IMG/VR virus record: IMGVR_UViG_3300027819_000001 | Span: 17,541-81,540 of that record | DNA from: a virus | Lineage: Duplodnaviria > Caudoviricetes | Direction: 5' to 3' (one strand) | Length of the DNA: 64,000 nt | Shown: one piece after another, positions 1 to 64,000 of the stretch | How positions within the stretch are numbered: position 1 is the stretch's first letter | Layout of the letters: every line of letters starts with the position of its first letter | Program-made: the position numbers and the translations under genes | Notes under the pieces: generated by a model | The model's database searches: none | Seen by the model: only the letters and a program-made list of their open reading frames with translations | Told to the model about the DNA's origin: nothing

Positions 1-100
1 CGGGTGGGGAGGCAGCAAAGTATTGTCGGATGTTTCATCAGTCGCCGTAGCCGTTAATCACGATGAACGTGGCATCATCAAGAGATGCTGTCGAGAGAAA

Positions 101-514
101 TTAACTGTACGGACCATGCGGCACCAGCCCATGGCGGATTCTCCAGTACTGTCCTCCGGGTGGACCATCCAGATATTGAAGCGTCACCATCTCGCCATCG
201 TAGAGCCAGAAGACACTCGACGAATTGTAGATCCCAGCGATCACAATCAGGTTGCCAGCACTGGAAAGGTTTCCAACAAAATCGTACTCGAGAATCCTGC
301 ACGTCACACCCGTGTTATTCCAAAGCGTCACGATCCTGCCCTCCTCGCCACCCGCGATGCCGCTAAGGTCCCACATCCCCGCTGGATCACCTGGAACGGT
401 CGGTTCCAGCCTTACAAAGCTCGCGTAGCCGATGTCGAGATCCCCAACCTGCCCATCCGACATTCCAAGGCCACGCGGATACTCTGCCGTTGCACCAAGA
501 TTCAGGTTCGCCAT
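101..514 (-). CDS. Hypothetical virion/tail-associated protein; the reading frame continues past TAA to a TGA at 38-40 (possible premature stop)
   Basis: ATG at 514 directly follows the tail fibre stop. After TAA (101-103) the frame reads FLSTASLDDATFIVINGYGD to a TGA that overlaps the next ATG (TGATG, 36-40). Confidence 0.55.
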   Translation of the reverse strand: MANLNLGATAEYPRGLGMSDGQVGDLDIGYASFVRLEPTVPGDPAGMWDLSGIAGGEEGRIVTLWNNTGVTCRILEYDFVGNLSSAGNLIVIAGIYNSSSVFWLYDGEMVTLQYLDGPPGGQYWRIRHGLVPHGPYS

Positions 515-515
515 A

Positions 516-3179
516 TCAGCCCACGACCGCGACGACGAATTCTGGAACTCCAGCAATCAATGTTGGAGCCGTACCAAAGTCTAGGCGGATTTGGTTGCTG
601 TTCAGCACCACCACGTTGCAACTCCAAAGCGCGCCTGTGCTGGCCTTCCTGAGGCTGATTGCAGCCGGGTTGCTGGTGCCAAGATTGTGCGTGACGGTTA
701 TACTGGTAGAGGACCCATCCCCAACATTCTCCATGAAGACTTGAGCGACTTTCAGGCGAGTCACGCTCGCCCCGCTGTAGATGCGCGAGAAATAGAGCCA
801 ACGATTCACATCGTCGTACTCGAGCATTCCAGACGTACCGCCTCCCGCCACAGTCGTCGCGGCCAAAATGAATTGATTCGCTAAACAATAGCCTTCGAAT
901 GCTCCACTGGCCGTGCAGTAAAAACTTCCACACGTCACGTCCGCTAGGTTGGTGTCGCTCGAAACATCTAGTGTTCCTCCAACCAGAGCCCCGGCTGTTA
1001 CGGTTCCGGCAATCGTAATCGCTCCAAAGCCTGTCGATATGGCTCCTGCCACCAATGTCCCGACACCGGTAATGCCTGTCGTCTGGCTCCAGGAAGGCGC
1101 GACTCCCACCCCACCGCTGATCAGAACCCGGCCCGTCGCCACATCGGCCAGCTTGGCCAAACTGGTCGTGGTGTCGGCATACGGAATGTCACCAACCGCA
1201 TACGACGCAAAGCCAGTTCCACCGTTTGTTGCTGGGAGCGTGCCGGTCACGTGTGTCGTGAGTCCAACCTTGCCCCAAGCCGGAGCGGTCACGAGACCAC
1301 CGGAGAGCAGCACATTACCGGTCGCGACATCAGCAAGTGCGGAAAGCGTGGTGGCCCCGCTGGCATAAATCAAATCACCAACCGCGTAGCTGGTCAGGCC
1401 GGTACCGCCCTGGCCGGGAGGAACGGTTCCGGTGATGGCGCTGAATGGAATCGTCGCGGAACTGATGAAGTTGTTCGTGCCGTCTGTCAGGACATATTGG
1501 TTCGCCGTCAAGGTCGTGACAGTCATGCTATCGAAGGTCCCGGTCCCGGCCACCGTGATATCCGTGCCCGTGATGGCACCGCTGAAGCTGGCCGCGCCAG
1601 TCGCGAGCGAGATGCTGGTCAGGAGTCCATCCTTCTTGACTGAGAACTTGCTGGATCCACCCACTGCCAAACTCATCAGGAGGCTGGCCGCGTTGCTGCT
1701 CGAATCGGACACGTTGGCATAGATCAATGTCGGGGTCCCGGACGTGTTCCAGGTATCGCTCATGACCAGCAGGCCCGTGGCTCCGCTGCCTGTCACCTGG
1801 CCACCCGCAACCGTGAAGGCCGCATTGTTGGTCATAGTGAAAGTGAAACCCGCACCCGTTCCAACCGTCGTCATGGCCACCGCCCCGGCTGCTCCAATCG
1901 AAAGTGAAAGGTAATTTGACGTGTCGTATCCAGCCCGGAACTGTTCGGTTGTCCCGAGCGTGTGGATAAACGCACCAGGCGAAGCCGTCCCAATGCCAAG
2001 CTTTCCGGCAGCGGTCAACGTCCCGGCTGTGGCATTATTTGCCATGAAGGTCAGGGCATGATTGCTGGTGGTCCCAATCGATCCAGTTGACCCATCATTC
2101 TTGGTCGCCAGAACGAGTGAACCACTGGTGTGCTGGAAGCCAACCCCGCTGTTCGTCACGCCAAGAATACCGGAGGCATACGTGAAGTTTGCGCTATTGG
2201 CGAGCGTACTGGTGGTTGCCCCGTAAAGCACGCCGTTGGCTGTCCAGGTGGTGCCAGCATTGACCTTGAGGCTGAAGACCGTGCCGGTCAGGTCAATCCC
2301 GTTGCCAGCCGAATACGTGCTGGTCTGGAAGAACAACACCCAGTTAAGCGCCGTTGTGTCCACTGTTGGATTAACGACCGTCTGGCTGTAGGAATGGCCA
2401 GCGTTCACGGTTCCAGCCGTAACCAGAATGTAGGCGCCAGCCGTCAACTCCGCGGTCGTGTCGGCATCCGTCGCCCTAGTCAGCGCAACCGTTCCACCAC
2501 CCGGAGTGCCAGCCACGTACACACCATCGTAAGCATGACTTGCCGCTACGATTCCATCCGGGCTCGCCGTGTCCTTTACGAGGATCCTATCTCCAGCGAC
2601 AATCGTTCCCCCATCCATCGACGTTGAGACAGCCGTCAGATCAGCTATCACCCCTGTCGTGGCAAGTCGTGCAGGACCACCAGCCAAAGCCCTGAGACCA
2701 GTCGATAGGCCATCCACATAGCCCTTGTTGGCCGCATGATCAGTAGCGGTCGGGGTCGCGACTCGAAGGGTCCCAGACGTATCGTAGACTGGGATGAAGT
2801 TCTGGACGGCTGCGGCACTCGGGTCGCTCACGGCATGATAGCCATCGAGCATGTCAGAGTTCAGGTACGTGACCTTTCCGGTTCCATTGCTGGCCACCGT
2901 GAAAGGCACTACACCCGAGCCTGTCTTGGCGAAGTTCCACGCTGCCGTCACATTTTCCGCTACGTCCAGGCGGGGAATTGAAATCCAGTCCCCAGTACTC
3001 CCGCCGTCCGCCTGCATGTACCAAAGGTGCAACCCCGCAAGATTCGAGTCGAATCCGATCAATCCCTTGTTCCATGGAGATCCGAAGTCGGAGAAAGCCG
3101 TGAAAGGATGAAGGCGGATGTTATTCGCGGGAGCCCCGCTAAAGTCCGCCGTTATTCCCTTAAATGGAAATGGAACCAT
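516..3179 (-). CDS. Tail fibre / receptor-binding protein
   Basis: 887 aa, G/T/A/S-rich. Contains fibre motifs (HAANKGYVD, DRILVKD, GIGTASP) and two GGTG.SYAVGD..YA...LA.LADVATG.VL.SGG repeats. Confidence 0.85.
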   Translation of the reverse strand: MVPFPFKGITADFSGAPANNIRLHPFTAFSDFGSPWNKGLIGFDSNLAGLHLWYMQADGGSTGDWISIPRLDVAENVTAAWNFAKTGSGVVPFTVASNGTGKVTYLNSDMLDGYHAVSDPSAAAVQNFIPVYDTSGTLRVATPTATDHAANKGYVDGLSTGLRALAGGPARLATTGVIADLTAVSTSMDGGTIVAGDRILVKDTASPDGIVAASHAYDGVYVAGTPGGGTVALTRATDADTTAELTAGAYILVTAGTVNAGHSYSQTVVNPTVDTTALNWVLFFQTSTYSAGNGIDLTGTVFSLKVNAGTTWTANGVLYGATTSTLANSANFTYASGILGVTNSGVGFQHTSGSLVLATKNDGSTGSIGTTSNHALTFMANNATAGTLTAAGKLGIGTASPGAFIHTLGTTEQFRAGYDTSNYLSLSIGAAGAVAMTTVGTGAGFTFTMTNNAAFTVAGGQVTGSGATGLLVMSDTWNTSGTPTLIYANVSDSSSNAASLLMSLAVGGSSKFSVKKDGLLTSISLATGAASFSGAITGTDITVAGTGTFDSMTVTTLTANQYVLTDGTNNFISSATIPFSAITGTVPPGQGGTGLTSYAVGDLIYASGATTLSALADVATGNVLLSGGLVTAPAWGKVGLTTHVTGTLPATNGGTGFASYAVGDIPYADTTTSLAKLADVATGRVLISGGVGVAPSWSQTTGITGVGTLVAGAISTGFGAITIAGTVTAGALVGGTLDVSSDTNLADVTCGSFYCTASGAFEGYCLANQFILAATTVAGGGTSGMLEYDDVNRWLYFSRIYSGASVTRLKVAQVFMENVGDGSSTSITVTHNLGTSNPAAISLRKASTGALWSCNVVVLNSNQIRLDFGTAPTLIAGVPEFVVAVVG

Positions 3180-3182
3180 ACG

Positions 3183-3815
3183 TCAGAACAGTAGCGAGGC
3201 TTTCCCGGAATAGGAAGCCCCAAGATAAATCACCACTTGGTCGTTCGTTGCCTCCACAGCTTGTGCTCCAAACGGCACCCCAACATCGTCCGTAAGATGG
3301 ATAGAAGCAGGATACTTCCCGAGGCGGTGAGTGATCGGCCATGTGTCCAGCGCGATTACCTGGACATGGTTGTACCGGACAACGTGATCAACCAGTTCAA
3401 GAGCGGTCACTCTGGCATCCAAGGCTGCTATCAAAGCCAACAAGTTCGCCTCTAAGGCGGCAATGGAAGCCTTCACTTCAGATATGTCCGACGCTTCCTG
3501 TGCAACGAGAGCCGCGATCTTAACGTTAAGATCCGTGATCGAGCTATCCACGACCAAAAGTTTGTCCGTGATAGAGCCAATTTCATCGACCTCGCCAGTA
3601 TCGAACATCCTGGTCATTTGATCAGAAAGCTCCCTACGAAATCTTTCCCATTGTTCCTGGTACGCTATCCAGCCAGCTTTGGTTTCTGGTCTCGATCCGG
3701 TTATCGACTCTGGCGCTACCGGGGTTCGAGGCAGGATAACCGGGCTTACTCTACTGGTGACCGCGAGAGCTTTACGAGGCGCTTGTCCTCTGAATTTTGG
3801 ATTGATGTCCGCCAT
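3183..3815 (-). CDS. Tail-fibre-associated coiled-coil protein
   Basis: Heptad segment followed by a C-terminal W.ITH.LG.YP module typical of fibre-associated proteins; start coupled to the upstream stop. Confidence 0.6.
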   Translation of the reverse strand: MADINPKFRGQAPRKALAVTSRVSPVILPRTPVAPESITGSRPETKAGWIAYQEQWERFRRELSDQMTRMFDTGEVDEIGSITDKLLVVDSSITDLNVKIAALVAQEASDISEVKASIAALEANLLALIAALDARVTALELVDHVVRYNHVQVIALDTWPITHRLGKYPASIHLTDDVGVPFGAQAVEATNDQVVIYLGASYSGKASLLF

Positions 3816-3816
3816 A

Positions 3817-5898
3817 TCAGAGCTTGTTGTCGAATCGCAATCCAACCGTCTGTCCAATGGCCGATATTTGGCAAGCACCTCCGGTCCCGGAAATCTTGAT
3901 CTCCCAGTACAGGCATTGTCCTCGCCTGTACAGCGGCCATTTCATTGGCCCAGACGTTGGCCTTTGATTGTTGTCCTCCAACACGGACACATCCGAATCG
4001 CCACAATCGAGGTATTTAACCTCCTGGACCTCCCACAGCAGAGGACATACGCCGTCATTGTTTGGATCGACCGGCCTTGCCGATACTCCGACTCGCACGT
4101 ATAGCGGCGAAGGTGTAGTCTGAATTTCTGGAAGGATGTCCAAGAGGAACTCGGTGAACTCCTTCTCAAACGACCTTTGATCGAACGTTTCAGCCCCGCT
4201 TCGCAGAATGGAATCGTATCCATCCAGCACGTATGTCCCAATACTTGACGTGTACCCTCTCCTGGCATTCTCTCCCACCGCCGTCGTGTTTGTGCATCTC
4301 TCCCTTGAGAACGTTTCCTGGTCGAACTCCTTGATGCACCAGTCAACCGAACATGCTCCAGCAAACACGCTTCCTTGAGGGCATGGATCACAGTCCATTT
4401 CTTCGATGAGCGCGCAGACAGAATTAGCACTCGGCTGTGCCTGAGTCCAGTCCTCCACAGTTGCTCCATCAATGGTTACCTCGACCGTCGTGTAGAGCGG
4501 CCCGAGTGCCGGGCAGTTTGTCGGAATGTTCTGCGGCAACCCCTGCTTCACAATCGCCAACCCCTGTCCATCTTGGCCAAGCTCAGACGGTGTGCAAATG
4601 CAGTTCGAAATCAGGAAGTCGTACACTGTCTTTCGAACATTGTGCTCCGAGTTGCAGAAGGCGGTGAATCCATGGTCAATTGTGTGGCATGTCCTCTGCG
4701 CTGTATCGATCACAAACGTACGATCGTTGAGCCCGGTTGTTGAAAGCTTTGGCGTCCAGGAGAAGTAGATTGACTTGTCCGACGCATTGAATGCCGCACA
4801 GTGGGACTCGCACCAGGTATTGCTGATGTCGTTGAAAATTACCGCCGTGCCAGCGTGTATCCAGTCCAATCTCTCCGGTGCCTGGGAGAACACAGAGAAT
4901 CGGTACATGCCATCTCGACCTGCGTAAACAACCTCATCCCCGATGCTGCACAGAGTGTTGCGGTAAAACAGGCACGCCTCGCCTGTCTTCGTAGGTGTGT
5001 ACTTCTTGTCGAAGGAGAACGGTTGATCAACCTGCCCAACCAAGCCCATGATCCAAATCCGCTTGTTGGTAAAGATCAGGAAGTACTGGCCAAGCTCAAT
5101 GCCGTCCACGATCTCTTCGCCAGGGTCAAGATCCTGAAACCCAGCAATTGAGTCCAGCTTTCCAGGGTCCCACGAAAGAGGATCGTCCTTGTCGCTCCAG
5201 TAAATTCGATTCAGGTAACGCACACCGCCAACCTCAACGTTCGCGATGAAGGAGACTCCCTGCCACGACCAGACAGCTTTAGCCTTTCGTATTTGGAACG
5301 TCAGAAGATCAGGTATTGGATGCACCGCCTGCAAAGCACACCCAAGCGTTGGAGCGTCAAACTGCCAGGAAAGGATGTCGTCGTAGTCGTTGGTGAAGAG
5401 GACGTAATCTCCGTTCTGCGCAGCCCTGAAACGAATCTTCGGAGCCGTTCCATCATCAGTCCCTTGTCCATACCCGTCCCCAATGATCTTGTAATTCTGT
5501 CCGTACTCGTAACCGGCATACAACCGAGACTCTGTTCCAACGATGAGCCGTCGCACCCCTGAGGAGGAAGTCGCCTGGAACATCATCGTAATCGGTTGCC
5601 GTCCAGTATCTCGGACTTGGAGTTCTCCTTCACAATCGCCTGGAAACACCCTCTCGCTATCAGGTCCACCAGCGTAGTAAGTCTGCAACACCAGAAGCTG
5701 ATCGTGGAGATCGGAGTTTCCATTCCCATATTTCGTCCATCCTCCCGAGCGAACGAGCTTGTTTGGGTCAGGCGTGTGAAAGTTCTGCCGCATCCGGACG
5801 GCACCAGGGATCATGAGGTCCGGATTCGACCGGTTATCCAACACCCCGGTCACCGGCCTTATCCACTTTGTCTCTGGAATCTGGCGTGCTTTGGCCAT
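3817..5898 (-). CDS. Tail nozzle / stabilization protein (P22 gp10 / T7 gp12-like beta-propeller)
   Basis: 693 aa with propeller-like repeats (RLIVGTESRLY, NRIYWSD.DDP.SW, FLIFTNKRIW); position among tail genes. Confidence 0.7.
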   Translation of the reverse strand: MAKARQIPETKWIRPVTGVLDNRSNPDLMIPGAVRMRQNFHTPDPNKLVRSGGWTKYGNGNSDLHDQLLVLQTYYAGGPDSERVFPGDCEGELQVRDTGRQPITMMFQATSSSGVRRLIVGTESRLYAGYEYGQNYKIIGDGYGQGTDDGTAPKIRFRAAQNGDYVLFTNDYDDILSWQFDAPTLGCALQAVHPIPDLLTFQIRKAKAVWSWQGVSFIANVEVGGVRYLNRIYWSDKDDPLSWDPGKLDSIAGFQDLDPGEEIVDGIELGQYFLIFTNKRIWIMGLVGQVDQPFSFDKKYTPTKTGEACLFYRNTLCSIGDEVVYAGRDGMYRFSVFSQAPERLDWIHAGTAVIFNDISNTWCESHCAAFNASDKSIYFSWTPKLSTTGLNDRTFVIDTAQRTCHTIDHGFTAFCNSEHNVRKTVYDFLISNCICTPSELGQDGQGLAIVKQGLPQNIPTNCPALGPLYTTVEVTIDGATVEDWTQAQPSANSVCALIEEMDCDPCPQGSVFAGACSVDWCIKEFDQETFSRERCTNTTAVGENARRGYTSSIGTYVLDGYDSILRSGAETFDQRSFEKEFTEFLLDILPEIQTTPSPLYVRVGVSARPVDPNNDGVCPLLWEVQEVKYLDCGDSDVSVLEDNNQRPTSGPMKWPLYRRGQCLYWEIKISGTGGACQISAIGQTVGLRFDNKL

Positions 5899-5907
5899 GG
5901 GCGTCTC

Positions 5908-6537
5908 TCAGGACTTAATATAGCTGTACAGCGCAATGTAAGGTGGCCTGTTCTCGTGCGGCAGGCCACCACCGGTAGGCTGCAATATGTCCTCGTTTCC
6001 GGAGTTGGCCGCATCTGCACCCCCCACAGCATCAACATCATTCGTTGGTGGAGATGTTAAATGGACCTTGTTAGGTTGCAAAAGATGCGTGTGGGAGGGC
6101 ATCTCTGGAATCGTGAGCGTGTGCTCCTTCTCACCACCGGTATCACCCAAGCTGTATTGGTCTCCGGCAAACGTGAGAAACCGATTGTTCAGGTTCGGAA
6201 GTCTGAAATTGTTGACGACATCCGACGCCGGTCCGTACTGGTCTCCGATGATATCCCACAGTGCGGAATATGTGATCTTTGAAACGTCCTGCCCATTGCA
6301 TAGAAGCCAGTTTTCATCCTGGGCAGACGGAGCCGCTGAGATTCGAATATCACCTGTGTGGTAAACCTCACGAAGGAACGCAGGGGTGAGCTTTCCGATA
6401 GTGCTCCACATCCATTTGAAGAACACCCAGTCCTTGGCTGGCTTTGCGATCCAACTGTCCTGAACCTTGGTGCAGGCATCCGCATTACTGTTTGGGAGCA
6501 GCGCCTCGAACTCTGATGGTAAAACTGGACTGGCCAT
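5908..6537 (-). CDS. Phage tail collar domain protein
   Basis: WLLCNGQ.VS..TYSALW.IIG..YG...FRLPNL and HENRPPY.AL.YIK motifs. Confidence 0.85.
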   Translation of the reverse strand: MASPVLPSEFEALLPNSNADACTKVQDSWIAKPAKDWVFFKWMWSTIGKLTPAFLREVYHTGDIRISAAPSAQDENWLLCNGQDVSKITYSALWDIIGDQYGPASDVVNNFRLPNLNNRFLTFAGDQYSLGDTGGEKEHTLTIPEMPSHTHLLQPNKVHLTSPPTNDVDAVGGADAANSGNEDILQPTGGGLPHENRPPYIALYSYIKS

Positions 6538-6574
6538 GAACGGGAGTATTTACCCGTTCTCCGCAGGCAATCAA
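6538..6574 (-). promoter_or_regulatory. Putative sigma70-like promoter inside a hairpin abutting the tail collar start codon
   Basis: TTGATT-N16-TAAATA; perfect stem GAACGGG/CCCGTTC (6538-6559) ends at the ATG. Confidence 0.35.
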
Positions 6575-6576
6575 CC

Positions 6577-7287
6577 TTAAACTGGAACGGCGGGATCGAA
6601 CTGGAGTCCGAGAACAAGCGTTGCCTCAAGCCATTTTGGCATCCAACTCTTCTGCCTGAAGTTGTTTGCCAAATGAAAGCACGGCGATCTTTCCCACTCT
6701 CCTGGACCGTCTAAAGGATCTTTGTAGTTCCTCACCCAGTTGAGCCGATGGCACTTCGCACGCTTCCTCAGAATGTGCATGTCTTGGATGTTTGGCACTC
6801 CGTTGACGAGATCCTCAAGTGGATGCCGGTCGCTATCCTCGATCTCGTAGTTCACCATGCATTGGACAAGGTGATTCAATCCGGCAGCGTCCGCAGCCCA
6901 GATCCCAGGACCACCGTCGTGATGACCGCAGATGAGGCCATGCGTACCGAAGTCGGCTGTGACCTGTCTCGGAGTAAAGTCAAACCCTGCGTTTGGAAAC
7001 ACGTCGTAGTCCGCAAACAGGACAATCTCCCCTGGAACCAGAATGTGGGAGCAGCACCATCGGATGAAGCAGTAATACTCGTAGAGCTTATTGTTCACTG
7101 ATGGCCATTGATCGGCCTTCTTTGACAGCGGTCCAAACTGCCTGTGGTAGCAGACATCATCCAAGCTGAGCACGCGAGGCAGGAACCCAGCCTTTTTCCA
7201 CTGCCTCTTCCAAAGGTTGATCATCATCTGGCTATCCTCCGCAGAATCGCCACCATCGTAATCTTCGTGAAACGTCAGGATTCTCAT
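6577..7287 (-). CDS. Glycosyltransferase-like protein (GT-A, DxD)
   Basis: CFIRW and FADYDV motifs; located in the glycan cluster. Confidence 0.55.
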   Translation of the reverse strand: MRILTFHEDYDGGDSAEDSQMMINLWKRQWKKAGFLPRVLSLDDVCYHRQFGPLSKKADQWPSVNNKLYEYYCFIRWCCSHILVPGEIVLFADYDVFPNAGFDFTPRQVTADFGTHGLICGHHDGGPGIWAADAAGLNHLVQCMVNYEIEDSDRHPLEDLVNGVPNIQDMHILRKRAKCHRLNWVRNYKDPLDGPGEWERSPCFHLANNFRQKSWMPKWLEATLVLGLQFDPAVPV

Positions 7288-7907
7288 CGTGCAAATCGGT
7301 TTACCACATCCTTGTTGAACACAACCTTGGTAGGAGTACCGGTACCAGCGTGTGGCCAGGTTGGAGCGTAACCGATGCGCATCACACAGCTTGGCCAGCG
7401 CATTACGTAGTCCGATCCGCGTTGGTCCTTTGAGACTCCGCAGCTCCTATCGTTGTCCTCGATGATGAACTTGCACGGAAGCTTTTGGGACTGTACGTGC
7501 TTCACAGCCTCATAGAGATGCCCATTGTCTTCGGCGCCATCACCAACGAAGCACCAGACAGATTTGCCGGTGTCCTTGAGGCCAAGTGCTAATCCGGCAG
7601 CAATCCCGCACATCCCTCCAAGGACCGAGGAGGACATGAAATTGATCTCACTGTCGAAGACGAACATGCTCTTCCCAGTCCTGATCTTGCCTTCAAGCAT
7701 TGCCTCACTCCCGCCAGTCAGCACGTAATGGTAGTGGCTACGGTGGTTCGACAAGACCCAATCTCCTGGACTCACGAACGTGAATAGGTCGATCAACGCC
7801 TGCTCATTCCCTCCGCTGAGATGCATTAGGAACGGCAGGTCACCGGTCTCGAACAGATCGGCTACGCGCTTCTCAAACGCCATCAGACTTTCGGGTGTGT
7901 GTTTCAT
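7284..7907 (-). CDS. Minimal TPP-dependent dehydrogenase E1 alpha-like subunit
   Basis: HLSGG, SNHRSHYH and GDG-x25-N TPP-binding motif (VGDGAEDNG...IIEDN); only 207 aa. Confidence 0.85.
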   Translation of the reverse strand: MKHTPESLMAFEKRVADLFETGDLPFLMHLSGGNEQALIDLFTFVSPGDWVLSNHRSHYHYVLTGGSEAMLEGKIRTGKSMFVFDSEINFMSSSVLGGMCGIAAGLALGLKDTGKSVWCFVGDGAEDNGHLYEAVKHVQSQKLPCKFIIEDNDRSCGVSKDQRGSDYVMRWPSCVMRIGYAPTWPHAGTGTPTKVVFNKDVVNRFAR

Positions 7908-8998
7908 ACGAATGGATCCTCGTGCATATCCACCAACTGTTCAAAAAAATCAATCTTGCGGTGAGCCTTGCACTCATGGCGGCACACCTTTGAAGGGTCC
8001 AAATCCTTCCACTTCTTAATGTGCTCCGGTGATCCCCAGAAGTCGATGAACCGTTTGTCAGCCAGGGAACCAAGCTTGCCGTGCTCCGTATAGGCCGTAT
8101 CGGTGCAGGCATAAACGCATTGGTCCGCCCCGATGACCGGCACGGTCGTCGAGTAGAGGCACCGCTTGAATGGACGCTCCAGCTTCTTGGAGTTGTCGTC
8201 GAGCTTGTACGTCGAGTTGACGGAGAAGGTGCTGTCACAGAGTGACGTTATCTCCTGGAGTTGGGCCTCAACGCTCTCTTTGATCGCAGCGTGATATGCC
8301 TGGAAACCTTCCACCCAGACGGGAGAGAATCGGATGTTCTGAACCCCAATGCCCTTGAGCAGTTTCGAGAATTCGATCAGGCCAGTGCAGTTGTAGCGCG
8401 TGACGATGTAATTCACTCCAAGGTCGCACTTCGCGGGCTTAATTGTCGCGAAGAATTCCAGGTTTTTCATCACGCCAGCGAACGAGGACAGAGAAACATT
8501 TCTTGAATCCGCCATCGTTCGAGCATCGGTATAGTCGATACTCACACGAACCCACTTTCCCTGCCTCAAAATCTCCGCCCTTTCCCCGTTCAGGCTTTGA
8601 CCATTCGTGATTGCCGATAGCGCGATTCCATTCTCAAGCGTCCTTTCCATGATTCGGCAGATGCCTGGATGGATCAATGGCTCACCGCCTCCGGAATACG
8701 TGACCGCCTTCACTCCCATGGCTTTGAAGTCATCGAGAATCTCGATCATCTTCTCTGTTGGTATCACATCCCGCTCGTTCATTTCACCATGCATCCCGCC
8801 CTGGAGATGATCCTCCTGTCCATGATCCGATGGTCTTTTAGTCCCATCAGAAAATGTGCAAAAACGGCACGCGTGATTACAGCGATTGGTTGGCTTAACC
8901 CTCAGGTAAAGCGGAGGAGTTATCCGGTTTTCCCGGAACGCTTGGAGCTTCTCTGGATACTGGACGATCTTGAGGTCGCTGTACTTGTTGTTGTTCAT
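7904..8998 (-). CDS. Radical SAM / SPASM-type enzyme
   Basis: CNHACRFC cluster motif, SGGGEP, C-terminal Cys cluster (CLYS...VYAC...C..C). Start taken at MNNNK (ATGA overlap). Confidence 0.9.
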   Translation of the reverse strand: MNNNKYSDLKIVQYPEKLQAFRENRITPPLYLRVKPTNRCNHACRFCTFSDGTKRPSDHGQEDHLQGGMHGEMNERDVIPTEKMIEILDDFKAMGVKAVTYSGGGEPLIHPGICRIMERTLENGIALSAITNGQSLNGERAEILRQGKWVRVSIDYTDARTMADSRNVSLSSFAGVMKNLEFFATIKPAKCDLGVNYIVTRYNCTGLIEFSKLLKGIGVQNIRFSPVWVEGFQAYHAAIKESVEAQLQEITSLCDSTFSVNSTYKLDDNSKKLERPFKRCLYSTTVPVIGADQCVYACTDTAYTEHGKLGSLADKRFIDFWGSPEHIKKWKDLDPSKVCRHECKAHRKIDFFEQLVDMHEDPFV

Positions 8999-9537
8999 CG
9001 GACGTAAATGAGGTTGGCGACGGTTTGGTGGACAACGCGGTAACCATTGGATAGAAGGAGATCGCGCAGCCGGAAGTCTTCTCCAATTCCTTTGGTGTTG
9101 TATTCGGCAACGATCACCCTTGGCCCATGAGCCATGTAATCGATCCCGGACATCACGTCGCACTCGTGCCCCTCCACATCAATGGAGATGAAGTCAGGCA
9201 TGATTGGAGAGCATAGCTGCATGATTGGAATCGCATCCTTATGCTTCTTTGCATAGTCAACTCTGGAGAGTTGCGGATCCGTAGGATTGAAATCAAATCC
9301 AACCTTTGGATGCGGAGATACGATGGCTGTCAGAAGTTTTCCAGGTCTCCAGAATTGTTGCCAAATCGGATCCGCATCCACTGAAATTCCTTCCCAGTCC
9401 TTGTCACGCAGAAATGCTGTATTGCTTCCTCTCGATGGGTGGGCTGCTCCGATATCCAGGTATCGTCCACCACCAAGCATAACCAGGTTTTCATCGATCC
9501 ACTTGTCCTCTCCGTATTCAGAATAGTATTGCTTCAT
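8995..9537 (-). CDS. FkbM-family methyltransferase
   Basis: YSEYGED, YLDIGA, ISIDVEGHE, VIVAEYN motifs. Confidence 0.85.
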   Translation of the reverse strand: MKQYYSEYGEDKWIDENLVMLGGGRYLDIGAAHPSRGSNTAFLRDKDWEGISVDADPIWQQFWRPGKLLTAIVSPHPKVGFDFNPTDPQLSRVDYAKKHKDAIPIMQLCSPIMPDFISIDVEGHECDVMSGIDYMAHGPRVIVAEYNTKGIGEDFRLRDLLLSNGYRVVHQTVANLIYVR

Positions 9538-10316
9538 CTTGGTATCGTGACAGGTTCGGTTTTGTTTGCCAGCCAGTCGTGGCCAGCCGTCTCTGGCCAA
9601 AATTCATCGAGTTTAACCGGCCACACCGTGTTCGACTGGAGCTTTAGCCAGTTGGCCAGTTTGAAAGATCGATCACCGTAGTATCGTTCTTTGAACGCAA
9701 CCTGCTCCTCAAACACGTAAGCGGGATGATCGAACACGAGTCCCATCGATGACGAGATGTCACGTTCCATGTGCTTTCCGTTCCATCGGATGACTGGGTT
9801 TTCGTGGCTCTGCCACAGCCCGCCACGGTAAACATGTGTTCTGATCCAGTCGTGCTTCATTGGTTCGAACAGAAGTTCTATATCCATGCCGAGAAACGGT
9901 TTGCACAGGTATTGACCACGACCAAATCCATCGTACGAGAACAAGTCGTGAATCAGTTCGAGTTGTGATGCTGCCCAAAGCTCATCGGCGTCAATCTCGT
10001 GGAGAACGTCGCCAACTGAAATCTTTCCGAGTGGCGCGTTGCACATCTCCACCTTGCCTCTCCAATATCGATTCTTTCGAGACACGGAGATATCCTTGCA
10101 CAATATCGAATCGATGTACTCCGTGGTTCCATCTATTGATCTAAAACCGCTATGGTACTCCCGAGGAAATGGCTTACACCAACCAGTGCAACCGTGTGGC
10201 GCTGCTGGTCCCTCAACGATGTGCCAATGCCACGGACAGGAAAGCTTCGAGAACTCTGGCAGGTGATGCTTGATGAATGGCATCCCGTTCTGGACGATGG
10301 TGAAAATCTGGAGCAT
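9534..10316 (-). CDS. Glycosyltransferase family 2-like protein
   Basis: IFTIV.NGMPFI, SIDGTTEY, EIDADELW motifs. Confidence 0.7.
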   Translation of the reverse strand: MLQIFTIVQNGMPFIKHHLPEFSKLSCPWHWHIVEGPAAPHGCTGWCKPFPREYHSGFRSIDGTTEYIDSILCKDISVSRKNRYWRGKVEMCNAPLGKISVGDVLHEIDADELWAASQLELIHDLFSYDGFGRGQYLCKPFLGMDIELLFEPMKHDWIRTHVYRGGLWQSHENPVIRWNGKHMERDISSSMGLVFDHPAYVFEEQVAFKERYYGDRSFKLANWLKLQSNTVWPVKLDEFWPETAGHDWLANKTEPVTIPR

Positions 10317-10834
10317 CAGTAAAGGTCTTTGAACTCCAGAATCGCTGCCGACTGATTCCTTGTCGCGGCATTGCGATACGCTCCGATCACATCATCTGGA
10401 GTGCGGGCCGAAAACACCGGAAAGCGAACCATGAAGTTCAGAGCGTCTGCAAAATTCTGTGTGTGCGTGGCGCCAGTGAACAGCGGCTTTTTCTTGTTCC
10501 CAACGACTATCCTAAGAATGACAGCAGGCTTGAACTGCCCATCGGACAGCGTCTCGATCTTATCCAGATGGTTCACGATGGCGTCCATGGCATTCGTCAC
10601 GAAGTCGCATCGTTCAAAGTAGACCATTGGCTTGTACCCAAGCAGCGAGAGACCAATTGCCATTCCAACCATGAGGTTCTCAGCAACCGGAGTCTCGATC
10701 AACCTGTCCTCTGGCACTCCTGCCAGCGATCCTCCTGCCAGGCCATACTTCACGTTGTACCCAATGAATCTCGCCTTCTCGTCCTTGGCGAACTCCAGCA
10801 TGGCCTGGTTGATGGCTTCCTTGTACGTGCTCAC
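10316..10834 (-). CDS. Minimal TPP-dependent E1 beta / transketolase pyrimidine-binding subunit
   Basis: RLIETPVAEN.M.GMAIGL, DAIVNH, GATHTQ motifs; 172 aa, lacks the usual C-terminal domain. Confidence 0.85.
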   Translation of the reverse strand: MSTYKEAINQAMLEFAKDEKARFIGYNVKYGLAGGSLAGVPEDRLIETPVAENLMVGMAIGLSLLGYKPMVYFERCDFVTNAMDAIVNHLDKIETLSDGQFKPAVILRIVVGNKKKPLFTGATHTQNFADALNFMVRFPVFSARTPDDVIGAYRNAATRNQSAAILEFKDLY

Positions 10835-11604
10835 AGGTATCCTTTCGATTCGAGGTATTGTTCGCAGGCCGGTATGGTTCCGAAGTGTGGGAGCTTCTCC
10901 CCGTAGTCAACGTGAATGTCGTTGATCAGCATGATTCGCTCGGTGAACTTCCTCTGGTTCCAGATGTTGAACGTTGGCCATACAGGACCATTGGCTACGG
11001 CGATGATCGATTTCGCCATGAGAGAAAGAGAGCCGATGTCCGTAATCGAGTATCCAAGCTTTCGCGTGCATGGAACATGCGCATCCGTCATCGACGTGCA
11101 TACCACAGTGTGCCCAGCAGCCGACATGCGCATTATCACCCTGTTCATAGCCGATTCATCCCACTGGAATTGGCTGCTCATCGGAGTGGAATTCAGCACC
11201 AGCCAGTCGATAGTACCGCCCGTCCATAGCGGATAGAGCAGAGACGGATAATCACACAGAAAGTCCGTCCTATCCTTAAACACCACCGGAATGCCAGCCT
11301 GTTTTGATTGGAATTCGAACCACCGAATCAGGAAGGCGATCACATCGAACCGCAGATCGGTTGAACTCCATCCAATCCCTTGAGGTCCGTCACCAATCCA
11401 GCAATTGATGGCGTCCGGTGGATGGTTCTCGGTTCTGACGAGTGCCACCTTGGTCCCATAGAGCACCGGCGCAAGCTGCATGTGATAATCCAGGTTGCAG
11501 TAGAAAAGCACTTCACTCTGGGGAATGAACTTCGCTGCCTTCCGTAGCCACAGGCAATGCCAGAAGCAGTCCCCAAGATGGAAATGGTTGACGTATGAGA
11601 TCAT
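10831..11604 (-). CDS. GT9-like (heptosyltransferase-fold) glycosyltransferase
   Basis: N-terminal HLGD motif and C-terminal IIAVANGP motif; cluster context. Confidence 0.55.
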   Translation of the reverse strand: MISYVNHFHLGDCFWHCLWLRKAAKFIPQSEVLFYCNLDYHMQLAPVLYGTKVALVRTENHPPDAINCWIGDGPQGIGWSSTDLRFDVIAFLIRWFEFQSKQAGIPVVFKDRTDFLCDYPSLLYPLWTGGTIDWLVLNSTPMSSQFQWDESAMNRVIMRMSAAGHTVVCTSMTDAHVPCTRKLGYSITDIGSLSLMAKSIIAVANGPVWPTFNIWNQRKFTERIMLINDIHVDYGEKLPHFGTIPACEQYLESKGYL

Positions 11605-12290
11605 ACGGCTTCACCCATCGCGTTGAGGATGCTGTCCAGTTGGTACGGAGTCTTGATGCCGTGGAACATGTACGCCCCGCTCTTGGCATAGGCGAGCGCC
11701 TCATGGTAATACCCGTGCTCGAACGAGTTGGCGGTGTACGCAACCGGAGGAACAGTTGACCTGAGGTTGTACATCCCAAGCCCCTCCTCTTCCGCAGCCG
11801 TCCCGAACATCCGATCCCAGTTCCCGGCCTCAATATCATCTGGAAATGTTTCCTGTCTCGAAACGATCTTCTCCATGGCTGGCCGGTGAATCAGGAACGG
11901 AGGATGGCAGAACCAATGCCCACGCCATCCGGTCCCTCCACAGGTCTTGTACTTGTCGTGGAACCATGACCCACGGATCTCCAGAGGATCTGTTCCCCAA
12001 GGAAAATCCTTCCGGACGCAGATCGCATCGTACTCAAAGATAACGAACCGATCGTACTCCGTCTTTGACAGGCACATCCGGCACATCGCCTTGAATCGCC
12101 TGTTCGCCTCAGCATCGTGATGACTGGGTGTTCCAAACCCAAGCTGTTCGTGGGATGTCTTCACCAAAGCCGTAGAAGGGCACCAGACAACGATTGGACT
12201 GCCGTGGGCCTCCCAGTATGGCAGATGCCTGTCAAACGTCTCCTGAGCCTCTTTATGGGCCATTACGACGATTAGGGTGTTGTTGGTCAC
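11601..12290 (-). CDS. Glycosyltransferase-like protein
   Basis: FVIFEYDAIC motif, HGIK near the C-terminus; cluster context. Confidence 0.5.
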   Translation of the reverse strand: MTNNTLIVVMAHKEAQETFDRHLPYWEAHGSPIVVWCPSTALVKTSHEQLGFGTPSHHDAEANRRFKAMCRMCLSKTEYDRFVIFEYDAICVRKDFPWGTDPLEIRGSWFHDKYKTCGGTGWRGHWFCHPPFLIHRPAMEKIVSRQETFPDDIEAGNWDRMFGTAAEEEGLGMYNLRSTVPPVAYTANSFEHGYYHEALAYAKSGAYMFHGIKTPYQLDSILNAMGEAV

Positions 12291-12961
12291 AGGGGTTTGC
12301 AGAGGATATCGAACTGAGGTCCGGTCATTGGCTCATTCAGGATGTTGTCGAATGAATACCGTAGAACGGTGAGCAGCCCGAGGAGTTCGTCAGAAGATGA
12401 TCCGGCAGCCTCCAACGCTCCTTCGTTGACCTCGATCAGCATCACAGGACGGCAACGTTTGATTGTCTCCCAGGCCCCAAGCAGCGCCTCGCATTCAAAT
12501 CCCTCCAGGTCGAGCTTGATGAAATGAACCGTCTCAAGCTGATACCTATCCAAAGGCTCTCCACCTCGACTGGTCGCAAAAGGATCCTGCTTTAACGTGA
12601 TCCTTGTTGCCCCGGAATTTGGATTCGGCTCGATCCAAACTGTCGATTCGTGATGGGTCAGCGCCTCTCCGTATCGCTTAACCTGAGGCAGGTTTTTAGT
12701 GTTGTGTTTGAGACACTCAAACGCAATCGGATTCGGCTCCATCGCATGGACAGTCCCAGTCAATCCAACCTTCGCTGCATACGCCACCGTGTGATCCCCG
12801 ATGAACGCCCCACCATCCACAACGACGCCACCCTCCGGGATGTATGGCAGCACGCGCTTGAGCAGCCACTGGTCATGATCCAACCGGCCATGCTTCTCGA
12901 TCCACTTGCTGATTCCTTCATCTCCGTCGATAACCGCTATTCCATTCGGGAGGATCTTCAT
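12287..12961 (-). CDS. FkbM-family methyltransferase
   Basis: VVDGGAFIGDHT, AMEPNP, IKLDLEGFE, PVMLIE motifs. Confidence 0.9.
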   Translation of the reverse strand: MKILPNGIAVIDGDEGISKWIEKHGRLDHDQWLLKRVLPYIPEGGVVVDGGAFIGDHTVAYAAKVGLTGTVHAMEPNPIAFECLKHNTKNLPQVKRYGEALTHHESTVWIEPNPNSGATRITLKQDPFATSRGGEPLDRYQLETVHFIKLDLEGFECEALLGAWETIKRCRPVMLIEVNEGALEAAGSSSDELLGLLTVLRYSFDNILNEPMTGPQFDILCKPL

Positions 12962-13686
12962 TTGAGTATCGCCTCCAGTTCCGCCTTGATCTTGTCCGTC
13001 AACCCGCCCCAACTCCAGTGCTGATTCAACAACGCTTTGGGCAGGTACTCCAACGTGTTGATAAAAGTGAATTTGTCGCTCATCTTGGCCATGCAGTAGG
13101 CCCCAAGTGCGTTGAACTCGGAAAACTGGCCCCTCGGTTGGCTCAGGACGTAATCAGCGAATGGCATGTGATGCACCTTTTCGATGTGCTCCCGCAATCC
13201 ACGGAGCGCCTCCGGTGTACTCATGATCGGGAACCGCCTCATGCACTCGAACTCGATCTTCATCCCGAGAGCTTTCTCGGTGATCGGTTGCCACGGCGTC
13301 TGAGCCTTCCCATCCACCACAAGGGCCGAATAAGGAGTGTACCAGATGATCGGTTTGCCATCCTTCAACCAACTCTCAGGGGTATTCGACGTGTTGAAGC
13401 AGTTGTCTGAGTCCACGTAGAGAATATGCGTCATCCCAGGACAGAACAAATCAGCGCAAATCTTCACGACCTGCTGGTAGAGGTACCCGTCCTTCTGCTG
13501 CTTGTCCGCCGTCTCGATGACGATCATGTCGTCCACACCGCCAAACGGAACAGCAGCACGGTCGCCATGAGGAACGCACAGCACCACGCCTTCATACCCG
13601 GAGCAGAACTTCTTGATCGACCGGAGGCAGTACGCCAGCCATGGAAAGTCCTTCCGATACGATTTGATGAAGATGACGGTTTTCAT
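12958..13686 (-). CDS. Glycosyltransferase-like protein (DUF6492-like)
   Basis: FIKSY.KDF.WL.YCL.SI, YLYQQVVK, LYVDSD, FSEFN.LG motifs. Confidence 0.65.
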   Translation of the reverse strand: MKTVIFIKSYRKDFPWLAYCLRSIKKFCSGYEGVVLCVPHGDRAAVPFGGVDDMIVIETADKQQKDGYLYQQVVKICADLFCPGMTHILYVDSDNCFNTSNTPESWLKDGKPIIWYTPYSALVVDGKAQTPWQPITEKALGMKIEFECMRRFPIMSTPEALRGLREHIEKVHHMPFADYVLSQPRGQFSEFNALGAYCMAKMSDKFTFINTLEYLPKALLNQHWSWGGLTDKIKAELEAILK

Positions 13687-13880
13687 TGCACTATCGGCGG
13701 CCTACCGAGTCCTCCTGGAACGTATTTTTTTTGCCCAGGCTTTCGGTGGTACTCTCTCATCTTTAAGGCACATGAGTTGCAAAGGCCCTTGTAGTTCTCA
13801 ATCTTTCCATCAGCGCATTGCCTACACAATCCGCGAGAGATTCTATCCAACTGCCATTTGAGTTGCCTAGAGATTTTCAC
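13683..13880 (-). CDS. Small 4-Cys zinc-finger protein
   Basis: GLCRQC...YKGLCNSC; resembles the C-terminal half of 40274..40588. Confidence 0.55.
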   Translation of the reverse strand: MKISRQLKWQLDRISRGLCRQCADGKIENYKGLCNSCALKMREYHRKPGQKKYVPGGLGRPPIVQ

Positions 13881-14053
13881 GCTGAGAACGCCTCCTCGCT
13901 GGATGAATCATGCCGGACCGTTTCCCGTCGAATAAGCACTCCAAAGCCAGCGCCAATCAGTTTTACCTCAGGATCCTTGATCTTCTCGCTGATGTGAAAG
14001 GCGTGGCCTTTACCGGCCTTCTTTCCGTATGTCTTTTTCCATGTCGGCTTCAT
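13877..14053 (-). CDS. Hypothetical protein (58 aa)
   Basis: Translated by hand (MKPTWKKTYG...); start and stop overlap neighbours. Confidence 0.45.
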   Translation of the reverse strand: MKPTWKKTYGKKAGKGHAFHISEKIKDPEVKLIGAGFGVLIRRETVRHDSSSEEAFSA

Positions 14054-14156
14054 TCTTTATTCCGTTTCCAATGAACAAACACGTAGATAATGGCGATGAC
14101 CAGAATCACTGCTCCAATCAAGCGTTCAATGATGTAGATTTTGGCAGCAAGCTCGA

Positions 14157-14810
14157 TCATCTTATCATCCATTCGGTTCCATCAAAGTTCCAGCCATTCA
14201 TCTTCTTTGTCAGCGCCCCGTGATATCCGAACTGTCCAGAGTAAACGGCGTGTTCGCAACTGAACCTCTCCGCAACATTCGCCGGTGCGATCTTGAATCC
14301 GTTCTGCCTCAGCTTCTGTCCAAGGGTGATGCACGCGTAATAATCGCTCACCTTCACTGCCGGGTCCATCACGTTCGTCTGCGCCGCCACTGCCTGGCAC
14401 CAGAGCTTTGATCGTATCGAGAACCCTCCATTCCCAACCTGGTTGTGCTGCTCTGGCCATGGAGCCCCGATGTAGTCGTACTCCAGGAACTCCTTCCTCC
14501 ACGCTGCCCGTGCCACAACACAGGCATCGTGTTCCTGGAACAAAACGAACTGCGTATCGAACCATTCAGGCAATCGGGTCAATTGGTCAATTTCGTAGTC
14601 CAGCCGTCGAGGCTTGTGCTTGTGGTTCACCGGGATGATACCGTTCCGATGGCACTTGGCCTCGATCCCTTTGTTTGCCTCAAGGTCGGTCACGCACACC
14701 ACCGCTCCGAACTCGACACAGCGCTTCGACCAGCACAGCGCCAGGATCGACTTCATCACGTTCGAGGTCGTGTCCAGGGTGAGCAGGGTTACTTTGGGGA
14801 GGGAGATCAT
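14157..14810 (-). CDS. DUF5672-like glycosyltransferase-related protein
   Basis: LFQEHDA, FLEYDYIGAPW, VGNGGFS.RSK, A.RFS.E, FGYHG motifs. Confidence 0.85.
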   Translation of the reverse strand: MISLPKVTLLTLDTTSNVMKSILALCWSKRCVEFGAVVCVTDLEANKGIEAKCHRNGIIPVNHKHKPRRLDYEIDQLTRLPEWFDTQFVLFQEHDACVVARAAWRKEFLEYDYIGAPWPEQHNQVGNGGFSIRSKLWCQAVAAQTNVMDPAVKVSDYYACITLGQKLRQNGFKIAPANVAERFSCEHAVYSGQFGYHGALTKKMNGWNFDGTEWMIR

Positions 14811-15055
14811 TGATCGTCCTCTAAGCTTTCAGCAGCAATAAAGATTAGCAGCAGTGGCCAGAACGGCACAAAAAGGAGGATCACAGTCACCACTTCCGAA
14901 ATCGTGAGATCGATCCACTTCTTCTCGCAAGAATGATGGAAAAAGAAGAATGGCGATACCATTCCAAGAACGAATCCGATGAAAAGATAGAAATAAAGGT
15001 ATGTGATCATCGGTTCATCTCGCCAGCGTAATAGCCCACGCAAAATCCAGTGCAC
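14807..15055 (-). CDS. Small membrane protein
   Basis: Two hydrophobic segments; FWP motif. Confidence 0.5.
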   Translation of the reverse strand: MHWILRGLLRWRDEPMITYLYFYLFIGFVLGMVSPFFFFHHSCEKKWIDLTISEVVTVILLFVPFWPLLLIFIAAESLEDDQ

Positions 15056-15235
15056 AATGCAACAATGAATACGGTCAATAGTAGCCTTTCGCTTTGTCGA
15101 TTGCTATTGCGGCTTCCAATGCACGCCTCATAGGCGAATCGTCAGATCGTCCAATCCTTCGCTCGATTTCAGCATCTACCAGCGCCATGTCGCGCTTCTT
15201 TCTAAGCTTGGACACCTTTGATTTTTGGTTTGGAT

Positions 15236-15949
15236 TCATACCTCAGGCAACTCCAAATGATCCCCGCACACGTACTGCGCTCCCGGCCTCTGGATCATCG
15301 TCAACGGCGAGGACAGGTCCACTTCCACGATCTTTGGCATCTTCAACCCTTCCGCAATGGCTTCCAAGGCGCCCTGGTTGCCGATGAAGAGTTTGGCATT
15401 CCCGATGTACTTTGCCGCGTAATGAATGTTCGGACATGGAATGAACGGAATCTCGTTCTCCATTCCTCGTAAAAGATCGTCATACTCATCACTGAATCCA
15501 ATAAACGCGCTTTTACCGGCGTACCTTTCAACGATTTTCGGCCATGGAAACCTTGGATTGTGCCGCCTCAACGTCCTGGATAGGATCACCGATGGACAGT
15601 TAAACACCTTCTCCTTTGGCAACCACGGCTCCGTCAGAATCTCCGGCCCAAACCCAAAGCTTCTCGCATACCTCTCCTGCAACGGCATGAACGGGTTCTG
15701 GTAAAGCGACGCTTGGTAGCGCCATGAGTCCAAATCGTATTTACAGGCTTGGCCGTGATGCAGCTTCACGTCTTTCACGTAGCCAGTGGCCAACAGGAGA
15801 GGCTTGATGTTGTCCACCATCGCCTGATCACACTTGACCCTGGTGAACTCAGCACGCGCAAGGAATAGTGTCCCGCCGCCAAGTGCTCGGATGGTTGGAA
15901 GGGAGTGGATCAAATCTCCCGCGTCGCCCGAGTGAACGTAGGTGCTCAT
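15236..15949 (-). CDS. GT9-like glycosyltransferase
   Basis: HSGD.GDLI.SLP.IRALGGG and AKLFIGNQ...AIAEGLK motifs. Confidence 0.7.
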   Translation of the reverse strand: MSTYVHSGDAGDLIHSLPTIRALGGGTLFLARAEFTRVKCDQAMVDNIKPLLLATGYVKDVKLHHGQACKYDLDSWRYQASLYQNPFMPLQERYARSFGFGPEILTEPWLPKEKVFNCPSVILSRTLRRHNPRFPWPKIVERYAGKSAFIGFSDEYDDLLRGMENEIPFIPCPNIHYAAKYIGNAKLFIGNQGALEAIAEGLKMPKIVEVDLSSPLTMIQRPGAQYVCGDHLELPEV

Positions 15950-15956
15950 CGGTCAC

Positions 15957-16259
15957 CTATAGCGCCTCCCTCGCGTACCGCCTCAAACGGGAGGCTAGAT
16001 TGGTCAACCGTTTCTTTTCCTCATCATTGTTCGCTGAATCAAATCCACGGACGTATATGGATGCCTCCTTAATGTCCTTCCTGAATTCATCCAGGCTGTT
16101 CACAGGCGTCGCCACCAGCAATGGTTTCTTCGCCTTCTTCTCTTTCACTTGTTCTGTTTTCATAGTTTTCCGTATTCCGTTCACCGTTTCTATCTCTTTA
16201 ATCTGACTGTCAATCCAGTCAGAAATCTCTTCCACTTCGGGCTTCAATCCCCATTTCAT
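15957..16259 (-). CDS. Hypothetical protein
   Basis: Collinear ORF in the operon. Confidence 0.5.
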   Translation of the reverse strand: MKWGLKPEVEEISDWIDSQIKEIETVNGIRKTMKTEQVKEKKAKKPLLVATPVNSLDEFRKDIKEASIYVRGFDSANNDEEKKRLTNLASRLRRYAREAL

Positions 16260-16283
16260 GGCCCGGTTTGGTTCATGGTCTTT

Positions 16284-16883
16284 TTACTCTGCTCCTTCTT
16301 CTTTCGAATAAGGTGCATCCTGAGCTTGAAAGCAATTGGCAGGGCTCACCTTCTGGTACCTAAAGGCACCAGGAGCCGTGACCCGCTTTTCACTATCCCA
16401 AGAGTACGAATCCTGGGCTGGCAGAGTATCGCATATCAGTTCACTGAACCTGACTGGAGTGATTTTCGGTGCATCCTTTCGCAAGTGAAGTCGCGGAAGT
16501 TTTGTGCATCTCTGACGCCCCGCATTTCCGATTTTGAACGTTGGGATGAGCCCGATTGATGCAGCCCTTTTGACGGATATTGTTAGGTGCCCTGTGAGGG
16601 AGATATTCCCCGGACCCACACGCGTACGTGTTGCCAAATGGTTCCGGTACGGTTTCTGAAGACTGATCCAGCCATTGTCAATGAACGGGTCAGAAGGCGG
16701 AGCAGGGAACATTTCCCGTATGTTAATGTCGCAGAAAACTGAAAGCAGGGAGGGTTTTCGGCGATCCCGTTTCAGGGCCACCCAGGAAATGTTTCCTGCT
16801 CCGGTAAGTGTCGTGCTTTCAGCTAATTGACGGACATTAATCCGACAACCAACAAGCGGGACCGTAGCAGGTATTATTTTCAT
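16284..16883 (-). CDS. Hypothetical protein (uncertain)
   Basis: Fills the operon gap; no recognisable motif. Confidence 0.3.
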   Translation of the reverse strand: MKIIPATVPLVGCRINVRQLAESTTLTGAGNISWVALKRDRRKPSLLSVFCDINIREMFPAPPSDPFIDNGWISLQKPYRNHLATRTRVGPGNISLTGHLTISVKRAASIGLIPTFKIGNAGRQRCTKLPRLHLRKDAPKITPVRFSELICDTLPAQDSYSWDSEKRVTAPGAFRYQKVSPANCFQAQDAPYSKEEGAE

Positions 16884-16884
16884 G

Positions 16885-17148
16885 TCAAGGTTTGAAGACA
16901 CCAACCACCCAGCCTGGTTGGACAGCGCCTTTCGGAAACACGGTGATAACTGGCATCGATTGGCTCTCATGCTGAAGAATCACCCGTTCACAAATCATGG
17001 CCATAGCCTCAGAATCACGCTGAGGTTGGATAACCCAATAGTGCAATCCTTTTGGTTTCCAAAACCCTTTTCCAATTGTTGGAGAGTGAAGTCCTGTTTT
17101 TTCATGAATGACAGCCCTTATCCTCGTCCTGCACTTTGGGCATCTCAT
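16885..17148 (-). CDS. Hypothetical CxxC protein
   Basis: MRCPKC start with ATGA overlap. Confidence 0.45.
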   Translation of the reverse strand: MRCPKCRTRIRAVIHEKTGLHSPTIGKGFWKPKGLHYWVIQPQRDSEAMAMICERVILQHESQSMPVITVFPKGAVQPGWVVGVFKP

Positions 17149-18035
17149 AACGTCTTGACCGCCTCCAGCACATTGCGTTTCGCAATGTCCCATGTCCTGG
17201 CCTTTGCCCAAGCGATCCCTTCGAGCCTGGTTTTCTCCGTCTCCTTCACGTCGATCACCACCCGGCGCATCTCAGCAATGAGACTGTCCCCTGTAAAGGC
17301 CGTTAAACGAGCGGGAGAGCCCCTCAGAGCCATTTTGTTCACTGGTTGGAGTACCAGGCACCCCGAAGCCATCGCCGCCGTGGAGGCCATTCCAAGGCCG
17401 TTCGGATCACAGGACAGGTAACAGTCGATGGATTGGTACCACTTGGCCATTTCATGCCATGGATACCAAACCTTGGAATTGAGAGTGACCATGGAGGCAT
17501 CCTGGCTTGATCCGAACGCCTTTCCAAACACATTTGGCACAATGAATGCGTTCTTGTGTGTCTTGCGCTGGTCCAGTCCGAATACGATGTGGCGGCGGCG
17601 GCCTGGGAGTCTGTTTCGACGCGGGCAAGGAGGAGTTTCCCACATGAGATTCCATTTCTCAGGACTGTCGTCCGATACCACCGCATCACCTGCCGTGAAT
17701 ATCTCAGGAGAATAGCCAATCGGAAACCGCTCTCCAATCTCAAGAAGCTCGGTATTCGGATGCAATGGAGGATGCTCAATCGTGATACCCTTTGTGATGA
17801 ACACCTTCGTCGCCGGTGAGCACATGTTGCCAGCAGGCCCGATCAGAACCTCTGGCGTCCCATCGAACGGCTTGCCAATCCTCTCCCGGATCATGTAGTC
17901 CGCCTTCTCCGGCATCTTCAGTGGGTTCAGCACAACGTCGATCCCAGCCTCCAACAGCCAGGACATTACCTCACGACTCAGGATTCCCCAGTCCGAGTTG
18001 TCCAGGTAGGAACGTAGCGATAGGCGGGAGATCAT
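17145..18035 (-). CDS. GT-B glycosyltransferase-like protein (GT4-type C-terminal half)
   Basis: M..WYQSIDCYLS...G.GM....AMASG.LV and A..RTWD motifs. Confidence 0.65.
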   Translation of the reverse strand: MISRLSLRSYLDNSDWGILSREVMSWLLEAGIDVVLNPLKMPEKADYMIRERIGKPFDGTPEVLIGPAGNMCSPATKVFITKGITIEHPPLHPNTELLEIGERFPIGYSPEIFTAGDAVVSDDSPEKWNLMWETPPCPRRNRLPGRRRHIVFGLDQRKTHKNAFIVPNVFGKAFGSSQDASMVTLNSKVWYPWHEMAKWYQSIDCYLSCDPNGLGMASTAAMASGCLVLQPVNKMALRGSPARLTAFTGDSLIAEMRRVVIDVKETEKTRLEGIAWAKARTWDIAKRNVLEAVKTL

Positions 18036-18238
18036 TTCGACTCCTTTGGTTGTGGAACCCCTGGAACGACGGTCCAGGTTCCAAAGCGTGACTTGTCCAT
18101 GAAGAACAATTCTCCATCATCACACAGCGCGAATATCGCTCCATCGCACTCAGTTTCTGAGTTTTCCGAGATTTGAGCGATTGCGATCTGGATGATCTTC
18201 CTGGATGGAAGGAGTGGATTCGGTCCTGATAATTTCAT
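18032..18238 (-). CDS. Hypothetical protein
   Basis: IFALCDDG...W..VP phage small-protein motif; overlaps neighbours. Confidence 0.55.
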   Translation of the reverse strand: MKLSGPNPLLPSRKIIQIAIAQISENSETECDGAIFALCDDGELFFMDKSRFGTWTVVPGVPQPKESK

Positions 18239-18423
18239 GAGTTCAGCGCGATTTGGAGCGCAATCTGAAGGCCAGCAACCTTGCCGCGAGCGTAGTGCTC
18301 TTTGACGATGTTGCCGGAAAGCTTCTCTCCAGCCACTTCAACCTCAGCTTCGTCGTACGCCTCCCTGAGTTCGCTTTGGATGGCGTAGATTCTGGAGCCG
18401 CTGAATTCAACTTTGTCGCTCAT
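18235..18423 (-). CDS. Hypothetical protein
   Basis: ATGA-coupled ORF. Confidence 0.5.
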   Translation of the reverse strand: MSDKVEFSGSRIYAIQSELREAYDEAEVEVAGEKLSGNIVKEHYARGKVAGLQIALQIALNS

Positions 18424-19772
18424 TCGGCCTCCTTCTGCTGAACCGCCCCATCCTCGATCACCACGGTCACTTCCTTGCCGTCCGATACCCTCTCAAGCCA
18501 CACCTGGGCGTCGTGTTCCTTGGCCAGTTGCCCCAACAGCTTCAGGCTGTCCGGATCCAGCAACGATCCATCCCGCACCAGCAGAACCCGCAACTTCGGA
18601 TTCAACGCCAGTCCAATGGCAACGGACACCCTCAGTTGCTGTGATGACGACGCCTGGCAGAACGGAAGGCCATCCAGCGTAACCCCACCGTCCTCGTCGA
18701 ACGACAACCCTGGAACAGGGAACTTCGATTCCGCCACAGCCTTCTTCTTGTCCTCGTCGATCTTATCGATCTTGGCGGTGAGTTCGTCGGACTGCTTGGA
18801 CTTGGCCAGCATTGCCTGTTCGGCAGCTTCTCTCGCCTTGTTCGACATGAGCTTGCCGTTGATCTCCTTGGCTTTGAGGACCTGCTCTTTCAGTTCGGTG
18901 TCGGTTGCATCGACTAGACCTTCAACTTCACCCAACGCAGTTTCGTGCAATAACTTCGCTGCATTCAGGGCTTCCTTTGGAACTTCCAATTCATTCGTCG
19001 CCCTGATCAGCAACTCCTCAGCCTTCTGAAGCTCAAGCTTTAGTTGCGTTACCCTCACAGCAAGATCATCCACTTTCATCTGCTCTTGCTGAAGTTTGTA
19101 CTCAGCATTGAACACGCCCTGCTGCTTAAGTTGAACGGATGCCCGGATTGCATCGTTCGCCCTGTTCTGCTCTGTAACCTTCCTCATCTCCGCATAAATC
19201 GCCTCAATCGAAACCTCCTCCTTCGGCAATCCTTGGTGAAACTCCATCCCGGAAAGCTGTGCCCGAATCTGCGTAACAGTCCGGTTGATTGCCGTCCTCT
19301 CGGTGTAGAATCCGGCCCGCTCCTGGTCCAGCTTCGTGAAGTCCAGCCCCACAATCCGTTTTAAGGTGTCTGCCTGCTCCTCAGGGCTCTGTCTGCTGAA
19401 TTCCAGGGGATCAAAGCTCAACTTTCCGACCAGCTTGTCCAGGAGGGCCTGGGGGCTCTTAAACACAGCGCCCTCTCCGTTCGACACGGTGAGGTTTGAT
19501 CCTCCACTCTCGGTGAACGACCGGGTGACGATGATATCGCCAAGATCGATCCGAACGAAACCGCCTTTGGTTCCTTTCCTCAATACCTTTGGTGGGATGC
19601 CAGGGGCGCCTCCAAGCGCGTAATAGATCGCGTCGAGGCAGGACGACTTCCCTTGATCATTGCGACCACCGATCACAATGAGGTTGCCGTCTTTGTCGGG
19701 GGTGATTTCAACGGCGGTGAGCCGCTTGATGTTCTCCGCCGTTAGGCGAAGAATCTTTGAAGATGCTTCCAT
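18420..19772 (-). CDS. SMC/SbcC/RecN-like ABC ATPase with central coiled coil
   Basis: Walker A GRNDQGKSS, long coiled coil, signature ASSSQQ, Walker B VLLVRDGSLLD. Confidence 0.9.
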   Translation of the reverse strand: MEASSKILRLTAENIKRLTAVEITPDKDGNLIVIGGRNDQGKSSCLDAIYYALGGAPGIPPKVLRKGTKGGFVRIDLGDIIVTRSFTESGGSNLTVSNGEGAVFKSPQALLDKLVGKLSFDPLEFSRQSPEEQADTLKRIVGLDFTKLDQERAGFYTERTAINRTVTQIRAQLSGMEFHQGLPKEEVSIEAIYAEMRKVTEQNRANDAIRASVQLKQQGVFNAEYKLQQEQMKVDDLAVRVTQLKLELQKAEELLIRATNELEVPKEALNAAKLLHETALGEVEGLVDATDTELKEQVLKAKEINGKLMSNKAREAAEQAMLAKSKQSDELTAKIDKIDEDKKKAVAESKFPVPGLSFDEDGGVTLDGLPFCQASSSQQLRVSVAIGLALNPKLRVLLVRDGSLLDPDSLKLLGQLAKEHDAQVWLERVSDGKEVTVVIEDGAVQQKEAE

Positions 19773-19793
19773 AATCGTAGTCCGTAAGCCGTT
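19770..19793 (-). promoter_or_regulatory. ACGG-repeat motif copy (AACGGCTTACGGACTACGATT-ATG)
   Basis: Near-identical to 38183-38206 and 47736-47757. Confidence 0.6.
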
Positions 19794-19820
19794 CGCTGGT
19801 CTTTCCCAACCGTCAAACCG

Positions 19821-21473
19821 TTATGGTTCTGACAAAGTAGGCGGCGGAGTCGGGTCCGCTACCTGCGCCTCGGGCGGTGTCACCAGGCAACCATACTGGT
19901 AGTTGCTGTCCGGGACTATCGTCGTCGGATTCTCAGTGTCGAAATTATCCGTAAGCAAAACCGTCGCAGTTGTCAAGTTCGTCAAGATCACTTCGTCGAT
20001 CAAAAGGCCAACGTTAATCACACGGCCAACCGGACTATCCACTCCGGTGATGACGATCCTGCCTGCCACAGTTGACCCCGGAGTGAAGTTGTAAATATAC
20101 GGATTCGGCGCGTCCTGTAGGCCCTGCGATGGATCCGACACGGTTACAATCTGGTCGATAAACGTTCCGACCTGCAATCGGACTTTGTAATCCCCTGCAT
20201 GATCTCTCCTATTACCTGCGATCCGAATTGAAAATCGATAATCCTGCCCACTGGTGAACGTGAATTCGTCCTTGCTCGTCAATTGTCCCATCGGATATGG
20301 AGCCGTGTCCACGAACTTGTAGTACGTCCCGGCCATGTCAACGTACAGCCCGTTGCCAGCGTCCACGTCACACAGTCCCAATCCCACGAGGTCCACCCTG
20401 CCCTGGGTCACGTCCCAGTTGATGAACCCGGTGTAATTCAGCTTGGCCATCGGATACGTCCCTGTCGTCGGGGAACACGATCCAGCACAGAGAAAGCTCT
20501 TCAGCCCTTGCAAAGTGGTGATGGTGTCCTCCTGGGTGGCCTGGTACGCCGAAAGGAAGTAGCCAGCACTCGACAGGTCGTATCCTTTGGCGAAGAACGT
20601 TCCCCATGCTCGCAAAGCCACCACAACGATCGTACCGTAGGCGCCCTTGAATGAATCAGCCACAGGAGCAGGATCAGCCCCGAAGTTGTTCTCCAGGTCA
20701 GAGAACAGGATGATCACTTTCCTGCTGTCAGGGTCCGAACCGAAATTGTCCACAGCCTTTTGCAATCCTGCCGCCAGGGCCGTGCTCTCCTGGAGAACCG
20801 TGATGGCGTCCACTGCCGCCTTGGCTGCTGCTGCCGTGGTGACAAATGTTGTCTGGACAATGCCGGACTCCGCAAAGCTGATCACCCCAACACTGTCCTT
20901 GGAGAAGTCCACCGAATCGATAAACCGGCCAGCCGCCAACTTGGCGTAGATCAGCTTGGAAGCGTACTGATTCGAGAACTGCTGGCTGCTCGACAGCGAA
21001 TTGTCGATAACGATGAAGAATTTCTGGTTCAGATCAGCACAGGCCGTCACCACTTCAAGGATCGCGTAGGCATGGAGCGTCTGCCATTGAACGGATACAG
21101 TCGCAATGCCAGCTTGCACCCCTGTCGCCACGCCGTTCTGTGTCAGGAACGCGATGTCGTCATCCGAAATGACGAACGTCAATCCGGTCGTCAAGACGAT
21201 CTCGGTCCCACCTTGCTGGAGATAAACCGTGTACGTTTGGGTCTTGCCAGGCTCGATAATAGCGGTCTCAGGTTTGAGAATCAGCTTCGGGTAGTTTGCG
21301 CACAGAACAGGATTCGCCTTCCTGAATGCCGGATCGCCACACCGCTCGTCTGTTCCAGGGATATCCTCACCACCACCAGACCCATCGGTGCCGGTGCATG
21401 AACTTCCGGTTGCGGTCGCCTCAGGATTCTGAGGATCGCACGGTACCGTTTCGATGGTGTCCCATTGGATCAT
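19821..21473 (-). CDS. Virion-associated Ig-like + vWA + beta-sandwich protein
   Basis: Big2-like segment (L.PETA.IEPG.T.TY...GVATGV..G.ATVS), MIDAS DNSLSS...T...SD; start at MIQW (ATGA overlap). Confidence 0.8.
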   Translation of the reverse strand: MIQWDTIETVPCDPQNPEATATGSSCTGTDGSGGGEDIPGTDERCGDPAFRKANPVLCANYPKLILKPETAIIEPGKTQTYTVYLQQGGTEIVLTTGLTFVISDDDIAFLTQNGVATGVQAGIATVSVQWQTLHAYAILEVVTACADLNQKFFIVIDNSLSSSQQFSNQYASKLIYAKLAAGRFIDSVDFSKDSVGVISFAESGIVQTTFVTTAAAAKAAVDAITVLQESTALAAGLQKAVDNFGSDPDSRKVIILFSDLENNFGADPAPVADSFKGAYGTIVVVALRAWGTFFAKGYDLSSAGYFLSAYQATQEDTITTLQGLKSFLCAGSCSPTTGTYPMAKLNYTGFINWDVTQGRVDLVGLGLCDVDAGNGLYVDMAGTYYKFVDTAPYPMGQLTSKDEFTFTSGQDYRFSIRIAGNRRDHAGDYKVRLQVGTFIDQIVTVSDPSQGLQDAPNPYIYNFTPGSTVAGRIVITGVDSPVGRVINVGLLIDEVILTNLTTATVLLTDNFDTENPTTIVPDSNYQYGCLVTPPEAQVADPTPPPTLSEP

Positions 21474-22993
21474 TTTGTCAGTTCTACCGTATCGATCACG
21501 TCCCCGTCCACCGTAATGAAGTCCCAAGCCAGCGTCGTGCAACTCACGCTAAACTTCACCGCACCGAACTTGGAGTTGTACCGGGTCACGCTCCCGCTCA
21601 CCGGCGCTCCGAAATTGTACTTCTCTTTTCCTCCCAACCCATCCACCAGATAATGCACGTCATCAATCAGGAGATGCTCGTAATCGTGGTCATGTCCCGA
21701 CACCACGATATCGATGCCCATGTCCGAAAAGTCGTATTGAACCGCTGCCGTGGATCCGTGAGGTCCGGAACTGAAAGGTGGCAAATGGCCAACGACCATC
21801 TTCCACTTCGCCGGGGAGAGTCTCGCCTTTGCATTGAGCCATTCCCACTGTGCCGAGTTAACGGCAATTCCGTCCTCTTCACGAGCGTCCCAGTCCATGA
21901 AAAAGATGTGCAACGATCCAATTACCTTGTCGTAGTACCGCTGGTTGTTCGGATAATCCGAGAAGAATACAAGATACGGCACCAGATTGCCAAAATCCCA
22001 ATCATGGTTGCCCGGCGCTGAGAAAAAGATCGTCTTGTCGAAGTAATCATCAACCACCGTCGCGTAGGCGGTGTCATTGTATGAAATGTCCCCGGCATGG
22101 AGAATCATCGCCGGTGAGCCAGCAGCTATCAGATCGGCCACTTCCTGTGTATCCGCCGTGTTCCCGGTATCAGCCGTCTGCCACAGTGTCACCGATGCAT
22201 TCACCACCGGGAGGATCAACTGGTCATTGTCCAACTCAGCTTTGATCGGGAGTCTCCTTGTCGGCACGCTGACATTCCGCATCCTGGTCTTGTCAGCACA
22301 CGTAACGATGAACATCGCCCGAAGCTGATGATGATCCTGGTAATGGGCCATCTTCTCCGTTTGCTCTCGTCCGTAGGCAACCTCGTGGCGCCATCTCACG
22401 AAAGCCTGGATGATCGCTTCCGCCTCGATATCCCACCAATCCTGATCCAGCACGTCCGTATCCGCAAAGGTCCGCTTTACTCCATCCCACTCAACCACCA
22501 CGACCTCGTTGCTCTGGATCCACGGAGCAAGCCAGATCTTCTTGTGATGCAGCGCAAAGGAACCAATCCGTGCCCTGCCCCATTTGCTGTCCGATTGGCG
22601 ATTGGCAAGCTTCATCCCCTGCTGGAACACGATCGTACTGTCCGAATCAACAAAGAACGGCTCCACATCGTTGTGTATCCACGCGTCGATCTCCACCTTC
22701 TTCCGCCAGTCGTAGAACACCGGGTCACACCACTTGTCGTTCGCAACCGTATAGACGAACTGAATTTCCCCAACCGGAGCAGGTATCACCGTCTTGGCGC
22801 AATCAACGTACGTCGAACAGAACGGATGAATCGTGATGTTGTTCCTCTGCAACTCCGGCACCGAATTCTGCAAATCCACAAACGCCGCCAGGAACATCGA
22901 GTTGTGCGGCGACACAAGGTTCGGAGCTTCACCCTCAGGCCATATCTCGCGCCGAAGCTTCGTTACCAGGTCTTTGTAGGAAATGGTGGGCAT
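21470..22993 (-). CDS. Head-tail adaptor-like N-terminus fused to a purple-acid-phosphatase/calcineurin-like phosphoesterase
   Basis: C-terminal half has ADTG, GDISY, GNHD, VGH, GHDH motifs; the adaptor call rests on position after the capsid genes. Confidence 0.8.
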   Translation of the reverse strand: MPTISYKDLVTKLRREIWPEGEAPNLVSPHNSMFLAAFVDLQNSVPELQRNNITIHPFCSTYVDCAKTVIPAPVGEIQFVYTVANDKWCDPVFYDWRKKVEIDAWIHNDVEPFFVDSDSTIVFQQGMKLANRQSDSKWGRARIGSFALHHKKIWLAPWIQSNEVVVVEWDGVKRTFADTDVLDQDWWDIEAEAIIQAFVRWRHEVAYGREQTEKMAHYQDHHQLRAMFIVTCADKTRMRNVSVPTRRLPIKAELDNDQLILPVVNASVTLWQTADTGNTADTQEVADLIAAGSPAMILHAGDISYNDTAYATVVDDYFDKTIFFSAPGNHDWDFGNLVPYLVFFSDYPNNQRYYDKVIGSLHIFFMDWDAREEDGIAVNSAQWEWLNAKARLSPAKWKMVVGHLPPFSSGPHGSTAAVQYDFSDMGIDIVVSGHDHDYEHLLIDDVHYLVDGLGGKEKYNFGAPVSGSVTRYNSKFGAVKFSVSCTTLAWDFITVDGDVIDTVELTK

Positions 22994-23196
22994 TACTGTG
23001 ACACCGGGGTGCCGTAAAGGAATATGTTCACGAACTCTCTTTGACGCCGCTCCTCACGCCTTTTCATTATCTCGCGGTTGAGTTTGAAGAATTCCATCAG
23101 ATCGAGCTTAGGCTTTGGAGTCGCCATCGCTTCAACCACCTTCGGAGCGGCGGCAATCGACGCTGGCAATGCTGCGATGAATGAGCGCCTGTTCAT
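22993..23196 (-). CDS. Small protein with a Tat-like N-terminus (MNRRSFI)
   Basis: Twin-arginine-like motif; TAATG overlap. Confidence 0.4.
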   Translation of the reverse strand: MNRRSFIAALPASIAAAPKVVEAMATPKPKLDLMEFFKLNREIMKRREERRQREFVNIFLYGTPVSQ

Positions 23197-23356
23197 CAGT
23201 AGGAATCTCCAAGAACGGAAACTGGAAGAATACGCCTTGGACCTTGTTCTCTTGGCTCATTTGGACGAAACGAGTGGATCGAACCATCAGGCATGATCTC
23301 AACGCTAAGGTCAGGATCATTCGCCGCGAGCATCGCCTCAAGTTCTTCGATGGTAA

Positions 23357-23815
23357 TCACGCTGCCTTTGGTTGTCCGCTCGCCTTGGGCCTCGCCAAAG
23401 GTACGTTCTGTTGTTGTCCGGGAGGATTCACCAAGCCCACTGCCGCCCGGTTCCTGTCCTCAAAATTATCCACGCCCACAACAGGTGCCGCCGCTATTGG
23501 ACCTCCCTTGTCGAACAGGCTGGATGGTTTCGCTCGATTGGACGCGAGCCCTCTCTTGAGATCTTCGTTCCGCAATTCCTCGCGCCAAACTGGCTTCGAA
23601 TCCTTGTTTTTTTTTAAGGTCTCGTACTCTTCCTTTCCAATCTCTTCCAACCCAGCACGCTTGCCAACCAACTTCGCAAGCTCGTTTTGAATGTTCTCGT
23701 CTTCAGTCCCGAAAACCTCAGTGTTGATGTCAACCTTCGTGAAGCGGACGTAATGACCGCTGGGCAACAGAAGATTCGTTCCTACTGCGCCCTTTCTGTA
23801 AAATTTCGTAGCCAT
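23357..23815 (-). CDS. Hypothetical head-associated protein
   Basis: Follows the capsid terminator; SD GAAAGGA upstream; contains an A9 run (23607-23615). Confidence 0.6.
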   Translation of the reverse strand: MATKFYRKGAVGTNLLLPSGHYVRFTKVDINTEVFGTEDENIQNELAKLVGKRAGLEEIGKEEYETLKKNKDSKPVWREELRNEDLKRGLASNRAKPSSLFDKGGPIAAAPVVGVDNFEDRNRAAVGLVNPPGQQQNVPLARPKASGQPKAA

Positions 23816-23941
23816 CGTCGGGACTCTATTCCTTTCCCAACCAAAAGGTCAATTGATTCCAATCAGGCAGAATCCATGGAGACGACCACTGTAATCGGCT
23901 TCGTTGGCTTTCAGTCGTGAGTTCATTTCGATTTCGATAAT

Positions 23942-23970
23942 AAAAAAGCCGCCCTTTTCAAGGCGGCTTT
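23942..23970 (-). terminator. Rho-independent terminator after the major capsid gene
   Basis: AAAGCCGCC/GGCGGCTTT stem followed by a U-run on the minus strand. Confidence 0.85.
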
Positions 23971-23991
23971 CTGTATTAGCGACGCTAATTT

Positions 23992-25776
23992 TTAAACCAA
24001 ATCGTCATACGGCGCCACTTCCGCGGTGATCACTGGAGGCGCGTCTGCAAGATTTTCCAACCAAGAACTGTGGAGTGGGCAACTGACAATTGGCATCCCG
24101 GTCTCGCTCTGGAGCGTCTGCTCCTGGGAGATGTATTCCATGGTGCAACGGAACGTTGGATCGATCTTGGCCAACTGTTCGAGTTGAGCGGTGGTGTAGA
24201 CCTTTCGGTTCGAGGCCAGGTGAGCGTAGTAGATCGTGCCACCCTGAGGACCAGGTTTACCGATGTCGAGCGAGAGCAGAAGGTTGCCGACGCTATCGAG
24301 GCCCTGATCGACGAACTGATCCTTCCAGTCGTCAAAGAAGTGGTGCGAGACAATGTTGATCTCGACCGAGGCCGGGTACTTCACGCGGTACGAATCCCAG
24401 ACGATGCCCAGCTTGTCGTTCTTCTGGTTGATCGTTTGCGTGAACCGCAACAGATCCCCGTACATATCCTTGTAGTAGGCCATCATTCCGGTCTGGAACT
24501 GAGCCCGGTAGAACTCGGATGTGTGCCAGTCGATTGCGATCACGCGCTTACCATCGCCATCGCGAGCACGATAGATGGCGTTGTTCAACCGGAAAAACTC
24601 GTGAAGGTTCAGCGGTTGGTTCGCAAGGTCGATAACTCGACCGCACAAACGGAGCTGTTCCTTGACACCAATCCAGTTGGCTCGTTTGGCCATCACCTTT
24701 CCAGAAAGGCCACCGGGGTTGATGTTCGAACCGGTGACGGTCACGATGTCCTCAAGCGAGGTCCAACCGGTGAGGGTCTGATTCGGGAGCGGCTTCTGAA
24801 AGAGAAAAGCGTTGACGAACCGATCCTGCTCATCGGCTTCGTCCTGCATGTTCCGTTCCGTCAGAGGGATGTCGCCGAACTGCTTCCACGCGTCGTTCGT
24901 GGTCATTAACGTTTCGTAGACTTCGCGGTAGAGTTCGTCCACGCAGCGGGTCATGCGGTAGGTTTGGAACCAGAATGGAACCTGCTTCCGAGGGTCGATG
25001 TTGGACTTGTTGTGGCACCAGCTTTCGTAGTCGTGGACGTTGTTGATGCCTTTGATGATGACGCCGTTTGTGGGGGTGAGATCGTACAGTTCCGAGGATC
25101 CTGCGTTCTCAGATGTGACCAGAACGTCAATGGACGTGTTGTCGGCGGTCGGATGAGATGCGAGAACCTTCCAGGCACCATGCTTCGCAAGGCCGGACTG
25201 GCCAGTGAAATGATGGATGACATCCCGAGCACGGAAGTCTCCGGTATCCAGCGGAACACCGTAGCGGGATTCGATCCTGAACACACGGTCATCGGCAGCA
25301 CCGAGAGCGAGTTCACCAGCAGAGAGATTGCCGGACATGCTGGTTCCGTTTGAGCAGGCGAGCGTTGCGTTCGTGGTGTATCCAGATTGAGGGGCACCGC
25401 AAGTGATCTTGAAATACTGCTTGTTCACGACGCTCTTCTGAGAGCCGAGAACGAACGGATGCATCAGCGAGTGGGTCTTGACGCCCTGGATGCCGCTTCC
25501 AACCGCCGCCTTCCACATTTCCCTGTCGGCGTTGGCCATGATCCAGTCGTAGAAGCTGTTTCGGCGGGTACCGCAGGCCCTCATTTCGAGGCTGTGCATG
25601 AACCAAGCGCGCATGTCGGCGAACTTGCCTCCGGGTTTGAACATGTCTTCCAACATGTCCACCGTGAGGTAGTTAATGTCGCTGCGGGTGATTGTCCCGC
25701 AGGTGTCGTAGGTGGAACCGATTGCAACAGCGCATTGCGCCACGAACCGGTCATCGATAGCTAAAGGTGATCCCAT
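23992..25776 (-). CDS. Major capsid protein (putative)
   Basis: ~594 aa after portal and scaffold, followed by a strong terminator; identified by synteny. Confidence 0.75.
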   Translation of the reverse strand: MGSPLAIDDRFVAQCAVAIGSTYDTCGTITRSDINYLTVDMLEDMFKPGGKFADMRAWFMHSLEMRACGTRRNSFYDWIMANADREMWKAAVGSGIQGVKTHSLMHPFVLGSQKSVVNKQYFKITCGAPQSGYTTNATLACSNGTSMSGNLSAGELALGAADDRVFRIESRYGVPLDTGDFRARDVIHHFTGQSGLAKHGAWKVLASHPTADNTSIDVLVTSENAGSSELYDLTPTNGVIIKGINNVHDYESWCHNKSNIDPRKQVPFWFQTYRMTRCVDELYREVYETLMTTNDAWKQFGDIPLTERNMQDEADEQDRFVNAFLFQKPLPNQTLTGWTSLEDIVTVTGSNINPGGLSGKVMAKRANWIGVKEQLRLCGRVIDLANQPLNLHEFFRLNNAIYRARDGDGKRVIAIDWHTSEFYRAQFQTGMMAYYKDMYGDLLRFTQTINQKNDKLGIVWDSYRVKYPASVEINIVSHHFFDDWKDQFVDQGLDSVGNLLLSLDIGKPGPQGGTIYYAHLASNRKVYTTAQLEQLAKIDPTFRCTMEYISQEQTLQSETGMPIVSCPLHSSWLENLADAPPVITAEVAPYDDLV

Positions 25777-25791
25777 AAGTGGGATCAAATA

Positions 25792-27384
25792 CTACGATGG
25801 CCACATGGCATTGCGTAATTCTTCGCGTGCAATGCCTTTGCCAGGAGAGTTGGATGGAAGAGTGGTCTGTCTGTCGCTCGACGCTGAAACGGACGGCGAA
25901 TTCTTTCTCGCAGGAGCTTCTTGTTCTTTGGGCTCGCCTTTCTTGACGCCGTTTTGTGGCGTTTCCCCATTTTTCTTGGCCATTCGCGTTTCGACCAATC
26001 TTTCCACGCGAGCACGTTCGCTATCAATCCTGGACTTAGTTTTGGCAGCATTCTCTGCCACAAGAGCGACGTGGATCGAGTCCGGGTCCAAAGTCCAGTA
26101 TTGCTGTTGCAGACCAGCGATTTTGGATTGCTTCTCATCCTTCGTTCCCTTCCCAGCGATGATAGCCTGAATTCGTTTGCCCATGTCGGCCTGGGTGGTG
26201 AACTCACGGGTACCCTTCATTCGTTCCTCTGGATCCAGGCTGGCGATCTGGCCTTCCAACCGATTAGCGAAGTTGATCAAGTCACGGTGCGGGTAGATGT
26301 CCTCACCGGTGGATGGGTGTGGCACCACAAGATCAAGATTCAATTTGTAGCCGGAACCCAATGTCTTAAGCTTGACCAGTTCCTCGCTCAACACGCGTTG
26401 AGTACCGGCAGCTTCGTCCAGGATCTCGAATGCATCCGGATCAGCCTCACGAAGGGCGTTGATCGTCTTGTCGGTGATTGCCTTTCGGCCTCCGACATCC
26501 AACAGTGCTCCGAATTCATCCCCGACCTGGCCGATGAACGAAGTGGTAACGTCATGGAGAATGGACGGCAGGGCCTGGTTGATTTCCTTTGTCTTCTGCT
26601 CAGCACGGAGTTGTTCTACTTCCGGCGCGCCCTTCCTCTCCAACTCCCCCATGATCTCCTTCTTGATCTTCTCGCGATCAAGTTCCTTGGTGGCTTTCCG
26701 AATCTCCCTGGCATCCACCTTCGGATCATTCTTCTCGTAAAAGTCAGCGTGTTCATCGTCATCAGCATTGAAAGTCTCTCCTGGATGCTTCTCCAGCCAC
26801 CTGTCACGGTATGCCTCTTCCTTGGCCCAGAATGCCTTCGTGGCGGCAACGAGACCCTTCCGTGACGGATTGTTCCGTTCGATGTGTTCAAGGGCTTCCA
26901 GGCGCTCCTGGTCATCCTCGCTGAGGTTAAGATCGACTTGAGGAGCAGGTTGCTGCTTCTCCTGCGCTGGCATCTTCTCGACCACCTTCTCGGCAACACG
27001 ATCAACGTCGGCGTCCGACATCACCGCTGGCTTGGCAGGAGATGACATCGCCGGTTTGGATGTCGGCTTCGGCTTCTCAACCTTCTCGACTTTTTCCTCG
27101 GGTTTCTTGTCCTCCTTTTTGTCCTCAGGCTTTTGCTCTTGAACAACAAGAGGCTTTTCTTCAACCTTTTCGTCTTCAGCTTTCCGCCCTTTGTCCCCCT
27201 GTTTGTTTTCCTCTGGAGGTGTTTTTTCACCCTTCTTCTTCGGCTTTGGCGGCACAGGCGCACCAGGGAACATCATGCCATGGAGATTCTGTCGTTGGGC
27301 ATCTATCTCCGCATCCGTTGGAATGGCTGCTGCTGGCTTGTCTTCGGGTTTAACTTCGAGTGATGGTGTCGCTGGTGTGCTCAT
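25792..27384 (-). CDS. Scaffolding protein (putative)
   Basis: Charged, P/K/E-rich, helical; lies between portal and capsid; ATGA-coupled start MSTPATP. Confidence 0.65.
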   Translation of the reverse strand: MSTPATPSLEVKPEDKPAAAIPTDAEIDAQRQNLHGMMFPGAPVPPKPKKKGEKTPPEENKQGDKGRKAEDEKVEEKPLVVQEQKPEDKKEDKKPEEKVEKVEKPKPTSKPAMSSPAKPAVMSDADVDRVAEKVVEKMPAQEKQQPAPQVDLNLSEDDQERLEALEHIERNNPSRKGLVAATKAFWAKEEAYRDRWLEKHPGETFNADDDEHADFYEKNDPKVDAREIRKATKELDREKIKKEIMGELERKGAPEVEQLRAEQKTKEINQALPSILHDVTTSFIGQVGDEFGALLDVGGRKAITDKTINALREADPDAFEILDEAAGTQRVLSEELVKLKTLGSGYKLNLDLVVPHPSTGEDIYPHRDLINFANRLEGQIASLDPEERMKGTREFTTQADMGKRIQAIIAGKGTKDEKQSKIAGLQQQYWTLDPDSIHVALVAENAAKTKSRIDSERARVERLVETRMAKKNGETPQNGVKKGEPKEQEAPARKNSPSVSASSDRQTTLPSNSPGKGIAREELRNAMWPS

Positions 27385-27671
27385 ATTGGCGTCGTGATGT
27401 TTCTGAAAACTGGTTCGGATGATGGGGTGAGAACTAGGATCGCCCCTTGGATGTGCTGGCACTTGCTGGTGATTTCAGCAATCTCGTCCGAATGCTCTCC
27501 TCGGTTGTTCCTTGGATCAAGGTATGCCTCACCAAGTCGCTGTGTTAGGACCGCGAGGTTAACTTCCAGAATGTGACGAAATTCTACGGTTGCTGGGGAC
27601 TCAAGCCATGATTTGAGGCGCTCCGTTGATTGGCTGTCCAGTGGTCGGATCAATGCGTCCAGGATCTTCAT
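27381..27671 (-). CDS. Hypothetical head-assembly protein
   Basis: Between portal and scaffold; overlaps the portal 3' end. Confidence 0.55.
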   Translation of the reverse strand: MKILDALIRPLDSQSTERLKSWLESPATVEFRHILEVNLAVLTQRLGEAYLDPRNNRGEHSDEIAEITSKCQHIQGAILVLTPSSEPVFRNITTPI

Positions 27672-30048
27672 TCGTAGTCGTAGTCGTCGTCAGTCGTTGT
27701 TGCGATTGGGCAATTAAAGCCACAAGTCGCTTTACCACTTGTTCCATAGGTACGACCCTCTGTGCAAGCTCTTTCACTGCACCTTCAACCTGGCCTTGGG
27801 CTTGTGCCGTCTTCTGAACGGTATCCACAACTGGCTTCATTTCCTCCGTCATCTTCTGTTGGAACTCTTGCACAGCTTGCATCAGTTGCTGGGCTTCTGC
27901 TGGGCTCAATTGGGTCTTGTTGGCTGATCTATCCTCCAGCTTGAAGTCCCTCGGAAAACCAGCCAGACGGAATATCTCGTTGAGCAATGGTATCACCTGT
28001 TCCGAAATTCTCTGCATCACGTCCGGGTTCTGCAACAAAGGCGCCAGTGCCTGCAACATCGATCCAGCCAGGGCCGTGTTGTTGGTACGATCGTCGGCAT
28101 CGCGGGACGAAGTGAATCCCTCATACAATAGAGGGCGTAGCGATTCTTTGGACGCCTTTACAACCGCCTTCTTATCCGCAATTCTCCTGGAGGGACGTTC
28201 CTCGTCATCATAGGTGAACCCGAGTTTTTCCAGGTCCTCTTTCCCGATGGTGTTTTCCATCGGGATTTCGGCATAGAACTCCTCTTCGCCTTCGGACATC
28301 AAACCGTAGAAAATCTGTTTCTTCCAAGCTTCGGTCGCATTGGCCACTGGTATATCCGTGTACTTCAACCGAACGGATGTTGCCCTGGAGATATTCTGAA
28401 CCTCCTCCGCTCTCAGTTCGTGGGACGCCGCCTGCCCGAGTTCCTGGGACGAGAACAGAAGAACGCGCTCAACCGTATCGAGGATGGTCTTCATGGCCAA
28501 CAACAGTTGGTTGGTATCTGTTTTGGTGAAATCAACGTTGTAAAACACCTTATCGACCGCAGCTTCCCTCCTGAAATACTTCTTGGAGGAGAACGGCTCG
28601 AAGTTCAACGCGCACCAAAGCTTGTTGCCAAGATTCTTCAACCGATTGATCGCTCCGTCATTGAGCGCGTCGGTATCGACGAAGGTGCAGTTGGTGAGGT
28701 TCTGCTTGGTCGTAAGAATGAACTGGGACATCAGATTGCTGAAATGATCTTGCCAGGGAAGGATCTGCAACGTGAGGGACGGATTCAAATCCCGGTTCTG
28801 ATCGGTGTCCAAACCGTAGTAGACAACCGGGCAGTAAGGAAAAGGTTCAGCGTAGATGATCGTGTCGTCACCGCCAGCCAGGAGGAACCGCATCCAGATC
28901 GGGTAATCGTAATCACCAAGCCCGCACTCTGAAGGGACCAGCTTCTCGTAGTATTCGGTAAATACCACTGGACATTCTTCTTGGTCACCGCCGTAACAGT
29001 ACGTGGCAAAGTTCTCCTCTCGATCATGGAGGTTGCTTAACTTCCAATCGATAGGCGACTTGATCGTGCAGGACGAATAAACGGTGTTGAAGAAAGTGTT
29101 CGCGTTACTCCACCAGGCCGTGTCACCGATGGTCACTTTGTCCAGGTTCCAGTAATCCTCGTTGTTGGCAATGTCCTTCCAACGGAGTGCCCGCCAGTAT
29201 CCGAAGAACTCACATCCAGTGTCAGTATTGAATGTGGTGACACGGTGGGCCTTGTCCCAGAACACTCTTGTTGGATGCGGGATTTCGTAGCGGATGCCTT
29301 CCTTGGTTATCCTGGTCTTGCGCTTCTTCTTCTCACCGCTGATACCTGCGCCATCTTTGGCATCTTCCTTCGCATCATCGTCTTCGGTCTCCTGCTCTTC
29401 CCGGTACCACGGTTCCTTCGGGACTTGGAAAGCGAACTGGTAGTGTAGCATCTGGCCAACGCTTTGATCCTGGACCTCCCAATAACCGAACTGGCGGGAC
29501 ATTACCTCCGTCCGGCTGGTGAGGACTTCGGTCCGCATCCTGGACAGAGAGTTTGAAAAGGCTGGTTCGAACTTGAGGAACGGACTCAGATGCCGGTCGG
29601 TCATTATCTTCGCCTGCCTGATCTTGAGATAAGCCAGGCATAACGGAACGTGGACCTGGAAAAATGTCGGGATATCGAGCACCGTCTTCTCGATGTTTTT
29701 CCCTGTCTTCGGATCAGCAACGGTGATCGTATCGAAGACAGCCTCCGTGGCTATGTTCCATTCGTTCCACGCTTCCATAACCTCACCAGAGGACGGGTCC
29801 TTGCTGGCGAGTGCCGTGATGAGGGTTTGATCTACTTGCCTGAACGGAACGTTGAGCGCGAGATCGAGAGCGTAGTAGAGCTTGTGGTCCCGGATGTTAT
29901 CGTCGATTCCCCTCTCACGGCGGATGCGGATTCTCTCCCGCAATCGCTTGAGCTTCGGGTTCTTCTCATCGGCAGACTTTCCTTTGAGCTTCTCCTTCAG
30001 CTTCTCCGGGGTAATCCCACGGCGCTTGAGTAGATCGAGCGAGACCAT
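27601..30048 (-). CDS. Portal protein (putative, P22/T7-like size)
   Basis: 815 aa, first large head gene, C-terminal Gln-rich helical barrel; synteny with terminase, scaffold and capsid. Confidence 0.8.
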   Translation of the reverse strand: MVSLDLLKRRGITPEKLKEKLKGKSADEKNPKLKRLRERIRIRRERGIDDNIRDHKLYYALDLALNVPFRQVDQTLITALASKDPSSGEVMEAWNEWNIATEAVFDTITVADPKTGKNIEKTVLDIPTFFQVHVPLCLAYLKIRQAKIMTDRHLSPFLKFEPAFSNSLSRMRTEVLTSRTEVMSRQFGYWEVQDQSVGQMLHYQFAFQVPKEPWYREEQETEDDDAKEDAKDGAGISGEKKKRKTRITKEGIRYEIPHPTRVFWDKAHRVTTFNTDTGCEFFGYWRALRWKDIANNEDYWNLDKVTIGDTAWWSNANTFFNTVYSSCTIKSPIDWKLSNLHDREENFATYCYGGDQEECPVVFTEYYEKLVPSECGLGDYDYPIWMRFLLAGGDDTIIYAEPFPYCPVVYYGLDTDQNRDLNPSLTLQILPWQDHFSNLMSQFILTTKQNLTNCTFVDTDALNDGAINRLKNLGNKLWCALNFEPFSSKKYFRREAAVDKVFYNVDFTKTDTNQLLLAMKTILDTVERVLLFSSQELGQAASHELRAEEVQNISRATSVRLKYTDIPVANATEAWKKQIFYGLMSEGEEEFYAEIPMENTIGKEDLEKLGFTYDDEERPSRRIADKKAVVKASKESLRPLLYEGFTSSRDADDRTNNTALAGSMLQALAPLLQNPDVMQRISEQVIPLLNEIFRLAGFPRDFKLEDRSANKTQLSPAEAQQLMQAVQEFQQKMTEEMKPVVDTVQKTAQAQGQVEGAVKELAQRVVPMEQVVKRLVALIAQSQQRLTTTTTTNEDPGRIDPTTGQPINGAPQIMA

Positions 30049-30219
30049 TTACTTCTTGTAGCTGAGGACCGCCGAGACGCCAGGAGACTTGCCTTTCTTG
30101 GCTGGTTCTTCCTTTGGTTTCTCCTCCGTCTTGGCTTCCTTTTCGTCCTCGCAGGCTACCATCTTCATGCGCCCGCCACAATGTGGGCATTCGGCTTCAC
30201 TGGCATTTTGGCCTTTCAT
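30049..30219 (-). CDS. Small CxxC protein (56 aa)
   Basis: Hand translation MKGQNASEAECPHCGG...; stop abuts the portal ATG. Confidence 0.55.
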   Translation of the reverse strand: MKGQNASEAECPHCGGRMKMVACEDEKEAKTEEKPKEEPAKKGKSPGVSAVLSYKK

Positions 30220-30227
30220 GGTTGGCA

Positions 30228-30256
30228 CTATTAGTTTGTTTCAGTCAGAGAGGCAA
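30228..30256 (-). promoter_or_regulatory. Putative sigma70-like promoter for the head operon
   Basis: TTGCCT-N17-TAATAG. Confidence 0.45.
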
Positions 30257-30274
30257 GGTTAATATCCTCCGCTC

Positions 30275-31876
30275 ATGGCGAAGAAGAATACGGCTACGGT
30301 TACGAGAACTCCTGTTCCTTGGGATGTCCTATTCCCAAAACAGATGCAGGTTTTCAATTGCTTCAAACACATCCTTTTGATCAGCGGTTCAAGGTTGGGA
30401 GGCAAAACTCATAGCGCCATCTTTAAGGTGGTAAGGCATCTCTGGGAGACTCCAGGCGCCCGAGTTGGGGTGTTCGCAAAATCAAAGACTCTCGCCAAGG
30501 ATGGTGGTTCATGGAACAAGCTGGTGAACGAAACAATACCGTTCTGGATTACGTGCGGATTGACTGGCATGAGTCCGGAAGTGTCGATGCAGTACACGTC
30601 AGTGAATCGCCAAGGTCTTCCAGGCCAGATCCAGGATTCGGCAACAAGAACTTCCATTGCTACCATCCGCAATTACTGGGGAGGCGAATCATCGGCCATG
30701 CTCTTCTCCATCGAGCACGACCAGGAAATCTTCGACAAGGTGAAAAACAAGGAGTTCAGCATGGTTTGGGTGATCGAGCTTTCCATGTTCAAGGATCCGA
30801 ACATCCTGGCTGCTCTCCTCCTCACACTCCGCGTTGAACATCTCCGCCCGCAGAACGGTGAGCCTGATACCAAGCGCCAATTCATCGCCGATACCAATCC
30901 CGATGAAGAGCAGGGTGATGAGTCCTGGATCTACCAGACGTTCTACAAACTCCGGAATGAAAAACCTCAGGCTGGCAAGGAGTTGACGGAAGGAGAGAAG
31001 TTCGCTGAACGGTACCGGTCAATGATGGAGGTAATCGAGTTCTTTATCGAGGACAATCCCACCGTGACCGAAGATCAAAAGGCCATTCTTTGGACACAAT
31101 GCCAGAGCGACCCAATGCTGCACGACTCCTGGTTCTACGGCAAATGGGGAGCAGGTTGCCGTCAGAAGGACCGTCACTTCTCAGACATTTTCCAGAAAGA
31201 GATTCACGTCATCAAAGGGGAACTTGAAGACTACGACATCGAGATCAATCCCATGTCCACCCGACTATACACTGGATGGGATATCGGACTTGCCCACCAC
31301 GCCGCCGTCATCATCGACATCTGGTACCGAAAGGAGATCAGGAACGGCGAGGAGATCAACGTGGCCTGCTTTTCTATCCTGGAGGAACATTGTGCTGACA
31401 AGGAGCAGATCACCCTTCACGAATACGCCACGGAGTTCATGAAGAAGCTTGAGAACATCGAGAAGGCACACGGTAAGACCTACTCCATCATTTCCTACGC
31501 AGACGACAGCGCAACGAACGTCCACCGTCCGACATCGGGCACGTTCGACAACGTTCACATCTCCGTGGCCAGCAAAGGAAGAATTGAATTGATCGGGACT
31601 CCAAAGCCTGTTGGAAGTCAGGAGGTAAGGGTTGACCTTGTAAGGGTGCTCCTCAAGGAGCAGCGGATATTCATCGCTGCCAGGTGCGTTCGAATGATCG
31701 AGATGTTCATGAAACTACGCCGAAGCAAGAAGGAGTTCATCGTTTGGGGAGATTACAAGCATATCTTTGATGCTCTTTCCTACGCCTTGTACGAGGAAAT
31801 GCAACGAATCGAAATCTTCAAGGAACAGTATCCTGGGGCTTCAAGCGCCCCCACGTCTGGCGTTTCTATCCGCTGA
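30275..31876 (+). CDS. terL: Terminase large subunit
   Basis: Walker A SGSRLGGKT, Walker B-like WVIE, DTNP coupling motif, nuclease GWDIG and HIFDALSY. Confidence 0.9.
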   Translation: MAKKNTATVTRTPVPWDVLFPKQMQVFNCFKHILLISGSRLGGKTHSAIFKVVRHLWETPGARVGVFAKSKTLAKDGGSWNKLVNETIPFWITCGLTGMSPEVSMQYTSVNRQGLPGQIQDSATRTSIATIRNYWGGESSAMLFSIEHDQEIFDKVKNKEFSMVWVIELSMFKDPNILAALLLTLRVEHLRPQNGEPDTKRQFIADTNPDEEQGDESWIYQTFYKLRNEKPQAGKELTEGEKFAERYRSMMEVIEFFIEDNPTVTEDQKAILWTQCQSDPMLHDSWFYGKWGAGCRQKDRHFSDIFQKEIHVIKGELEDYDIEINPMSTRLYTGWDIGLAHHAAVIIDIWYRKEIRNGEEINVACFSILEEHCADKEQITLHEYATEFMKKLENIEKAHGKTYSIISYADDSATNVHRPTSGTFDNVHISVASKGRIELIGTPKPVGSQEVRVDLVRVLLKEQRIFIAARCVRMIEMFMKLRRSKKEFIVWGDYKHIFDALSYALYEEMQRIEIFKEQYPGASSAPTSGVSIR

Positions 31877-32260
31877 TGCTCGTTCGAAGATCTTCGAGTA
31901 AAGCTGCCGCTGATGTCCCTTTGAACCGTAGACATGGAGGAACTGTCCCCTCCGAAGGTAATCCATCTGCCGCTTTGGTTTCAGCAGGTCAACACCACAA
32001 GCCTTTGAAAACCTCATTATCACGTCGATAGTGAACCCGGACCAGGATGTCCGGTTCGATAGACGATGGACAGTGTTCTTGGAAATCGACGCTAAGACCG
32101 CTATTTGGGCATTGGAGAGGCTTTTACGACCCCGGCCTGTCCTGGCAAGGAGACGGCATATGCAAGGTGGTACGCGGTCTAGGCACTCAAGGATCGATTG
32201 TGGCATGTCAACCGTGCTCAGAATACCCGACTGGCCCAGGTTGATTGATCGGTTCTCCAT
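31841..32260 (-). CDS. XRE-like HTH protein
   Basis: LSNAQIAVLASISKNTVHRL helix-turn-helix pattern. Confidence 0.55.
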   Translation of the reverse strand: MENRSINLGQSGILSTVDMPQSILECLDRVPPCICRLLARTGRGRKSLSNAQIAVLASISKNTVHRLSNRTSWSGFTIDVIMRFSKACGVDLLKPKRQMDYLRRGQFLHVYGSKGHQRQLYSKIFERASADRNARRGGA

Positions 32261-32326
32261 TTGGTCCTGTCTTGGGAGCCGTTGAGCAACCAGCCAGGAG
32301 GAGCAGCAGGATGGCGAGTGTTGTCT

Positions 32327-32797
32327 TCATAGGACGGTGAATGAAATTGAATCGACTTCGGTTTTGGAAAGGAACACTTGAGTTTTTGGCTGCGCGTCAA
32401 AATAGACGAATTCTCGGGTGTCCCAGTTGTCTCCATCCTGTACCAGCGCGAAGTTGATGGCGTGCTTTCGAGCCTCTGGATCCTCGTTTGTTGGATCGTT
32501 CGCGAGGTCACGCGTGTATCCCAGGACCCCAAATGCCAAGCCTTGATCGGGTCCTGGAGTTTTGATCTGGGCCTCGCTGGCGAACACCATTGCCCCAAAG
32601 CTGAATACCCCGCATGGGTTCTTGCCGAAGCTGTACAGGTTTGTGCCAGTGATGCGTTGCCGCTCAGCCAGTTCAGCAGGAAATTGCTCGAACAACCATT
32701 TCCTGGATGGCAGGGCATAGTCGTTGTGGATAAAGATGGAACGCGGACGGGCGATCCCGCGCTCATTCATGGTATTCCAGATTTGTTCCCAGATCAT
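32327..32797 (-). CDS. Papain/transglutaminase-like (agglutinin C-terminal-like) protein; candidate lysis enzyme
   Basis: Candidate triad NPC / KHAIN / YFDAQ; adjacent to holin-like and lipoprotein genes. Confidence 0.5.
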   Translation of the reverse strand: MIWEQIWNTMNERGIARPRSIFIHNDYALPSRKWLFEQFPAELAERQRITGTNLYSFGKNPCGVFSFGAMVFASEAQIKTPGPDQGLAFGVLGYTRDLANDPTNEDPEARKHAINFALVQDGDNWDTREFVYFDAQPKTQVFLSKTEVDSISFTVL

Positions 32798-33186
32798 GGC
32801 TTTACCTCCGGGGGTGAGACCTGGCTGGTCACAACAGGCGCGGGTTGGGTTATCTGGGTGGTGATTCGAGTACCGGTACCGGTTCCTTCATCGGTCGCAT
32901 CATCCGCCGCCTGTCGGTTCATGTGGGCCGCAAAGGAGGTGGATCGGAATGTCTTAAAGGCCAGGATGGATTGGCCCATCACGAAACTGAATACACGCAA
33001 CCAAAATAGCAGGGCAGCCGAAATATACTTGGCAGCTTCATCGGTTCCGAGCGCAGCCGATGTAGCGGTGAAAAATGCAATGGCGACGTACGTCCCGCCA
33101 TCAATCCTCAGCGCCATGGCTTGGCGCTTGATTCTATCGCGGCGAAAAGCCGGATCGATTCGAGCGAAATGTTCCGTATCGGTCAC
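32794..33186 (-). CDS. Holin-like membrane protein
   Basis: Two TM-like segments; ...ILAFKTFRS motif. Confidence 0.5.
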   Translation of the reverse strand: MTDTEHFARIDPAFRRDRIKRQAMALRIDGGTYVAIAFFTATSAALGTDEAAKYISAALLFWLRVFSFVMGQSILAFKTFRSTSFAAHMNRQAADDATDEGTGTGTRITTQITQPAPVVTSQVSPPEVKP

Positions 33187-33488
33187 GGGATTGGTTTAGC
33201 GCCCTTGGCAGCGCCTTCAGCGGCCTTACCTACCACATCACTGAGACCATCCATGATGGCCTTGGCGAAGTCCGCATCAGGCGAGGTGTTTCCCTCTTTG
33301 ATCTGGAGACCAGTCTCGGTCGTCTTGGTGACATGGCCAATCGAGAAACCCTTCACGGCAGAGGTCGAGAAGTAGGTTTTCATGGATCCTTTGGTGGTGA
33401 GGCCCGTCTTGGGATCGGTCTTCTCATACGTCACGGAGGCACAGCCAGAGCAGAGCAGCAGGAGAATTGGCGTGATCATGATCTTCAT
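33183..33488 (-). CDS. Lipoprotein (spanin-like position)
   Basis: Lipobox LLLLCSGC after the start MKIMITP. Confidence 0.65.
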   Translation of the reverse strand: MKIMITPILLLLCSGCASVTYEKTDPKTGLTTKGSMKTYFSTSAVKGFSIGHVTKTTETGLQIKEGNTSPDADFAKAIMDGLSDVVGKAAEGAAKGAKPIP

Positions 33489-33534
33489 GTCTTGATCGTG
33501 CCCCAACCACAGAACAACGTCCAGACAATTCAAA

Positions 33535-33864
33535 TCATGGTTTTTTCATGAGCACTTGGTATATGCTCCACATTAAACCGGCCATCGTCACGATGGCGAT
33601 CCAGGCCCCATGGATGCGGTACATCTGGCGTTGCATCTCGGCCAGCGTATTGGAGATGCTTTCCATGCTTTTCTCCATCCGTCCCATCGACTCCGCCTGG
33701 AGCCGGAAATCCGCGATCAAGCCTGGCTGACCTTCGCGGCCTCTCAGGATGTCGTCATGAATCTCCAGGGCCTCGGCTTGGGCGTCAAGCCGCTGCTCCA
33801 GCGAACCCATCCGGACCGCCATGGTCTCGACCGAAGCTGTCAATTCGCTGATGTCTTTGATCAT
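33535..33864 (-). CDS. Coiled-coil protein with C-terminal TM (holin/XhlA-like)
   Basis: Heptads followed by GAWIAIVTMAGLMWSIY. Confidence 0.6.
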   Translation of the reverse strand: MIKDISELTASVETMAVRMGSLEQRLDAQAEALEIHDDILRGREGQPGLIADFRLQAESMGRMEKSMESISNTLAEMQRQMYRIHGAWIAIVTMAGLMWSIYQVLMKKP

Positions 33865-34204
33865 TTCGCCGCATTCTCAATCGTGAGCTTCTTGGCCTCA
33901 CTGGCCGCCTGGAAATCGCTCAGGACTTTTGCGGCCCGGTCAGCATCAGCCTGGCCCGCGTAGCTGTTCAAGATGTCCTGCACGCGCAGCACCAGGTAGG
34001 CTGTTGGTGTGACGGCAACCCAATTCGTATTTGACGCAAGCTGAGCAGCATTGAATTTAGCCGTGATGGTGTCCAGGCCGTTGGCTTGGTCGTAAGGGTC
34101 AGCGTAAGCGTGAGATTGCCAGCGATGGTCTTGGCGCGAAGCTGGTCAACCAAGAAGGTCAGGCAGATGCACGCGATGACGAGAAGGAAGTGTTTTGTTT
34201 TCAT
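33861..34204 (-). pseudogene. Secreted protein interrupted by a 1-nt deletion
   Basis: Signal-peptide frame shifts near 34093 into DQANGLDT...ENAAK, ending at a TGA that overlaps the next ATG; span 344 = 3n-1. Confidence 0.6.
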
Positions 34205-34206
34205 GG

Positions 34207-35910
34207 TTAGAATGGTTTTGCAATCCCGGTTATCGTTCCAGAAGTTACGACAATCTTGCCACTAGCTTGCAGTGGGATATAGCGATCAAAGAATATCGAA
34301 ACAGTGTCAAGATTTGTCCAGAATGCTCCGGCACTATCATGTAAAACATAGGTCACGTTTGTTCCACTGATCAGGGCGTAGGAATTGAAAGCTGAATTTG
34401 TAATCCCGGTTGCGGTGAGGGTCAAGGCGGTGACGTTGGAGGAGGAGATTCCAGGTGACGAAACCACTCCAGCAAATACAGCAGCCGTCAAATTAAGAGA
34501 AAGAGCGGTTGGCGTCCCTACGGTAAATCTATGTAGTGTTGATTCGGGTGTGTAATAATGGAAGTCTGTACCATCTTTGTATATACTATAAGAAGTCCCG
34601 CTTGAACCAGCGCCATGGAAGTTAATAGCCGATCCAGATTGTAAAATAATTTCGTTGTTTCCAAGCATTGAGAGATCACCGTTTGTCGCCCAGCGTGACA
34701 TTACGGAACCTCCACCCCAGACGTTCACCGGCCCCCCCGTCCCAGTTCCCAGTGCCTCATGGCCGATATGCAGGCCAGCGGAGTCTGCTGCGATGAAGCC
34801 GCGCTCGTAGTTGGAGGAGTCGGTAAATGTGCCATACACATATACAATATTTGTAGAGGTTGAATTGATGAATGAATTCACGCCACTAGCGCCAATCACG
34901 AAGCGTGCAAAGCCACTGCTGGATTGAAGCGTTAATCCGCCATCAAACGGCGCTAGCATTTGGCTTCGGCCTGTCCAGCCGTGGATACCCGTCGCACCAG
35001 CATTGATGTCTGACGAGCCCGTAATGGTTCCCGCCACGCCCAGCGTTCCCGCCACATCCAGCGTGTAGCCCGGCGCGTTCGTCATGATGCCGATCTTGCC
35101 CGTCGAGACCGTTGTGTTGGTTCCCTCCAAGCCAGTGCCGAAGATGGCGTTCGCGATGGCAAGCTGGTTGTCGTTGGTGGCGTTCGGGGCCACAATCCAT
35201 TCTCCGATCAGGGTATTCCTGCTCCCAGTCGTGATTCCACCCGACGCGTACCCCAGGATGATGTTTCCAACTCCGGTCGTGATGCCTGCCCCGGAGCCCG
35301 ATATGGACCCGCTACTGGCCCCTGCGCCAATCGCCACGTTGTTTGAACTGGTCGTGCTGGCCGAAAGTGCTCTCTTGCCAAGAGCAGTATTGAGACGGCT
35401 TGAACCGCCCCCTCCTGCGCTGGTACCGATTATTGTGTTGTCGTATCCCGTATCCAGACCAGCCCCTGCGTTCTTGCCTATGCCGAGGTTGCTGTTCCCA
35501 GTCGTCAGACCACTCAAGGCCCCCGATCCAATCGCCACATTCCCGGTATTGGTCGCGCCATTACCGGTTCCTGCCGTCCCGATTGCGATCGAGAGATCGT
35601 TCGTGTCGTTGCCACTGCCACGGATCAGCAGTCCATTGACGGAAAGCGTGCCCGGCACCGTGATGTTGGTCGTGCCCTGCTGGGTCGCGATGGAGTCCCG
35701 TAGGTTATTGGTTCCAGTAAAGATCGCAAGATGGTTGGCCGTCCCAACCGCATTCGTGCCAACAGTTCCGCTTCCAGAACCTGTTCCTGGCCGTATCACT
35801 TCCGCACCGAATGGGTCCCAGATGAAACAAAGAGCCAATAGCAGACATGAGATGACGATGATGAGCGCAGAGCGTGCCCACCTTTGAGTGGAATTGTTTT
35901 GAGTGTTCAT
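34207..35910 (-). CDS. Fibre/adhesin-like protein with N-terminal signal/TM and YadA-head-like N.AIG repeats
   Basis: ALIIVISCLLLALCFIW hydrophobic stretch; NVAIG..AL / NT.IG repeats; GKIGI.T.APGY.LDV motif. Confidence 0.7.
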   Translation of the reverse strand: MNTQNNSTQRWARSALIIVISCLLLALCFIWDPFGAEVIRPGTGSGSGTVGTNAVGTANHLAIFTGTNNLRDSIATQQGTTNITVPGTLSVNGLLIRGSGNDTNDLSIAIGTAGTGNGATNTGNVAIGSGALSGLTTGNSNLGIGKNAGAGLDTGYDNTIIGTSAGGGGSSRLNTALGKRALSASTTSSNNVAIGAGASSGSISGSGAGITTGVGNIILGYASGGITTGSRNTLIGEWIVAPNATNDNQLAIANAIFGTGLEGTNTTVSTGKIGIMTNAPGYTLDVAGTLGVAGTITGSSDINAGATGIHGWTGRSQMLAPFDGGLTLQSSSGFARFVIGASGVNSFINSTSTNIVYVYGTFTDSSNYERGFIAADSAGLHIGHEALGTGTGGPVNVWGGGSVMSRWATNGDLSMLGNNEIILQSGSAINFHGAGSSGTSYSIYKDGTDFHYYTPESTLHRFTVGTPTALSLNLTAAVFAGVVSSPGISSSNVTALTLTATGITNSAFNSYALISGTNVTYVLHDSAGAFWTNLDTVSIFFDRYIPLQASGKIVVTSGTITGIAKPF

Positions 35911-36266
35911 GCTATGAAGTTTTCGTCCCACACGAGGAGCACCCCATCACCAACGGCCCCACGGACGTAGAGCGTTTTGAGATTCTTCTGCATTCCCGGA
36001 TCCGCCCGATATGCAAGTGCTGCTCCGGACGCGAGTGTGTCTGGCTGAGAATCTGCAAACCATCCGAGGTTAACGGTATCTGTGTTTGGGGTGTCGCCGC
36101 TGGCAGAAGTGGCCTTCACTCCGTAGACATTTACGAGTTTGACGTACTTGTCTTCGGTCGTGACAAGCTCAGGATCGGTTGAGGCCAAGACCTTCATGAT
36201 CTTCGACGTTCCTCTGGCCGGGGGTCTTACCAGACTGCCGATAAATGGGTTGATGGCATCGCTCAT
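35907..36266 (-). CDS. Hypothetical (possible virion decoration) protein
   Basis: Beta-rich; ATGA-coupled to the adhesin-like gene. Confidence 0.55.
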   Translation of the reverse strand: MSDAINPFIGSLVRPPARGTSKIMKVLASTDPELVTTEDKYVKLVNVYGVKATSASGDTPNTDTVNLGWFADSQPDTLASGAALAYRADPGMQKNLKTLYVRGAVGDGVLLVWDENFIA

Positions 36267-36277
36267 GGAGCGAACGA

Positions 36278-36817
36278 TTACTCTTTGGGCGGGCCATTTG
36301 CAACGCTAAAGTTGTTAACCTGGTTCTGCACTTGCTGGACGACAGCGCCAGGAATGAAGCTCGGATGCTTGGGTGTGTCCGGTTCTCTCATCTCAATTTG
36401 CCTGCCCTGAACATCCTTGGTGGCCTTCATTAGGCGCGCCACACTTCCGTTCAATGAAGCCATTGTTTTCGCCAGACTCGCTATCTCTTGCGGATCTGAA
36501 TCAGGATTTTCAATGAGAGCTTGGAGACGGTTGTTCAGACCAACTGCCGCACCAACGCTGGCCTGAAGAGTGATTACGCCAGAGCCGGTGGTGAGCTTCA
36601 CGATACCGGCCAAACCGGCCTCCCTTCCAACCGTCTTGAGCGCCCTTATTTGATCGGCCCCAACCCGCATCATCCCGATGTCCCGGAGAGCCTTTGCCAT
36701 CTCCGTTTCGTTGCGTCGCTCCATCCGCTTTGTCGGCAGCGCAATCGGATGACCACTCAACTGATGTTTGGTTTTTAGATCATCCGGGATGATCAGTTCT
36801 GTGTTTTCTTCGCTCAT
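36278..36817 (-). CDS. Hypothetical protein
   Basis: Helical ORF in the operon; weak candidate for small terminase. Confidence 0.55.
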   Translation of the reverse strand: MSEENTELIIPDDLKTKHQLSGHPIALPTKRMERRNETEMAKALRDIGMMRVGADQIRALKTVGREAGLAGIVKLTTGSGVITLQASVGAAVGLNNRLQALIENPDSDPQEIASLAKTMASLNGSVARLMKATKDVQGRQIEMREPDTPKHPSFIPGAVVQQVQNQVNNFSVANGPPKE

Positions 36818-36855
36818 AAATCACGCTCCCGTTCAGTTCTTCCTTCCAACCATAC

Positions 36856-37995
36856 TCACTGCTTCCCGTCTTTTCCCAGAACCAACAGTTCTTCATCTCG
36901 AACTTTGCTGCCAGCCACATCACGCAACCGCAACCGTTCAGCGTGCTGGCCCCACGTAAGAGGACCTTTGTTCGGGTTATATTCCCACAGGTTCCGAATG
37001 TACGGTCGAAATTCGGACATCTTCGACACCCATTTAATCTCGACACGTAAAGGCGCCACGGGGAGCGGGTAAAGATTGGTATTCCACACAGGAACAGGAA
37101 GTGCATACCACCGTACTTTAGGAGCCGGAAGAATCCGATCTCGCGGTGAAGAATAGGCAATACGACCATCGTCGCGATCAGCCAATGAGAAAAACGGAGC
37201 ATTGAGCGTCGCGCACCACGTCCGATACGCTCTCCAAATCGTCGGCAACATCGCCTTGATCGTTTCAACCTGTCGTTCATGATAAACCGCCATTCGTTTC
37301 TTGCTGGCGGCAAATGCCTTTCGCTTCTCTCGAACCGCTACCATTTTGAACCACGACAGGTTCGGAGAAAACTCCAGTGTCCACTGATAGCGTCTCTCCT
37401 TCTTATCGAACGCCCTCAGCTTTTCATCCAGCAAATTCCGGCCAATGCGTTCGAATTCCTCCTGCCGAGTGCTTGGACCACTATTGTCGGAGTCGATGTC
37501 CCAAAGGACTTCCTTCCAGTTGCCACGGAGAGGGAACGCCGCCAGCCTCGCGAACTTGAAATTGACCACTGATCCGTAGTTGAGAATGCAATGGGCCATG
37601 GTCTCGCAGATCATCGTCCACATCACATCCGCCGCTTCCAGGTTGATGAAGATCCCCCGCCCGACAAGTTCGTTTAGGAAATCGTCGTCCTCCTTGTGGC
37701 GCTCGCTACGAAACTGCTTGATGTACGCGTCCGGGTTCCAAACCACCACGTCCTCAGGATCCTTCTCTTCCGATCGTACCGCCACATCCTCCAGCTTGTG
37801 CCGTTGGATGTACCAGGATGTCTCGTCTTTCTGTTCGTGGACGACCTGCCGAAGCAAATCGAGGAGAATCACCTTTTGCTTTTTGAGAAGCGGGATGTCC
37901 GGGAGTTGGATCGTCAGCATATCCGTCCCTTCAGGCACTTCGACCTTGAGAGGAAATCGCCACCAATCGCTTTTTACCGTCCAAAGTTCAGTCAT
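36856..37995 (-). CDS. Hypothetical protein (379 aa), first gene of the leftward unit
   Basis: Long ORF; no secure motif. Confidence 0.65.
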   Translation of the reverse strand: MTELWTVKSDWWRFPLKVEVPEGTDMLTIQLPDIPLLKKQKVILLDLLRQVVHEQKDETSWYIQRHKLEDVAVRSEEKDPEDVVVWNPDAYIKQFRSERHKEDDDFLNELVGRGIFINLEAADVMWTMICETMAHCILNYGSVVNFKFARLAAFPLRGNWKEVLWDIDSDNSGPSTRQEEFERIGRNLLDEKLRAFDKKERRYQWTLEFSPNLSWFKMVAVREKRKAFAASKKRMAVYHERQVETIKAMLPTIWRAYRTWCATLNAPFFSLADRDDGRIAYSSPRDRILPAPKVRWYALPVPVWNTNLYPLPVAPLRVEIKWVSKMSEFRPYIRNLWEYNPNKGPLTWGQHAERLRLRDVAGSKVRDEELLVLGKDGKQ

Positions 37996-38011
37996 CCGTT
38001 GTCCGTTGAAT

Positions 38012-38084
38012 TGGCCACCCCTGGGCTCGCACCAGGACCTCCCACCACTGGTTTGATGGTCGTCCTACTTTAGACCAGGCAGCC
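38012..38084 (-). tRNA. tRNA-like element / pseudo-tRNA with a non-canonical anticodon loop (CAAACCA) and no encoded CCA
   Basis: Cloverleaf by hand: acceptor GGCTGCC/GGTGGCC, D stem GTCT/GGAC, anticodon stem ACCAT/GTGGT, T arm CCTGG-TGCGAGC-CCAGG, discriminator A; 73 nt. Confidence 0.7.
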
Positions 38085-38136
38085 GTTAAAAAGCTGCGCC
38101 GGGAGATCCCGAACGCAGCCCCAGGAATACACGCGA

Positions 38137-38164
38137 TTGACAAATATCGTCGATTCTTTAGGCT
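38137..38164 (+). promoter_or_regulatory. Sigma70-like promoter for the recombination/replication unit
   Basis: TTGACA-N16-TAGGCT. Confidence 0.6.
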
Positions 38165-38182
38165 GTCCATGAAAATTACGGC

Positions 38183-38206
38183 AACGGCTTACGGACACGA
38201 TATATG
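38183..38206 (+). promoter_or_regulatory. ACGG-repeat motif copy (AACGGCTTACGGACACGATAT-ATG)
   Basis: Matches the copies at 19770 and 47736. Confidence 0.6.
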
Positions 38207-39265
38207 AAAACCTTCAGCAGAAATCCCTCTATGAGCGATCAAAACCCCTCACAAGCACTCACCGTCCATCATGAAAACATGGCGGTTTCAGCGCCTCTCA
38301 CCCTCCGGGAAATCAAAGATCAGGTCAACCTTATCCAGCAGGTCATGCGTGACGTGATGGTTGACGGTGAGCACTACGGCACGATTCCTGGCACGAACAA
38401 GGACAAGAAATCCCTTCTTAAACCAGGAGCAGAAAAGCTCTGCCTCACGTTTCGGTTCGCTCCGTCCTACGAATTGACGAAAACCGATCTCGGTGGTGGC
38501 CACGTCGATTACGAAATGGTCTGCACGCTTAGGACGATCCAGAGCGGAACCATCGTTGGGCAAGGACTTGGGTCCTGCAACACTCGGGAAAAGAAATACC
38601 TTTATCGCCCTGGTCCGGTTGAATTCACAGGTCAACCGGTTCCGCAGGCGTATTGGGATATGCGCAAGTCCAATCCTAAGCAGGCCCAGGAATCTATTGG
38701 AGGCGTCGGATTTGCGGCAGCAAAGAATCCAGAAAATGGTTTCTATGAAATTGCCATCAAAGGAGAGACAATCGAACACGACAATCCAGCGGACTACTAC
38801 AACACGTGCCTGAAAATGTGTACCAAGAGAGCACTGGTAGCAGCCATCCTGACAGCCACCGCCGCCTCCGACATCTTTGTTCAGGACCTCGATGATGATC
38901 CTGATGATCTCCCGGAAGACGCCAAGCCAAAGCCTGAGGCAAAGACCACCCCGGCGAAGAAGACCGAACCTGCCAAGGATGCTCCCAAAGATCCACTAAA
39001 GGAACCTGCCAAGGCTCCCGAAGGCAAAGCTCCGGAAGCTGCTGGTGGTTGGAAGGAAGTCGCGATCCACTTCGGGAAGAACAAGGGTATCAAGCTTGGC
39101 GCTCTCGAAGACAACTCGCTCAACTGGTATATCGAGAACTTCGAACCGAAGGAATACAACGGCAAGTTCCAGCAAAATGACCTTGACCTCCGTGCTGCCC
39201 TTAACCAGGCAGCGAATGAACTGGAACAGGGTGCCAACAAGAACAACGAACCTCCCGCCCAATGA
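38204..39265 (+). CDS. Single-strand annealing / recombinase-like protein
   Basis: EHYG.IPG..KKSLLKPGAEKL and NT.LKM..KRALV.A.L motifs; next to an exonuclease. Confidence 0.75.
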   Translation: MKTFSRNPSMSDQNPSQALTVHHENMAVSAPLTLREIKDQVNLIQQVMRDVMVDGEHYGTIPGTNKDKKSLLKPGAEKLCLTFRFAPSYELTKTDLGGGHVDYEMVCTLRTIQSGTIVGQGLGSCNTREKKYLYRPGPVEFTGQPVPQAYWDMRKSNPKQAQESIGGVGFAAAKNPENGFYEIAIKGETIEHDNPADYYNTCLKMCTKRALVAAILTATAASDIFVQDLDDDPDDLPEDAKPKPEAKTTPAKKTEPAKDAPKDPLKEPAKAPEGKAPEAAGGWKEVAIHFGKNKGIKLGALEDNSLNWYIENFEPKEYNGKFQQNDLDLRAALNQAANELEQGANKNNEPPAQ

Positions 39266-39909
39266 GCTACCAAATCTTCGACATTGAGACCGGACCTCTC
39301 CCTGAGGACCAACTCGCCAGGATAAAACCGGACTTCAAGGCGCCGTCCAACTACAAGGATCCGGTCAAGATCGCCCAGAACATCGCCATCCAACACCAGG
39401 AATGGATATCTGACGCCGCACTTTCGGCTCAAACCGGCCAAATTCTCTGCATCGGCATGTCGGACGGCATCGATTACCAAGTCCTGGAAGGGACCGAGGA
39501 GGAACTCCTGGAGCGATTCTGGCTGGAATGGAGATTTGTCAAAATCCCGGAGCGCGTATTTGTGGGGCACAACATCAAGGGGTTCGATCTTCAGTTCCTC
39601 GTCCAGCGCACCTTCATCCATGGGCTTTACTGCCCTTCGGACGTAATCGAGGGCAACCGATGGAACAAACGCTTCCTCGACACCATGGAGTGGTGGGGTT
39701 GCCGGGCTCATCAATCGTTCATCTCCCTGGACCAACTCTCTAAAGTGCTCGGATTCGGGCCAAAAATAGGCACAGGAGCCGACTTTCACAAACTTTGGGC
39801 TCTGGATCGCCCCAAGGCCGTAGAATACGTCCTGGACGATTTAAAGCGCACCAAGAACTGCGCCGCCAAGATGGGAATGCTCCCACGAACTGAACCTTCC
39901 GCTGGCTGA
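39262..39909 (+). CDS. DnaQ/PolB-type 3'-5' exonuclease
   Basis: FDIET (ExoI), GHNIKGFD (ExoII), Y...D (ExoIII). Confidence 0.85.
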   Translation: MSYQIFDIETGPLPEDQLARIKPDFKAPSNYKDPVKIAQNIAIQHQEWISDAALSAQTGQILCIGMSDGIDYQVLEGTEEELLERFWLEWRFVKIPERVFVGHNIKGFDLQFLVQRTFIHGLYCPSDVIEGNRWNKRFLDTMEWWGCRAHQSFISLDQLSKVLGFGPKIGTGADFHKLWALDRPKAVEYVLDDLKRTKNCAAKMGMLPRTEPSAG

Positions 39910-39969
39910 TCGCCAATTCAACCAGCAGGATTCAACAACAAATTGGCAACAACATAACAAAAACACGCA

Positions 39970-40272
39970 ATGGCAAAAGAAGCTAACAAACCGTCCGAGA
40001 CAGCCGATGAGCTTATCATTGGCGCAATCCAAGAGAACGTCGCGACCCTCTATCGGCGTCATTCCTCGAAAATCAGCGCGATGATCAAAGCATCCGAAAA
40101 TCAGGCGCTAACCGTCAACTTCGCCACGAAAATCGACAAATCTTAGGCGGAAACGTCGGTCGAGACCAAGATCCGGTGCAGTTCGTCCGTTACCGACAAA
40201 GTCACCCAATCGCTGGATCCCGGCCAGGGCAAGTTCTCCTTCAAGGAACCGGGCAAAGAGGGCGAGCAGTAA
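39970..40272 (+). pseudogene. 100-codon ORF with an in-frame TAG at 40144-40146
   Basis: Frame continues AETSVETKI...EGEQ to a TAA one base before the next ATG. Confidence 0.6.
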
Positions 40273-40273
40273 A

Positions 40274-40588
40274 ATGAAGACGGACTGGAGCAAAGTCGAT
40301 TGGTCGAAAACGACCACCCAGATCGCTCGTGAGACGGGTGTTCTTGGAAACTACGTCTCAGCTAAGCGCAGACAGCACGCACCCCACACAGTTCGACTTC
40401 TGCGCCCCACGCCACCGGGTACGTCCAGACAGCGGGAATACCAAAAGAGAAAACATGCTGCTGATCTCTGCTGGGAATGCGGTAAAAAGCTCCAACACTA
40501 CAAGCAATTGTGCGATTCCTGCTACCTGAAGAGACGGCAATGTCGGCGCTCAAAAACAGGTTGCCGCCACTACAAAACAAGGATTTGA
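40274..40588 (+). CDS. HTH-like N-terminus plus 4-Cys zinc finger
   Basis: DWSKTT.QIARE; LCWEC...YKQLCDSC. Confidence 0.6.
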   Translation: MKTDWSKVDWSKTTTQIARETGVLGNYVSAKRRQHAPHTVRLLRPTPPGTSRQREYQKRKHAADLCWECGKKLQHYKQLCDSCYLKRRQCRRSKTGCRHYKTRI

Positions 40589-40598
40589 AAAATATTCC

Positions 40599-40627
40599 TT
40601 GCCACACGATGGGATCTGTCCCATAAC
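40599..40627 (+). promoter_or_regulatory. Putative promoter of the replication operon
   Basis: TTGCCA-N17-CATAAC, followed by AACGG...ACGG. Confidence 0.5.
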
Positions 40628-40679
40628 GGAAACACGGCTGTGACAGGCCATTCAGATGAACGAAACAATTCTCAACAAT

Positions 40680-40869
40680 GCCACCAGCGAAATGGGTTCT
40701 CTGAGCTTCCCCGGCTCTTGTCTGGCCCGCTGTCACTCGCTGGTGGTATTTTTGAGGATTGGGTCGTGTTAGGCCAGTCCTCACCCACCGCCATCGTCCG
40801 TTGCACCCTGTCCCGTGGTGATGAATCACGATCTGTTGGGGCGCTTCTGGACGGTGGCGTCTTTTTTTT
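40680..40869 (+). ncRNA. Structured leader / attenuator-like element upstream of the replication genes
   Basis: Three long stems (40680-40747, 40753-40783, 40789-40859), the last followed by T8 and the ATG. Confidence 0.55.
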
Positions 40870-41160
40870 ATGCCGATCATAAAGTCCACAAACTCAAAGA
40901 TGTTTCCAGTCCATCCAGATTTGGATGAGGCCGGATTAACCCCATACGAATTCAGGGTCTACTGTCACATCGCCCGTCTTGACTACGGAGAGATGGAGAC
41001 AAGACCTCTTCTTCACATGGCTGAGCACTGCGACATGTCGCGGGAAATGTTCAAGAACTGTCTGGCGGAGTTGTTAGCCCGAAGAATGATCGTCAAGCTC
41101 GCCGCTCCCAATGGAAAGCCTGTCACGTATGGCATCGTCAACCGAACGGACTGGCTATGA
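40870..41160 (+). CDS. Winged-helix (HTH_36-like) protein
   Basis: LTPYEFRVYCHIAR...MAEHCDMSREMFKNCLAEL. Confidence 0.7.
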   Translation: MPIIKSTNSKMFPVHPDLDEAGLTPYEFRVYCHIARLDYGEMETRPLLHMAEHCDMSREMFKNCLAELLARRMIVKLAAPNGKPVTYGIVNRTDWL

Positions 41161-41480
41161 GCGAACCTTACCCAGAACTGTTTCCGCAGTCGGTGTTTGT
41201 CCGGGAAACGATCCGTCAATCACCAAATGCTTACGCTTTGATCAATTCGACAGGAATCAACGATCCAAAACTTTCTTGGGCTGCAAAAGGAGTCCTGGCT
41301 CTCATGATCTCACGCGAGGACAGATCCTCAACGACTTCAAACGCTGTGAACCTTTGTGCTAATGATTCGCCCGGCGAGTTCGATCTGGCGGTCGATTGCC
41401 TTATCGAAAACGGTTATGCCGAGTACGTCGACGGAAAGCTCTGGTTCTACGACGTTCCGAAGTCTGGAGGTTTTCGATGA
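41157..41480 (+). CDS. Winged-helix protein paralogous to the initiator N-terminus
   Basis: I.DPKLSW.AKG.L motif shared with 41477..42427. Confidence 0.7.
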   Translation: MSEPYPELFPQSVFVRETIRQSPNAYALINSTGINDPKLSWAAKGVLALMISREDRSSTTSNAVNLCANDSPGEFDLAVDCLIENGYAEYVDGKLWFYDVPKSGGFR

Positions 41481-42427
41481 AGGACACTATTTTCGTGACG
41501 CAAAACAAGGAGGCTCCGTTCACAAAGATATCCAAATCATTCATAGATAATCCGAAGCTCTCTTGGACCGCCAAGGCAATTCTTGTCTACCTCAAAGGAA
41601 AGCCAAACGGTTGGTCAATCCAGATCACTGACATTATCAATCACTCAACAGACAAGGAGACCGCAGTAAGGGCCGCATTGAAAGAACTTCGTCTGGCCAA
41701 GCACGCCAAGATTGAGACTGTTCGTTCTGAGGGTAAAATCGTGGAGCGATATTGGGTGGTAAGTGAGGATCCAATCCTAGAAGACAAAAGCTTATTGTGG
41801 AAAACCTCAAATAAGGAAAACCAAAACAAGGAAACCTCAATTGAGAAAACCTTAATTAAGGAAACCAGTACGCTTAGTAAGACTGAAGATGTACAAAGAA
41901 TAGAAGATGTACAAAGAATGAAGGTCGCTGAAGCTCCAAAATCTTGGGAGGAAGGAATTCCATGGGATTCAGACAATCCAAATCATCCTGACTATCTCTA
42001 CGCTCATCCTGAGGAGAGACCACAGATGGAACTCATTAATGCTCGGGAACTGAACGAACCCACCCAAGTGCCGGTCGCCCCTCCCTCAGCGAAGTCCAAC
42101 AAAGCAGATCGGGATCAGGCGGAAGTTCTTCGCGTTCCAGTCCCTCACAATCTTGATACCGAGGAATTTTGGAAGCACTGGATCATGTGGCTCAACGAGA
42201 GAAGGGTGAAGCGCAAGGCCGTATCCGTGCAGGCGGCGAAGATGCAGCTTAACGATCTATCCGGGCTTGGTGTTGCGAACGCGATCAAATCGATCCAGCA
42301 ATCGATCAAGAACGGGTACCAAGGACTTTTCCCGCCAAGGGAAGAAACAAGCAGAGTAAATGGAAGGACCGACTACAGGGCAAGAGACCGAGAACCAGGA
42401 ATGAAAATGAAAGTAACCGAATACTGA
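41477..42427 (+). CDS. Replication initiator (lambda O / replisome-organizer-like)
   Basis: N-terminal wHTH (FID.PKLSW.AK), iteron-encoded linker, C-terminal W..W...R...I.QSI.NGYQGLF domain; followed by a DnaC-like loader. Confidence 0.85.
   Translation: MKDTIFVTQNKEAPFTKISKSFIDNPKLSWTAKAILVYLKGKPNGWSIQITDIINHSTDKETAVRAALKELRLAKHAKIETVRSEGKIVERYWVVSEDPILEDKSLLWKTSNKENQNKETSIEKTLIKETSTLSKTEDVQRIEDVQRMKVAEAPKSWEEGIPWDSDNPNHPDYLYAHPEERPQMELINARELNEPTQVPVAPPSAKSNKADRDQAEVLRVPVPHNLDTEEFWKHWIMWLNERRVKRKAVSVQAAKMQLNDLSGLGVANAIKSIQQSIKNGYQGLFPPREETSRVNGRTDYRARDREPGMKMKVTEY
41799..41920 (+). repeat. Iteron-like repeats (putative origin) inside the initiator gene
   Basis: Five ~15-bp spaced G(G/A)AAA(A)CC units (41799-41866) plus GAAGATGTACAAAGAAT x2 (41885, 41903). 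Confidence 0.7.
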
Positions 42428-42430
42428 CCT

Positions 42431-43069
42431 ATGGAAGACTATTTTGAAAAGATGCTGGAGCGACTATCGAAGATCAAGCCGAAGACTGATGCCGAGATGG
42501 CGGAGTATGAGGCGGATAAACGTCGGGAGAGAGCCGTTGAACTTCGAGGCGAAAGTGGGATCGAGATGGACAGGTTCTCTAAACCGCTGATCAAGGACGG
42601 TCGCTGGGAAACCTTGAGGCAAACCCTGGTGTCCAAGCTTGGCACCGGGTTGATGTGCGCCCTGGTTGGGGTGAGGGGGAACGGCAAGACCCAGCTTGGT
42701 GTGGAGATCATCCGGGCCGCTACTGAGAAAGGATGGACCGGGTATCTGGTACGATCGACGCGCCTGATGATGCGAATCAAGGGAGCGATCAACTCTAGCG
42801 GTTCGCCGGAGGACGTTATCGAAGAATACATCGGATACCGGGTTCTGGTAATCGACGAGATAGAGAAAGGCATCGGGACCGGGTACGAGAGCCAGATGTT
42901 CTTTGAGCTTTTGGTGTCCAGGTCGGAGAAGGGAACCAGGCGGGACACGATCCTGATCAGTAACGAGACGGACGAGGAAGCATTCAGGTCTGTGATTGGG
43001 GATTCGCTTGGCTCCAGGATGAACGCGAACGGCGGGATCATCCGCTGTGGGTGGCCGTCATACCGTTGA
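42431..43069 (+). CDS. DnaC/IstB-like helicase loader ATPase
   Basis: GVRGNGKT, VLVIDE, TILISN motifs. Confidence 0.9.
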   Translation: MEDYFEKMLERLSKIKPKTDAEMAEYEADKRRERAVELRGESGIEMDRFSKPLIKDGRWETLRQTLVSKLGTGLMCALVGVRGNGKTQLGVEIIRAATEKGWTGYLVRSTRLMMRIKGAINSSGSPEDVIEEYIGYRVLVIDEIEKGIGTGYESQMFFELLVSRSEKGTRRDTILISNETDEEAFRSVIGDSLGSRMNANGGIIRCGWPSYR

Positions 43070-43073
43070 ATTT

Positions 43074-43607
43074 ATGAAAACGATAATCACATTCAAAACG
43101 TCGGTGCTGGTGGAGGATGAGGTAACCATGACGCAACTGGTTGACGTGTTATTCCGGTGCAAGGGTGTTGGCGCTCCATTGGAATACACGGTCACAAATG
43201 AAACGGATGATTTTCTTTACTTTGGGCCAGATCCCAAAATCAATCCAGAGACTGGAAAGGTCGAGTGCGGAGCCATTCACTCTGACATGGAAGGGATGAG
43301 ATGCACAGAAGAAGATGGTCATTCCGGACCGCATAAGCACGGAAAAACAGGAACGAGTTGGTTAGCCGGGGCCATGGCCTTACTGAATGAATTCGGACTT
43401 CCAAACGAAGTGGACAAAGTTAAGGCAAAGCAGGCGAGGATGCCAACTTCGCCCATCGATCCTCACACGCGGTGTTCAAGCAAGTACGCCGGAAACCAAT
43501 GCCTTTTTAATGTTGGCCACGAAGGCAATCACAGTGGGGGGATGAGTTCATGGAACGACTTCGATGCCAAGACCCATCCTCATGGACCGCATGGGGGTGT
43601 CGAGTGA
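43074..43607 (+). CDS. Hypothetical protein with two C..C....GH.G.H metal-binding repeats
   Basis: CTEEDGHSGPH and CLFNVGHEGNH. Confidence 0.55.
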   Translation: MKTIITFKTSVLVEDEVTMTQLVDVLFRCKGVGAPLEYTVTNETDDFLYFGPDPKINPETGKVECGAIHSDMEGMRCTEEDGHSGPHKHGKTGTSWLAGAMALLNEFGLPNEVDKVKAKQARMPTSPIDPHTRCSSKYAGNQCLFNVGHEGNHSGGMSSWNDFDAKTHPHGPHGGVE

Positions 43608-43992
43608 AACCGACCTGCTGCGAACTATGCGGAAAGCAGAAGGAGCTTTTCCAGATAAGCTGGTCGAACAAGCACCAGGCGTGGACGTGCCTGTGGTGCT
43701 ACCTCACCTACCCGGTATGAACATGACCAAACAGGAATACGCCATCAAGTTGGCCTGGTTTAGGAAGTTGAAGGGGCTGTCGCACGACACGATGGCTGAA
43801 CGGATGGAGAAGAAGTTCGGCCATCTTTCTACTCAGCCAGTCTCTTGGCACATGATCCTTGAGGGGATAGAGGCTGGCGCTATCGACGCCAAGGATCAAG
43901 GCGTGGCAATGGTTGCTTACGGTCTTGGGATGTCGGTTGAAGACTTTGTCGGTCAAAAAGCCAAAACTTTGAGGAAGATGACCATCGTATGA
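43564..43992 (+). CDS. XRE-like HTH protein
   Basis: LAWFRKLKGLSHDTMAERM. Confidence 0.55.
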   Translation: MPRPILMDRMGVSSETDLLRTMRKAEGAFPDKLVEQAPGVDVPVVLPHLPGMNMTKQEYAIKLAWFRKLKGLSHDTMAERMEKKFGHLSTQPVSWHMILEGIEAGAIDAKDQGVAMVAYGLGMSVEDFVGQKAKTLRKMTIV

Positions 43993-44231
43993 GCACCACC
44001 ACGATCAAGCTTTGGTACGTGTCGGAGACTTCCAAGGCGAGACGGTATTGCAAGCTGCCGTTGAGCCGCAATCCAACCGACAGCGATTATTTGTACGTGC
44101 CTTTGAGCATCATCGAGCACACCACCAAGTGGGCACCGCTGAAGGATGACAAAGGGCGTTTGGTTGGATGCGAACGATGGTGCCATGAGGTAACGCTCCC
44201 GGACTGGTTTATCGAGAAGGAGAAGCTTTGA
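43989..44231 (+). CDS. Hypothetical protein
   Basis: ET.KAR...VPLS.I...VTLP.WF phage motif. Confidence 0.6.
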   Translation: MSTTTIKLWYVSETSKARRYCKLPLSRNPTDSDYLYVPLSIIEHTTKWAPLKDDKGRLVGCERWCHEVTLPDWFIEKEKL

Positions 44232-44749
44232 AACCCTACTACGAAGACGACCGGGCCACGATTTACCACGGCGATTGCCGTTCGATTCTGCCAAACCTGG
44301 TGGAAGGAGTCCTTGTCACCGATCCTGTCTGGCCAAACGCGACGGCTGACGTTTCGCGGCCGAACTACAAGGGAAGGTTGTTGGCTGGAACGGACATCGG
44401 ATACCTGTTCGGAGAGCCGCCATCGGTGACGCCTGGCCGGATGCTGATCGCTGGGATGTGCCGGGATGCCTCCTCCGATGGGAAACAGACAGACCATCCG
44501 TGCCCAAGGAAGCTTAAGCACGTCAAGTGGCTGCTGAGACAGTGGACGGATTCATGGGAGATCGCCGTTGATCCGTTCGCCGGGAGTTGCACGACCGCTT
44601 TAGCGGCAAAGGAGATGGGTCAGAAGTCCATCTGCATCGAAATTGAGGAGCGGTACTGCGAGATGGGAGCCAACCGCCTTACACAAGCGATGCTGGACCT
44701 CGATGTATTTCACGACCCAGTTCTACGAGACAAGCTTTTGGCAATATGA
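44228..44749 (+). CDS. N4/N6 DNA methyltransferase (beta class), unusually short
   Basis: TIYHGDC, TDPVW (for DPPY), HPCPR, VDPFAGSCTT, IEIEERYC; 173 aa. Confidence 0.8.
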   Translation: MKPYYEDDRATIYHGDCRSILPNLVEGVLVTDPVWPNATADVSRPNYKGRLLAGTDIGYLFGEPPSVTPGRMLIAGMCRDASSDGKQTDHPCPRKLKHVKWLLRQWTDSWEIAVDPFAGSCTTALAAKEMGQKSICIEIEERYCEMGANRLTQAMLDLDVFHDPVLRDKLLAI

Positions 44750-46251
44750 ATTCCACGACCACCGTAACCGGTCCTGATGTCCAGGACTGCCCATTCCCGG
44801 CAGAAGCGGATAACCATAGGCCCGTAAAATCGACGCTAAGGCCCCTAAACGCCTCCGAGAGGCTTCCGCCGCACTCGATGGAGGCAGAACAAGGGATCCT
44901 TGGCTGCGTGCTCCTTGGAGGCGATTCTATGGGCCAATGCATCGAAGAGCTCCCGATGGGGGTGATGTCGTTCTACGACCTTCGTCACCAGCAGCTATTC
45001 GAGACCATGTCTGAAATGTATCAGGAACAGGTGCCGATTGATGCCATAACGGTTCAACAGAAGCTCCGGGACCAGGGTCAACTTGAGGCTGTGGGAGGAC
45101 TTTCCTACCTGTTCAAGCTGACGGAGGCTGTTCCGAGTGCCACCCATATCGGTCATTACATCGGGATTGTGGCTGAAAAGGCTATGCTCCGGGACATCGT
45201 TAGGGTGTGTACCGGGTGCGTTGCCAGGCTTTACGATCATGAGGATGAGCCAAGGGGTGTGTTGGAAGGGCTTGAGCGCGATGTGATGAAGATAGGGACG
45301 GCTTGCTCCGTAGGAGGGGTGAAACCGATCAAAGATCTGGTCCATGGCGCCATAAACGCCATTGAGGATTGCCATCAAAAAGGGAAGATGCTCAGCGGAT
45401 TGAGCACCGGGTTCATCGATTTCGACAAAATGACCAGGGGGTTGAAGGGGAACGAGTTCATCGTCATCGCAGGTAGACCTTCGATGGGCAAGAGCAGTAT
45501 CGCCATGAACATGGTAGAGCACATCGCCATCGACCAAGGTCAAGCGGTGGGGGTGTTCAGCCTGGAAATGAGCGCCGAATCCCTGGTTCTGAGAATGTTG
45601 TGCTCGCGCTCTAGGGTGAATCTGAACAATCTCCAGGACGGGTTCCTTCCAGATCGATACTTTCCAAAGATCACCGGGGCGGCAGGGCAGCTAGCCAAGG
45701 CTCCGATCTTCATAGACGACACCGCCTCCATGACCGTGATGCAGCTTCGGGCAAAGTCTCACCGGATGGTGGCACAGTACCGCATAAAGCTGATCGTGAT
45801 CGATTACATCCAGTTGGTTAAGCCATCCAGGTCGGACGGAAAGATGGACCGTAACCGTGAGATCGGTGAGATTTCGGCTGGGATCAAAGCACTGTCCAAG
45901 GAACTGAACATTCCAGTGATTGCATTGAGCCAGTTGAATCGTGACGTTGAACGGGAGAAGAACAGGAAGCCGAAGCTCTCCGATCTCCGCGACTCCGGTT
46001 CCATAGAACAGGATGCTGACATTGTCTGCATGCTCTACAAACCGAACGAGCACGCAGAAGACGGAGAATTATCCCGCGTATTCGAAGCCGTTCCAATCAA
46101 TCTCCTGATCGCCAAACAACGAAACGGTCCGACCGGGGACGTTCATCTCACATTCCTCAAAGGATACACACGGTTCGAGAGCGCCGCCAAGGTGAGCAAT
46201 GAGGACGTTCCTCCGGATGACCAATACACCATGCCATACCAAGAATCATGA
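44746..46251 (+). CDS. dnaB: Replicative DNA helicase
   Basis: PPHS.EAEQ, GRPSMGKS, IVIDYIQL, SQLNR, DLRDSGSIEQDAD, AKQRNGPTG. Confidence 0.97.
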   Translation: MNSTTTVTGPDVQDCPFPAEADNHRPVKSTLRPLNASERLPPHSMEAEQGILGCVLLGGDSMGQCIEELPMGVMSFYDLRHQQLFETMSEMYQEQVPIDAITVQQKLRDQGQLEAVGGLSYLFKLTEAVPSATHIGHYIGIVAEKAMLRDIVRVCTGCVARLYDHEDEPRGVLEGLERDVMKIGTACSVGGVKPIKDLVHGAINAIEDCHQKGKMLSGLSTGFIDFDKMTRGLKGNEFIVIAGRPSMGKSSIAMNMVEHIAIDQGQAVGVFSLEMSAESLVLRMLCSRSRVNLNNLQDGFLPDRYFPKITGAAGQLAKAPIFIDDTASMTVMQLRAKSHRMVAQYRIKLIVIDYIQLVKPSRSDGKMDRNREIGEISAGIKALSKELNIPVIALSQLNRDVEREKNRKPKLSDLRDSGSIEQDADIVCMLYKPNEHAEDGELSRVFEAVPINLLIAKQRNGPTGDVHLTFLKGYTRFESAAKVSNEDVPPDDQYTMPYQES

Positions 46252-46820
46252 ATCCAGAACTCGCAGAAATCTACCTCACCATGTCCCGCGTCCTGATCGA
46301 TTGTGGTCCCGTCGTGATCGCCGGTGGTGCCGTCCGGGACACGTTGATGGGAGTAGAACCAAAGGATTACGACGTTTTCATACTGAACACCGACAAGGCA
46401 AAGGATGGAAAGACAATCGCGGAGAAGCTGGCCGTTGAATTCAAAACCGTGGAACCGAAGGAATACCACAAGTCCGAACCTTACTTAGTCGAGACGGTGA
46501 TGGTAGGAGATGCCTTTGTTCAGGTGATGGCATCCTCGTTCACGAGTGTTACCGAGTTGGTGGCATCATTCGATTGGAACGTGTGCCTGTTCGCCTACGA
46601 TGGAGAGTTCCACCAACGCACTTCCATCGAGGACATCGCGCCTGGCAAGGACCTCGTGCTCCAGAAGAACACATTCCCGGTGAGCACGCTCCGACGTGGA
46701 TTCCGTTTTAGCGAACGATTCGGCATGAAGCTGCCAAAGGACACGCTTATCCAGCTCTGCATTGATGTGCTGGAGCAGTCGCAGATCGACGATCATAACA
46801 TTCAGGAACCACCGCTATGA
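46248..46820 (+). CDS. tRNA nucleotidyltransferase / poly(A) polymerase head-domain protein
   Basis: IAGGAVRD.L.G.EPKDYD motif; SFDWNVC; RRGFRF; 190 aa. Confidence 0.8.
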   Translation: MNPELAEIYLTMSRVLIDCGPVVIAGGAVRDTLMGVEPKDYDVFILNTDKAKDGKTIAEKLAVEFKTVEPKEYHKSEPYLVETVMVGDAFVQVMASSFTSVTELVASFDWNVCLFAYDGEFHQRTSIEDIAPGKDLVLQKNTFPVSTLRRGFRFSERFGMKLPKDTLIQLCIDVLEQSQIDDHNIQEPPL

Positions 46821-46967
46821 CCTACGAATTCACCATCGCCTACCGTGGACACCTCACCATCGTGGCTAAGACCGAAGAGGAAGCCACCGAACTCGCGGAG
46901 CAACAGCTTCCCGATGATGCCAGAATCGATGTCGAGTGCAGTGTTCCAGTTCAAAAATCGAATCCTG

Positions 46968-46996
46968 TTGACGAATAGCCCATGCGCACGTAAGTG
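46968..46996 (+). promoter_or_regulatory. Sigma70-like promoter of the KH gene
   Basis: TTGACG-N17-TAAGTG, followed by AACGGCGACGATTGACGACT-ATG. Confidence 0.55.
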
Positions 46997-47025
46997 TTTC
47001 ACAACAACGGCGACGATTGACGACT

Positions 47026-47568
47026 ATGACCAAACCTCAGGCTAAAGAATGTTCCGACTTTCTCTTCCTCACGATATCCAAGTTGGTAACAACGCCAGAC
47101 GAACTTCAGGTGGGTGATTTGCTTGGGAACTCTTTCCCTGTATCGGCCAACAAGCTGGACCGGAAACTGATCATCGGCGCCAAGGGACGTACGATCGCCA
47201 GCATCACGGCATTCCTGAATCAGTTCGCATCGGTGCGAGGATTGCAGACGGACCTGGAGGTAAAGGTCCAGGATGATCCCGAGTCCGGCAATGGAAGCCA
47301 GGAGAGGATCCCGGACGTTCGAAAACGATGGGCGGAGTCAGACAATGATTCGATAAGAGTTTTGGCTGGAAACATTTACGCTCGATTGTTTCCATATTCT
47401 CACAGCCTGATCCTGGTCAGGTCTTCGGCACGCGAGACGGTGGTTGAGTTGGACCAGAACGAATTAAACCCAACGTTGATGGGAGCTTTCTTCCACTACT
47501 TCCGGGCCGTGGGAATGTCCCGAGGCAGAGTGATAACCTTTGTCAGGCTCGATGAAGTCGTGCCGTGA
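47026..47568 (+). CDS. KhpA-like KH-domain RNA-binding protein with a C-terminal extension
   Basis: FL...ISKLV..PDEL.V ... LIIGAKGRTIASI (GxxG loop). Confidence 0.75.
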   Translation: MTKPQAKECSDFLFLTISKLVTTPDELQVGDLLGNSFPVSANKLDRKLIIGAKGRTIASITAFLNQFASVRGLQTDLEVKVQDDPESGNGSQERIPDVRKRWAESDNDSIRVLAGNIYARLFPYSHSLILVRSSARETVVELDQNELNPTLMGAFFHYFRAVGMSRGRVITFVRLDEVVP

Positions 47569-47735
47569 CGGGAAGTGTGGATGTGTTGATTTTGCGGTAC
47601 GGAAAGAACCAGCCCTTGTAGGGAACGGTGGTCCTGATGGTGACAACTTCCGCTGTCGCCACATCAGGCTGGCACGGGATTGGGTTGGTAAACGAATGCT
47701 GGATGCAGTAATGCACGCTAGAGCAGCGGAAGAGA

Positions 47736-47757
47736 AACGGCTACGGACTACGATATG
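47736..47757 (+). promoter_or_regulatory. ACGG-repeat motif copy (AACGGCTACGGACTACGAT-ATG)
   Basis: Matches the copies at 19770 and 38183. Confidence 0.6.
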
Positions 47758-48171
47758 AAAGAATTGGACATCAGAATTGCGATTGCCAAATCGCTTGGGT
47801 GGGTGTGGTCTCCAGAGACTCACAGCGAATACGACGAGACTCCGCACACGGTACCGGCACTAGATTGCTGGTGGCACAGGCCAGAGAATGTTACCTGCTG
47901 GTGCGATCTTGGAAAATGGACCACCGATCTCAACGAGGCGATCAAGCTGTGTGACCTTATGGCTACGCACGCCTGGAACGCGACAATCGAACGCTGGCCA
48001 TCGGGAGGTTGGGAAGTCACCTTCGGTTCTCCCAAAGAATCTCACTACGCTCCAAAGGATAGCCTTCCTCTCGCCATCTGCGAAGCCTACCTCCGAGTGA
48101 AAGGACTGTGGAAAGATGAAGAGGATTTTCATGGCGGCATGGTGCGCGGGGAGAGCCCGCGACCGGGTTGA
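47755..48171 (+). CDS. Phage ABA-sandwich-like protein
   Basis: IAK.LGW...TTDLNEA...SLPLAIC.AYL pattern. Confidence 0.6.
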   Translation: MKELDIRIAIAKSLGWVWSPETHSEYDETPHTVPALDCWWHRPENVTCWCDLGKWTTDLNEAIKLCDLMATHAWNATIERWPSGGWEVTFGSPKESHYAPKDSLPLAICEAYLRVKGLWKDEEDFHGGMVRGESPRPG

Positions 48172-48207
48172 CAGTAGAATACGAGATTCCCTGCATGAAA
48201 CACCGCC

Positions 48208-48567
48208 ATGACTAACAAACAACGTAAACCAATCCGCCGCGTATCCACTGCCAGGCAGAAGCAGTTGCAGGAGTATGCGAAGCTGAAGCGGGCCTGGCAC
48301 GAACGCAATCGCTATTGTGCGGTCTGCCGCCAGCGGGACATTCTCTGCGGGCCAGTCGATCCACATCACTCCATGGGCCGTATCCATGGGCTGCTATTGG
48401 ATACACGCCTTTGGATTGCTCTCTGCCGAAAGCACCACAACATGGTAATGAGTGATCCAGCTTGGGCGCGCTGCCATAACCTCCTTCCGCCAGTCGGATG
48501 GTACAACGACATCAATCGCGCCGATGAATGGAGCAAGATCCTTAACGGTATCGAGATTCCAAAATGA
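48208..48567 (+). CDS. HNH-like nuclease
   Basis: CAVC...DPHHSMGR...W.ALCR.HH. Confidence 0.7.
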   Translation: MTNKQRKPIRRVSTARQKQLQEYAKLKRAWHERNRYCAVCRQRDILCGPVDPHHSMGRIHGLLLDTRLWIALCRKHHNMVMSDPAWARCHNLLPPVGWYNDINRADEWSKILNGIEIPK

Positions 48568-48740
48568 AACTTCATTCACAAGAGGACCGAGAGGAATTAC
48601 AAGACGACGGCTACTGCGCTGAGTGCGGAGGAGAAGGCCAGAAAATGATTTGCATTGACGATCTTTGTCACGGACAGGGCTTCTGCATTCACGGAGACGG
48701 ATACATTGTTTGCCCATCCTGCAAAGGAGAGAGCCCGTGA
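48564..48740 (+). CDS. Small Cys-rich protein
   Basis: Hand translation C..C.G.G...C.DDLC...C.HGDG...CP.C.G. Confidence 0.5.
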   Translation: MKLHSQEDREELQDDGYCAECGGEGQKMICIDDLCHGQGFCIHGDGYIVCPSCKGESP

Positions 48741-48900
48741 ACGACGTTCAGCCTTCGGAAGACGAGTGCCCTATGAGCAAGCCTCACGATGCTGTGATGA
48801 ATGCAATGGAGAAGGAACTCTGGTGTGGTGCCAGAAGTGCGGGTGGGACGAAACCAACAAGAATTACATCAACGGAAAACCAAAAGAACAAAACATATGA
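48737..48900 (+). pseudogene. Small Cys-rich ORF with an apparent 1-nt deletion near 48788
   Basis: GTG frame shifts into CCDECNGEG...CQKCGW; span 164 = 3n-1 with both ends overlap-coupled. Confidence 0.4.
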
Positions 48901-49250
48901 ACGACATCAGTAAACTACCGAAATGGGCTCAGGATCTAATCGCATCCTTTGAGCGCCAGCGCAACACCGCCATTCACGCCTTAAACGAGTTCTTGAATGA
49001 TCAGGAAAAGTCGAACGTGTTCACGCAATCATATGAACCTCTTGGAGATAAGGATGGACCACGTTTAATCAAAAGGTTCATCCAGACAAACCAAGTTAAG
49101 TTCGCGTTCGAAACGGGCACCAATCATGACGATGTGATCGACGTTTGCTTCAACGACCGTGGAGAGCTTCGTATTGCCGCTGAACATGGCGTCATCAACA
49201 TGAGACCGGAGGCATCGAACGTGATCGCCGTGTGGACAAACGACCGATGA
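48897..49250 (+). CDS. Hypothetical protein
   Basis: SKLPKWAQ.. phage motif. Confidence 0.6.
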   Translation: MNDISKLPKWAQDLIASFERQRNTAIHALNEFLNDQEKSNVFTQSYEPLGDKDGPRLIKRFIQTNQVKFAFETGTNHDDVIDVCFNDRGELRIAAEHGVINMRPEASNVIAVWTNDR

Positions 49251-49312
49251 CATCACTCTTCGAACAACGTGAACGCAATCGCGGACTGATCCCATACCCA
49301 GAACGAAAACAT

Positions 49313-49783
49313 ATGCAAACTATCATCGCAGTAGACCCAGGCATGTCGGGTGGCATTGCCTATTCAATCGACACCAATCCATCTTCCCCTACGGCTTACG
49401 GTATGCCGGACACGGAGGGAGATATCCTGGACGAGTTGAAATCCATTCAGAGGAACAGTTCCTCGACACCTATCGCCTTTATCGAGCAGAACACCGGATT
49501 CGCTGGCGTTAAGATCCCTTCCCACACCATGTTCAAGCTCGGTCGCAACACAGGATTCCTCATTGGAGCTATGCAAGCTCTTGGTTTCCGTATCGAACCC
49601 ATCACCGCCAAGAAGTGGCAGGAACCTCTCAGTCTCGGAACCGCCCGCTCCTGCGCATCCAAGACGGAATGGAAGAACAAGCTCAAGGCCAAGGCCCAGC
49701 AACTCTACCCTCATCTCAAGGTCACTCTCCAAACCGCCGACGCGCTGCTCATTCTCGAGTACGGAAGGAGGATGCAGAAATGA
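49313..49783 (+). CDS. RuvC-like Holliday junction resolvase
   Basis: IAVDPG..GG, FIE, F.LGR..G, ADALLI motifs. Confidence 0.85.
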   Translation: MQTIIAVDPGMSGGIAYSIDTNPSSPTAYGMPDTEGDILDELKSIQRNSSSTPIAFIEQNTGFAGVKIPSHTMFKLGRNTGFLIGAMQALGFRIEPITAKKWQEPLSLGTARSCASKTEWKNKLKAKAQQLYPHLKVTLQTADALLILEYGRRMQK

Positions 49784-50736
49784 GCATTACAACGAATATT
49801 TCCTGGGCTGGCAGCACATGGTCTCCATGGATTGGCTGCACACTCCGAAGTGAGGGCTGCATAAATTGCTACGCCGAATGGCTGGACGAGAAACGCTTTA
49901 GCAAAACGCTTGGCGGGGGCACGCCAGCCCGGCCAATCCAGCATTGGGGCAAGGGAGCGCCACGCTACCGGACGGCAGAGTCAAGTTGGGAAAAGGTCCG
50001 AGCGTGGAACCGACAGGCCAACCCATACCGCCGCAACATCCGGAAGCCAAATCCAATCACGACCGTATTTCCTTCGCTCTGCGATCCATTCGACGAGGAA
50101 GTCCCAATCGAATGGTTCGTTGACTTCCTTGACCTAATCCGGACAACTCCAAACCTGACATGGCTTCTCCTCACAAAACGCCCAGAACTTTTCTTCTGGA
50201 GATTCAAACAAGCCCAACACGAATTATTGGACGGAGAACTCAAGCACTGGCTCCACGACTGGGAAGAGCACGGCATCGCCCCCAAACACGTCTGCATCGG
50301 CACCAGCATCGAAAACCAGAAATGGGCCGACATCAGGATTCCACAATTGCTGGCCATCCCGGCGCATCGAAGCTTCCTAAGCGTCGAGCCGATGCTCGGC
50401 CCCATCAACCTCGCATACACCTGCTTCAACGGCGCAGACTCTTTCGGCACAACGCCTAGAATCCACCAAGTGATTTTCGGCGGCGAAAGCACGCAAGGCA
50501 AGCCAGCCAGGCCGTGCAACGTCGAGTGGATCAGAGATGGCGTGAAGCAATGCAGAAAGGCACGGGTCGCGTGCTGGGTCAAACAGCTTGGCAGCAACCC
50601 GACAACGTACGACCCGCCTGATGAATTCCCAGACGGGACGGAATTCCTCGGACAAGACCCAAAGCTCAAGCACAAGGCCGGAGCCGACATGTCCGAGTGG
50701 CCAGAGGACCTCAGAGTTCAGGAGGCAATGCCATGA
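49780..50736 (+). CDS. Gp37Gp68 / DUF5131 family protein
   Basis: T.ISW...TWSPW.GC...S.GC.NCYA, TPNLTW.LLTKRP, FLS.EP.LG, VI.GGES. Confidence 0.92.
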   Translation: MSITTNISWAGSTWSPWIGCTLRSEGCINCYAEWLDEKRFSKTLGGGTPARPIQHWGKGAPRYRTAESSWEKVRAWNRQANPYRRNIRKPNPITTVFPSLCDPFDEEVPIEWFVDFLDLIRTTPNLTWLLLTKRPELFFWRFKQAQHELLDGELKHWLHDWEEHGIAPKHVCIGTSIENQKWADIRIPQLLAIPAHRSFLSVEPMLGPINLAYTCFNGADSFGTTPRIHQVIFGGESTQGKPARPCNVEWIRDGVKQCRKARVACWVKQLGSNPTTYDPPDEFPDGTEFLGQDPKLKHKAGADMSEWPEDLRVQEAMP

Positions 50737-50927
50737 ACAAAGACGAACTGAAAGTTGCCATGGTTAAACTGGTTGGAAACACATCTTTCATTGAGGCGAT
50801 ATTTGCTTTGTCTGAAATTGCCGACGATTTTGAACGCGTTACCATTCCTGCCAACAAAAGAGCGTGGCGTCAGGCCTCCAAGAAGTTGGTTGCACTGGCC
50901 GAAAAACTGTCTGATTTATGATCACCT

Positions 50928-51134
50928 ATGCCACCGAACTACTATTACGAATCAATCCAGGCCGACAGGGAATTCACAGAGCACCGGCTCCGTTACCTCC
51001 GTGCCAAACGTGAATTCCAGGGATTGAGCCACGCAGGCCATGAACCAAAACTCATGATCAACGGTGTTCACCAACCCATTCGCCAAGCCTACCTGGAACG
51101 CCAGATCGACGCCGATTTCAACAGAACGACATGA
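50928..51134 (+). CDS. Hypothetical protein
   Basis: Collinear small ORF. Confidence 0.45.
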   Translation: MPPNYYYESIQADREFTEHRLRYLRAKREFQGLSHAGHEPKLMINGVHQPIRQAYLERQIDADFNRTT

Positions 51135-51358
51135 TAGAACGTGAAACATCAGAACCGTTGATGCCGCACATCGTCCACAAGGATTTCCGAAGTGAACCGA
51201 TCATGGAAATCCGTGAGCACGACAAAGAACCATCTTACCAGGAGTTTCTCCGAGCGAAAAGCATTGGCTTTCCTGGATGGCCAGAGAAGGCCACCGTCGA
51301 GAACTGCTTCACTCCAATCAAACCAATCATATTCCCAGATGAGCAAACCCCTCGCTAA
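51131..51358 (+). CDS. Hypothetical protein
   Basis: ATGA-coupled small ORF. Confidence 0.45.
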   Translation: MIERETSEPLMPHIVHKDFRSEPIMEIREHDKEPSYQEFLRAKSIGFPGWPEKATVENCFTPIKPIIFPDEQTPR

Positions 51359-51545
51359 ACCAATCCGCTACCCGGCCACCAAGGCCATCGCCACCGCCAA
51401 ACGTAAACAATCGTTATCCCATCCGTGGAACCGTGGCTATCCAAACAACGGTAAACTCAGAAAGATGGCCGCATGAGAAAACCAAAGTACGCTCTCAACC
51501 CTTTCCCTAAACCAGACAAAGGTGCTCAACTCATCACCGTTCGTA

Positions 51546-51869
51546 TTACGCGCAAGCCTTCTCCTGCTGGGCCAGATGCTCGCGCAACATCTTCTCGGAT
51601 TGATCCGCTACCGCCTCATCCTCAGGATCCCGCGTCATGATGGCCAGCCTCTTGGTCACGGAGGCGTTCAGCTTCAACTGCACCGCCATCGCGTTATTGA
51701 CCAGTTTATGCGTCACATCCCCGGTCTTCTCGATCACATTGAGCTTGGCCGCCATCTTCGCCGCCGCCATCGAAGCCACCGCTTGGGCTTGGCTGTTCCG
51801 ATACTGGATCCAGGCAAGCCCGAGCGTCACGATCCCCGCGATCATTCCGTTCCAGACCACATCCGTCAT
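51546..51869 (-). CDS. Single-TM membrane protein
   Basis: N-terminal GMIAGIVTLGLAWI followed by a helical tail. Confidence 0.55.
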   Translation of the reverse strand: MTDVVWNGMIAGIVTLGLAWIQYRNSQAQAVASMAAAKMAAKLNVIEKTGDVTHKLVNNAMAVQLKLNASVTKRLAIMTRDPEDEAVADQSEKMLREHLAQQEKACA

Positions 51870-52142
51870 GGCTATCATCATCCTCCCACACTGCCATTTG
51901 TAAGAAAAAGATACCAGAACTTCTTACAGAACCCAGTTGTAAAGCATTCCTTTACAACTCACGCCAGGTCCGGCCTCAACCAGAACTCCTTACCATCACC
52001 ACCACTCCATCCAAACATCTCGGTCTCTGCTGGCCCACACCAAAACGCAAACCGTGCAAATCCGAACTCGTCCATCCGAAAGTTCAAAATCGAGGTAACC
52101 TGGTTCCATCGCTCAGGCGTCACCCTCACCAGTCCGTATCCC

Positions 52143-52418
52143 TCAGGATTTATTCCCATCGTTCTCTTCCTCCGATAGTTGGTCCAACAATTCCACATAC
52201 CCAATCATGTCCACCCGGTTGTCCCGCTTCGAACGGTTTATCTCCCGAGCAATCTTCAACTGGATCAAACAAATGCAAACCTGCTTTGCTGTAACCTCCA
52301 TCCCAAACACCGGCGACCAAAGCTTCGCCAACCTACCAAAGCTCACCCTGGCATCACCATACGACTCCCGCCGCTGCCCGTTGATGATCTCCAATGCCTC
52401 TTCGCTGACCGATTTCAT
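52143..52418 (-). CDS. DUF6378-like protein
   Basis: A..IING.R...YGD....F.R.A.LWS...V..C.I.LK.AR....DN.VD..GY. Confidence 0.85.
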   Translation of the reverse strand: MKSVSEEALEIINGQRRESYGDARVSFGRLAKLWSPVFGMEVTAKQVCICLIQLKIAREINRSKRDNRVDMIGYVELLDQLSEEENDGNKS

Positions 52419-52681
52419 ACAGTTGCCTCCAGCGGATACTTCCCCCTCAGTCCTTCCCACCTATTCAATGGCCCAAAGCTCGCCACCCAGAACTCCGTTA
52501 TCGTCACTCCAATCACCCCGAGATACCGAATCAACTGGTCCGTCCCCAATCTTCCAGTCCTCTCCCACCTCCCAACCGTGATAGTCCTCACTCCCATCAC
52601 CCCGGCCACCGCCTCCTGGCTCATCTTCGCCACCTTCCTCAACCGCTTCATCTCACCACCGATCTGTGTTAGTTCGTTCAT
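52415..52681 (-). CDS. XRE-family HTH regulator
   Basis: IG..MKRLR....MSQEAVA..MGV..ITVGRWE. Confidence 0.8.
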   Translation of the reverse strand: MNELTQIGGEMKRLRKVAKMSQEAVAGVMGVRTITVGRWERTGRLGTDQLIRYLGVIGVTITEFWVASFGPLNRWEGLRGKYPLEATV

Positions 52682-53094
52682 TGCTCCTCCTTGCTGTTCG
52701 GTATCCGGATTATCGGCGCGTGTTTCACCCAACTCATCCTGATCCGGTCATCCCGATGAACCCGCTCCTCGGGCCGAACATGCCAATCATGCCCCTTCGG
52801 CTTTGTGCATGTTCCAACCTTCGATGATCCTTCAGGATTCGGTTCCCCGCACATGTTGTTCCGTACCTTGTAATCCTCCCAGGCTTTGTCCTCCATCCGC
52901 CCCCATCTCCCAATCCGATACGCCCTCAGTTGATCAGCCTTATCCAACGCATCCCGGCGCGCATCCGATCCAGGAAGCCTCCCTTCCGCGTCCTGTCTCC
53001 AATATTCCTCCCCACCCTCAAACGCCAGCATCATCAGTTCTTCAGCATTCATCTTTTTCATAAACATTCCTTCCATCATCAATGAGTCTTTCAT
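52678..53094 (-). CDS. Hypothetical protein
   Basis: ATGA-coupled ORF with a C...KGH..H motif. Confidence 0.55.
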   Translation of the reverse strand: MKDSLMMEGMFMKKMNAEELMMLAFEGGEEYWRQDAEGRLPGSDARRDALDKADQLRAYRIGRWGRMEDKAWEDYKVRNNMCGEPNPEGSSKVGTCTKPKGHDWHVRPEERVHRDDRIRMSWVKHAPIIRIPNSKEEQ

Positions 53095-53696
53095 ATGTCC
53101 ATTCCTTTACTGTGTTCCAGTTGACCGCAACTCCCCTCCCAATCATCAGGTTCCCCGTAAGACGCGTTCAACTCCGAGATCGGCGGCTCTATCGGATCAG
53201 GCGGGTCCTGGTGCTCTGTTTGAGAGGGCAGGTGCGATGTCACTATCCCATTCAAAACATCGTGCCCAACACCAGCGGCTTCAGCGTTCTCGTAGTTCGC
53301 CTCCCCAGGCAACGGCAATCCAGCCTTCCTCGCTCGGTAATCCCTTTGCGCTTGCCGGTTATACGCCCGCCGATCCTCATCCCCCCTCATCTTCCGATAC
53401 TTCGCCCCATTCACCACCCGGTAATCATACTGCCCCAACCTCACTAACTTCCTCCCCTCCTCATCCTTCGTCCTCGAATTCGGATCCGGCATACAAAAGA
53501 ACTTGATTGCCTTCTCAATTTCCTTCGGCTCTTCCCCTATCAACATCCCCACCAATACCGGATTCAGGATCACCACACTCCCATACTTCGTACTCGGCTT
53601 CTGCTTCGCGATAACATACCCCCACACAGCAAACTTGATCGCCCCTGCCCCTATCATTGACCCCTCATACATCGACTCATGGTGCTTCCCATACAT
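53091..53696 (-). CDS. Replication-initiator-like N-terminal (wHTH) protein
   Basis: MYGK..ESMYEGSM.GAG...PDP.SR...EGR.L...Y.VVN..KY...RRAYNR..QR.YR pattern of phage replisome-organiser N-domains (recalled, not searched). Confidence 0.55.
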   Translation of the reverse strand: MYGKHHESMYEGSMIGAGAIKFAVWGYVIAKQKPSTKYGSVVILNPVLVGMLIGEEPKEIEKAIKFFCMPDPNSRTKDEEGRKLVRLGQYDYRVVNGAKYRKMRGDEDRRAYNRQAQRDYRARKAGLPLPGEANYENAEAAGVGHDVLNGIVTSHLPSQTEHQDPPDPIEPPISELNASYGEPDDWEGSCGQLEHSKGMDI

Positions 53697-53987
53697 AGAT
53701 TTTACGCCTTCCAGTTGTTCATTTCCCCTTATTTTTACCACCTTTCACTCATGTCTGTCAATACCTGTCAGCACGCGTGTAGCTTTTTGTAAATGTCAGC
53801 CAAAGTGAGCCCATTCAGATACAGATACAGACTCTCCCTACCCTCTCTTGCTCAATTTCATCTCTCCTACAAAGTCCAAGATCATCCCAATTCCTACCTC
53901 GGTTCAAGCCATGCTCAAAGCCAAAGGACCCAGATAAAAAATTCCAATTTGAGGTTCGCAAGGGGACATCTCTATTCGATTGGCGCA

Positions 53988-54021
53988 CCCCGCCCCGGTC
54001 CCGCCTCTACCCGGCACCCCC
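53988..54021 (-). other. G-quadruplex-forming motif in the non-coding switch region
   Basis: Minus strand GGGGG-TGCC-GGG-TAGAGGC-GGG-ACC-GGGG-C-GGGG. Confidence 0.6.
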
Positions 54022-55109
54022 ATTTTCTGTCGGTTTGAGACGAGTTCATAATCAATTCCGCTGTGTTGACACTATCCGACGATCAGGATGCAACCTTGGC
54101 CTATTTCCGATCGATTACTGGGCATTCCAGTTCGGAGTCTCAACCTACTATTCTCGTTCTGGTGGTTCTGGACGTGTTTTTGGGGTGGTTTTGTGGTGTC
54201 CTGACCGTAGTTCCAGCCGGTTTCAGCCGGTTTGCGCTTCAGAACCGGCTCTATCGCACAAGTATGCAGTCAATCCCGCATCAGTTTGTTATGGCAGCAT
54301 GAGTCATTTACTATCATTTACTGTCATTTCTGTTGATACAGAATCGACAGGCGAAAATGCACACTTTATACACTCGGGACGGTTGAATCCCTACTGAAAT
54401 CATATAGATAGTAGAGAAGATTCAATGGTCGGGAACGTCTGGTCCAGCGTGAAGAGCTCGTGAAGGCTGGAAGGCAGCGCCGCCAGGAGACCAGGAGAGT
54501 AGTTCCCAGTCCAATGGATTCTCAACTTTGCGAGAGTGTTGATTCTCAGGTTTGAGAAAAAGGGGTGAATTTTCTCATAGATGAGAGGAAAAGTGGGGTT
54601 TTTGGGGTAAAAACGTGCTGGCATGGGTGTTGCTATGGCTGATCTTGTCGATTTTGATCTTTGGAAAACGGTGACGGCTACGGATGACGGATCTTCAGAG
54701 TGCGGTGTCCAGTTCGGACTTTCGAAAGGCGCACTCCCCGGAAGAAGTAGCGCGATAAGCAACCAAGCGACTGGCTTGGCTTCATCCCGATAGCAAGGGA
54801 GGAGTCAAAGAGGTAACGGGTTTGGACTGGTCAAGATTACCAGCGTCGATATGAGACGAGAAACATGGGAGAAAGCGCAACCTAAGACATTGCGCTGATT
54901 CATTCCGGCAAGGGCAATGTTCGAGACGGGAGATACGGGACAAGAGGTAAAGACTTCGTGGCCGTACACGGGAAGCGAGAGAGGGCATTCCACCGATAAC
55001 ATCAGTTAGTCAATAGGCTTGCCGGGGAGAATGAATCACGACAAGGACAATCAACAGAACACAGGGCTTTGTATACACATTGCCCTGCTCTTTCGTTTAC
55101 ACGTTAGAG

Positions 55110-55182
55110 GCGTTCTCTCGGTATCAGGGCAATGACTGTCAGGGTATCGAGCAAAACGCGGTTTAAGGAAAATACCACAATG
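55110..55182 (+). promoter_or_regulatory. Early-gene structured leader (variant) ending AAGGAAAATACCACA-ATG
   Basis: CGTT/AACG closing a hairpin, then the conserved RBS. Confidence 0.55.
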
Positions 55183-55698
55183 AATACTACAGAAAATGCG
55201 GTTGGAACGGTTGCGGTTAAGAACGAGATGGTTTTGACGCGGCCGGAGGGCAACGTTGCGATTATGGACGGCAAGACGGTTAAGACGTCCAATCTCAAGA
55301 CAGGTGTCTCAGGGGAGCGGTTGCAGACTTTGAAGGAATTCAAGGTTGGCAAGAAACTGGCCAATGGAGAGGCGAAACGGGCACACCGTGAGTACCTCCG
55401 GGAGAATGGCGTGGATGCTGGGCAGAAAGCGGCTGCTTTGTTTGCCTTTGGGATCCGGTTGCCTAAGGGAGAGTCATTCAATCCGAAGACTGGTACGGGC
55501 TGCACAAGGTGGACTTTGGCGAGTAAATTGGCGGAGCCTGTCAAGGTGGCGGAGATTGCGGCTGCTCCGGCTGCTCCCGTGGACTTGCTCTCCATCCTCG
55601 CCCAGTACGGGATTACCAAGGAGAGGTTCGAGTCGATGAAGACTGTCACTGGCCCTGCGTCTGACGTTTCCCCGGTTGCCGAAGTTAAGGCGGCTTAA
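55180..55698 (+). CDS. Hypothetical early protein
   Basis: Conserved RBS before the ATG, terminator after the stop. Confidence 0.7.
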   Translation: MNTTENAVGTVAVKNEMVLTRPEGNVAIMDGKTVKTSNLKTGVSGERLQTLKEFKVGKKLANGEAKRAHREYLRENGVDAGQKAAALFAFGIRLPKGESFNPKTGTGCTRWTLASKLAEPVKVAEIAAAPAAPVDLLSILAQYGITKERFESMKTVTGPASDVSPVAEVKAA

Positions 55699-55725
55699 TT
55701 CACCACCACACACTGAACGATTGAC

Positions 55726-55747
55726 GCCCCTCTTCGGAGGGGCTTTT
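55726..55747 (+). terminator. Rho-independent terminator
   Basis: GCCCCTC-TTCG-GAGGGGC-TTTT. Confidence 0.85.
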
Positions 55748-55851
55748 GCTTTATGGACTACGTGGAATTTTTGGTATGGTTGAACGCGTTTGAGCGTGGG
55801 GTGTACCTTGACCTTGACGAAGAGGGGCAAGGGTACTCGAGGATTGACTGA

Positions 55852-55958
55852 TTTCACTCGCCTTCCCGGTTGCGGCTGGGCAGGCGAGATGAGGCCAGAA
55901 AGGTTTCACGCGTGGCGTGGGCGTACTGCGCTGATTTGAAGGAAAATACCACACTATG
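55852..55958 (+). promoter_or_regulatory. Early-gene structured leader (variant)
   Basis: Stem CTCGCCT/AGGCGAG plus small hairpins, then AAGGAAAATACCACACT-ATG. Confidence 0.55.
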
Positions 55959-56168
55959 AAAAGGCGTATTGGAGATCCCGCTTTACAGCGGACAAGAACC
56001 AAGGTTGTGCTTTGGTTCATGAACAGTCGTACCGGACACCAGAAGCAAGTTGCGGCTGGAACCGAAGTTGAGTGCGATTACAACGGTTCATGGGCATATC
56101 TTTGGCTGTTGGACGATGGCAACTACCGTGCTTGTGCGGAGTTTGAACAGTTTGAGCACGAAGCGTGA
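55956..56168 (+). CDS. Hypothetical early protein
   Basis: Conserved RBS. Confidence 0.6.
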   Translation: MKRRIGDPALQRTRTKVVLWFMNSRTGHQKQVAAGTEVECDYNGSWAYLWLLDDGNYRACAEFEQFEHEA

Positions 56169-56313
56169 GCGGGGTCATGGGCCAAAAGGATGGCAACATC
56201 GCGTCAACCTGTTGGGATTCGAGGACAAGGTTGTCCTGTTGTGGAACAAGCGCATTCTGTGGATTGGAGTGCGCGGCGCTTTATGGGCTGCTCTTGGGCG
56301 TCCGGTTTGAGTG

Positions 56314-56383
56314 TTCGGTTTCACCGTGTGACAGGCGGTGTACCCGAGCGATCATGCTCGAATGAAAGGAAATACCACCTATG
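56314..56383 (+). promoter_or_regulatory. Early-gene three-way-junction leader
   Basis: TTCGGTT-CACCG..CGGTG-TACC-CGAGC..GCTCG-AAAGGAAATACCACCT-ATG. Confidence 0.7.
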
Positions 56384-56599
56384 GCAGAAAAGCTTAAGGT
56401 TGACTTGCCGGAACTGTATCGGCACGCAACGAAGGGAACTCGGCGCTTGCTGGCGCACTATTCGAATGCGGCTAACATGCCGTTGCTTCCGATTGAAATC
56501 ATACGCCATTTTTACAATGGGGATGCCGGTCTGAACGCGGCTATTGACTGCCTTGGCAAGGCGCTGGAGTGGTTGCCAAACACCAGGATATGGCGATGA
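56381..56599 (+). CDS. Hypothetical early protein
   Basis: Conserved leader/RBS. Confidence 0.6.
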   Translation: MAEKLKVDLPELYRHATKGTRRLLAHYSNAANMPLLPIEIIRHFYNGDAGLNAAIDCLGKALEWLPNTRIWR

Positions 56600-56911
56600 C
56601 CACCATAGAATTGATCGACCGGGCAGCATCGAAGCCGAATAGGCTGGCCACAATCCCAGTGGAACGTGCTGGTTGGGTGCGTGTTGGCCAGACGGTTTAT
56701 GGCTTTGCTGGTGCGAACCACCATGAGCCCGCGATGTACATGGAACTGAATCATCTCGATTCCGAGCATCGCAATCGCTGGGATGAGGCAATCGAAGCAA
56801 CTTTGATATGAAAGACCCATATTCACGGTATTGCTGGACGGAAGCGGCTATCGACCTGCTTGGCTGGATTGTGCTGGCCGGGCTGTTCGTGGGGCTGTTC
56901 TGGTTTTGGTT

Positions 56912-57167
56912 ATGAACTTTCGAGACGTAAAGACCAGCGCCGAAAGGCAACACTGGTTCTGGCAGCGCGAGCAAGAGGCGCTGCTGATGGCTGGCATTGC
57001 CGAGCGTCGTAAGGATACGGCTGGGCGTGCTGGGGAAGGAGGTTCCCGGAGCACAGGAGATTATCTGTCCTGGTGGATGGGCGGAGTTTGACGCCAAGGT
57101 GAAGTTCACTCGTGAGAGTGAGGCGGCGCTGACTGCTGCCCGGATGGTTACGCGCGAATACTCATGA
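56912..57167 (+). pseudogene. Early ORF with an apparent 1-nt insertion near 57005
   Basis: MNFRDVK...AGIAE shifts into VVRIRLGVLG...TREYS; span 256 = 3n+1, both ends ATGA-coupled. Confidence 0.45.
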
Positions 57168-57213
57168 AGCATGAGATCGCGATCTTGCAGGCCAACGGTG
57201 TTGAGTAAGGCTC

Positions 57214-57288
57214 TTCGGTTCTGCCATCCTACGGGGTGGCAGACCTGGACAGCCATGAAGGTTGTTCTGAAAGGAAAATACCACAATG
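57214..57288 (+). promoter_or_regulatory. Early-gene three-way-junction leader
   Basis: TTCGGTT-CTGCCA..TGGCAG-ACC-GGACAGCC..GGTTGTTC-AAAGGAAAATACCACA-ATG. Confidence 0.7.
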
Positions 57289-57588
57289 ACAACGATTACA
57301 GGAAATACGTACCCGGTGAAGGATCAGTTGAAAGCACTGGGTGGAAAATGGAACGCTGACGCCAAAGGTTGGAACGTTCCGGATGACAAGGCCGAACAGG
57401 CCAAAGCCATCGTGGCTGCTGCTGGACCGGCAAAGCCGTTCACCGGAGCGCGAAGCGATAGCAGTTATCGCCCAACACGCTGCAAGGAGTGCGGGTGCTC
57501 CGCGACTCGCTACAACAAGATTTACCGTAACGGCCAGTGCCGTGACTGCTACGTCTCGAACAAGGAAGAGGCTGAGATGGGGTACTGA
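57286..57588 (+). CDS. DUF5710-like domain protein with a C-terminal CxxC finger
   Basis: GNTYPVKDQLKALGGKW...KGW; CKEC...CRDC. Confidence 0.7.
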   Translation: MTTITGNTYPVKDQLKALGGKWNADAKGWNVPDDKAEQAKAIVAAAGPAKPFTGARSDSSYRPTRCKECGCSATRYNKIYRNGQCRDCYVSNKEEAEMGY

Positions 57589-57589
57589 T

Positions 57590-59071
57590 ATGAACCTTAA
57601 ACCCTACCGAAATGCTGGGGTACCGATACTCGCTATCGAGACGGCGGACCCTGGGGCGTTGATTAAGAGCGCGGTACGATCGCTGAACGGCAAGAGCAAC
57701 GTAACGCCTGTGATGCAATGGGACATTGTTAACGGGCTTACGGGGTTGAATGACCCTGGGAACGAGCTTGCGAGACAGGTTGGTCCGAATGGTGCGCTCG
57801 ATACTGGCAACCCTACCGAGTGCCTGTCCAAGCTGTGTGCGGATGGGACAGAACAGGCTATAACGTTCTTTCACATGGCCGGGAGGTTCCTGGATAACCC
57901 ATCGCTGGTACAGGCCGTTTGGCTCTGCCGGGATGCATTCAAGGCTCGGGCTTGCACCTTGGTGCTGCTCGGGCCGTCGTTCGTACTCCCTGAGGAGTTG
58001 AAACATGACGTGGTGGTGGTGACCGAGCCATTGCCTGATGCGGCTGAGATAGGCCGTATCGCGTCACAATTGGTCCAGGACGCATCTTTACCGGAGATGG
58101 GTGCCGAGATGGTGGTCAAGGTGACAGAATCGCTCCTGGGGCTTTCTGCGTTTGCGGCTGAGCAGTGCTTGGCTTTGAGCTTGACCAAGGCGAACGGTAT
58201 CGACCTGGTGGCATTGAGGGAGCGGCGCCGGTCGTTTCTTCAACAGTTGGCCGGGATTGAGGTTCGGCGTGATTCGATCACCTTTGCGGACATTGCTGGG
58301 TACGACAACGTGAAGGATGCGCTGAGCCGGAAGATCAAAGGGAAACGGCCACCCGGCTTGATTCTCTGGGTCGATGAGATGGAGAGAGCGGTTGCTGGCA
58401 GCCAGGGGGACACGTCCGGTGTGACGCAAGACCAGGTTGGCACGTTGTTGACTTGGATGCAAGACAAGCTGAATGCGGATAAGCTGTCCGCGATGCTCTG
58501 TATCGGCTTCCCTGGTACGGGAAAGAGTGCCATCAGCATGGCCCTACGGAACGAGGCACAATGTGAGTGCCTACGGTTGGACATGGGAGCCATGAAGGGT
58601 TCACTCGTCGGCGAGAGTGAGAAGAAGGTCCGCCAGGTGCTCAAGACGGTGGACGCCATGGCCGGGAGTCACATCCTCATGATCGCAACCTGCAACTCGG
58701 TTGAAGGCTTGCCTGCCCCGTTCATAAGTCGATGCGCGTTCGGTTCCTACATGTTTGATTTGCCACGACAGGAGGAAATGATCAGCCTGTGGGAAATCAA
58801 GATGAAGAAGTACGGCATCGTGGATGGCAAACCGCCGTTGGTTCTGTCTACCGGTTGGACAGGTCGAGAGATACAGCAATGCTGCTTCCTTGCGGATGAC
58901 CTGCAAATCACATTGGCCGAAGCGGCCAAGTACATCGCTCCGTTCTGCAAGAGTGGGGCGGCTGAGATCGAGACATTGAGAAACCAAGCCCATGGCCGGT
59001 GGATCAGTGCAAGTGCGCCTGGGATCTATCGGAAGGATGAGGCCAAGACAGGAAGGAGGATGATGGAATGA
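57590..59071 (+). CDS. Ycf46-like AAA+ ATPase with a permuted ATPase domain (Walker B block before Walker A block)
   Basis: Order in sequence: ILWVDE (58373) ... LLTWMQDK, then GFPGTGKS (58505), LDMG...GSLVGESE, then IATCN (sensor 1, 58694). Confidence 0.9.
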   Translation: MNLKPYRNAGVPILAIETADPGALIKSAVRSLNGKSNVTPVMQWDIVNGLTGLNDPGNELARQVGPNGALDTGNPTECLSKLCADGTEQAITFFHMAGRFLDNPSLVQAVWLCRDAFKARACTLVLLGPSFVLPEELKHDVVVVTEPLPDAAEIGRIASQLVQDASLPEMGAEMVVKVTESLLGLSAFAAEQCLALSLTKANGIDLVALRERRRSFLQQLAGIEVRRDSITFADIAGYDNVKDALSRKIKGKRPPGLILWVDEMERAVAGSQGDTSGVTQDQVGTLLTWMQDKLNADKLSAMLCIGFPGTGKSAISMALRNEAQCECLRLDMGAMKGSLVGESEKKVRQVLKTVDAMAGSHILMIATCNSVEGLPAPFISRCAFGSYMFDLPRQEEMISLWEIKMKKYGIVDGKPPLVLSTGWTGREIQQCCFLADDLQITLAEAAKYIAPFCKSGAAEIETLRNQAHGRWISASAPGIYRKDEAKTGRRMME

Positions 59072-59262
59072 ACGCATATCGTTTCGACTTCCTGACCAAC
59101 TGTTCAGAGTGCGGTTCACGCATCTATCGGTGCGACAAGCTGAGAATCGAGATGGACGGTTACATGTTCTGCTCCAAGTCGTGCAAGTGGATGAACGACA
59201 GGAGGGAGGCACACGCTCGCCACTGGCAAGCTTCCGTCTGCGACGCTGACTATATACCCTGA
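59068..59262 (+). CDS. Small Cys-rich (TRASH/zinc-finger-like) protein
   Basis: CSEC...FCSKSC. Confidence 0.55.
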   Translation: MNAYRFDFLTNCSECGSRIYRCDKLRIEMDGYMFCSKSCKWMNDRREAHARHWQASVCDADYIP

Positions 59263-59344
59263 TTCCCCCGTTGTGGCCCTACGCGGGGCCACTCCGGAGC
59301 AATCAAGCACCCGGTGCGCCGCCGTTACGGCGCGATAAAATATG
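59263..59344 (+). promoter_or_regulatory. Early-gene leader (degenerate, no RBS copy)
   Basis: CGTT-GTGGCCC..GGGCCAC-TCCGGAGCAATCAAGC; shares CCGGAGCAATCAAGC with the 59711 copy. Confidence 0.55.
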
Positions 59345-59710
59345 CAAGTGAAATCATTAGTTGACCTGTGCAAACGCGATGGAGAATTGGGGACACACAA
59401 CCGGGTTGAGCGCCTTACGCGCTACGCCGCAATGGTTGGGTGGGATAGCTTCGGGTCCCACTACAAGGAGTCCGATCCCACCGACGTTCCGGCTGATGTG
59501 GTCCGGCAGATACTCGCGCTCGACTACGCCGAGCGGTAGACGGACAATCTGGCAGAGATGGGCCGTCAGATGGGCAAGATACATGTCTCGGTGCCGTCCA
59601 ACGTCAACGTCTGGCAGCACCTCAAGGGTGAGCAGATCATGGCGGGCGCGGCCCGGCAATTGGCGGATGCCGCGAAGCTGCTCACCGAGGTCACCGAGGT
59701 AGCGCGATAG
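59342..59710 (+). pseudogene. Early ORF with an in-frame TAG at 59537-59539
   Basis: Frame continues TDNLAEMGRQ...TEVAR to a TAG that abuts the next leader element. Confidence 0.5.
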
Positions 59711-59780
59711 TTTCGTTCTGGCGTCACACCGTGGCGCTAGACCGGAGCAATCAAGCTTCAGAAGAAAGGATTACCACATG
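59711..59780 (+). promoter_or_regulatory. Early-gene three-way-junction leader
   Basis: TTTCGTT-CTGGCGTCAC..GTGGCGCTAG-ACC-GGAGC..GCTTC-AGAAGAAAGGATTACCAC-ATG. Confidence 0.7.
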
Positions 59781-59984
59781 ACACAGGACATCAAGAGGAA
59801 CATGGCTTTCCAGATCGGAGAGAAGCTGACCAACGAACCTGACCCACGGGACAAGGATATGTGGTTGGTGTGGCGGGTTCGCAAGGGTGACGTGACGCTG
59901 CTGGGAGCGTACGAGGCTTGGAACAAGCGGATCGCTGAATGGAACGCCGAATGGCAGAAGGAGCTTGGAGGACACATTGAGTGA
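59778..59984 (+). CDS. Hypothetical early protein
   Basis: Conserved leader/RBS. Confidence 0.6.
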   Translation: MTQDIKRNMAFQIGEKLTNEPDPRDKDMWLVWRVRKGDVTLLGAYEAWNKRIAEWNAEWQKELGGHIE

Positions 59985-60546
59985 CGGGGCGGCTGATCCT
60001 GCTTCGCTGCTGAGGCGAGCCCAAGCGATTGAGCGTGCAAGAGAGAGTCCATACAATTATTTCAGCGGGAGGCTTAAAACGCCTCCAGAGGAAGAGACGC
60101 GCATCCGCAGCGAGCTTGAGATCATCAAGCAGGACTACGCGGCGAAGCGGACGTTCACAACGACCTGGGTGCCATTCTATCTACCAAGCGGCAAGGTTGC
60201 TGTGAAAGTAGGCAATGAAGACGTTCGTGTTTTTGAGGACAAAAAGGACTATCCGGCTATGGATTATGCGCTTGATTTCTGCGCTCGGAACCGTCCGGTG
60301 CGTGACGACTCACCCAAGCCGAACCAATGGGAGAACCTGTTTCCAAGTGATAGATCACAACCATTATCGACGGGGAATCCGTTAGAGGTTTTTGGCTTGG
60401 TTGGTTACGATTCTGGCGGTGAGCAAGCTGCACGGGATAGAGTCCGTGCCAGGCTTGAGGCCAGAAAGAGGCAAGAGCCCAAGCCGAAGTCGAAGCCCAA
60501 GCGGGATCCTCTTGAGAGGGTATATCGCAAGTTCAACCTGGAATGA
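59965..60546 (+). CDS. Hypothetical early protein
   Basis: Collinear ORF; start uncertain. Confidence 0.5.
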   Translation: MEDTLSDGAADPASLLRRAQAIERARESPYNYFSGRLKTPPEEETRIRSELEIIKQDYAAKRTFTTTWVPFYLPSGKVAVKVGNEDVRVFEDKKDYPAMDYALDFCARNRPVRDDSPKPNQWENLFPSDRSQPLSTGNPLEVFGLVGYDSGGEQAARDRVRARLEARKRQEPKPKSKPKRDPLERVYRKFNLE

Positions 60547-60549
60547 TTT

Positions 60550-60804
60550 ATGAGACAACTGACATACGGAGATTGTAATCGAATCGCGGTTGCTCTTGGG
60601 TTATCGCCCGGAGAGTGGCATGGCCGGGATGACGACGCCCGAGGGCTGGCCTTCACGGTCTGCGGCGGCGAGTTGACGGATGGCTCCAAGCCGCCGCCTT
60701 GGCTTGGCCGCATGAACGGCTGGCATGTTGAGGAGATCGCCAAGGAAGCCATTGAACGCCATGCCGTTGAGCGGGTTGGCCGATACGGATGGAAAGCTTT
60801 ATGA
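60550..60804 (+). CDS. Hypothetical early protein
   Basis: Collinear ORF. Confidence 0.5.
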   Translation: MRQLTYGDCNRIAVALGLSPGEWHGRDDDARGLAFTVCGGELTDGSKPPPWLGRMNGWHVEEIAKEAIERHAVERVGRYGWKAL

Positions 60805-60929
60805 ATGCATGACGTGCCGGTGCGCCTCACCGGATGAGCGTGTAGAGCAGAACGGCCATAGCGCCTAAGCCAACGACATGAATGCAGATGAACCCTGAAC
60901 AAAAAGGATACGCCTTGAAAAAGACCTAG

Positions 60930-61006
60930 CCGTTCTCTCACTGGTAGCACTGCCAGTGAGAGACCGGAGCGGTTGCTCCAAAACAACGAAAGGAAAATAC
61001 CATATG
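60930..61006 (+). promoter_or_regulatory. Early-gene three-way-junction leader
   Basis: CCGTT-CTCTCACTGG..CCAGTGAGAG-ACC-GGAGC..GCTCC-AACGAAAGGAAAATACCAT-ATG. Confidence 0.75.
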
Positions 61007-61216
61007 AGCGAAGAACAAGCAGTGGAGTGGGTCTACGACCAGGACGAATCCGAATCGCATGACGCAAATGATCCCTGGTGGGATGATCTGGAACGGGCAT
61101 TCGTGGCAATCGTCGGACGGAAGCCAACAGCGCAGGAGGAACAGGAAGGAGTCTGGTCGCACCTTTGCGCCATGACGCCGAACTGTGGCACACGCCCAGA
61201 AACGGAGGTCGCATGA
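61004..61216 (+). CDS. Hypothetical acidic early protein
   Basis: Conserved leader/RBS. Confidence 0.6.
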   Translation: MSEEQAVEWVYDQDESESHDANDPWWDDLERAFVAIVGRKPTAQEEQEGVWSHLCAMTPNCGTRPETEVA

Positions 61217-61337
61217 ACATTTTAGCCCACCTAAGCACGACGCCGCACGGACACCCCGGCGAGATCGTGATCATCATTGTCGGATACGCCCTGGCGGCGG
61301 TTGCGCTCGCCTGGTGCTTTCGGAGAGGAGTGAAGCG

Positions 61338-61568
61338 ATGAACGATCCACTCAAAGTCCGCGCCGCCGATGGCAATTATGTGCTGGACGGCGATGACGTG
61401 GTGACAGACACCACGGGCGACAACGACCGATGCAACGCAATTGCGGCCATGCACGGTATGAACTACGTGAAAATCTTACGGAGGGCGTTGGAAACCCTTC
61501 CAGCGGTGTTCACGTTTCGACAGTTCGCAACTGCGTGTGAATCCATTTCCAATGAGGAGGGATTTTAA
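61338..61568 (+). CDS. Hypothetical early protein
   Basis: ATGA-coupled. Confidence 0.5.
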   Translation: MNDPLKVRAADGNYVLDGDDVVTDTTGDNDRCNAIAAMHGMNYVKILRRALETLPAVFTFRQFATACESISNEEGF

Positions 61569-61570
61569 CT

Positions 61571-61867
61571 ATGCCATGCTGGACAGCTACAATGGCTACC
61601 GTGAACTTAAAAGTGGCGGACCTTGACCTGCTGGAAGCAGCGTTTAAGGAGATGAATCTCAATCCGGTGCGCCAAGGCGAAGTGATCTACTTCGGCCAAC
61701 GAGGAGAAAGTTTCAACAAATCGACTGGAGAATTACGGGTACGATCGGAGCAGTCCGTTGCACCCATCAAGCGCGCTTACAGCCGCCAAATCGTGAAGAA
61801 AGCTGAGCGGTACGGCTGGAAGGTGGTCGATAAAGGACAAGGGAAATTCGAGCTTTTGAAAAGGTAA
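61571..61867 (+). CDS. DUF1257 (Ycf35)-like protein
   Basis: V.L...D.DLL..A..EM.L ... IKRAYS..IV..A..YGW.V pattern. Confidence 0.6.
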   Translation: MPCWTATMATVNLKVADLDLLEAAFKEMNLNPVRQGEVIYFGQRGESFNKSTGELRVRSEQSVAPIKRAYSRQIVKKAERYGWKVVDKGQGKFELLKR

Positions 61868-61871
61868 CCCT

Positions 61872-62078
61872 ATGCCAGACAAAATCACGGTGACTGTGCT
61901 CGAAAACGGGCAACTGAAGATCGAGACCGATACAATAAGTCTCGGGAACCATGTTTTGGCCGAACGCCTATTACAGGAACTCTGCACACTCGCAGGCGGC
62001 GAGGTAACGCGGAAGAACAAGAAAGGCTATGCGGAGCACTCGCACGGCCAGGGACAAGGATTCCATGCACACCACTGA
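61872..62078 (+). CDS. DUF2997-like protein with a His-rich tail
   Basis: ITVTVLENGQLKIETD.....H..AE.L..L..LAGG..TR pattern; follows the DUF1257-like gene. Confidence 0.6.
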   Translation: MPDKITVTVLENGQLKIETDTISLGNHVLAERLLQELCTLAGGEVTRKNKKGYAEHSHGQGQGFHAHH

Positions 62079-62088
62079 ACAAACGGTC

Positions 62089-62319
62089 ATGAAGGAGAAG
62101 ATCGAACTTGTGAACGATTTCCATGGCACCTACGCCAATGTTGTAGTGCCTTGGACAGGTTCATCGGTCCACTTCATTTCGAGATCAACATTCAATCGAG
62201 TCCGGCGTGCCCTTTGCGGGATGCTGGATTGCCAATGCGGCCAGACCAATGGCCGAGTCACGATGCACGCCGATTACGAAGGCCAACGCGGAAAGTTCGC
62301 CATCATTCGCCACTCATGA
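62089..62319 (+). CDS. Hypothetical early protein
   Basis: L.NDFH.T...R..R.LCG..DC.CG motif. Confidence 0.55.
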   Translation: MKEKIELVNDFHGTYANVVVPWTGSSVHFISRSTFNRVRRALCGMLDCQCGQTNGRVTMHADYEGQRGKFAIIRHS

Positions 62320-62507
62320 TCCCAACCCTGACCGATCACATCCCCGAGTGCGAGCAGTGCTTCGCGGCGTACCACCGGACAGGTGAGTACTGCAACGAGG
62401 GCAAGCGCCTCATGGACAAGCACACCGTGGTGATGGTCGTGCAACACACGAAGTTCCTTGAGGAGATGAAGGACCGGGAGTTCGTGGAACCGAAAAGTTT
62501 TGCTTAA
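62316..62507 (+). CDS. Small His/Cys protein
   Basis: H..EC.QC...YC.EG. Confidence 0.5.
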   Translation: MIPTLTDHIPECEQCFAAYHRTGEYCNEGKRLMDKHTVVMVVQHTKFLEEMKDREFVEPKSFA

Positions 62508-62683
62508 GCCGTTGCATAGCGGTCTCTTGGCAACAGTGCCCACACGGTGTGCTGTAAAAGGGTGAAAACCCCAACCGTGCCACCTTAGTCCGATGACAAA
62601 CGCTGTCCAGAATGCCAATGGACAGCGCCGTCAACGGAAGCAGTAAACAAATCCGTTGTAAACAGAAGGAAATACCACAGATG
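62508..62683 (+). ncRNA. Long structured leader/ncRNA ending in the conserved RBS
   Basis: At least 5 hairpins, including GGGT-GAAA-ACCC, CGCTGTCCA/TGGACAGCG and CAACGGA/TCCGTTG; possible pseudoknot CACGGT/ACCGTG. Confidence 0.55.
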
Positions 62684-62824
62684 AAGATCATCAACATAAC
62701 TCCAGCGATGGAGAAGGAATACCTGGCTGGAACATTGCCGGGATTCCTATCGTGCAATCCAAACTTCGGAATGGCTCATCTTATCGAGGTGACAGTCTGG
62801 CCAGTGGAAGGCGGTGCTCTGTGA
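62681..62824 (+). CDS. Small early protein (47 aa)
   Basis: Conserved RBS; GTGA overlap with the next gene. Confidence 0.55.
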   Translation: MKIINITPAMEKEYLAGTLPGFLSCNPNFGMAHLIEVTVWPVEGGAL

Positions 62825-63738
62825 AGACCGTCGATGTTAACCTTTTCCGCGATGCCGTGGCGTTCACGATGACGCTGCGCAAATGGGGCAACCGCCGTTC
62901 GGGCGACATGGCCAAGGTTGAGATGGACGCCAGCAAGTCCCGGTTCAAACTCTCCAAGCAGTTGGTTGAGAGTCCTGAGTTGGACGCGATCAACCAACAC
63001 CAAGGCGAGGTCTACAAATGGTGCCTGGAACGGAGCGTTCCAAGCTTCTTCAAGGACGGGCTCTACCTGGTCCGGTTGTCGGAGGTCGAAAACTTCGAAG
63101 CCAAGCTCAAAGAGGAGACGGCCAAGATGCAGGCGCTGATCAAGGACTTCTGCGATGCCTATCCTAAGCGCAAGGATGAGGCAAGAGCGGCTTTGAACGG
63201 CCAATACAGGGAGGATGACTACCCGACCGTTGAGGACATGCCTGGGCGGTTTTCCATCACCTGGAACTGGATCGCCTTTGGTGTCCCGGAGAACCTGCCT
63301 GCTGAGCTTCGGGCTTCTGAGGCTGCAAAGATCGAGCAGCAATTCAAGGACGCTGAAACCGAGATCATGTCCGCTCTTCGGGAAGGGTTCGGCAAGATCG
63401 TCAAGCACGTCACCGATCGGTTGGGTGAGGAGACCAAGGACGGCGAGAAGAAGCCGAAGATATTCCGTGACACCCTGTTCGAGGACATGACGACTTTCGT
63501 CACAACGTTCTCTGCCAGGAACCTAGTGAACGACACCGAGCTTGAGAAATGCGTCAAAGCTGCTCAGTCAATCCTCGCCAATGTTAGTGGCGGTGATGCC
63601 AAGAGTAAAGCTCAGGTGATTCGGGACTCCTCGCAGCTTCGGGCTCAGACAGCCGAAGCGTTCACCCTGCTAAAGTCCGCCGTCGATAAGACAATCGCGG
63701 ATAAACCCCAACGCAAGTTCAACTTCGACGACGAATAG
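62821..63738 (+). CDS. DUF3150-like protein
   Basis: W...R...K.L.SP.L..I...S.P....G.YLV...A...L...Y...DYP....RF.I.W pattern. Confidence 0.7.
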   Translation: MKTVDVNLFRDAVAFTMTLRKWGNRRSGDMAKVEMDASKSRFKLSKQLVESPELDAINQHQGEVYKWCLERSVPSFFKDGLYLVRLSEVENFEAKLKEETAKMQALIKDFCDAYPKRKDEARAALNGQYREDDYPTVEDMPGRFSITWNWIAFGVPENLPAELRASEAAKIEQQFKDAETEIMSALREGFGKIVKHVTDRLGEETKDGEKKPKIFRDTLFEDMTTFVTTFSARNLVNDTELEKCVKAAQSILANVSGGDAKSKAQVIRDSSQLRAQTAEAFTLLKSAVDKTIADKPQRKFNFDDE

Positions 63739-63744
63739 GATCAT

Positions 63745-64000
63745 ATGGAAATCACAATCAAAACACAGGCGGAATTGGACGCTCTACCTAAGGCGTTCAC
63801 GGAATATACGGTTCTCCGAATCGAGTCCACAGAGTGGATTACGGTCGTGGCGAGGGGGAACAGCAGGGTCGAGGCGTGGGAGAACAGCAGGGTCGAGGCG
63901 TGGGAGAACAGCACGGTCGTGGCGTGGGGGAACAGCACGGTCGTGGCGTGGGAGAACAGCAGGGTCGTGGCGTGGGAGAACAGCACGGTCGTGGCGTGGG
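63745..64000 (+). CDS. 8-aa-repeat (solenoid-like) protein, truncated by the window end
   Basis: MEITIKTQAELDALP... followed by (T/R)V(V/E)AW(E/G)NS repeats. Confidence 0.75.
   Translation, partial: MEITIKTQAELDALPKAFTEYTVLRIESTEWITVVARGNSRVEAWENSRVEAWENSTVVAWGNSTVVAWENSRVVAWENSTVVAW
63841..64000 (+). repeat. 24-bp tandem repeat, 6.7 copies visible
   Basis: Unit A(C/G)GGTCG(T/A)GGCG(T/A)GGG(A/G)GAACAGC. Confidence 0.95.

Follow-up and report, generated by a model that had tools for sequence, protein, structure and literature searches.

The window analyzed here is a 64,000-nt stretch of phage DNA that corresponds to bases 17541-81540 of an 81,540-bp virus record, which has direct terminal repeats and is rated complete. 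The phage is uncultured and comes from groundwater metagenomes; among public sequencing runs, the stretch is present in two groundwater DNA runs only, possibly its source, and in no RNA dataset. Gene order in the window defines two divergent gene blocks separated by a 208-nt gap, in which there sits a 73-nt tRNA-shaped element (38012..38084, minus strand) that ARAGORN reports as “tRNA-Val(AAC)”. Megablast and blastn searches of the region against 50,697 phage records returned no match.

The leftward block, as delimited by gene order and family searches, extends from 37995 down to ~33968. Its first gene (36856..37995, minus strand) is an orphan of 379 aa, followed on the same strand by ORFs of 179 aa, 119 aa, 574 aa (with a weak tail-spike match) and 78 aa. 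The 379-aa product is called from the ATG at 37995 in the NCBI, IMG and ENA annotations, and as a 354-aa version that starts at ATG 37920 instead in the Logan annotation. It has no relatives in IMG/VR nor among 5.8 billion proteins, and the 574-aa protein has none in IMG/VR. On the other side of the gap, family searches identify a phrog_10048 gene (38204..39265, plus strand) as the first of a rightward replication/recombination block, then a PolB-type 3'-5' exonuclease (39262-39909, plus strand) and, further along, an IstB-like ATPase and DnaB. A promoter-like TTGACA-N16-TAGGCT (38137..38164, plus strand), read by eye, could serve these replication genes, although it falls below the threshold of the promoter scan, as its second hexamer matches the consensus at only 3 of 6 positions. 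The phage genome contains no RNA ligase gene.

A terminator-like hairpin (38088..38119, minus strand) immediately precedes the element on its own strand. Its stem (38119-38108 / 38103-38093) is GC-rich, with 11 pairs and one bulge, it closes a loop of AUCU, and it runs directly into five U residues (38092-38088), the arrangement that characterizes an intrinsic terminator; the predicted energy is -18.5 kcal/mol for the stem and -21.6 kcal/mol with its flanks. A simple consensus terminator scan missed this hairpin, which is one of the three cleanest hairpin-plus-U-run sites genome-wide, the other two being at gene 3' ends. The element begins just three nucleotides (AAC) after the U run, which leaves no room for a promoter, so that the element would be transcribed only by read-through, as part of the operon leader. 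A consensus scan for a sigma-70-like leftward promoter upstream of the element found none, and the placement “in the leader of the leftward operon” is what we infer from gene order. Between the 3' end of the element and the ATG at 37995 there is a 16-nt spacer, AUUCAACGGACAACGG (37996..38011, minus strand), which bears an AACGG/ACGG repeat that is also found ahead of several other starts in this phage. Shine-Dalgarno-like signals, for their part, are used by few of its genes.

The cloverleaf and its anticodon arm

The initial annotation had described a tRNA-shaped cloverleaf at 38012-38084, ending 16 nt before ATG 37995, with an anticodon loop lacking U33 and purine 37, a D loop without GG, G55 in the T loop and no encoded CCA, and both the sequence and ARAGORN bear out each of these features. 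In the ARAGORN drawing, which reads along the minus strand, the acceptor stem GGCUGCC/GGUGGCC (38084-38078 / 38019-38013) has 7 pairs, two of them G.U; the D arm (38075-38062) has the stem GUCU/GGAC and the GG-less loop AAAGUA; the anticodon arm (38060-38044) has the stem ACCAU/GUGGU and the loop CAAACCA (38055-38049), with A33 and C37; the variable region GGGAGGU (38043-38037) is 7 nt long; and the T arm (38036-38020) has the stem CCUGG/CCAGG and the loop UGCGAGC, with G55. The discriminator is an A (38012), after which AUU follows instead of CCA, so no CCA is encoded at the 3' end. All 21 stem pairs are intact, four of them being G.U.

ARAGORN finds no other tRNA-like gene in the window or in the complete 81.5-kb genome, and no tmRNA. 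As the whole 81.5-kb genome, shuffled 300 times with dinucleotides preserved, yielded only 2 tRNAs in all, the element is unlikely to be a mere product of chance. The general tRNA model of Rfam (RF00005, curated threshold 29 bits) matched nothing at E<=10, whether given the window, an 801-nt stretch, the genome or a 97-nt slice, and the other Rfam families, including Y RNA/YrlA, tmRNA and curated tRNA mimics, gave none at E<=10 apart from a single chance match to a snoRNA.

The anticodon stem can pair in two registers. In the ARAGORN register, five pairs close a loop of 7 nt; in the alternative, a 2-nt linker is followed by six pairs (CCAUCA/UGGUGG), a 6-nt loop (AACCAG) and a 5-nt variable loop, and the resulting structure is 3 kcal/mol more stable. 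Compared with the computed minimum-energy fold, the cloverleaf is 7.9 kcal/mol less stable in the ARAGORN register and 4.9 kcal/mol in the alternative one, a gap that in canonical members of the tRNA family described below averages 1.9 kcal/mol and reaches 6.6 kcal/mol at worst. By its sequence, neither register appears to yield an anticodon loop capable of decoding. The earlier view that CAAACCA cannot decode thus holds, given A33 and C37.

A phage-only tRNA-Gln/Glu family

The phrog_10048 protein leads to 19 distant relatives of the phage, one of which (L013) carries, 560 nt upstream of its phrog_10048 gene, an odd tRNA with a nearly identical D arm. A search pattern made of the D arm and T loop common to the window element and L013 matched 10 IMG/VR contigs and 38 metagenome contigs. 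Across 185,579 genomes of bacteria and archaea it occurred in two places only, neither of which is a tRNA, and a cellular origin of the family was rejected on this ground. In the searches run, the family is known only from uncultivated phage contigs from soil and groundwater. Most of the phage matches are ordinary tRNA-Gln(UUG or CUG) genes and a few are tRNA-Glu(CUC), in arrays of up to 25 tRNAs; approximately 27 members are ordinary decoders within such arrays. The array-bearing phages and the window phage have neither the phrog_10048 protein nor the terminase in common, and they do not appear to be otherwise related. A canonical family member queried by megablast and blastn against the 50,697 phage records gave no match, and none came from a GenBank isolate genome.

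A canonical gene of this family is 70 nt long plus an encoded CCA, with a 4-nt variable loop, an anticodon loop of CUUUGAA or CUCUGAA, and either the D arm GUCUAAAGUAGGAC with the T loop UGCGAGU or the variant AAUGUA / UUCGAGU. Family members score 41-52 bits on the Rfam tRNA model. When aligned, 21 canonical ones fit without gaps, with 98.9% of cells paired and 129 double-sided changes, which strongly supports the family cloverleaf; these 21 score 42-52 bits on the Rfam model. The third base of the D loop covaries with position 55 of the T loop (A/G in 21 distinct members, U/U in 8, with 1 exception; Fisher p 1.5e-6), and since the search pattern permitted all four combinations at these positions, the covariation was not built in. 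The GG-less D arm and G55 thus seem to form an altered but working, phage-specific tRNA elbow rather than a product of decay. We found no description of GG-less phage tRNAs in the literature.

This family changes how the element is to be read. The missing GG and the G55 had been taken as lost identity, and the D stem had been likened to that of tRNA-Glu/Asp; both traits are in fact fixed in a phage-only tRNA-Gln/Glu family with normal anticodon loops, so two of the four supposedly broken features (the D arm and G55) are not damage. A covariance model, R1, built from the 21 related phage tRNAs (alignment A2), matches the element over its full length (model positions 1-70) with 44.2 bits and an E-value of 2.6e-12, the next match in the window being at 10.6 bits. 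A tRNA-derived cloverleaf is therefore real, as had been proposed. Of the computational checks suggested at the time, the ARAGORN call and the family covariance model give a positive answer and the Rfam tRNA model does not.

The D arm of the element is identical at 14 of 14 positions to the commonest family form, GUCUAAAGUAGGAC, and its T loop at 6 of 7, matches that are partly by construction because the pattern had been made from the window element and L013, a circularity that does not affect the existence of the family or its stem pairing. Stated as a consensus, the family D arm is GUCUAA(A/U)GUA(G/A)GAC with a 6-nt GG-less loop, and the family T loop is U(G/U)CGAGU with the covarying position 55; the element has both, in the A/G form. 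Stem lengths (7, 4, 5 and 5 pairs) are the same in the element and the family, and the count of G.U pairs, 4 in the element, compares with a family mean of 2.7 and a maximum of 5. The element has kept U8, the whole D arm, G52, G53, C61, C62, the A/G elbow pair and all 21 stem pairs. It lacks U33, U35, G36 and purine 37, has G1:C72 where the family has U1:A72, C rather than U at T-loop position 60, and 3 nt more from the D stem to the T stem, and encodes no CCA, unlike the family. In comparison with the commonest pair in the family, 8 of the 21 pairs differ on both sides and still pair. The compensatory stem changes that had been anticipated are thus present relative to the family and, in a locus for which no close relative was found, may predate or postdate the loss of decoding.

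Taken at the level of sequence, the element most probably descends from the phage-only tRNA-Gln/Glu family and retains its shape while being unable to read codons. Its true deviations would then be the anticodon arm (no U33, no purine 37, 3 extra nt) and the missing CCA. Clear tRNA ancestry combined with lost decoding features is also what is expected of a tRNA pseudogene. The stems and elbow that remain are intact. No orthologous locus was found, and a metagenome scan for the same D arm together with the same CAAACCA loop found no instance.

Other members of the family have also departed from the canonical form. One (L024) differs from the tRNA-Glu of another contig (L026) by a single deleted loop base; a second (L022) has a 6-nt loop; a third (L051:856-916) has lost its acceptor ends and lies in the same array as an intact tRNA-Gln; and a fourth (L067:591-660) lacks U33. 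The family thus appears to have spawned, repeatedly, copies with unusable anticodon loops.

Distant relatives and a candidate partner enzyme

Among the 19 distant relatives that share the phrog_10048 gene, 6 carry a single match to the tRNA model, and the closest also share the exonuclease that adjoins phrog_10048. The element itself is absent from 17 of the 19. The closest syntenic relative, L013, has the family-type tRNA noted above, with the anticodon AUG and two acceptor-stem mismatches that look like decay.

The tRNA-shaped RNAs of L072, L073/L074 and L075 have capped anticodon arms, formed by a tetraloop (GACG or UAUA) or by a 3-pair stem with a 6-nt loop, and their cloverleaf is the minimum-energy fold, with z-scores of -2.5 to -4.1. 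Two of these three types, those of L073/L074 and L075, have a long extra arm. In L072, L073 and L075 the RNA comes after a phrog_1128 gene and some small ORFs; downstream of it are terminase genes in L072, two HNH endonuclease genes in L075, and in L073 a 440-aa ORF with no family match. Acceptor and T stems of the capped RNAs differ by compensated changes, and those of L072 and L073 encode CCA. A pattern search for more RNAs of this kind returned only near-identical sequences. Judging from their anticodon arms, the capped RNAs clearly cannot decode, and they look maintained, which indicates that this phage group does keep tRNA shapes for some other use.

These RNAs resemble the element in several respects: they occur once per genome, have a GG-less D arm (with the same D stem, GUCU/GGAC, in L072), intact acceptor and T arms and an unusable anticodon loop, and are co-oriented with and ahead of a late-gene block. 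They differ in their T loops (UUUAAAU and UUAAAAU, versus UGCGAGC in the element), in having a tetraloop or an extra long arm instead of a 7-nt loop, and in preceding HNH or terminase genes rather than tail genes. Because T loops and genomic position differ, we treat them as analogues of the element and not as proven orthologues.

The window also encodes a 190-aa minimal class II nucleotidyltransferase (46248..46820, plus strand) that consists of the head and neck of the CCA-adding enzyme/poly(A) polymerase fold. It scores 24 bits on PF01743 (cut-off 23), matches phrog_1614 at 1e-20, contains the motif GGAVRD...KDYD, and is assigned to PF26128 in the source annotations. Its structure model (pLDDT 93) is most similar to E. 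coli poly(A) polymerase and CCA-adding enzymes, with TM scores of 0.55-0.63 over head and neck only; the body and tail domains with which full-length CCA enzymes hold tRNA are absent. Such an enzyme could tail the CCA-less element. It is missing from all 19 relatives, including those with tRNA-like RNAs, and among the five closest IMG/VR homologue loci, tRNAs lie within 10 kb of the enzyme in two, both from one phage type.

Interpretation of the element

The explanation that we favor, while holding it tentatively, is that the element is a maintained tRNA-shaped module that RNase P and RNase Z excise from the operon leader. Read-through of the hairpin-U5 terminator would transcribe the module within the leader of the leftward tail-gene operon. 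Host RNase P would then cleave the transcript where the module begins, between 38085 and 38084, and a second cut, by RNase Z or an enzyme like it, would follow the discriminator at 38012. The two cuts would free the message of its terminator-bearing leader, give the mRNA a defined 5' end 16 nt ahead of the ATG, and liberate the 73-nt tRNA-shaped RNA. Homology to a tRNA family, an intact cloverleaf with the elbow bases of that family, a non-decoding anticodon arm, and the position and orientation of the element are the observed basis of this proposal; that it is transcribed, that both cleavages take place and that the phage benefits from them are what we infer.

Several observations point in this direction. 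Change has been uneven, as the positions of the tRNA body are kept and those involved in decoding or recognition by GlnRS (U33, U35, G36, purine 37 and U1:A72) are all altered, and with four G.U pairs the quality of the stems is normal for the family. The element lies between a terminator-like hairpin and a start codon, on the strand of the operon, and distant relatives carry single capped tRNA-shaped RNAs of their own. There is also a precedent in the tRNA-like t-elements that mark mRNA ends in plant mitochondria (PMC1920247). Of the three ideas raised initially (a decoy, a tRNA mimic and a processing signal), the processing signal would be the best positional fit. On the other side, no leftward promoter was identified, and without read-through most transcription would stop at the upstream terminator. 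The cloverleaf has a marginal energy and its anticodon stem has two registers; there is no orthologous locus, as the flanking 379-aa and 574-aa genes are orphans and the same loop was not found in metagenomes; the acceptor mismatches of L013 look like decay; and the capped relatives are only analogues.

A wider version of this proposal would extend it to the phage group. Phages with this replication module would keep one non-decoding tRNA-shaped RNA ahead of their late genes, and host tRNA enzymes would excise it, thereby maturing the late message and freeing a small RNA, which in the present phage would receive its tail from the phage's CCA-adding-type enzyme and would then have a tRNA-binding protein of the host as its target. 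We regard this combination as unlikely.

The alternative that survives best, and one that we consider a real possibility, is a young pseudogene: a single-copy tRNA of the Gln/Glu lineage recently killed by a local event in the anticodon hairpin, and now without function. Damage is limited to one arm, where the stretch from the D stem to the T stem is 3 nt longer and the loop is altered, and the core of that loop, UCAAA, is the reverse complement of the family UUUGA, so that inversion of the hairpin loop together with a small insertion could remove U33, the anticodon and purine 37 at once and spare the stem. The inversion is suggested by a post hoc match, which would arise by chance at a rate of about 1%. 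It bears on the earlier statement that the shape of the element is selected: the stems are indeed intact, yet selection follows from this less strongly than had been assumed, as one local anticodon-hairpin event could spare them. A recent death is also consistent with the fresh-looking damage in L024, L022, L051:856-916, L067:591-660 and L013, with the absence of the element from 17 of 19 relatives, with a score on the Rfam tRNA model far under the 41-52 bits of family members, and with the energetically marginal cloverleaf. It fits less well with the survival of all 21 pairs and of every elbow base alongside change at each of the decoding or identity positions. With a terminator 3 nt upstream and no room for a promoter, the setting would be an odd one for a tRNA gene that once worked, and the relatives retain tRNA shapes that clearly do not decode. 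Dead DNA, moreover, tends to be deleted from phage genomes.

The released RNA might instead be the functional product, a tRNA mimic acting in trans. The excised 73-nt RNA would be tailed by the phage nucleotidyltransferase and would distract a host protein that binds the tRNA body, e.g., a tRNA-targeting defence nuclease. The phage does encode a 190-aa head-plus-neck enzyme of the CCA-adding/poly(A) polymerase fold, the one tRNA-like gene in its genome lacks CCA, and the capped RNAs of L072 and L073 do encode it, which suggests a role for a free 3' end in those phages. Protection against tRNA-cleaving defences is a known role of phage tRNAs (PMC10264068, PMC11464382); in these systems, including the T5 tRNA against PARIS (PMC11464382), a phage-borne tRNA body has an altered anticodon loop, as does the element, but the tRNAs in question remain able to decode and stand in for host tRNAs that have been cleaved, which makes the non-decoding element a looser parallel. 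We found no link between the element and defence and could name no target protein. The enzyme occurs in none of the 19 relatives, not even in those with tRNA-like RNAs; of its five closest homologue loci only two, from a single phage type, have tRNAs within 10 kb; and the protein lacks the body and tail domains for holding a tRNA. A place behind a terminator, in the leader of a late operon, is also poorly suited to producing a decoy in bulk. Taken together, these points make a mimic improbable.

It is very improbable that the locus holds no RNA element at all and is instead a chance fold, part of a 60-aa gene (38170-37988) or an attachment site derived from a host tRNA. A 60-codon frame does span the region, but its product is uncalled in every source annotation and has no family match, and the E-value of 3e-12 with the family model argues against a chance fold. 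The element also contains GGGAGG-N5-GUG, with the GUG at 38032 opening a 14-codon frame whose stop (37990-37988) gives an 8-nt overlap with the gene starting at ATG 37995; we judged this signal and its frame to be chance because few phage genes use such a signal, Shine-Dalgarno use being rare in the genome. An attachment site was considered because the phage has a tyrosine recombinase, and was rejected since that gene (genome 4534-5406) is 30-50 kb away and no tRNA of this type was found in the 185,579 cellular genomes. Least credible of all is an unusual decoding tRNA that would read valine codons through A35/C36 and A73, in keeping with the Val(AAC) assignment by ARAGORN, or would use an expanded loop with U-CAA-A, which exists if the U.G closing pair opens, given that the 7-nt loop lacks U33 and has a pyrimidine at position 37, that alternative loops of 6, 8, 9 or 11 nt misplace U33, and that the Rfam tRNA model finds no match.

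Returning to the leader-processing module, its nearest counterparts depend on the measure used. By sequence, these appear to be the phage tRNA-Gln(UUG/CUG) and tRNA-Glu(CUC) genes, which share the D arm GUCUAAAGUAGGAC and a T loop of UGCGAG with G55 and the D-loop A, but have a CU(U/C)UGAA anticodon loop and lie in arrays, whereas the element has CAAACCA and is a single copy in an operon leader. By proposed function, the closest would be the plant mitochondrial t-elements (Forner et al. 2007, PMC1920247), which like the element have a non-decoding tRNA-like fold by the end of an mRNA and have been proposed as cis-acting signals to RNase P and/or RNase Z. The element is co-oriented with the operon and ends 16 nt upstream of ATG 37995, which is a t-element-type position. 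The t-elements belong to an organelle and have mapped transcript ends, while the element belongs to a phage and is known from sequence alone; the element, in turn, is much closer in sequence to true tRNAs than t-elements are.

Processing of the element in the proposed way would mean that phages, like mitochondria, cut their messages with tRNA-trimming enzymes, here those of the host, and that a former tRNA gene serves as the cutting signal. In the E. coli thrU-tyrU-glyT-thrT-tufB operon, tRNA genes that are functional decoders are co-transcribed ahead of a protein gene, and in MALAT1/mascRNA, which is eukaryotic, an end is made by RNase P and the tRNA-like unit lies at the 3' end. In both, as proposed for the element, a tRNA or tRNA-like unit in a longer transcript is freed by tRNA-processing enzymes.

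Independently of how the element is explained, a phage-only tRNA-Gln/Glu family appears to have swapped the near-universal G18/U55 elbow contact for a covarying A/G or U/U pair. This matters for annotation, as such genes look “broken” and score low on general tRNA models, and may for that reason be missed or misnamed.

A phage-only tRNA-Gln/Glu family

We observed the tRNA-Gln/Glu family (alignment A2), to whose model the element is a full-length match, in uncultivated phage contigs only (named in the alignment as L021, L023, L025, L028-L030, L034-L036, L044, L054-L057, L062, L063, L068 and L069). No member was found among 185,579 cellular genomes or among GenBank phage isolates. Its D loop has six nucleotides and lacks GG, and the third base of this loop covaries with position 55 of the T loop: an A in the D loop goes with G55, a U with U55, a pair that apparently stands in for the usual G18/U55 contact. 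A literature search returned no description of such a family.

About one fifth of the distinct members have an unusable or odd anticodon loop, as in the uncultivated phage contigs L024 (304-372), L022 (3474-3543), L051 (856-916) and L067 (591-660) and in the distant relative L013 (2361-2433). The oddities comprise a one-base deletion, a 6-nt loop, the absence of U33 and the anticodon AUG, and in several of these members the stems are still intact. In the element, the core of the loop (UCAAA; window 38049-38056, minus strand) reads as the reverse complement of the UUUGA core in the anticodon loop of the family's tRNA-Gln(UUG). From this sequence relationship, the inactivating event may have been a hairpin-loop inversion.

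Capped tRNA-shaped RNAs in distant relatives

In distant relatives of the phage, a single tRNA-shaped RNA is present per genome, its anticodon arm closing in a tetraloop or short loop: L072 (1501-1573, plus strand), L073 (1498-1603, minus) and L075 (1498-1600, minus). Two of the three types, those of L073/L074 and of L075, have a long extra arm, and CCA is encoded in L072 and L073. A phrog_1128 gene precedes the RNA in all three; downstream lie HNH endonuclease genes in L075 and a terminase gene in L072.

Start-codon signals and other genes of the phage

Most genes of the phage lack a Shine-Dalgarno sequence, and the motif AACGG(N3-4)ACGG recurs shortly 5' of several start codons (window 38183-38195 and ~47000, plus strand; 19781-19793, 37996-38007 and ~50, minus strand), including those of both genes flanking the element (38012-38084, minus). 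The element's variable loop reads GGGAGG, with a GUG 5 nt downstream (38032, minus) that starts a 14-codon frame (within 37988-38043, minus), whose stop (37990-37988) lies just past the start codon ATG at 37995, with 8 nt of overlap. Because the genome rarely uses such ribosome-binding sites, this arrangement is probably due to chance.

Directly 3' of dnaB lies a minimal class II nucleotidyltransferase, consisting of head and neck only, followed by one small ORF and a 183-aa protein (together window 46248-47568, plus strand). This 183-aa protein has a weak match (26 bits) to the KH-type RNA-binding family NF002201, and with the nucleotidyltransferase it could form a phage RNA-tailing pair. Outside the window, a tyrosine recombinase (PF00589, 48 bits; L077, genome coordinates 4534-5406, plus strand) is followed by ~600 nt without a long ORF; a temperate lifestyle is possible, as is the resolution of genome dimers by the phage.

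Follow-up and report, generated by a model that had tools for sequence, protein, structure and literature searches.

Repeated hairpin leaders ahead of small early genes in an uncultured phage: candidate punctuation of an early mRNA

Within a 64,000-nucleotide stretch (the window) of the 81.5-kb genome of an uncultured phage, kin of soil Acidobacteriota phages, the small early genes lie in eight blocks. A stable RNA hairpin module heads every block, joined in 7/8 by a near-identical ribosome-binding stretch. This raises the question of what these repeated intergenic elements, E1 to E8, do for the genes around them. The initial annotation, which had described the elements as a conserved leader, proves largely right with respect to the ribosome-binding motif, the hairpins, the shared architecture and the 5' edge, the exception being a three-way junction that would mask the SD.

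Architecture of the eight leaders

The strongest hairpin of every gap exceeds dinucleotide shuffles in stability (8/8 gaps; z-scores from −2.45 to −5.4), with the first half of E8 alone being weak (z = −1.4), and of the 38 plus-strand 50-nt windows that rank as most stable genome-wide, 13 fall in the 7.5-kb element stretch. We observe one module in E3 to E7, built from a lower helix and a variable upper stem with a small, symmetric internal loop between them, and directly followed by a 5-bp mini-hairpin; the succession GUU, hairpin, (A)CC and G(G)A(G)C mini-hairpin is common to all five, and internal loops span 1x1 to 3x3. All leaders are on the plus strand. E3 (56311 to 56380) has its lower helix, 3x3 loop and 6-bp upper stem at 56316 to 56346, followed by a mini-hairpin (56345 to 56360), the start-region (TIR) motif (56366 to 56378) and an ATG at 56381. 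E4 (57209 to 57285), heading the block of g8, an AAA ATPase and g10, folds into a 19-bp bipartite hairpin (57209 to 57254; z = −4.5) with an alternative second hairpin (57247 to 57267), then the TIR motif (57271 to 57284) and the ATG at 57286. In E5 (59263 to 59341), a bipartite hairpin with a 2x2 loop (59260 to 59305) and a weak mini-hairpin (59296 to 59311) are joined by an extra GC hairpin (59315 to 59334), and the ATG at 59342 has neither TIR motif nor SD ahead of it. The 20-bp bipartite hairpin of E6 (leader 59706 to 59777; hairpin 59706 to 59752; z = −3.7) contains the stop codon in its lower helix, with the mini-hairpin at 59744 to 59759, the TIR motif at 59766 to 59776 and the ATG at 59778. 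E7 (60930 to 61003) carries its hairpin at 60932 to 60965 (z = −5.4), its mini-hairpin at 60966 to 60979 and its TIR motif at 60990 to 61003, immediately before the ATG at 61004. Three of the five modules (E4, E6 and E7) share a U.C internal loop.

The remaining leaders are shaped differently. E1 (55108 to 55179) has a 19-bp composite hairpin (55110 to 55159) and a TIR motif (55165 to 55178) ahead of g1, a 172-aa ORFan starting at ATG 55180; E2 (55852 to 55955) has hairpins at 55857 to 55888 and 55890 to 55908 plus a third, with the TIR motif at 55939 to 55952 and the ATG at 55956; and the 173-nt E8 (62508 to 62680) has hairpins at 62508 to 62523, 62528 to 62582 and 62590 to 62637, with the TIR motif at 62666 to 62678 and the ATG at 62681. 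The common leader design of E3, E4, E6 and E7 extends to E5 and does not cover E1, E2 and E8. Composite helices measure 16 to 20 bp in E1, E3, E4, E6 and E8b and 13 to 17 bp in E2, E5 and E7.

As had been noted, the stems of E3 to E7 differ in sequence and nevertheless keep pairing: in a coordinate-built structural alignment, canonical pairs fill 30/30 cells of the upper helix (two to three pair types per column), 15/15 of the lower helix and 24/25 of the mini-hairpin. Folds of E1, E2a, E3, E4 and E6 are 5 to 12 kcal/mol better on the plus than on the minus strand (E1, −22.8 versus −11.7 kcal/mol; E4, −32.5 versus −21.9; E6, −24.9 versus −13.0). G.U pairs make up 27 of the 187 pairs in element helices, and since they favour the sense strand, the structure is predicted to act as RNA. 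Every element opens with CG(G)UU, 2 to 16 nt past a stop triplet (8/8; background 0.12 per 22-nt window). The reported proximity to a preceding stop codon therefore applies to all eight at the level of the triplet, with the stop closing a credible ORF at E3, E5, E6 and E8, and also at E2 if a 32-aa ORF is real.

With respect to the start region, AAGGA-N1-4-TACCA occurs nine times in the window, versus 0.2 expected. The longer form AAGGA(A)(A/T)TACCA(C/T)-N0-3-ATG has seven copies (55165, 55939, 56366, 57271, 59766, 60990 and 62666), on the plus strand only and with no others in the whole genome, which bears out the seven motif-ATG endings originally described, E5 being the element already recognized as lacking one. 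The SD portion, GAAAGGA, is of the ordinary kind, and its aligned spacing is about 8 nt; what is unusual is the invariant spacer alone, the G-poor AAUACCAC, (nearly) identical ahead of seven unrelated genes and unrelated to the spacers of the genome's other SD-led genes. Genes of the replication phase are marked by a start-region motif of their own, AACGGCTTACGGAC.

The leader start regions are also predicted to be unusually open. In 130-nt contexts, the probability of the SD/start region being unpaired is 0.61 to 0.81 in seven leaders, which exceed both the genome median (0.47) and its upper quartile (0.57), and 0.43 in E2. Neither the proposed three-way junction, which would join the 5' tract to the SD purine tract, nor translational gating by it is thus supported; pairing of this kind turns up in a single short fold, that of E7, where it covers 3 bp.

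The constancy of the start region could alternatively reflect an operator, in which an RNA-binding regulator acting in trans recognizes the invariant 14-nt start region, and possibly the CG(G)UU edge too, and so turns all early genes on or off at once, as T4 RegA and RegB act on early mRNAs. The recurrence of AAUACCAC in unrelated genes would suit such a regulator, AACGGCTTACGGAC suggests class-specific control, and a possible KH-domain protein is encoded at 47026 to 47568 (weak Pfam match, E = 0.011, under the cut-off). We nevertheless consider an operator rather unlikely: no regulator was found in this analysis, an A-rich, G-poor motif is expected of any efficient open start site, and relatives L016, L015 and L059 each have their own repeated SD-plus-spacer strings, so that either homogenization through recombination or selection for efficient starts may suffice. 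An operator would be compatible with the role in mRNA punctuation that we favour below.

Gene content and counterparts in related phages

The blocks led by the elements are lineage-specific and placed among four genes that belong to the core set of a large phage family. When 27 ORFs or ORF candidates were compared with 240 related loci (ATPase identity to this phage up to 45%), 23 had no homologue, in agreement with the view that the elements head small early gene blocks, with g8 and g21 matching in one locus each. Closer relatives, at 55 to 59% ATPase identity, also exist. The core genes, all on the plus strand, are the AAA ATPase (PF00004; 57590 to 59071), present in 240/240 related loci, two small genes of 98 and 68 aa (61571 to 62078), conserved in 29 and 47 loci, and a 305-aa gene (62821 to 63738), conserved in 174. 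Here the 305-aa gene lies 3750 nt downstream of the ATPase; in relatives this distance ranges from 21 to 6351 nt (median 1.35 kb, n = 174), with the 305-aa gene being upstream of the ATPase in three loci, unlike in most relatives. The ORFan blocks fill a hyperplastic junction. Together with patches of 15 to 27 nt common to elements, of which those of 15 to 19 nt are identical and the longest (27 nt) is between E5 and E6, this range of distances makes the proposed shuffling plausible.

An Rfam 15 search, suggested as a check in the initial annotation, matched no family: the window gave no gathering-score match, positions 54500 to 64000 gave none even at E ≤ 5, and the elements show no conserved catalytic core. 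The identical search detects twisters in relatives. Twister-P5 ribozymes reach the gathering score in L047 (50.9 bits), L043 (48.7) and L016 (39.5), with sub-threshold matches in L023 and L067, and hammerhead-like matches occur in L006, where the core CUGAUGAG...GAAAC is of textbook form, and in L042, with a one-base variant. These ribozymes (RF02684, RF00008) resemble the elements in position, as the twisters lie between stop codon and SD-ATG, on the ATPase strand and in the same gene module; that of L047 heads a small-gene-plus-ATPase pair, like E4, with the gene following it being unrelated to g8. The equivalence of slots is positional, not orthologous. Ribozymes flanking prophage genes have been proposed to process long phage transcripts, yielding mRNAs of gene length (Perreault et al. 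2011, PMC3088659), and by analogy processing becomes plausible here as well.

A parallel in form is found in the cultured Tunturiibacter phage Tunturi_3, in which we observe in PP885686 a two-hairpin module that is not described in PMC11924767. It has five copies, four of them followed by AAGGAGA, and like the elements it combines a variable bipartite hairpin (1x1 to 3x3 loop) with an immediately adjoining conserved mini-hairpin, an SD and an ATG, and recurs among the small early genes that precede a homologous ATPase. Its sequence is unrelated (GAGUU...GACUC plus CUGCUAUUAGCAG) and the ATPases are 34% identical; we call the modules analogous. In Tunturi_3, promoters (TTGACA-N17/18-TAnnnT) and hairpin modules are kept apart in gaps of their own, and therefore its hairpin module is not the promoter. 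Relatives such as L061 show repeated promoter-like motifs in equivalent gaps.

Transcription signals and competing readings

None of the eight element hairpins is followed by a U-tract. The region's sole canonical intrinsic terminator lies after g1 (55726 to 55750, plus strand; hairpin 55726 to 55743 with 7 pairs, 6 of them G-C, then a U-tract) and belongs to no leader, and the remaining terminator-scan matches are weak (5 to 6 pairs) and at chance frequency, one of them overlapping the start region of E3 on the minus strand. Consensus matches to sigma-70-type promoters are also at chance (4 versus 5.2 expected), with none between hairpin and SD and a single site within any element (56328 to 56355 in E3, its −35 hexamer in the loop of hairpin 1). 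TTGAC-N17-19-TAnnnT, the form used by this genome and Tunturi_3, is absent from 53.7 to 64 kb, and ECF-type GGAAC-N16-17-CGTT fits 0/8 gaps by eye, the sole GGAAC being in E8, 19 nt upstream. The terminator after g1 implies a promoter in 55750 to 55955, though none was found, and other unrecognized promoters may exist. Neither an RNA polymerase nor a sigma factor encoded by the phage was found; together with a best fold that is sense-strand RNA with G.U pairs, this disfavours the analogy with single-stranded DNA promoters that had been drawn.

A somewhat improbable reading, on a par with the operator, is that the hairpins are attenuators, weak or factor-dependent terminators that grade or time the early operon, with a phage antiterminator reading through and the TIR motif providing a strong start for each unit. 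In lambdoid early operons a phage antiterminator does read through terminators, and this phage is of the temperate type, with an encoded integrase and prophages among its relatives; moreover, the hairpins directly follow stop codons and the same region holds one true terminator. The lack of U-tracts argues against attenuators in a genome that uses canonical U-tract terminators elsewhere, as do the lack of detected promoters to restart transcription and the ribozymes in the relatives' equivalent slots, which cut RNA and do not stop polymerase.

We regard it as unlikely that the elements are cassettes like the PeSLs of T4-type phages, each block being its own transcription unit read from a promoter of unrecognized type (host sigma specificity). 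PeSLs place a sigma-70-like −35/−10 promoter between stem-loop and SD and are thought to mediate gene shuffling via short homology (PMC2839356, PMC4122927). The PeSL analogy, already drawn in the initial annotation, stands for the layout, a repeated intergenic cassette with a 5' stem-loop, an SD and a start codon beside ORFans in a plastic region (PMC4122927), and some promoter must follow the terminator at 55726, with L061-type relatives showing promoter-like motifs in these gaps. It fails for full membership, as only 13 to 25 nt separate hairpin and SD, no −35/−10 pair is found there, and the Tunturi_3 promoters and hairpin modules sit in different gaps.

It is very unlikely, in our view, that the two-hairpin module takes the place of the relatives' twisters and hammerheads, either by cleaving itself as a novel RNA or by serving a phage-encoded nuclease as its specific substrate. 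The module occupies the same slot, its bipartite hairpin, internal loop and small 3' hairpin resemble the twister-P5 outline, a G-C / U.C / U-A core is conserved around the internal loop, and the lack of an Rfam match would fit a new family; but the invariant nucleotides are too few for a catalytic core, internal loops vary in size, loop sequences are unrelated, E1, E2 and E8 lack the shape, and there is no conserved pseudoknot partner. Least probable of all, to the point of being barely credible, are folded attC-like DNA sites used by the phage tyrosine recombinase: the elements are structured imperfect palindromes directly 3' of promoterless blocks, with variable centres and conserved ends including GTT, and a 290-aa recombinase (PF00589) is encoded about 6 kb downstream, but integron attC sites have RYYYAAC...GTTRRRY core sites that form the R box, whereas the ends here are CG(G)TTCT...AGACCGG, with GTT on the 5' side and the order opposite, the elements are shorter than attC sites, they owe their stability to G.U pairs, which speaks for RNA, and the recombinase is a generic match to an ordinary phage integrase, with no integron integrase context.

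Punctuation of an early message

The reading that we favour, and to which we give about an even chance, is that the elements are mRNA punctuation, combining processing or stabilizing hairpins with a standardized open start, and that they double as joints of short homology at which cassettes are exchanged. The elements would punctuate one long sense-strand early mRNA, and the lack of promoter-like sites and U-tract terminators in them, together with the lack of a phage polymerase or sigma factor, fits read-through transcription. As self-cutting ribozymes of relatives fill the same type of slot, the modules most likely cut, stabilize and insulate this message. Each translationally coupled small-gene block would end in a stable hairpin module without a U-tract, at or near which a host double-strand-specific endonuclease of the RNase III type may cut; at the minimum, the module would merely block 3' exonucleases. 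Either way, a protective 3' hairpin would stay on the upstream segment, and the downstream block would gain a free, insulated and standard start, made up of the GAAAGGA SD, the invariant spacer and the AUG. Since the same short sequences recur at each joint, the elements may also act as crossover points for the gain and loss of ORFan blocks.

The early region of T7 is read by the host polymerase, and cutting there leaves each hairpin attached to the upstream mRNA and frees the start site that follows. Its early precursor of about 7 kb is cut at five sites, at composite internal-loop hairpins between genes or gene groups (PMC4858673). Like these RNase III signals (R0.3 to R1.3), the elements are intercistronic composite hairpins of about two turns with an internal loop, eight modules in 7.5 kb, and the 16-to-20-bp helices match the size range of the T7 sites. 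Unlike them, they are unrelated in sequence, have small, symmetric loops and carry an extra mini-hairpin and an invariant start, with cleavage being putative here. Two observations sit less well with punctuation: the length of the helices is near the lower limit for RNase III, above all in E2, E5 and E7, and a purely structural role explains neither the CG(G)UU edge nor the constancy of the spacer, which hints at a sequence-specific factor.

The initial annotation had proposed a repeated cis-element that was undescribed. It is indeed repeated, and "undescribed" applies to the sequence family, which is what is new here; the category to which it belongs, represented by T7 RNase III sites, PeSLs and ribozyme-flanked prophage genes, is already known in phages.

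Start sites and hairpins of the leaders

The pattern AAGGA-N1-4-TACCA occurs nine times in the window versus 0.2 expected, and seven copies, all on the + strand (55165, 55939, 56366, 57271, 59766, 60990 and 62666), are followed by ATG after a gap of 0 to 3 nt, with no further ATG-followed copy in the whole genome on either strand. These copies close all but E5 of the eight intergenic leader elements E1 to E8 (+ strand, starting at 55108, 55852, 56311, 57209, 59263, 59706, 60930 and 62508), confirming the claim of the initial annotation that seven elements end in a shared extended ribosome-binding site. GAAAGGA is present in 5/7 copies, and since it pairs with the usual 16S rRNA 3' end at an aligned spacing of ~8 nt, the Shine-Dalgarno (SD) sequence itself is ordinary. 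By sequence comparison, the unusual part of the start site is not the SD but the spacer AAUACCAC, which is invariant and G-poor in the motif-bearing leaders, the spacers of other SD-led genes being unrelated; the suspicion of an ordinary host-style SD context is thus borne out for the SD and not for the spacer. Outside the region, just ~40% of genes have an SD-like tetramer, despite a start-picking rule that favors such tetramers. The proteins encoded after the motif show no mutual relationship, indicating that the conserved thing is the leader and not a duplicated gene. Also considered and rejected were a longer duplex with the 16S 3' end that takes in the spacer (GAAAGGA alone pairs), an antisense partner for the motif (the reverse strand has no copy), and a leaderless-mRNA reading with the motif as a -10 box (TAnnnT is absent at the right distance).

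Other kinds of start are present in the same genome. The gene led by E5 lacks an SD and has AUAAAAU-AUG behind a GC-rich 7-bp hairpin (59315-59344), a start unlike those of the seven motif-bearing leaders. A second start-region motif, AACGGCTTACGGAC(T/A)(A/C)CGAT(A/T)-ATG, marks three replication-phase genes, at 19772(-), 38204(+) and 47755(+), with looser copies at 47026(+) and 37995(-). It stands in for a normal SD ahead of replication/recombination genes, and at least two of its sites come after TTGAC-type promoters.

The three-way junction of the initial annotation was proposed to mask the SD, which predicted accessibility does not support: in 130-nt contexts, the probability of being unpaired for the stretch from -20 to +3 is 0.61 to 0.81 in seven leaders (0.43 in E2), versus an all-gene median of 0.47 (interquartile range, 0.39 to 0.57). 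Such high values mean that the hairpins leave the start region open, and in these fold models they appear to insulate it rather than gate it.

All eight gaps fold better than dinucleotide shuffles (strongest hairpin per gap, z = -2.45 to -5.4), the first half of E8 being the sole weak fold (z = -1.4). When 50-nt windows along the genome's + strand are ranked by stability, 13 of the top 38 lie inside this 7.5 kb. Because 27 of the 187 pairs in the element folds are G.U, folding is strand asymmetric: for E1, E2a, E3, E4 and E6, the + strand RNA is 5 to 12 kcal/mol more stable than its complement. This predicted asymmetry points to a sense RNA and against a double-stranded DNA palindrome.

Since MAFFT did not bring the elements into structural register, E3 to E7 were aligned structurally by coordinates in Python. 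In this alignment, all 30 cells of the upper helix are canonical, with two to three pair types per column, as are all 15 cells of the top 3 bp of the lower helix, where the closing G-C is invariant, and 24 of the 25 cells of a 5-bp mini-hairpin. U.C forms the internal loop of E4, E6 and E7, with UU/UC in E5 and UUU/UAC in E3. Two nucleotides belong both to the lower helix and to the mini-hairpin, which so compete, RNAalifold choosing the upper stem plus the mini-hairpin. This two-hairpin architecture is shared by E3 to E7, where pairing is kept as the bases change; E1, E2 and E8 have other hairpin shapes. All eight elements open close to a stop triplet, as had been claimed for most, with CG(G)UU 2 to 16 nt past it (background, 0.12 per 22-nt window). 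The Rfam search that had been proposed (Rfam 15) found nothing in the window at gathering scores, and in the region nothing at E <= 5 either. A loose structural descriptor recovers E3, E4, E6 and E7; in the related phages its sense-strand excess is a mere 1.8-fold, making it too unspecific for a claim of family-wide conservation.

Gene blocks and the phage family

The IMG/VR record (81,540 bp, the window being its bases 17541-81540) has a 57-bp overlap at its termini, indicating a circular assembly, so that the + strand gene block from window position 55180 runs on at the record start. Among the encoded proteins are a large terminase, a DnaB-type helicase and a tyrosine integrase. At the end of the window, a 264-aa gene starting at 63745 contains 24-nt tandem repeats (63817-64000, continuing into the record start) that encode 8-aa units 74 to 94% alike.

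Homologues of the AAA ATPase (57590-59071) number in the hundreds and do not exceed 59% identity, the closest (55 to 59%) being on Logan and JGI contigs; the related loci compared here are no closer than 45% in ATPase identity. Nucleotide searches (blastn) against phage records gave no match, and a locus search with a single protein returned none. The related loci come mainly from metagenomes of soil, peat and freshwater sediment, and some from Acidobacteriota genome assemblies (Bryobacterales, Terriglobia); Armatimonadota bins hold the best matches, and several sit within megabase contigs. This spread, together with the megabase contigs, indicates a widespread temperate phage family, with Tunturiibacter phage Tunturi_3 (34% ATPase identity; PMC11924767) as cultured member. 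In the genome under study, the largest gene (L005:6728-14182, - strand, genome coordinates) is a 2484-aa ORF without a Pfam or PHROG match.

Genes within a block have ATGA or GTGA overlaps or lie a few bases apart, and the elements are found solely between blocks. When 27 predicted proteins and short-ORF candidates were searched against 240 related loci (tblastn), the ATPase was conserved in 240 loci, a 305-aa protein in 174, and two small proteins in 29 and 47; g8, the first gene after E4, and g21, another of the queries, had one matching locus each, and the remaining 21/27 queries had no match in these loci. The 305-aa core gene lies close behind the ATPase in most relatives and upstream of it in three loci; where downstream, it follows the ATPase end by 21 to 6351 nt (median, 1352 nt; 3750 nt in this phage). 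The 21 queries without homologues and this variable distance indicate that the junction is hyperplastic and that the blocks headed by the elements are insertions specific to this lineage.

The elements have patches of identity in common: E1 and E4 share 19 nt, E5 and E6 share a 27-nt patch that is 81% identical and contains 15 identical bases, and the 15-nt GAAAGGAAAATACCA is the same in E4 and E7 and 87% alike in E1 and E2. By analogy with PeSLs, for which short-homology crossover has been proposed (PMC4122927), such patches could serve as short-homology crossover points.

Equivalent slots in related phages

The exact motif or element is found nowhere in IMG/VR beyond chance: scans with the start motif and with the pattern GTTCT...AGACCGGAGC...AAGGA gave chance matches only, folding unlike the element. 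In the same module, many relatives carry repeated intergenic strings of their own, with extended SD-plus-spacer strings in L015, L016 and L059. In L015 (44% ATPase identity), a leader cassette at 2626, 3295, 5060, 5721, 6741 and 10349 consists of a gene-specific hairpin, the composite hairpin CCCCGC...CCGGAnGC.TCCACGyGGCGCGGGG, ~32 nt, GGAGCGGAAAA and ATG; the gene-specific and conserved composite hairpins precede most string copies, and one copy stands immediately before the ATPase.

Self-cleaving ribozymes occupy the same type of slot in other relatives, on the ATPase strand and 0.4 to 5 kb upstream of the ATPase. Twister-P5 was found at gathering score at L047:9531-9587 (50.9 bits), L043:4926-4990 (48.7) and L016:5661-5758 (39.5), and below threshold with core motifs intact at L023:8358-8425, L023:8800-8868 and L067:6826-6886; hammerhead-like matches, also sub-threshold, have recognizable cores at L042:7882-7935 and L006:8299-8360. 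Each ribozyme comes after a gene end and ahead of the following start codon; an SD is recognizable in most cases, and a stop codon is just upstream in four copies. The L047 twister starts right after TAA, ends 10 nt before AAGGAGG and leads a 99-aa gene and the ATPase; homology of g8 to the gene behind this twister was rejected on comparison. These slots match an earlier finding in prophages, a Solibacter example included, of hammerheads on the flanks of genes or short gene blocks, for which processing of long phage transcripts was suggested (PMC3088659).

Tunturi_3 (PP885686) shows two alternating kinds of gap of ~70 to 80 nt between its small early genes: two-hairpin gaps at 509, 1295, 2425, 3688 and 5359, and promoter gaps with CTTGACA-N17/18-TAnnnT at 1964, 3399, 6914 and 8579. 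In its module, the bipartite hairpin is variable and has an internal loop of 1x1 to 3x3 (a continuous stem in one copy); the conserved mini-hairpin CUGCUAUUAGCAG follows and then, in 4/5 copies, AAGGAGA. The module has the same outline as E3 to E7 and no Rfam match. Since the promoters sit in separate gaps, the hairpin module of this phage is not a promoter. The isolation paper describes neither the two-hairpin module nor the promoter gaps (PMC11924767). The same region encodes an RNA 2'-phosphotransferase (gp90).

Several relatives (L054, L055 and the group L060-L066/L071/L075/L085) carry 12-bp perfect palindromes with an AACGTT core, GGCAACGTTGCC, CCAAACGTTTGG and GGAAACGTTTCC, all copies of which change together from phage to phage. 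They are found both in gaps ahead of the ATPase cluster and, within a conserved gene, at one homologous position. They resemble operators of a dimeric regulator that co-evolves with them. A repeated promoter-like box, GGTGGCGTTA, is a further feature of the GGAAACGTTTCC group.

Readings of the leaders and their meaning

The reading we favor, with in our judgment an even chance of being right, is mRNA punctuation by analogy with T7, whose ~7-kb early precursor has five RNase III sites (PMC4858673). The early transcript would be read through, the hairpins would process it and/or protect 3' ends as analogues of those RNase III sites, a standardized open start site would follow each hairpin, and the repeated element sequences would double as crossover points for cassette exchange. 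That the RNA is cut, which enzyme cuts it and that the elements recombine are all our inferences.

The conserved CG(G)UU edge and the invariant AAUACCAC suggest an additional sequence-specific factor, an operator reading that we consider unlikely as the explanation and that would be compatible with punctuation. Attenuation, with the hairpins as terminators, is equally unlikely. The promoter/terminator scan returned chance-level counts, with one clear canonical terminator, at 55726-55743 after g1 (the 172-aa ORFan behind E1).

Cassettes with an unrecognized promoter are quite improbable: TTGAC-N17-19-TAnnnT precedes replication genes in this phage and in Tunturi_3 but is missing from 53.7-64 kb, and a sigma-70 promoter within the elements was rejected since the scans show no credible site in any of them, the single one returned, in E3, having its -35 inside the hairpin loop. 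An ECF-type GGAAC-N16-17-CGTT promoter fails too (GGAAC in E8 alone, at the wrong spacing). Phage RNA polymerase and N4-type hairpin promoters were rejected on profile searches that found no sigma factor domains in the genome and no T7-like RNA polymerase (no PF00940 match, a weak negative given that the control gave a match in no genome); the giant 2484-aa protein resembled no Pfam or PHROG family. Between the leftward and rightward gene blocks lies 1.4 kb without convincing genes (53750-55180), with direct repeats CATTTACT(A/G)TCATTT at ~54306-54335; no recognizable promoter was found there, and the search for the early promoter turned up none.

Very improbable is a new self-cleaving or nuclease-specific module, in which the lower helix, U.C-type internal loop, variable upper stem, abutting mini-hairpin and CG(G)UU edge would form an RNA-cleavage device, either a new small self-cleaving ribozyme or a dedicated substrate of an unrecognized phage or host nuclease. 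It would swap with twister and hammerhead in the same stop-to-RBS slots of the family, and joint control of the processed early mRNAs would act through the invariant 14-nt start region. Sites of the attC type in DNA were tried and rejected as scarcely credible.

Host-takeover and anti-defense genes turn over fastest in phage early regions; to our knowledge, their packaging for expression and exchange is understood in detail for few model phages only. Here, one slot in one phage family has three known solutions, namely, putatively protein-dependent hairpins, self-cleaving ribozymes and promoter cassettes. The long-open purpose of bacterial and phage twister and hammerhead ribozymes becomes directly testable, because their interchangeability with hairpin processing sites can be asked. 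The added value is this equivalence of ribozyme slots inside one family together with a cultured relative, Tunturi_3 on Tunturiibacter psychrotolerans, as experimental system, and the hairpin-plus-open-start unit may serve as a natural insulator part.

Follow-up and report, generated by a model that had tools for sequence, protein, structure and literature searches.

A predicted AAA+ ATPase encoded by a virus carries the two halves of its nucleotide-binding core in exchanged order, with the Walker B motif placed N-terminal to the Walker A motif and the sensor-1 strand following both. This arrangement very probably reflects a real rewiring of a classic-clade (Ycf46-like) AAA+ ATPase, one that arose long ago and has been widely inherited. 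The gene lies in a 64,000-nucleotide stretch of DNA, here called the window, which is the 3' 64 kb of an 81,540-bp viral record. The change is a swap of two adjacent β-α blocks, i.e. a circular permutation of the β1-α3 sub-region, and does not span the whole domain. We found no published AAA+ protein with Walker B before Walker A in the literature searched, in which subscription journals are poorly covered.

Motif order and domain architecture

The ATG of the ATPase gene at position 57590 is one base past the stop of the upstream gene, and this start is consistent with the N-termini of the homologues. The gene and the segments of its product are as follows (nucleotide positions are those of the window, residue numbers those of the protein):

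57590..59071, plus strand: gene of the permuted Ycf46-like AAA+ ATPase, 493 aa, from the open reading frame and its translation
57590..58264, plus strand: N-terminal degenerate AAA-like domain, aa 1 to about 225, without a P-loop; profile positions 20-223 of normal-order relatives, E 1e-14
58352..58480, plus strand: Block B, moved forward, aa 255-297; profile positions 356-394 of normal-order relatives
58481..58669, plus strand: Block A, aa 298-360; profile positions 297-355 of normal-order relatives, E 9e-20
58670..58744, plus strand: β4, carrying sensor-1 N369, and the region of the Arg finger R381, both at their usual place; aa 361-408 match profile positions 397-445
58745..59071, plus strand: β5, the helical lid with GWTGREI at 422-428 and a C-terminal tail that closes with GRRMME, from the AlphaFold2 (AF2) model and structure alignment

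Read from the N- to the C-terminus, the first motifs are DIAGYDNVK (helix α0) and the Walker B motif LILWVDE at 255-263 (V261-D262-E263), after which come GDTSGV at 273-278 and a helix at 284-293 (GTLLTWMQDK). The Walker A motif GFPGTGKS (306-313) is located C-terminal to this whole Walker B block and is followed in turn by LDMG (330-333), LVGESE (339-344), DAMAGS (355-360) and the sensor-1 strand HILMIATCN (361-369), which ends in N369. Downstream of sensor 1 the chain resumes the normal order, with R381 as the Arg finger and then the lid. Block B thus comprises β3 with the Walker B residues D262-E263, the GDTSG loop (pore loop 2) and helix α3; Block A comprises β1, Walker A (G306-S313), α1, β2, the LVGESE pore loop 1 and α2.

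The window protein retains the classic AAA features, namely a Walker A of the form GxxGxGK[ST], a Walker B of the form hhhhDE on a core strand, the sensor-1 Asn at the end of β4 and an Arg finger in the second region of homology. Signatures of the Ycf46 group are also found and are conserved, i.e. the LVGESE pore loop 1 and the DE-x-[DE]-K...GD-x-SG...L-T-W block. The protein departs from the clade in one respect, as it lacks the colinear order Walker A, β2, Walker B, sensor 1 that would match the family profile from end to end.

Profile searches recover an exact exchange of two blocks

A profile HMM of normal-order ATPases, comprising 120 relatives that are all phage-borne and were collected with the AAA-ATPase of Agrobacterium phage JP1 as seed, matches the window protein in four stretches in which the two middle blocks are exactly exchanged: aa 3-202 correspond to profile positions 20-223 (E 1e-14), aa 257-293 to 356-394 (E 6e-9), aa 301-359 to 297-355 (E 9e-20) and aa 361-408 to 397-445. 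When aa 255-297 and 298-360 were exchanged in silico, a single colinear match covering profile positions 20-445 was obtained (154.8 bits), and the whole-sequence score rose from 128.3 to 159.9 bits. In the reciprocal test, an HMM of the permuted family matches each of the listed normal-order ATPases from phage loci in four pieces, again with the blocks exchanged, and BLASTP against the Agrobacterium phage JP1 AAA-ATPase yields the same crossing of non-colinear segments.

The initial annotation had placed the Walker B block ahead of the Walker A block, with sensor 1 after both; this is confirmed by the motif order and the four-piece HMM match, and the profile alignment both splits non-colinearly and becomes colinear once the blocks are exchanged. 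As judged from these sequence comparisons, the block exchange in the window protein is far beyond chance.

Standard domain models capture the protein only in part. The best stretch of PF00004 is aa 302-365 alone, covering its profile positions 1-63, and the sequence matches in the PDB (VAT, p97, SPATA5) likewise end at about residue 365. None of Pfam, NCBIfam and PHROGs holds a model that covers the permuted domain colinearly. Because of the block exchange, no more than half of the domain is covered by standard profiles, and such proteins are therefore under-annotated.

Distribution and phylogeny of the permuted family

A word-indexed search recovered 625 relatives, the best 120 of which show 40-59% identity and are mostly of full coverage and colinear with the window protein. 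When 1.84 billion cluster representatives were searched exhaustively with HMMER, 1032 clusters (50% identity) scored E<1e-30; the best 150 of these 1032 are all full-length and either colinear or split solely by an insertion. By motif patterns, the Walker B motif lies about 44 aa ahead of Walker A in 236 of 268 relatives and the reverse order is found in none of the 268, the remaining 32 being misses of the regular expressions or multiple matches. Full-length relatives are encoded by at least 80 further IMG/VR viral contigs (20-172 kb), and the permuted family is also carried by 14 loci in metagenome-assembled genomes (MAGs) from at least five phyla, with Armatimonadota, Planctomycetota, Nitrospirales, Myxococcota-like and Dehalococcoidia genomes among the sources. 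The sole cultured phage found is Tunturiibacter phage Tunturi_3, whose gp103 shares 34% identity with the window protein and has the same swapped order in an isolate genome.

These observations bear on the simplest alternative, an artefact of assembly or gene calling in which a local misassembly or a chimeric contig in a single virus record would have created the unusual order. The record is indeed a metagenomic viral contig whose reads were not inspected. Against such an origin, however, the swapped order occurs in one uninterrupted frame in 236 of the 268 relatives, independent sequences drawn from many sources, with no instance of the normal order, the family is encoded by the other viral contigs and by MAGs of several phyla, and the order can be seen directly in the Tunturi_3 isolate genome. 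Moreover, the record itself is an 81,540-bp viral genome that bears direct terminal repeats and has a completeness rating of 100%. An artefact of this kind is thus scarcely conceivable; it is rejected on the family-wide conservation of the swapped order and not on reads. The survey also shows that the close homologues share the swapped and not the canonical order, in one open frame and across the family, and neither of the two grounds for refutation named in the initial annotation (a misassembly, or homologues that all have the canonical order) therefore applies.

In a tree built from 72 permuted and 180 normal-order sequences, the latter virtually re-ordered beforehand, the two groups separate exactly with a support of 1.0, and they stay separate when the columns of the swapped region are left out. 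Given this single permuted lineage, one ancient event suffices to account for the family. The tree did not resolve the sister of the permuted clade among the normal-order lineages. Separately, higher HMM scores and a DUF3150-like neighbour point to the normal-order loci L112, L119, L121, L127 and L136, whose status as sisters is unresolved. A tandem-duplicated intermediate was not seen; the members of 650-900 aa are intein insertions.

Predicted fold and strand order of the core sheet

An AF2 model computed from a 108-sequence alignment without templates has a pLDDT of 95.6 and a pTM of 0.90. Its secondary structure in the C-terminal domain consists of strands at 255-261, 299-306, 326-330, 361-368 and 386-389 and helices at 278-295, 312-323 and 340-358, i.e. 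a β-α-β-α-β-α-β run in the swapped order with high confidence across the junctions. The strand (255-261) and helix (278-295) of Block B have a pLDDT of 90-98, and the β5/lid portion comprises the strand at 386-389 and helical elements between 394 and 467. As a whole, the model can be superposed on D1+D2 of p97, Cdc48, NVL and AFG2 over about 400 residues with Z scores of about 16-19 (e.g. model residues 1-471 on p97 212-763, Z 18), from which it follows that the N-terminal domain is a degenerate AAA-like tier without a P-loop. The C-terminal domain (about 220-475) aligns with Vps4, spastin and p97 D2 over 200-217 residues at 2.3-3.2 Å (Z 16-17), leaving about 35-50 of its residues unaligned by the sequential structure aligners. 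A loss of some 40 residues is what is expected from a sequential aligner if one block is out of order.

Residue coevolution was analysed by mean-field direct coupling analysis (DCA) of 260 family members (Meff 223). The strongest strand couplings are 259-364 and 259-362 (β3-β4), 259-330 (β3-β2), 303-366 (β1-β4) and 304-389 (β1-β5), those of β3 with β4 and β2 ranking 12th-28th. The coupling matrix is tridiagonal in the order β5-β1-β4-β3-β2: the adjacent pairs rank 65, 32, 12 and 25 of 31,125, and the non-adjacent strand pairs rank 700 or worse except for β1-β3 (259-299) at 67. A further coupling, 260-313, joins Walker B to Walker A, and the couplings of helix α3 with α2 agree with the canonical packing. 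As the AF2 and DCA alignments overlap, the two lines of evidence are not fully independent.

A different spatial topology has to be weighed here, in which the Walker B strand would sit outside the canonical β3 slot and the protein would be a variant of the P-loop fold with a differently built active site. The order of motifs along the chain cannot by itself rule this out, and both the residues left unaligned by the sequential aligners and the 67th rank of the β1-β3 coupling could be read in its favour. Such a topology is nevertheless very improbable, in view of the high ranks of the β3-β4 and β3-β2 couplings, the direct coupling between the two Walker motifs, the canonical α3-α2 packing and the very high AF2 confidence across the junctions; simple geometry, too, would permit right-handed crossovers with the helices on their usual faces. 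Taken together, the AF2 secondary structure and the coevolution, in the absence of a coordinate superposition, indicate that the canonical β5-1-4-3-2 sheet is kept in the predicted structure with only its connectivity changed. A three-layer α/β core with this sheet order and a helical lid is thus supported by the AF2 model, the alignment with Vps4, spastin and p97 D2 and the coevolution pattern, short of a superposition independent of sequence order. The rearrangement of the core sheet inferred in the initial annotation is accordingly best understood as one of connectivity; the spatial order of the strands appears to be the canonical one.

A conserved gene module around the permuted ATPases

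In the window, minus-strand virion genes occupy 0.5-30 kb, with the large terminase at 30275-31876, and a replication initiator and a DnaB-like helicase at 41-46 kb are followed by a plus-strand region with many small genes. The composition of the gene neighbourhood was analysed by clustering the ORFs around 81 loci of the permuted family. Downstream of the ATPase gene, the window encodes the following:

59965..60546, plus strand: 193-aa ORF of an unknown family, ending in ...RKFNLE, from the tail scan; membership of the module is inferred
61571..61867, plus strand: DUF1257 (Ycf35)-like partner, 98 aa, of cluster c9, which was found in 26 loci
61872..62078, plus strand: DUF2997-like partner, 68 aa, with a His-rich C-terminus, of cluster c10
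62821..63738, plus strand: DUF3150-like partner, 305 aa from the GTG at 62821, ending in ...QRKFNFDDE, from locus clustering

The DUF1257-like assignment rests on the combined alignment of clusters c9 and c6, in which 10 of 29 members match PF06868 (c9 against c6: hhalign 95.6%, E 1e-8); the window copy alone has no Pfam match. Likewise, 15 of the 29 members of the combined c10/c5 alignment match PF11211, with a best E of 2e-18 (c10 against c5: hhalign 95.7%). The protein of about 300 aa named DUF3150-like has no Pfam or PHROG match and no solved fold at E<=0.001, even though its AF2 model reaches a pLDDT of 91.9. The label is no more than a lead, resting solely on language-model neighbours (phage clusters; PF11348 in 12-18% of members). 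The 193-aa ORF at 59965-60546 is similarly without a Pfam or PHROG match.

The DUF3150-like gene is counted at 75 of the 81 permuted loci as against 9 of about 78 normal-order loci. In the clustering of the surrounding ORFs, a homologue lies on the same strand as the ATPase gene and downstream of it in 77 of the 81 loci, at a median distance of 103 nt, the distance in the window being 3.7 kb. The normal-order ATPases with a DUF3150-like gene are those scoring highest against the permuted-family HMM. DUF1257-like and DUF2997-like genes accompany both groups, being found at 74 of 81 permuted and about 58-61 of 78 normal-order loci, and all three partners occur together at 72 of the 81 permuted loci. 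The partners common to permuted and normal-order ATPases suggest that both belong to the same module, which argues that function has been retained.

As a lead, similar C-terminal tails of the form R-x-hydrophobic-x-hydrophobic-acidic are seen in the ATPase, in the DUF3150-like protein and in one further family. In the window, the ATPase closes with GRRMME, the DUF3150-like protein with RKFNFDDE and the 193-aa ORF with RKFNLE. A scan of all 597 window ORFs for this tail gave five matches, two of them within the module.

Conservation of the active site and predicted activity

In 108 sequences with a mean column identity of only 36%, G306, G309, K312, E263, G341, N369 and R381 are invariant and D262 is kept in at least 90%. 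The invariance of K312, E263, N369 and R381 upholds the earlier proposal that the catalytic residues are retained. In the Arg-finger region, the window protein has FISRCAF, in which two of the three consecutive Arg residues of the family consensus are replaced and the invariant R381 remains. Inteins interrupt five longer members: the P-loop is the insertion site in three of them, and in the other two the intein immediately precedes the Cys of the sensor-1 ATCN. Such elements are typically found at those sites of essential enzymes that are under the tightest constraint.

A contrary view would make the protein a catalytically dead scaffold, limited at best to nucleotide binding and acting in the DUF1257/DUF2997/DUF3150 module as a structural or adaptor subunit. 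Activity data are nonexistent, the Arg-finger region of the window protein is down to one Arg, and the N-terminal domain is already a degenerate AAA-like domain. These points are outweighed by the invariance of the Walker A Lys, the Walker B Glu, the sensor-1 Asn and one Arg amid such divergence, by inteins that target the P-loop and sensor 1 as is typical of the strongest functional constraint, and by the conservation of the pore-loop motifs LVGESE and GDTSG. Hence, we regard a dead scaffold as highly unlikely. That the rewired ATPase is active is inferred from the indirect evidence of conservation and inteins, and its activity has not been shown. As no member has been studied biochemically or structurally, ATP hydrolysis and ring formation are both inferred. 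The description of the rearrangement as functional in the initial annotation can thus be sustained only as an inference from conservation, inteins and the retained gene module, in the absence of activity data.

Origin of the rewiring and a mechanistic interpretation

The ancestral order is reconstructed as N-domain, [β1/Walker A-α1-β2-α2], [β3/Walker B-α3], β4, and the derived order would be N-domain, [β3/Walker B-α3], [β1/Walker A-α1-β2-α2], β4. The most likely route, which is inferred, would be a tandem duplication of β1-α3 followed by loss of the outer halves; with the sister group among the normal-order proteins unresolved, this duplication-deletion route is without a supporting intermediate. 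On geometric grounds, all three breakpoints are predicted to lie in loops that border the parallel sheet at its N-terminal edge, and with breakpoints so placed the strands would keep their place (5-1-4-3-2) and the helices their face. Only the linker-to-β3, α3-to-β1 and α2-to-β4 connections would be re-routed, each by one or two strand widths, and by simple geometry all crossovers could stay right-handed. The nucleotide site would be assembled as usual from K312, D262/E263 and N369, with the Arg finger R381 supplied in trans.

The protein is most likely a ring, in which an inactive AAA-like N-tier would lie above an active C-terminal tier, comparable to D1-D2 of p97/Cdc48. Such a ring would unfold or remodel a protein substrate by means of its LVG and GDTSG pore loops (threading being inferred), and would act in concert with three proteins whose genes lie downstream (DUF1257/Ycf35-like, DUF2997-like and DUF3150-like), binding to which is also inferred. 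As a working model, we propose a ring-shaped unfoldase or remodeller of two tiers, served by small partners of its own, that acts during infection on a substrate that is unknown.

It could also be asked whether the rewiring is other than neutral, so that the protein would be a mechanistically distinct motor and not a silent topological variant. The Walker B/pore-loop-2/α3 block would then be tied directly to the linker from the inactive N-tier, and α2 directly to the sensor-1 strand, creating a new allosteric path that links ATP hydrolysis, the pore and the upper ring. Such a path might have co-evolved with the near-obligate DUF3150-like partner and the shared R-x-hydrophobic-x-hydrophobic-acidic tails. 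We consider a distinct motor of this kind unlikely, while not discounting it.

Implications

Few enzyme folds are as thoroughly studied or as strongly conserved as the AAA+ core, and the order of its motifs serves to define both classifications and profile models. A permuted family is surprising to AAA+ specialists, and its biological role is unknown. Retention of the fold in the rewired protein would mean that it tolerates the re-routing of three loops, which is useful to protein engineering and to studies of folding pathways, and the family offers a natural experiment on the relation of chain connectivity to the coupling of hydrolysis with the pore loops. As one ancient event, the rewiring is also a marker by which the spread of the Ycf46/Ycf35/DUF2997 module on phages and mobile elements might be traced. 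The existence of a cultured member (Tunturi_3 gp103) opens the module to experiment. On a separate note, the term 'permuted' occurred among the literature matches solely in unrelated uses (methyltransferases, FHA).

Comparison with known systems

The closest comparison is with the normal-order Ycf46-like ATPases of phages, to which PHROG 8638 and the JGI name 'SpoVK/Ycf46/Vps4 family AAA+-type ATPase' apply and among which are JP1_048 of Agrobacterium phage JP1 ('AAA-ATPase') and H10PHJ05_65 of Aeromonas phage HJ05. With these the window protein shares a homologous N-domain, a similar length, the LVGESE and DE-x-[DE]-K...GD-x-SG...L-T-W-[ML]-Q motifs, an A-T-x-N-type sensor 1 and the lid. Their loci mostly have the same DUF1257-like and DUF2997-like neighbours, and nine of them also a DUF3150-like one. 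Whereas the Walker A block comes first in these relatives, the blocks are exchanged in the permuted family, which forms its own fully supported lineage.

Cyanobacterial and plastid Ycf46 (e.g. Synpcc7942_0417) belongs to the same AAA subfamily by name and motifs, a relation that rests on these and on the papers cited here and not on an alignment. In Synechococcus, Ycf46 is part of a three-gene operon; it is an AAA ATPase that interacts with KaiC and whose mechanism is unclear (PMC13683863), and DUF2997 is clustered with Ycf35/DUF1257 in cyanobacteria (PMC4284462). Cyanobacterial Ycf46 is cellular and has the normal motif order, whereas the window ATPase is phage-borne and permuted.

Like the type II proteins p97/VCP, Cdc48, NVL/Rix7 and AFG2, the window protein has pore loops, a sensor-1 Asn and an Arg finger after β4. 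It differs from the p97-like unfoldases in that identity is only 13-16%, its upper tier has no P-loop, the p97-type N-terminal cofactor-binding domain is absent and the active tier is rewired.

The textbook permutation among P-loop NTPases is that of the circularly permuted GTPases (RsgA/YjeQ, RbgA/YlqF and YqeH), in which the G4-G5 motifs stand ahead of G1-G3 and both fold and activity are kept. Those GTPases belong to the TRAFAC class, whereas the window protein is a member of the ASCE/AAA+ division.

Gene neighborhood of the permuted ATPase

Two small ORFs immediately flank the ATPase gene:

57286-57588, 100-aa ORF immediately 5' of the ATPase gene, Cys-rich in its C-terminal half
59068-59262, 64-aa ORF overlapping the ATPase stop codon, coding for a Cys-rich, zinc-ribbon-like protein

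The former shows only a weak match to DUF5710 (E 4e-4), which lies below the Pfam cut-off. In most relatives the partner genes lie downstream of the ATPase, within about 0.1-2 kb; in the window the first of them, the DUF1257-like gene (starting at 61571), comes after about 2.5 kb (59071-61570) of small ORFs that lack family matches, and about 3.7 kb separates the DUF3150-like gene from the ATPase. A family of 86-aa proteins with a RASHVEP motif (cluster c8, e.g. L026:9176-9436) is found beside the module in 34 of the 81 loci encoding the permuted family; the window itself contains no ORF that carries RASHVEP. Elsewhere in the window, a strong local dip in GC-skew (-0.405) is seen at 52001-54000, a stretch with an apparent change of coding strand, and a single tRNA-Val (anticodon AAC) is encoded on the minus strand at 38012-38084.

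Terminal extensions of the module proteins

A C-terminal tail of the form R-x-hydrophobic-x-hydrophobic-acidic is common to the ATPase, the DUF3150-like protein and cluster c11, a SWIM-like family; it is observed across loci L004-L083 and in the window, where its instances are:

59051-59068, plus strand, GRRMME, a variant form, in the ATPase
59965-60546, ORF ending in RKFNLE
62821-63738, plus strand, DUF3150-like protein ending in RKFNFDDE

This tail may constitute a common docking peptide. A different type of extension, rich in histidine (e.g. HSHGQGQGFHAHH), is found at the ends of the DUF2997-like subgroup c10, including the window copy (61872-62078), and is possibly involved in metal binding; the DUF2997-like subgroup c5 is without such tails.

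Inteins and the annotation of Tunturi_3 gp96

Members of the permuted ATPase family contain inteins at three distinct insertion points, namely GPPG|C-AKS, GTGK|S and IAT|CN, with homing-endonuclease domains present in these inteins. P-loop inteins occur in P0127, P0233 and P0153, and sensor 1 inteins in P0137 and P0176, the residue following the latter being the conserved Cys of the ATCN motif. The gene for gp96 of the Tunturiibacter phage Tunturi_3 (L001:9609-10637) is deposited as an 'HNH endonuclease', a label that looks wrong given its match to the HMM of the DUF3150-like partner (E 1e-81).
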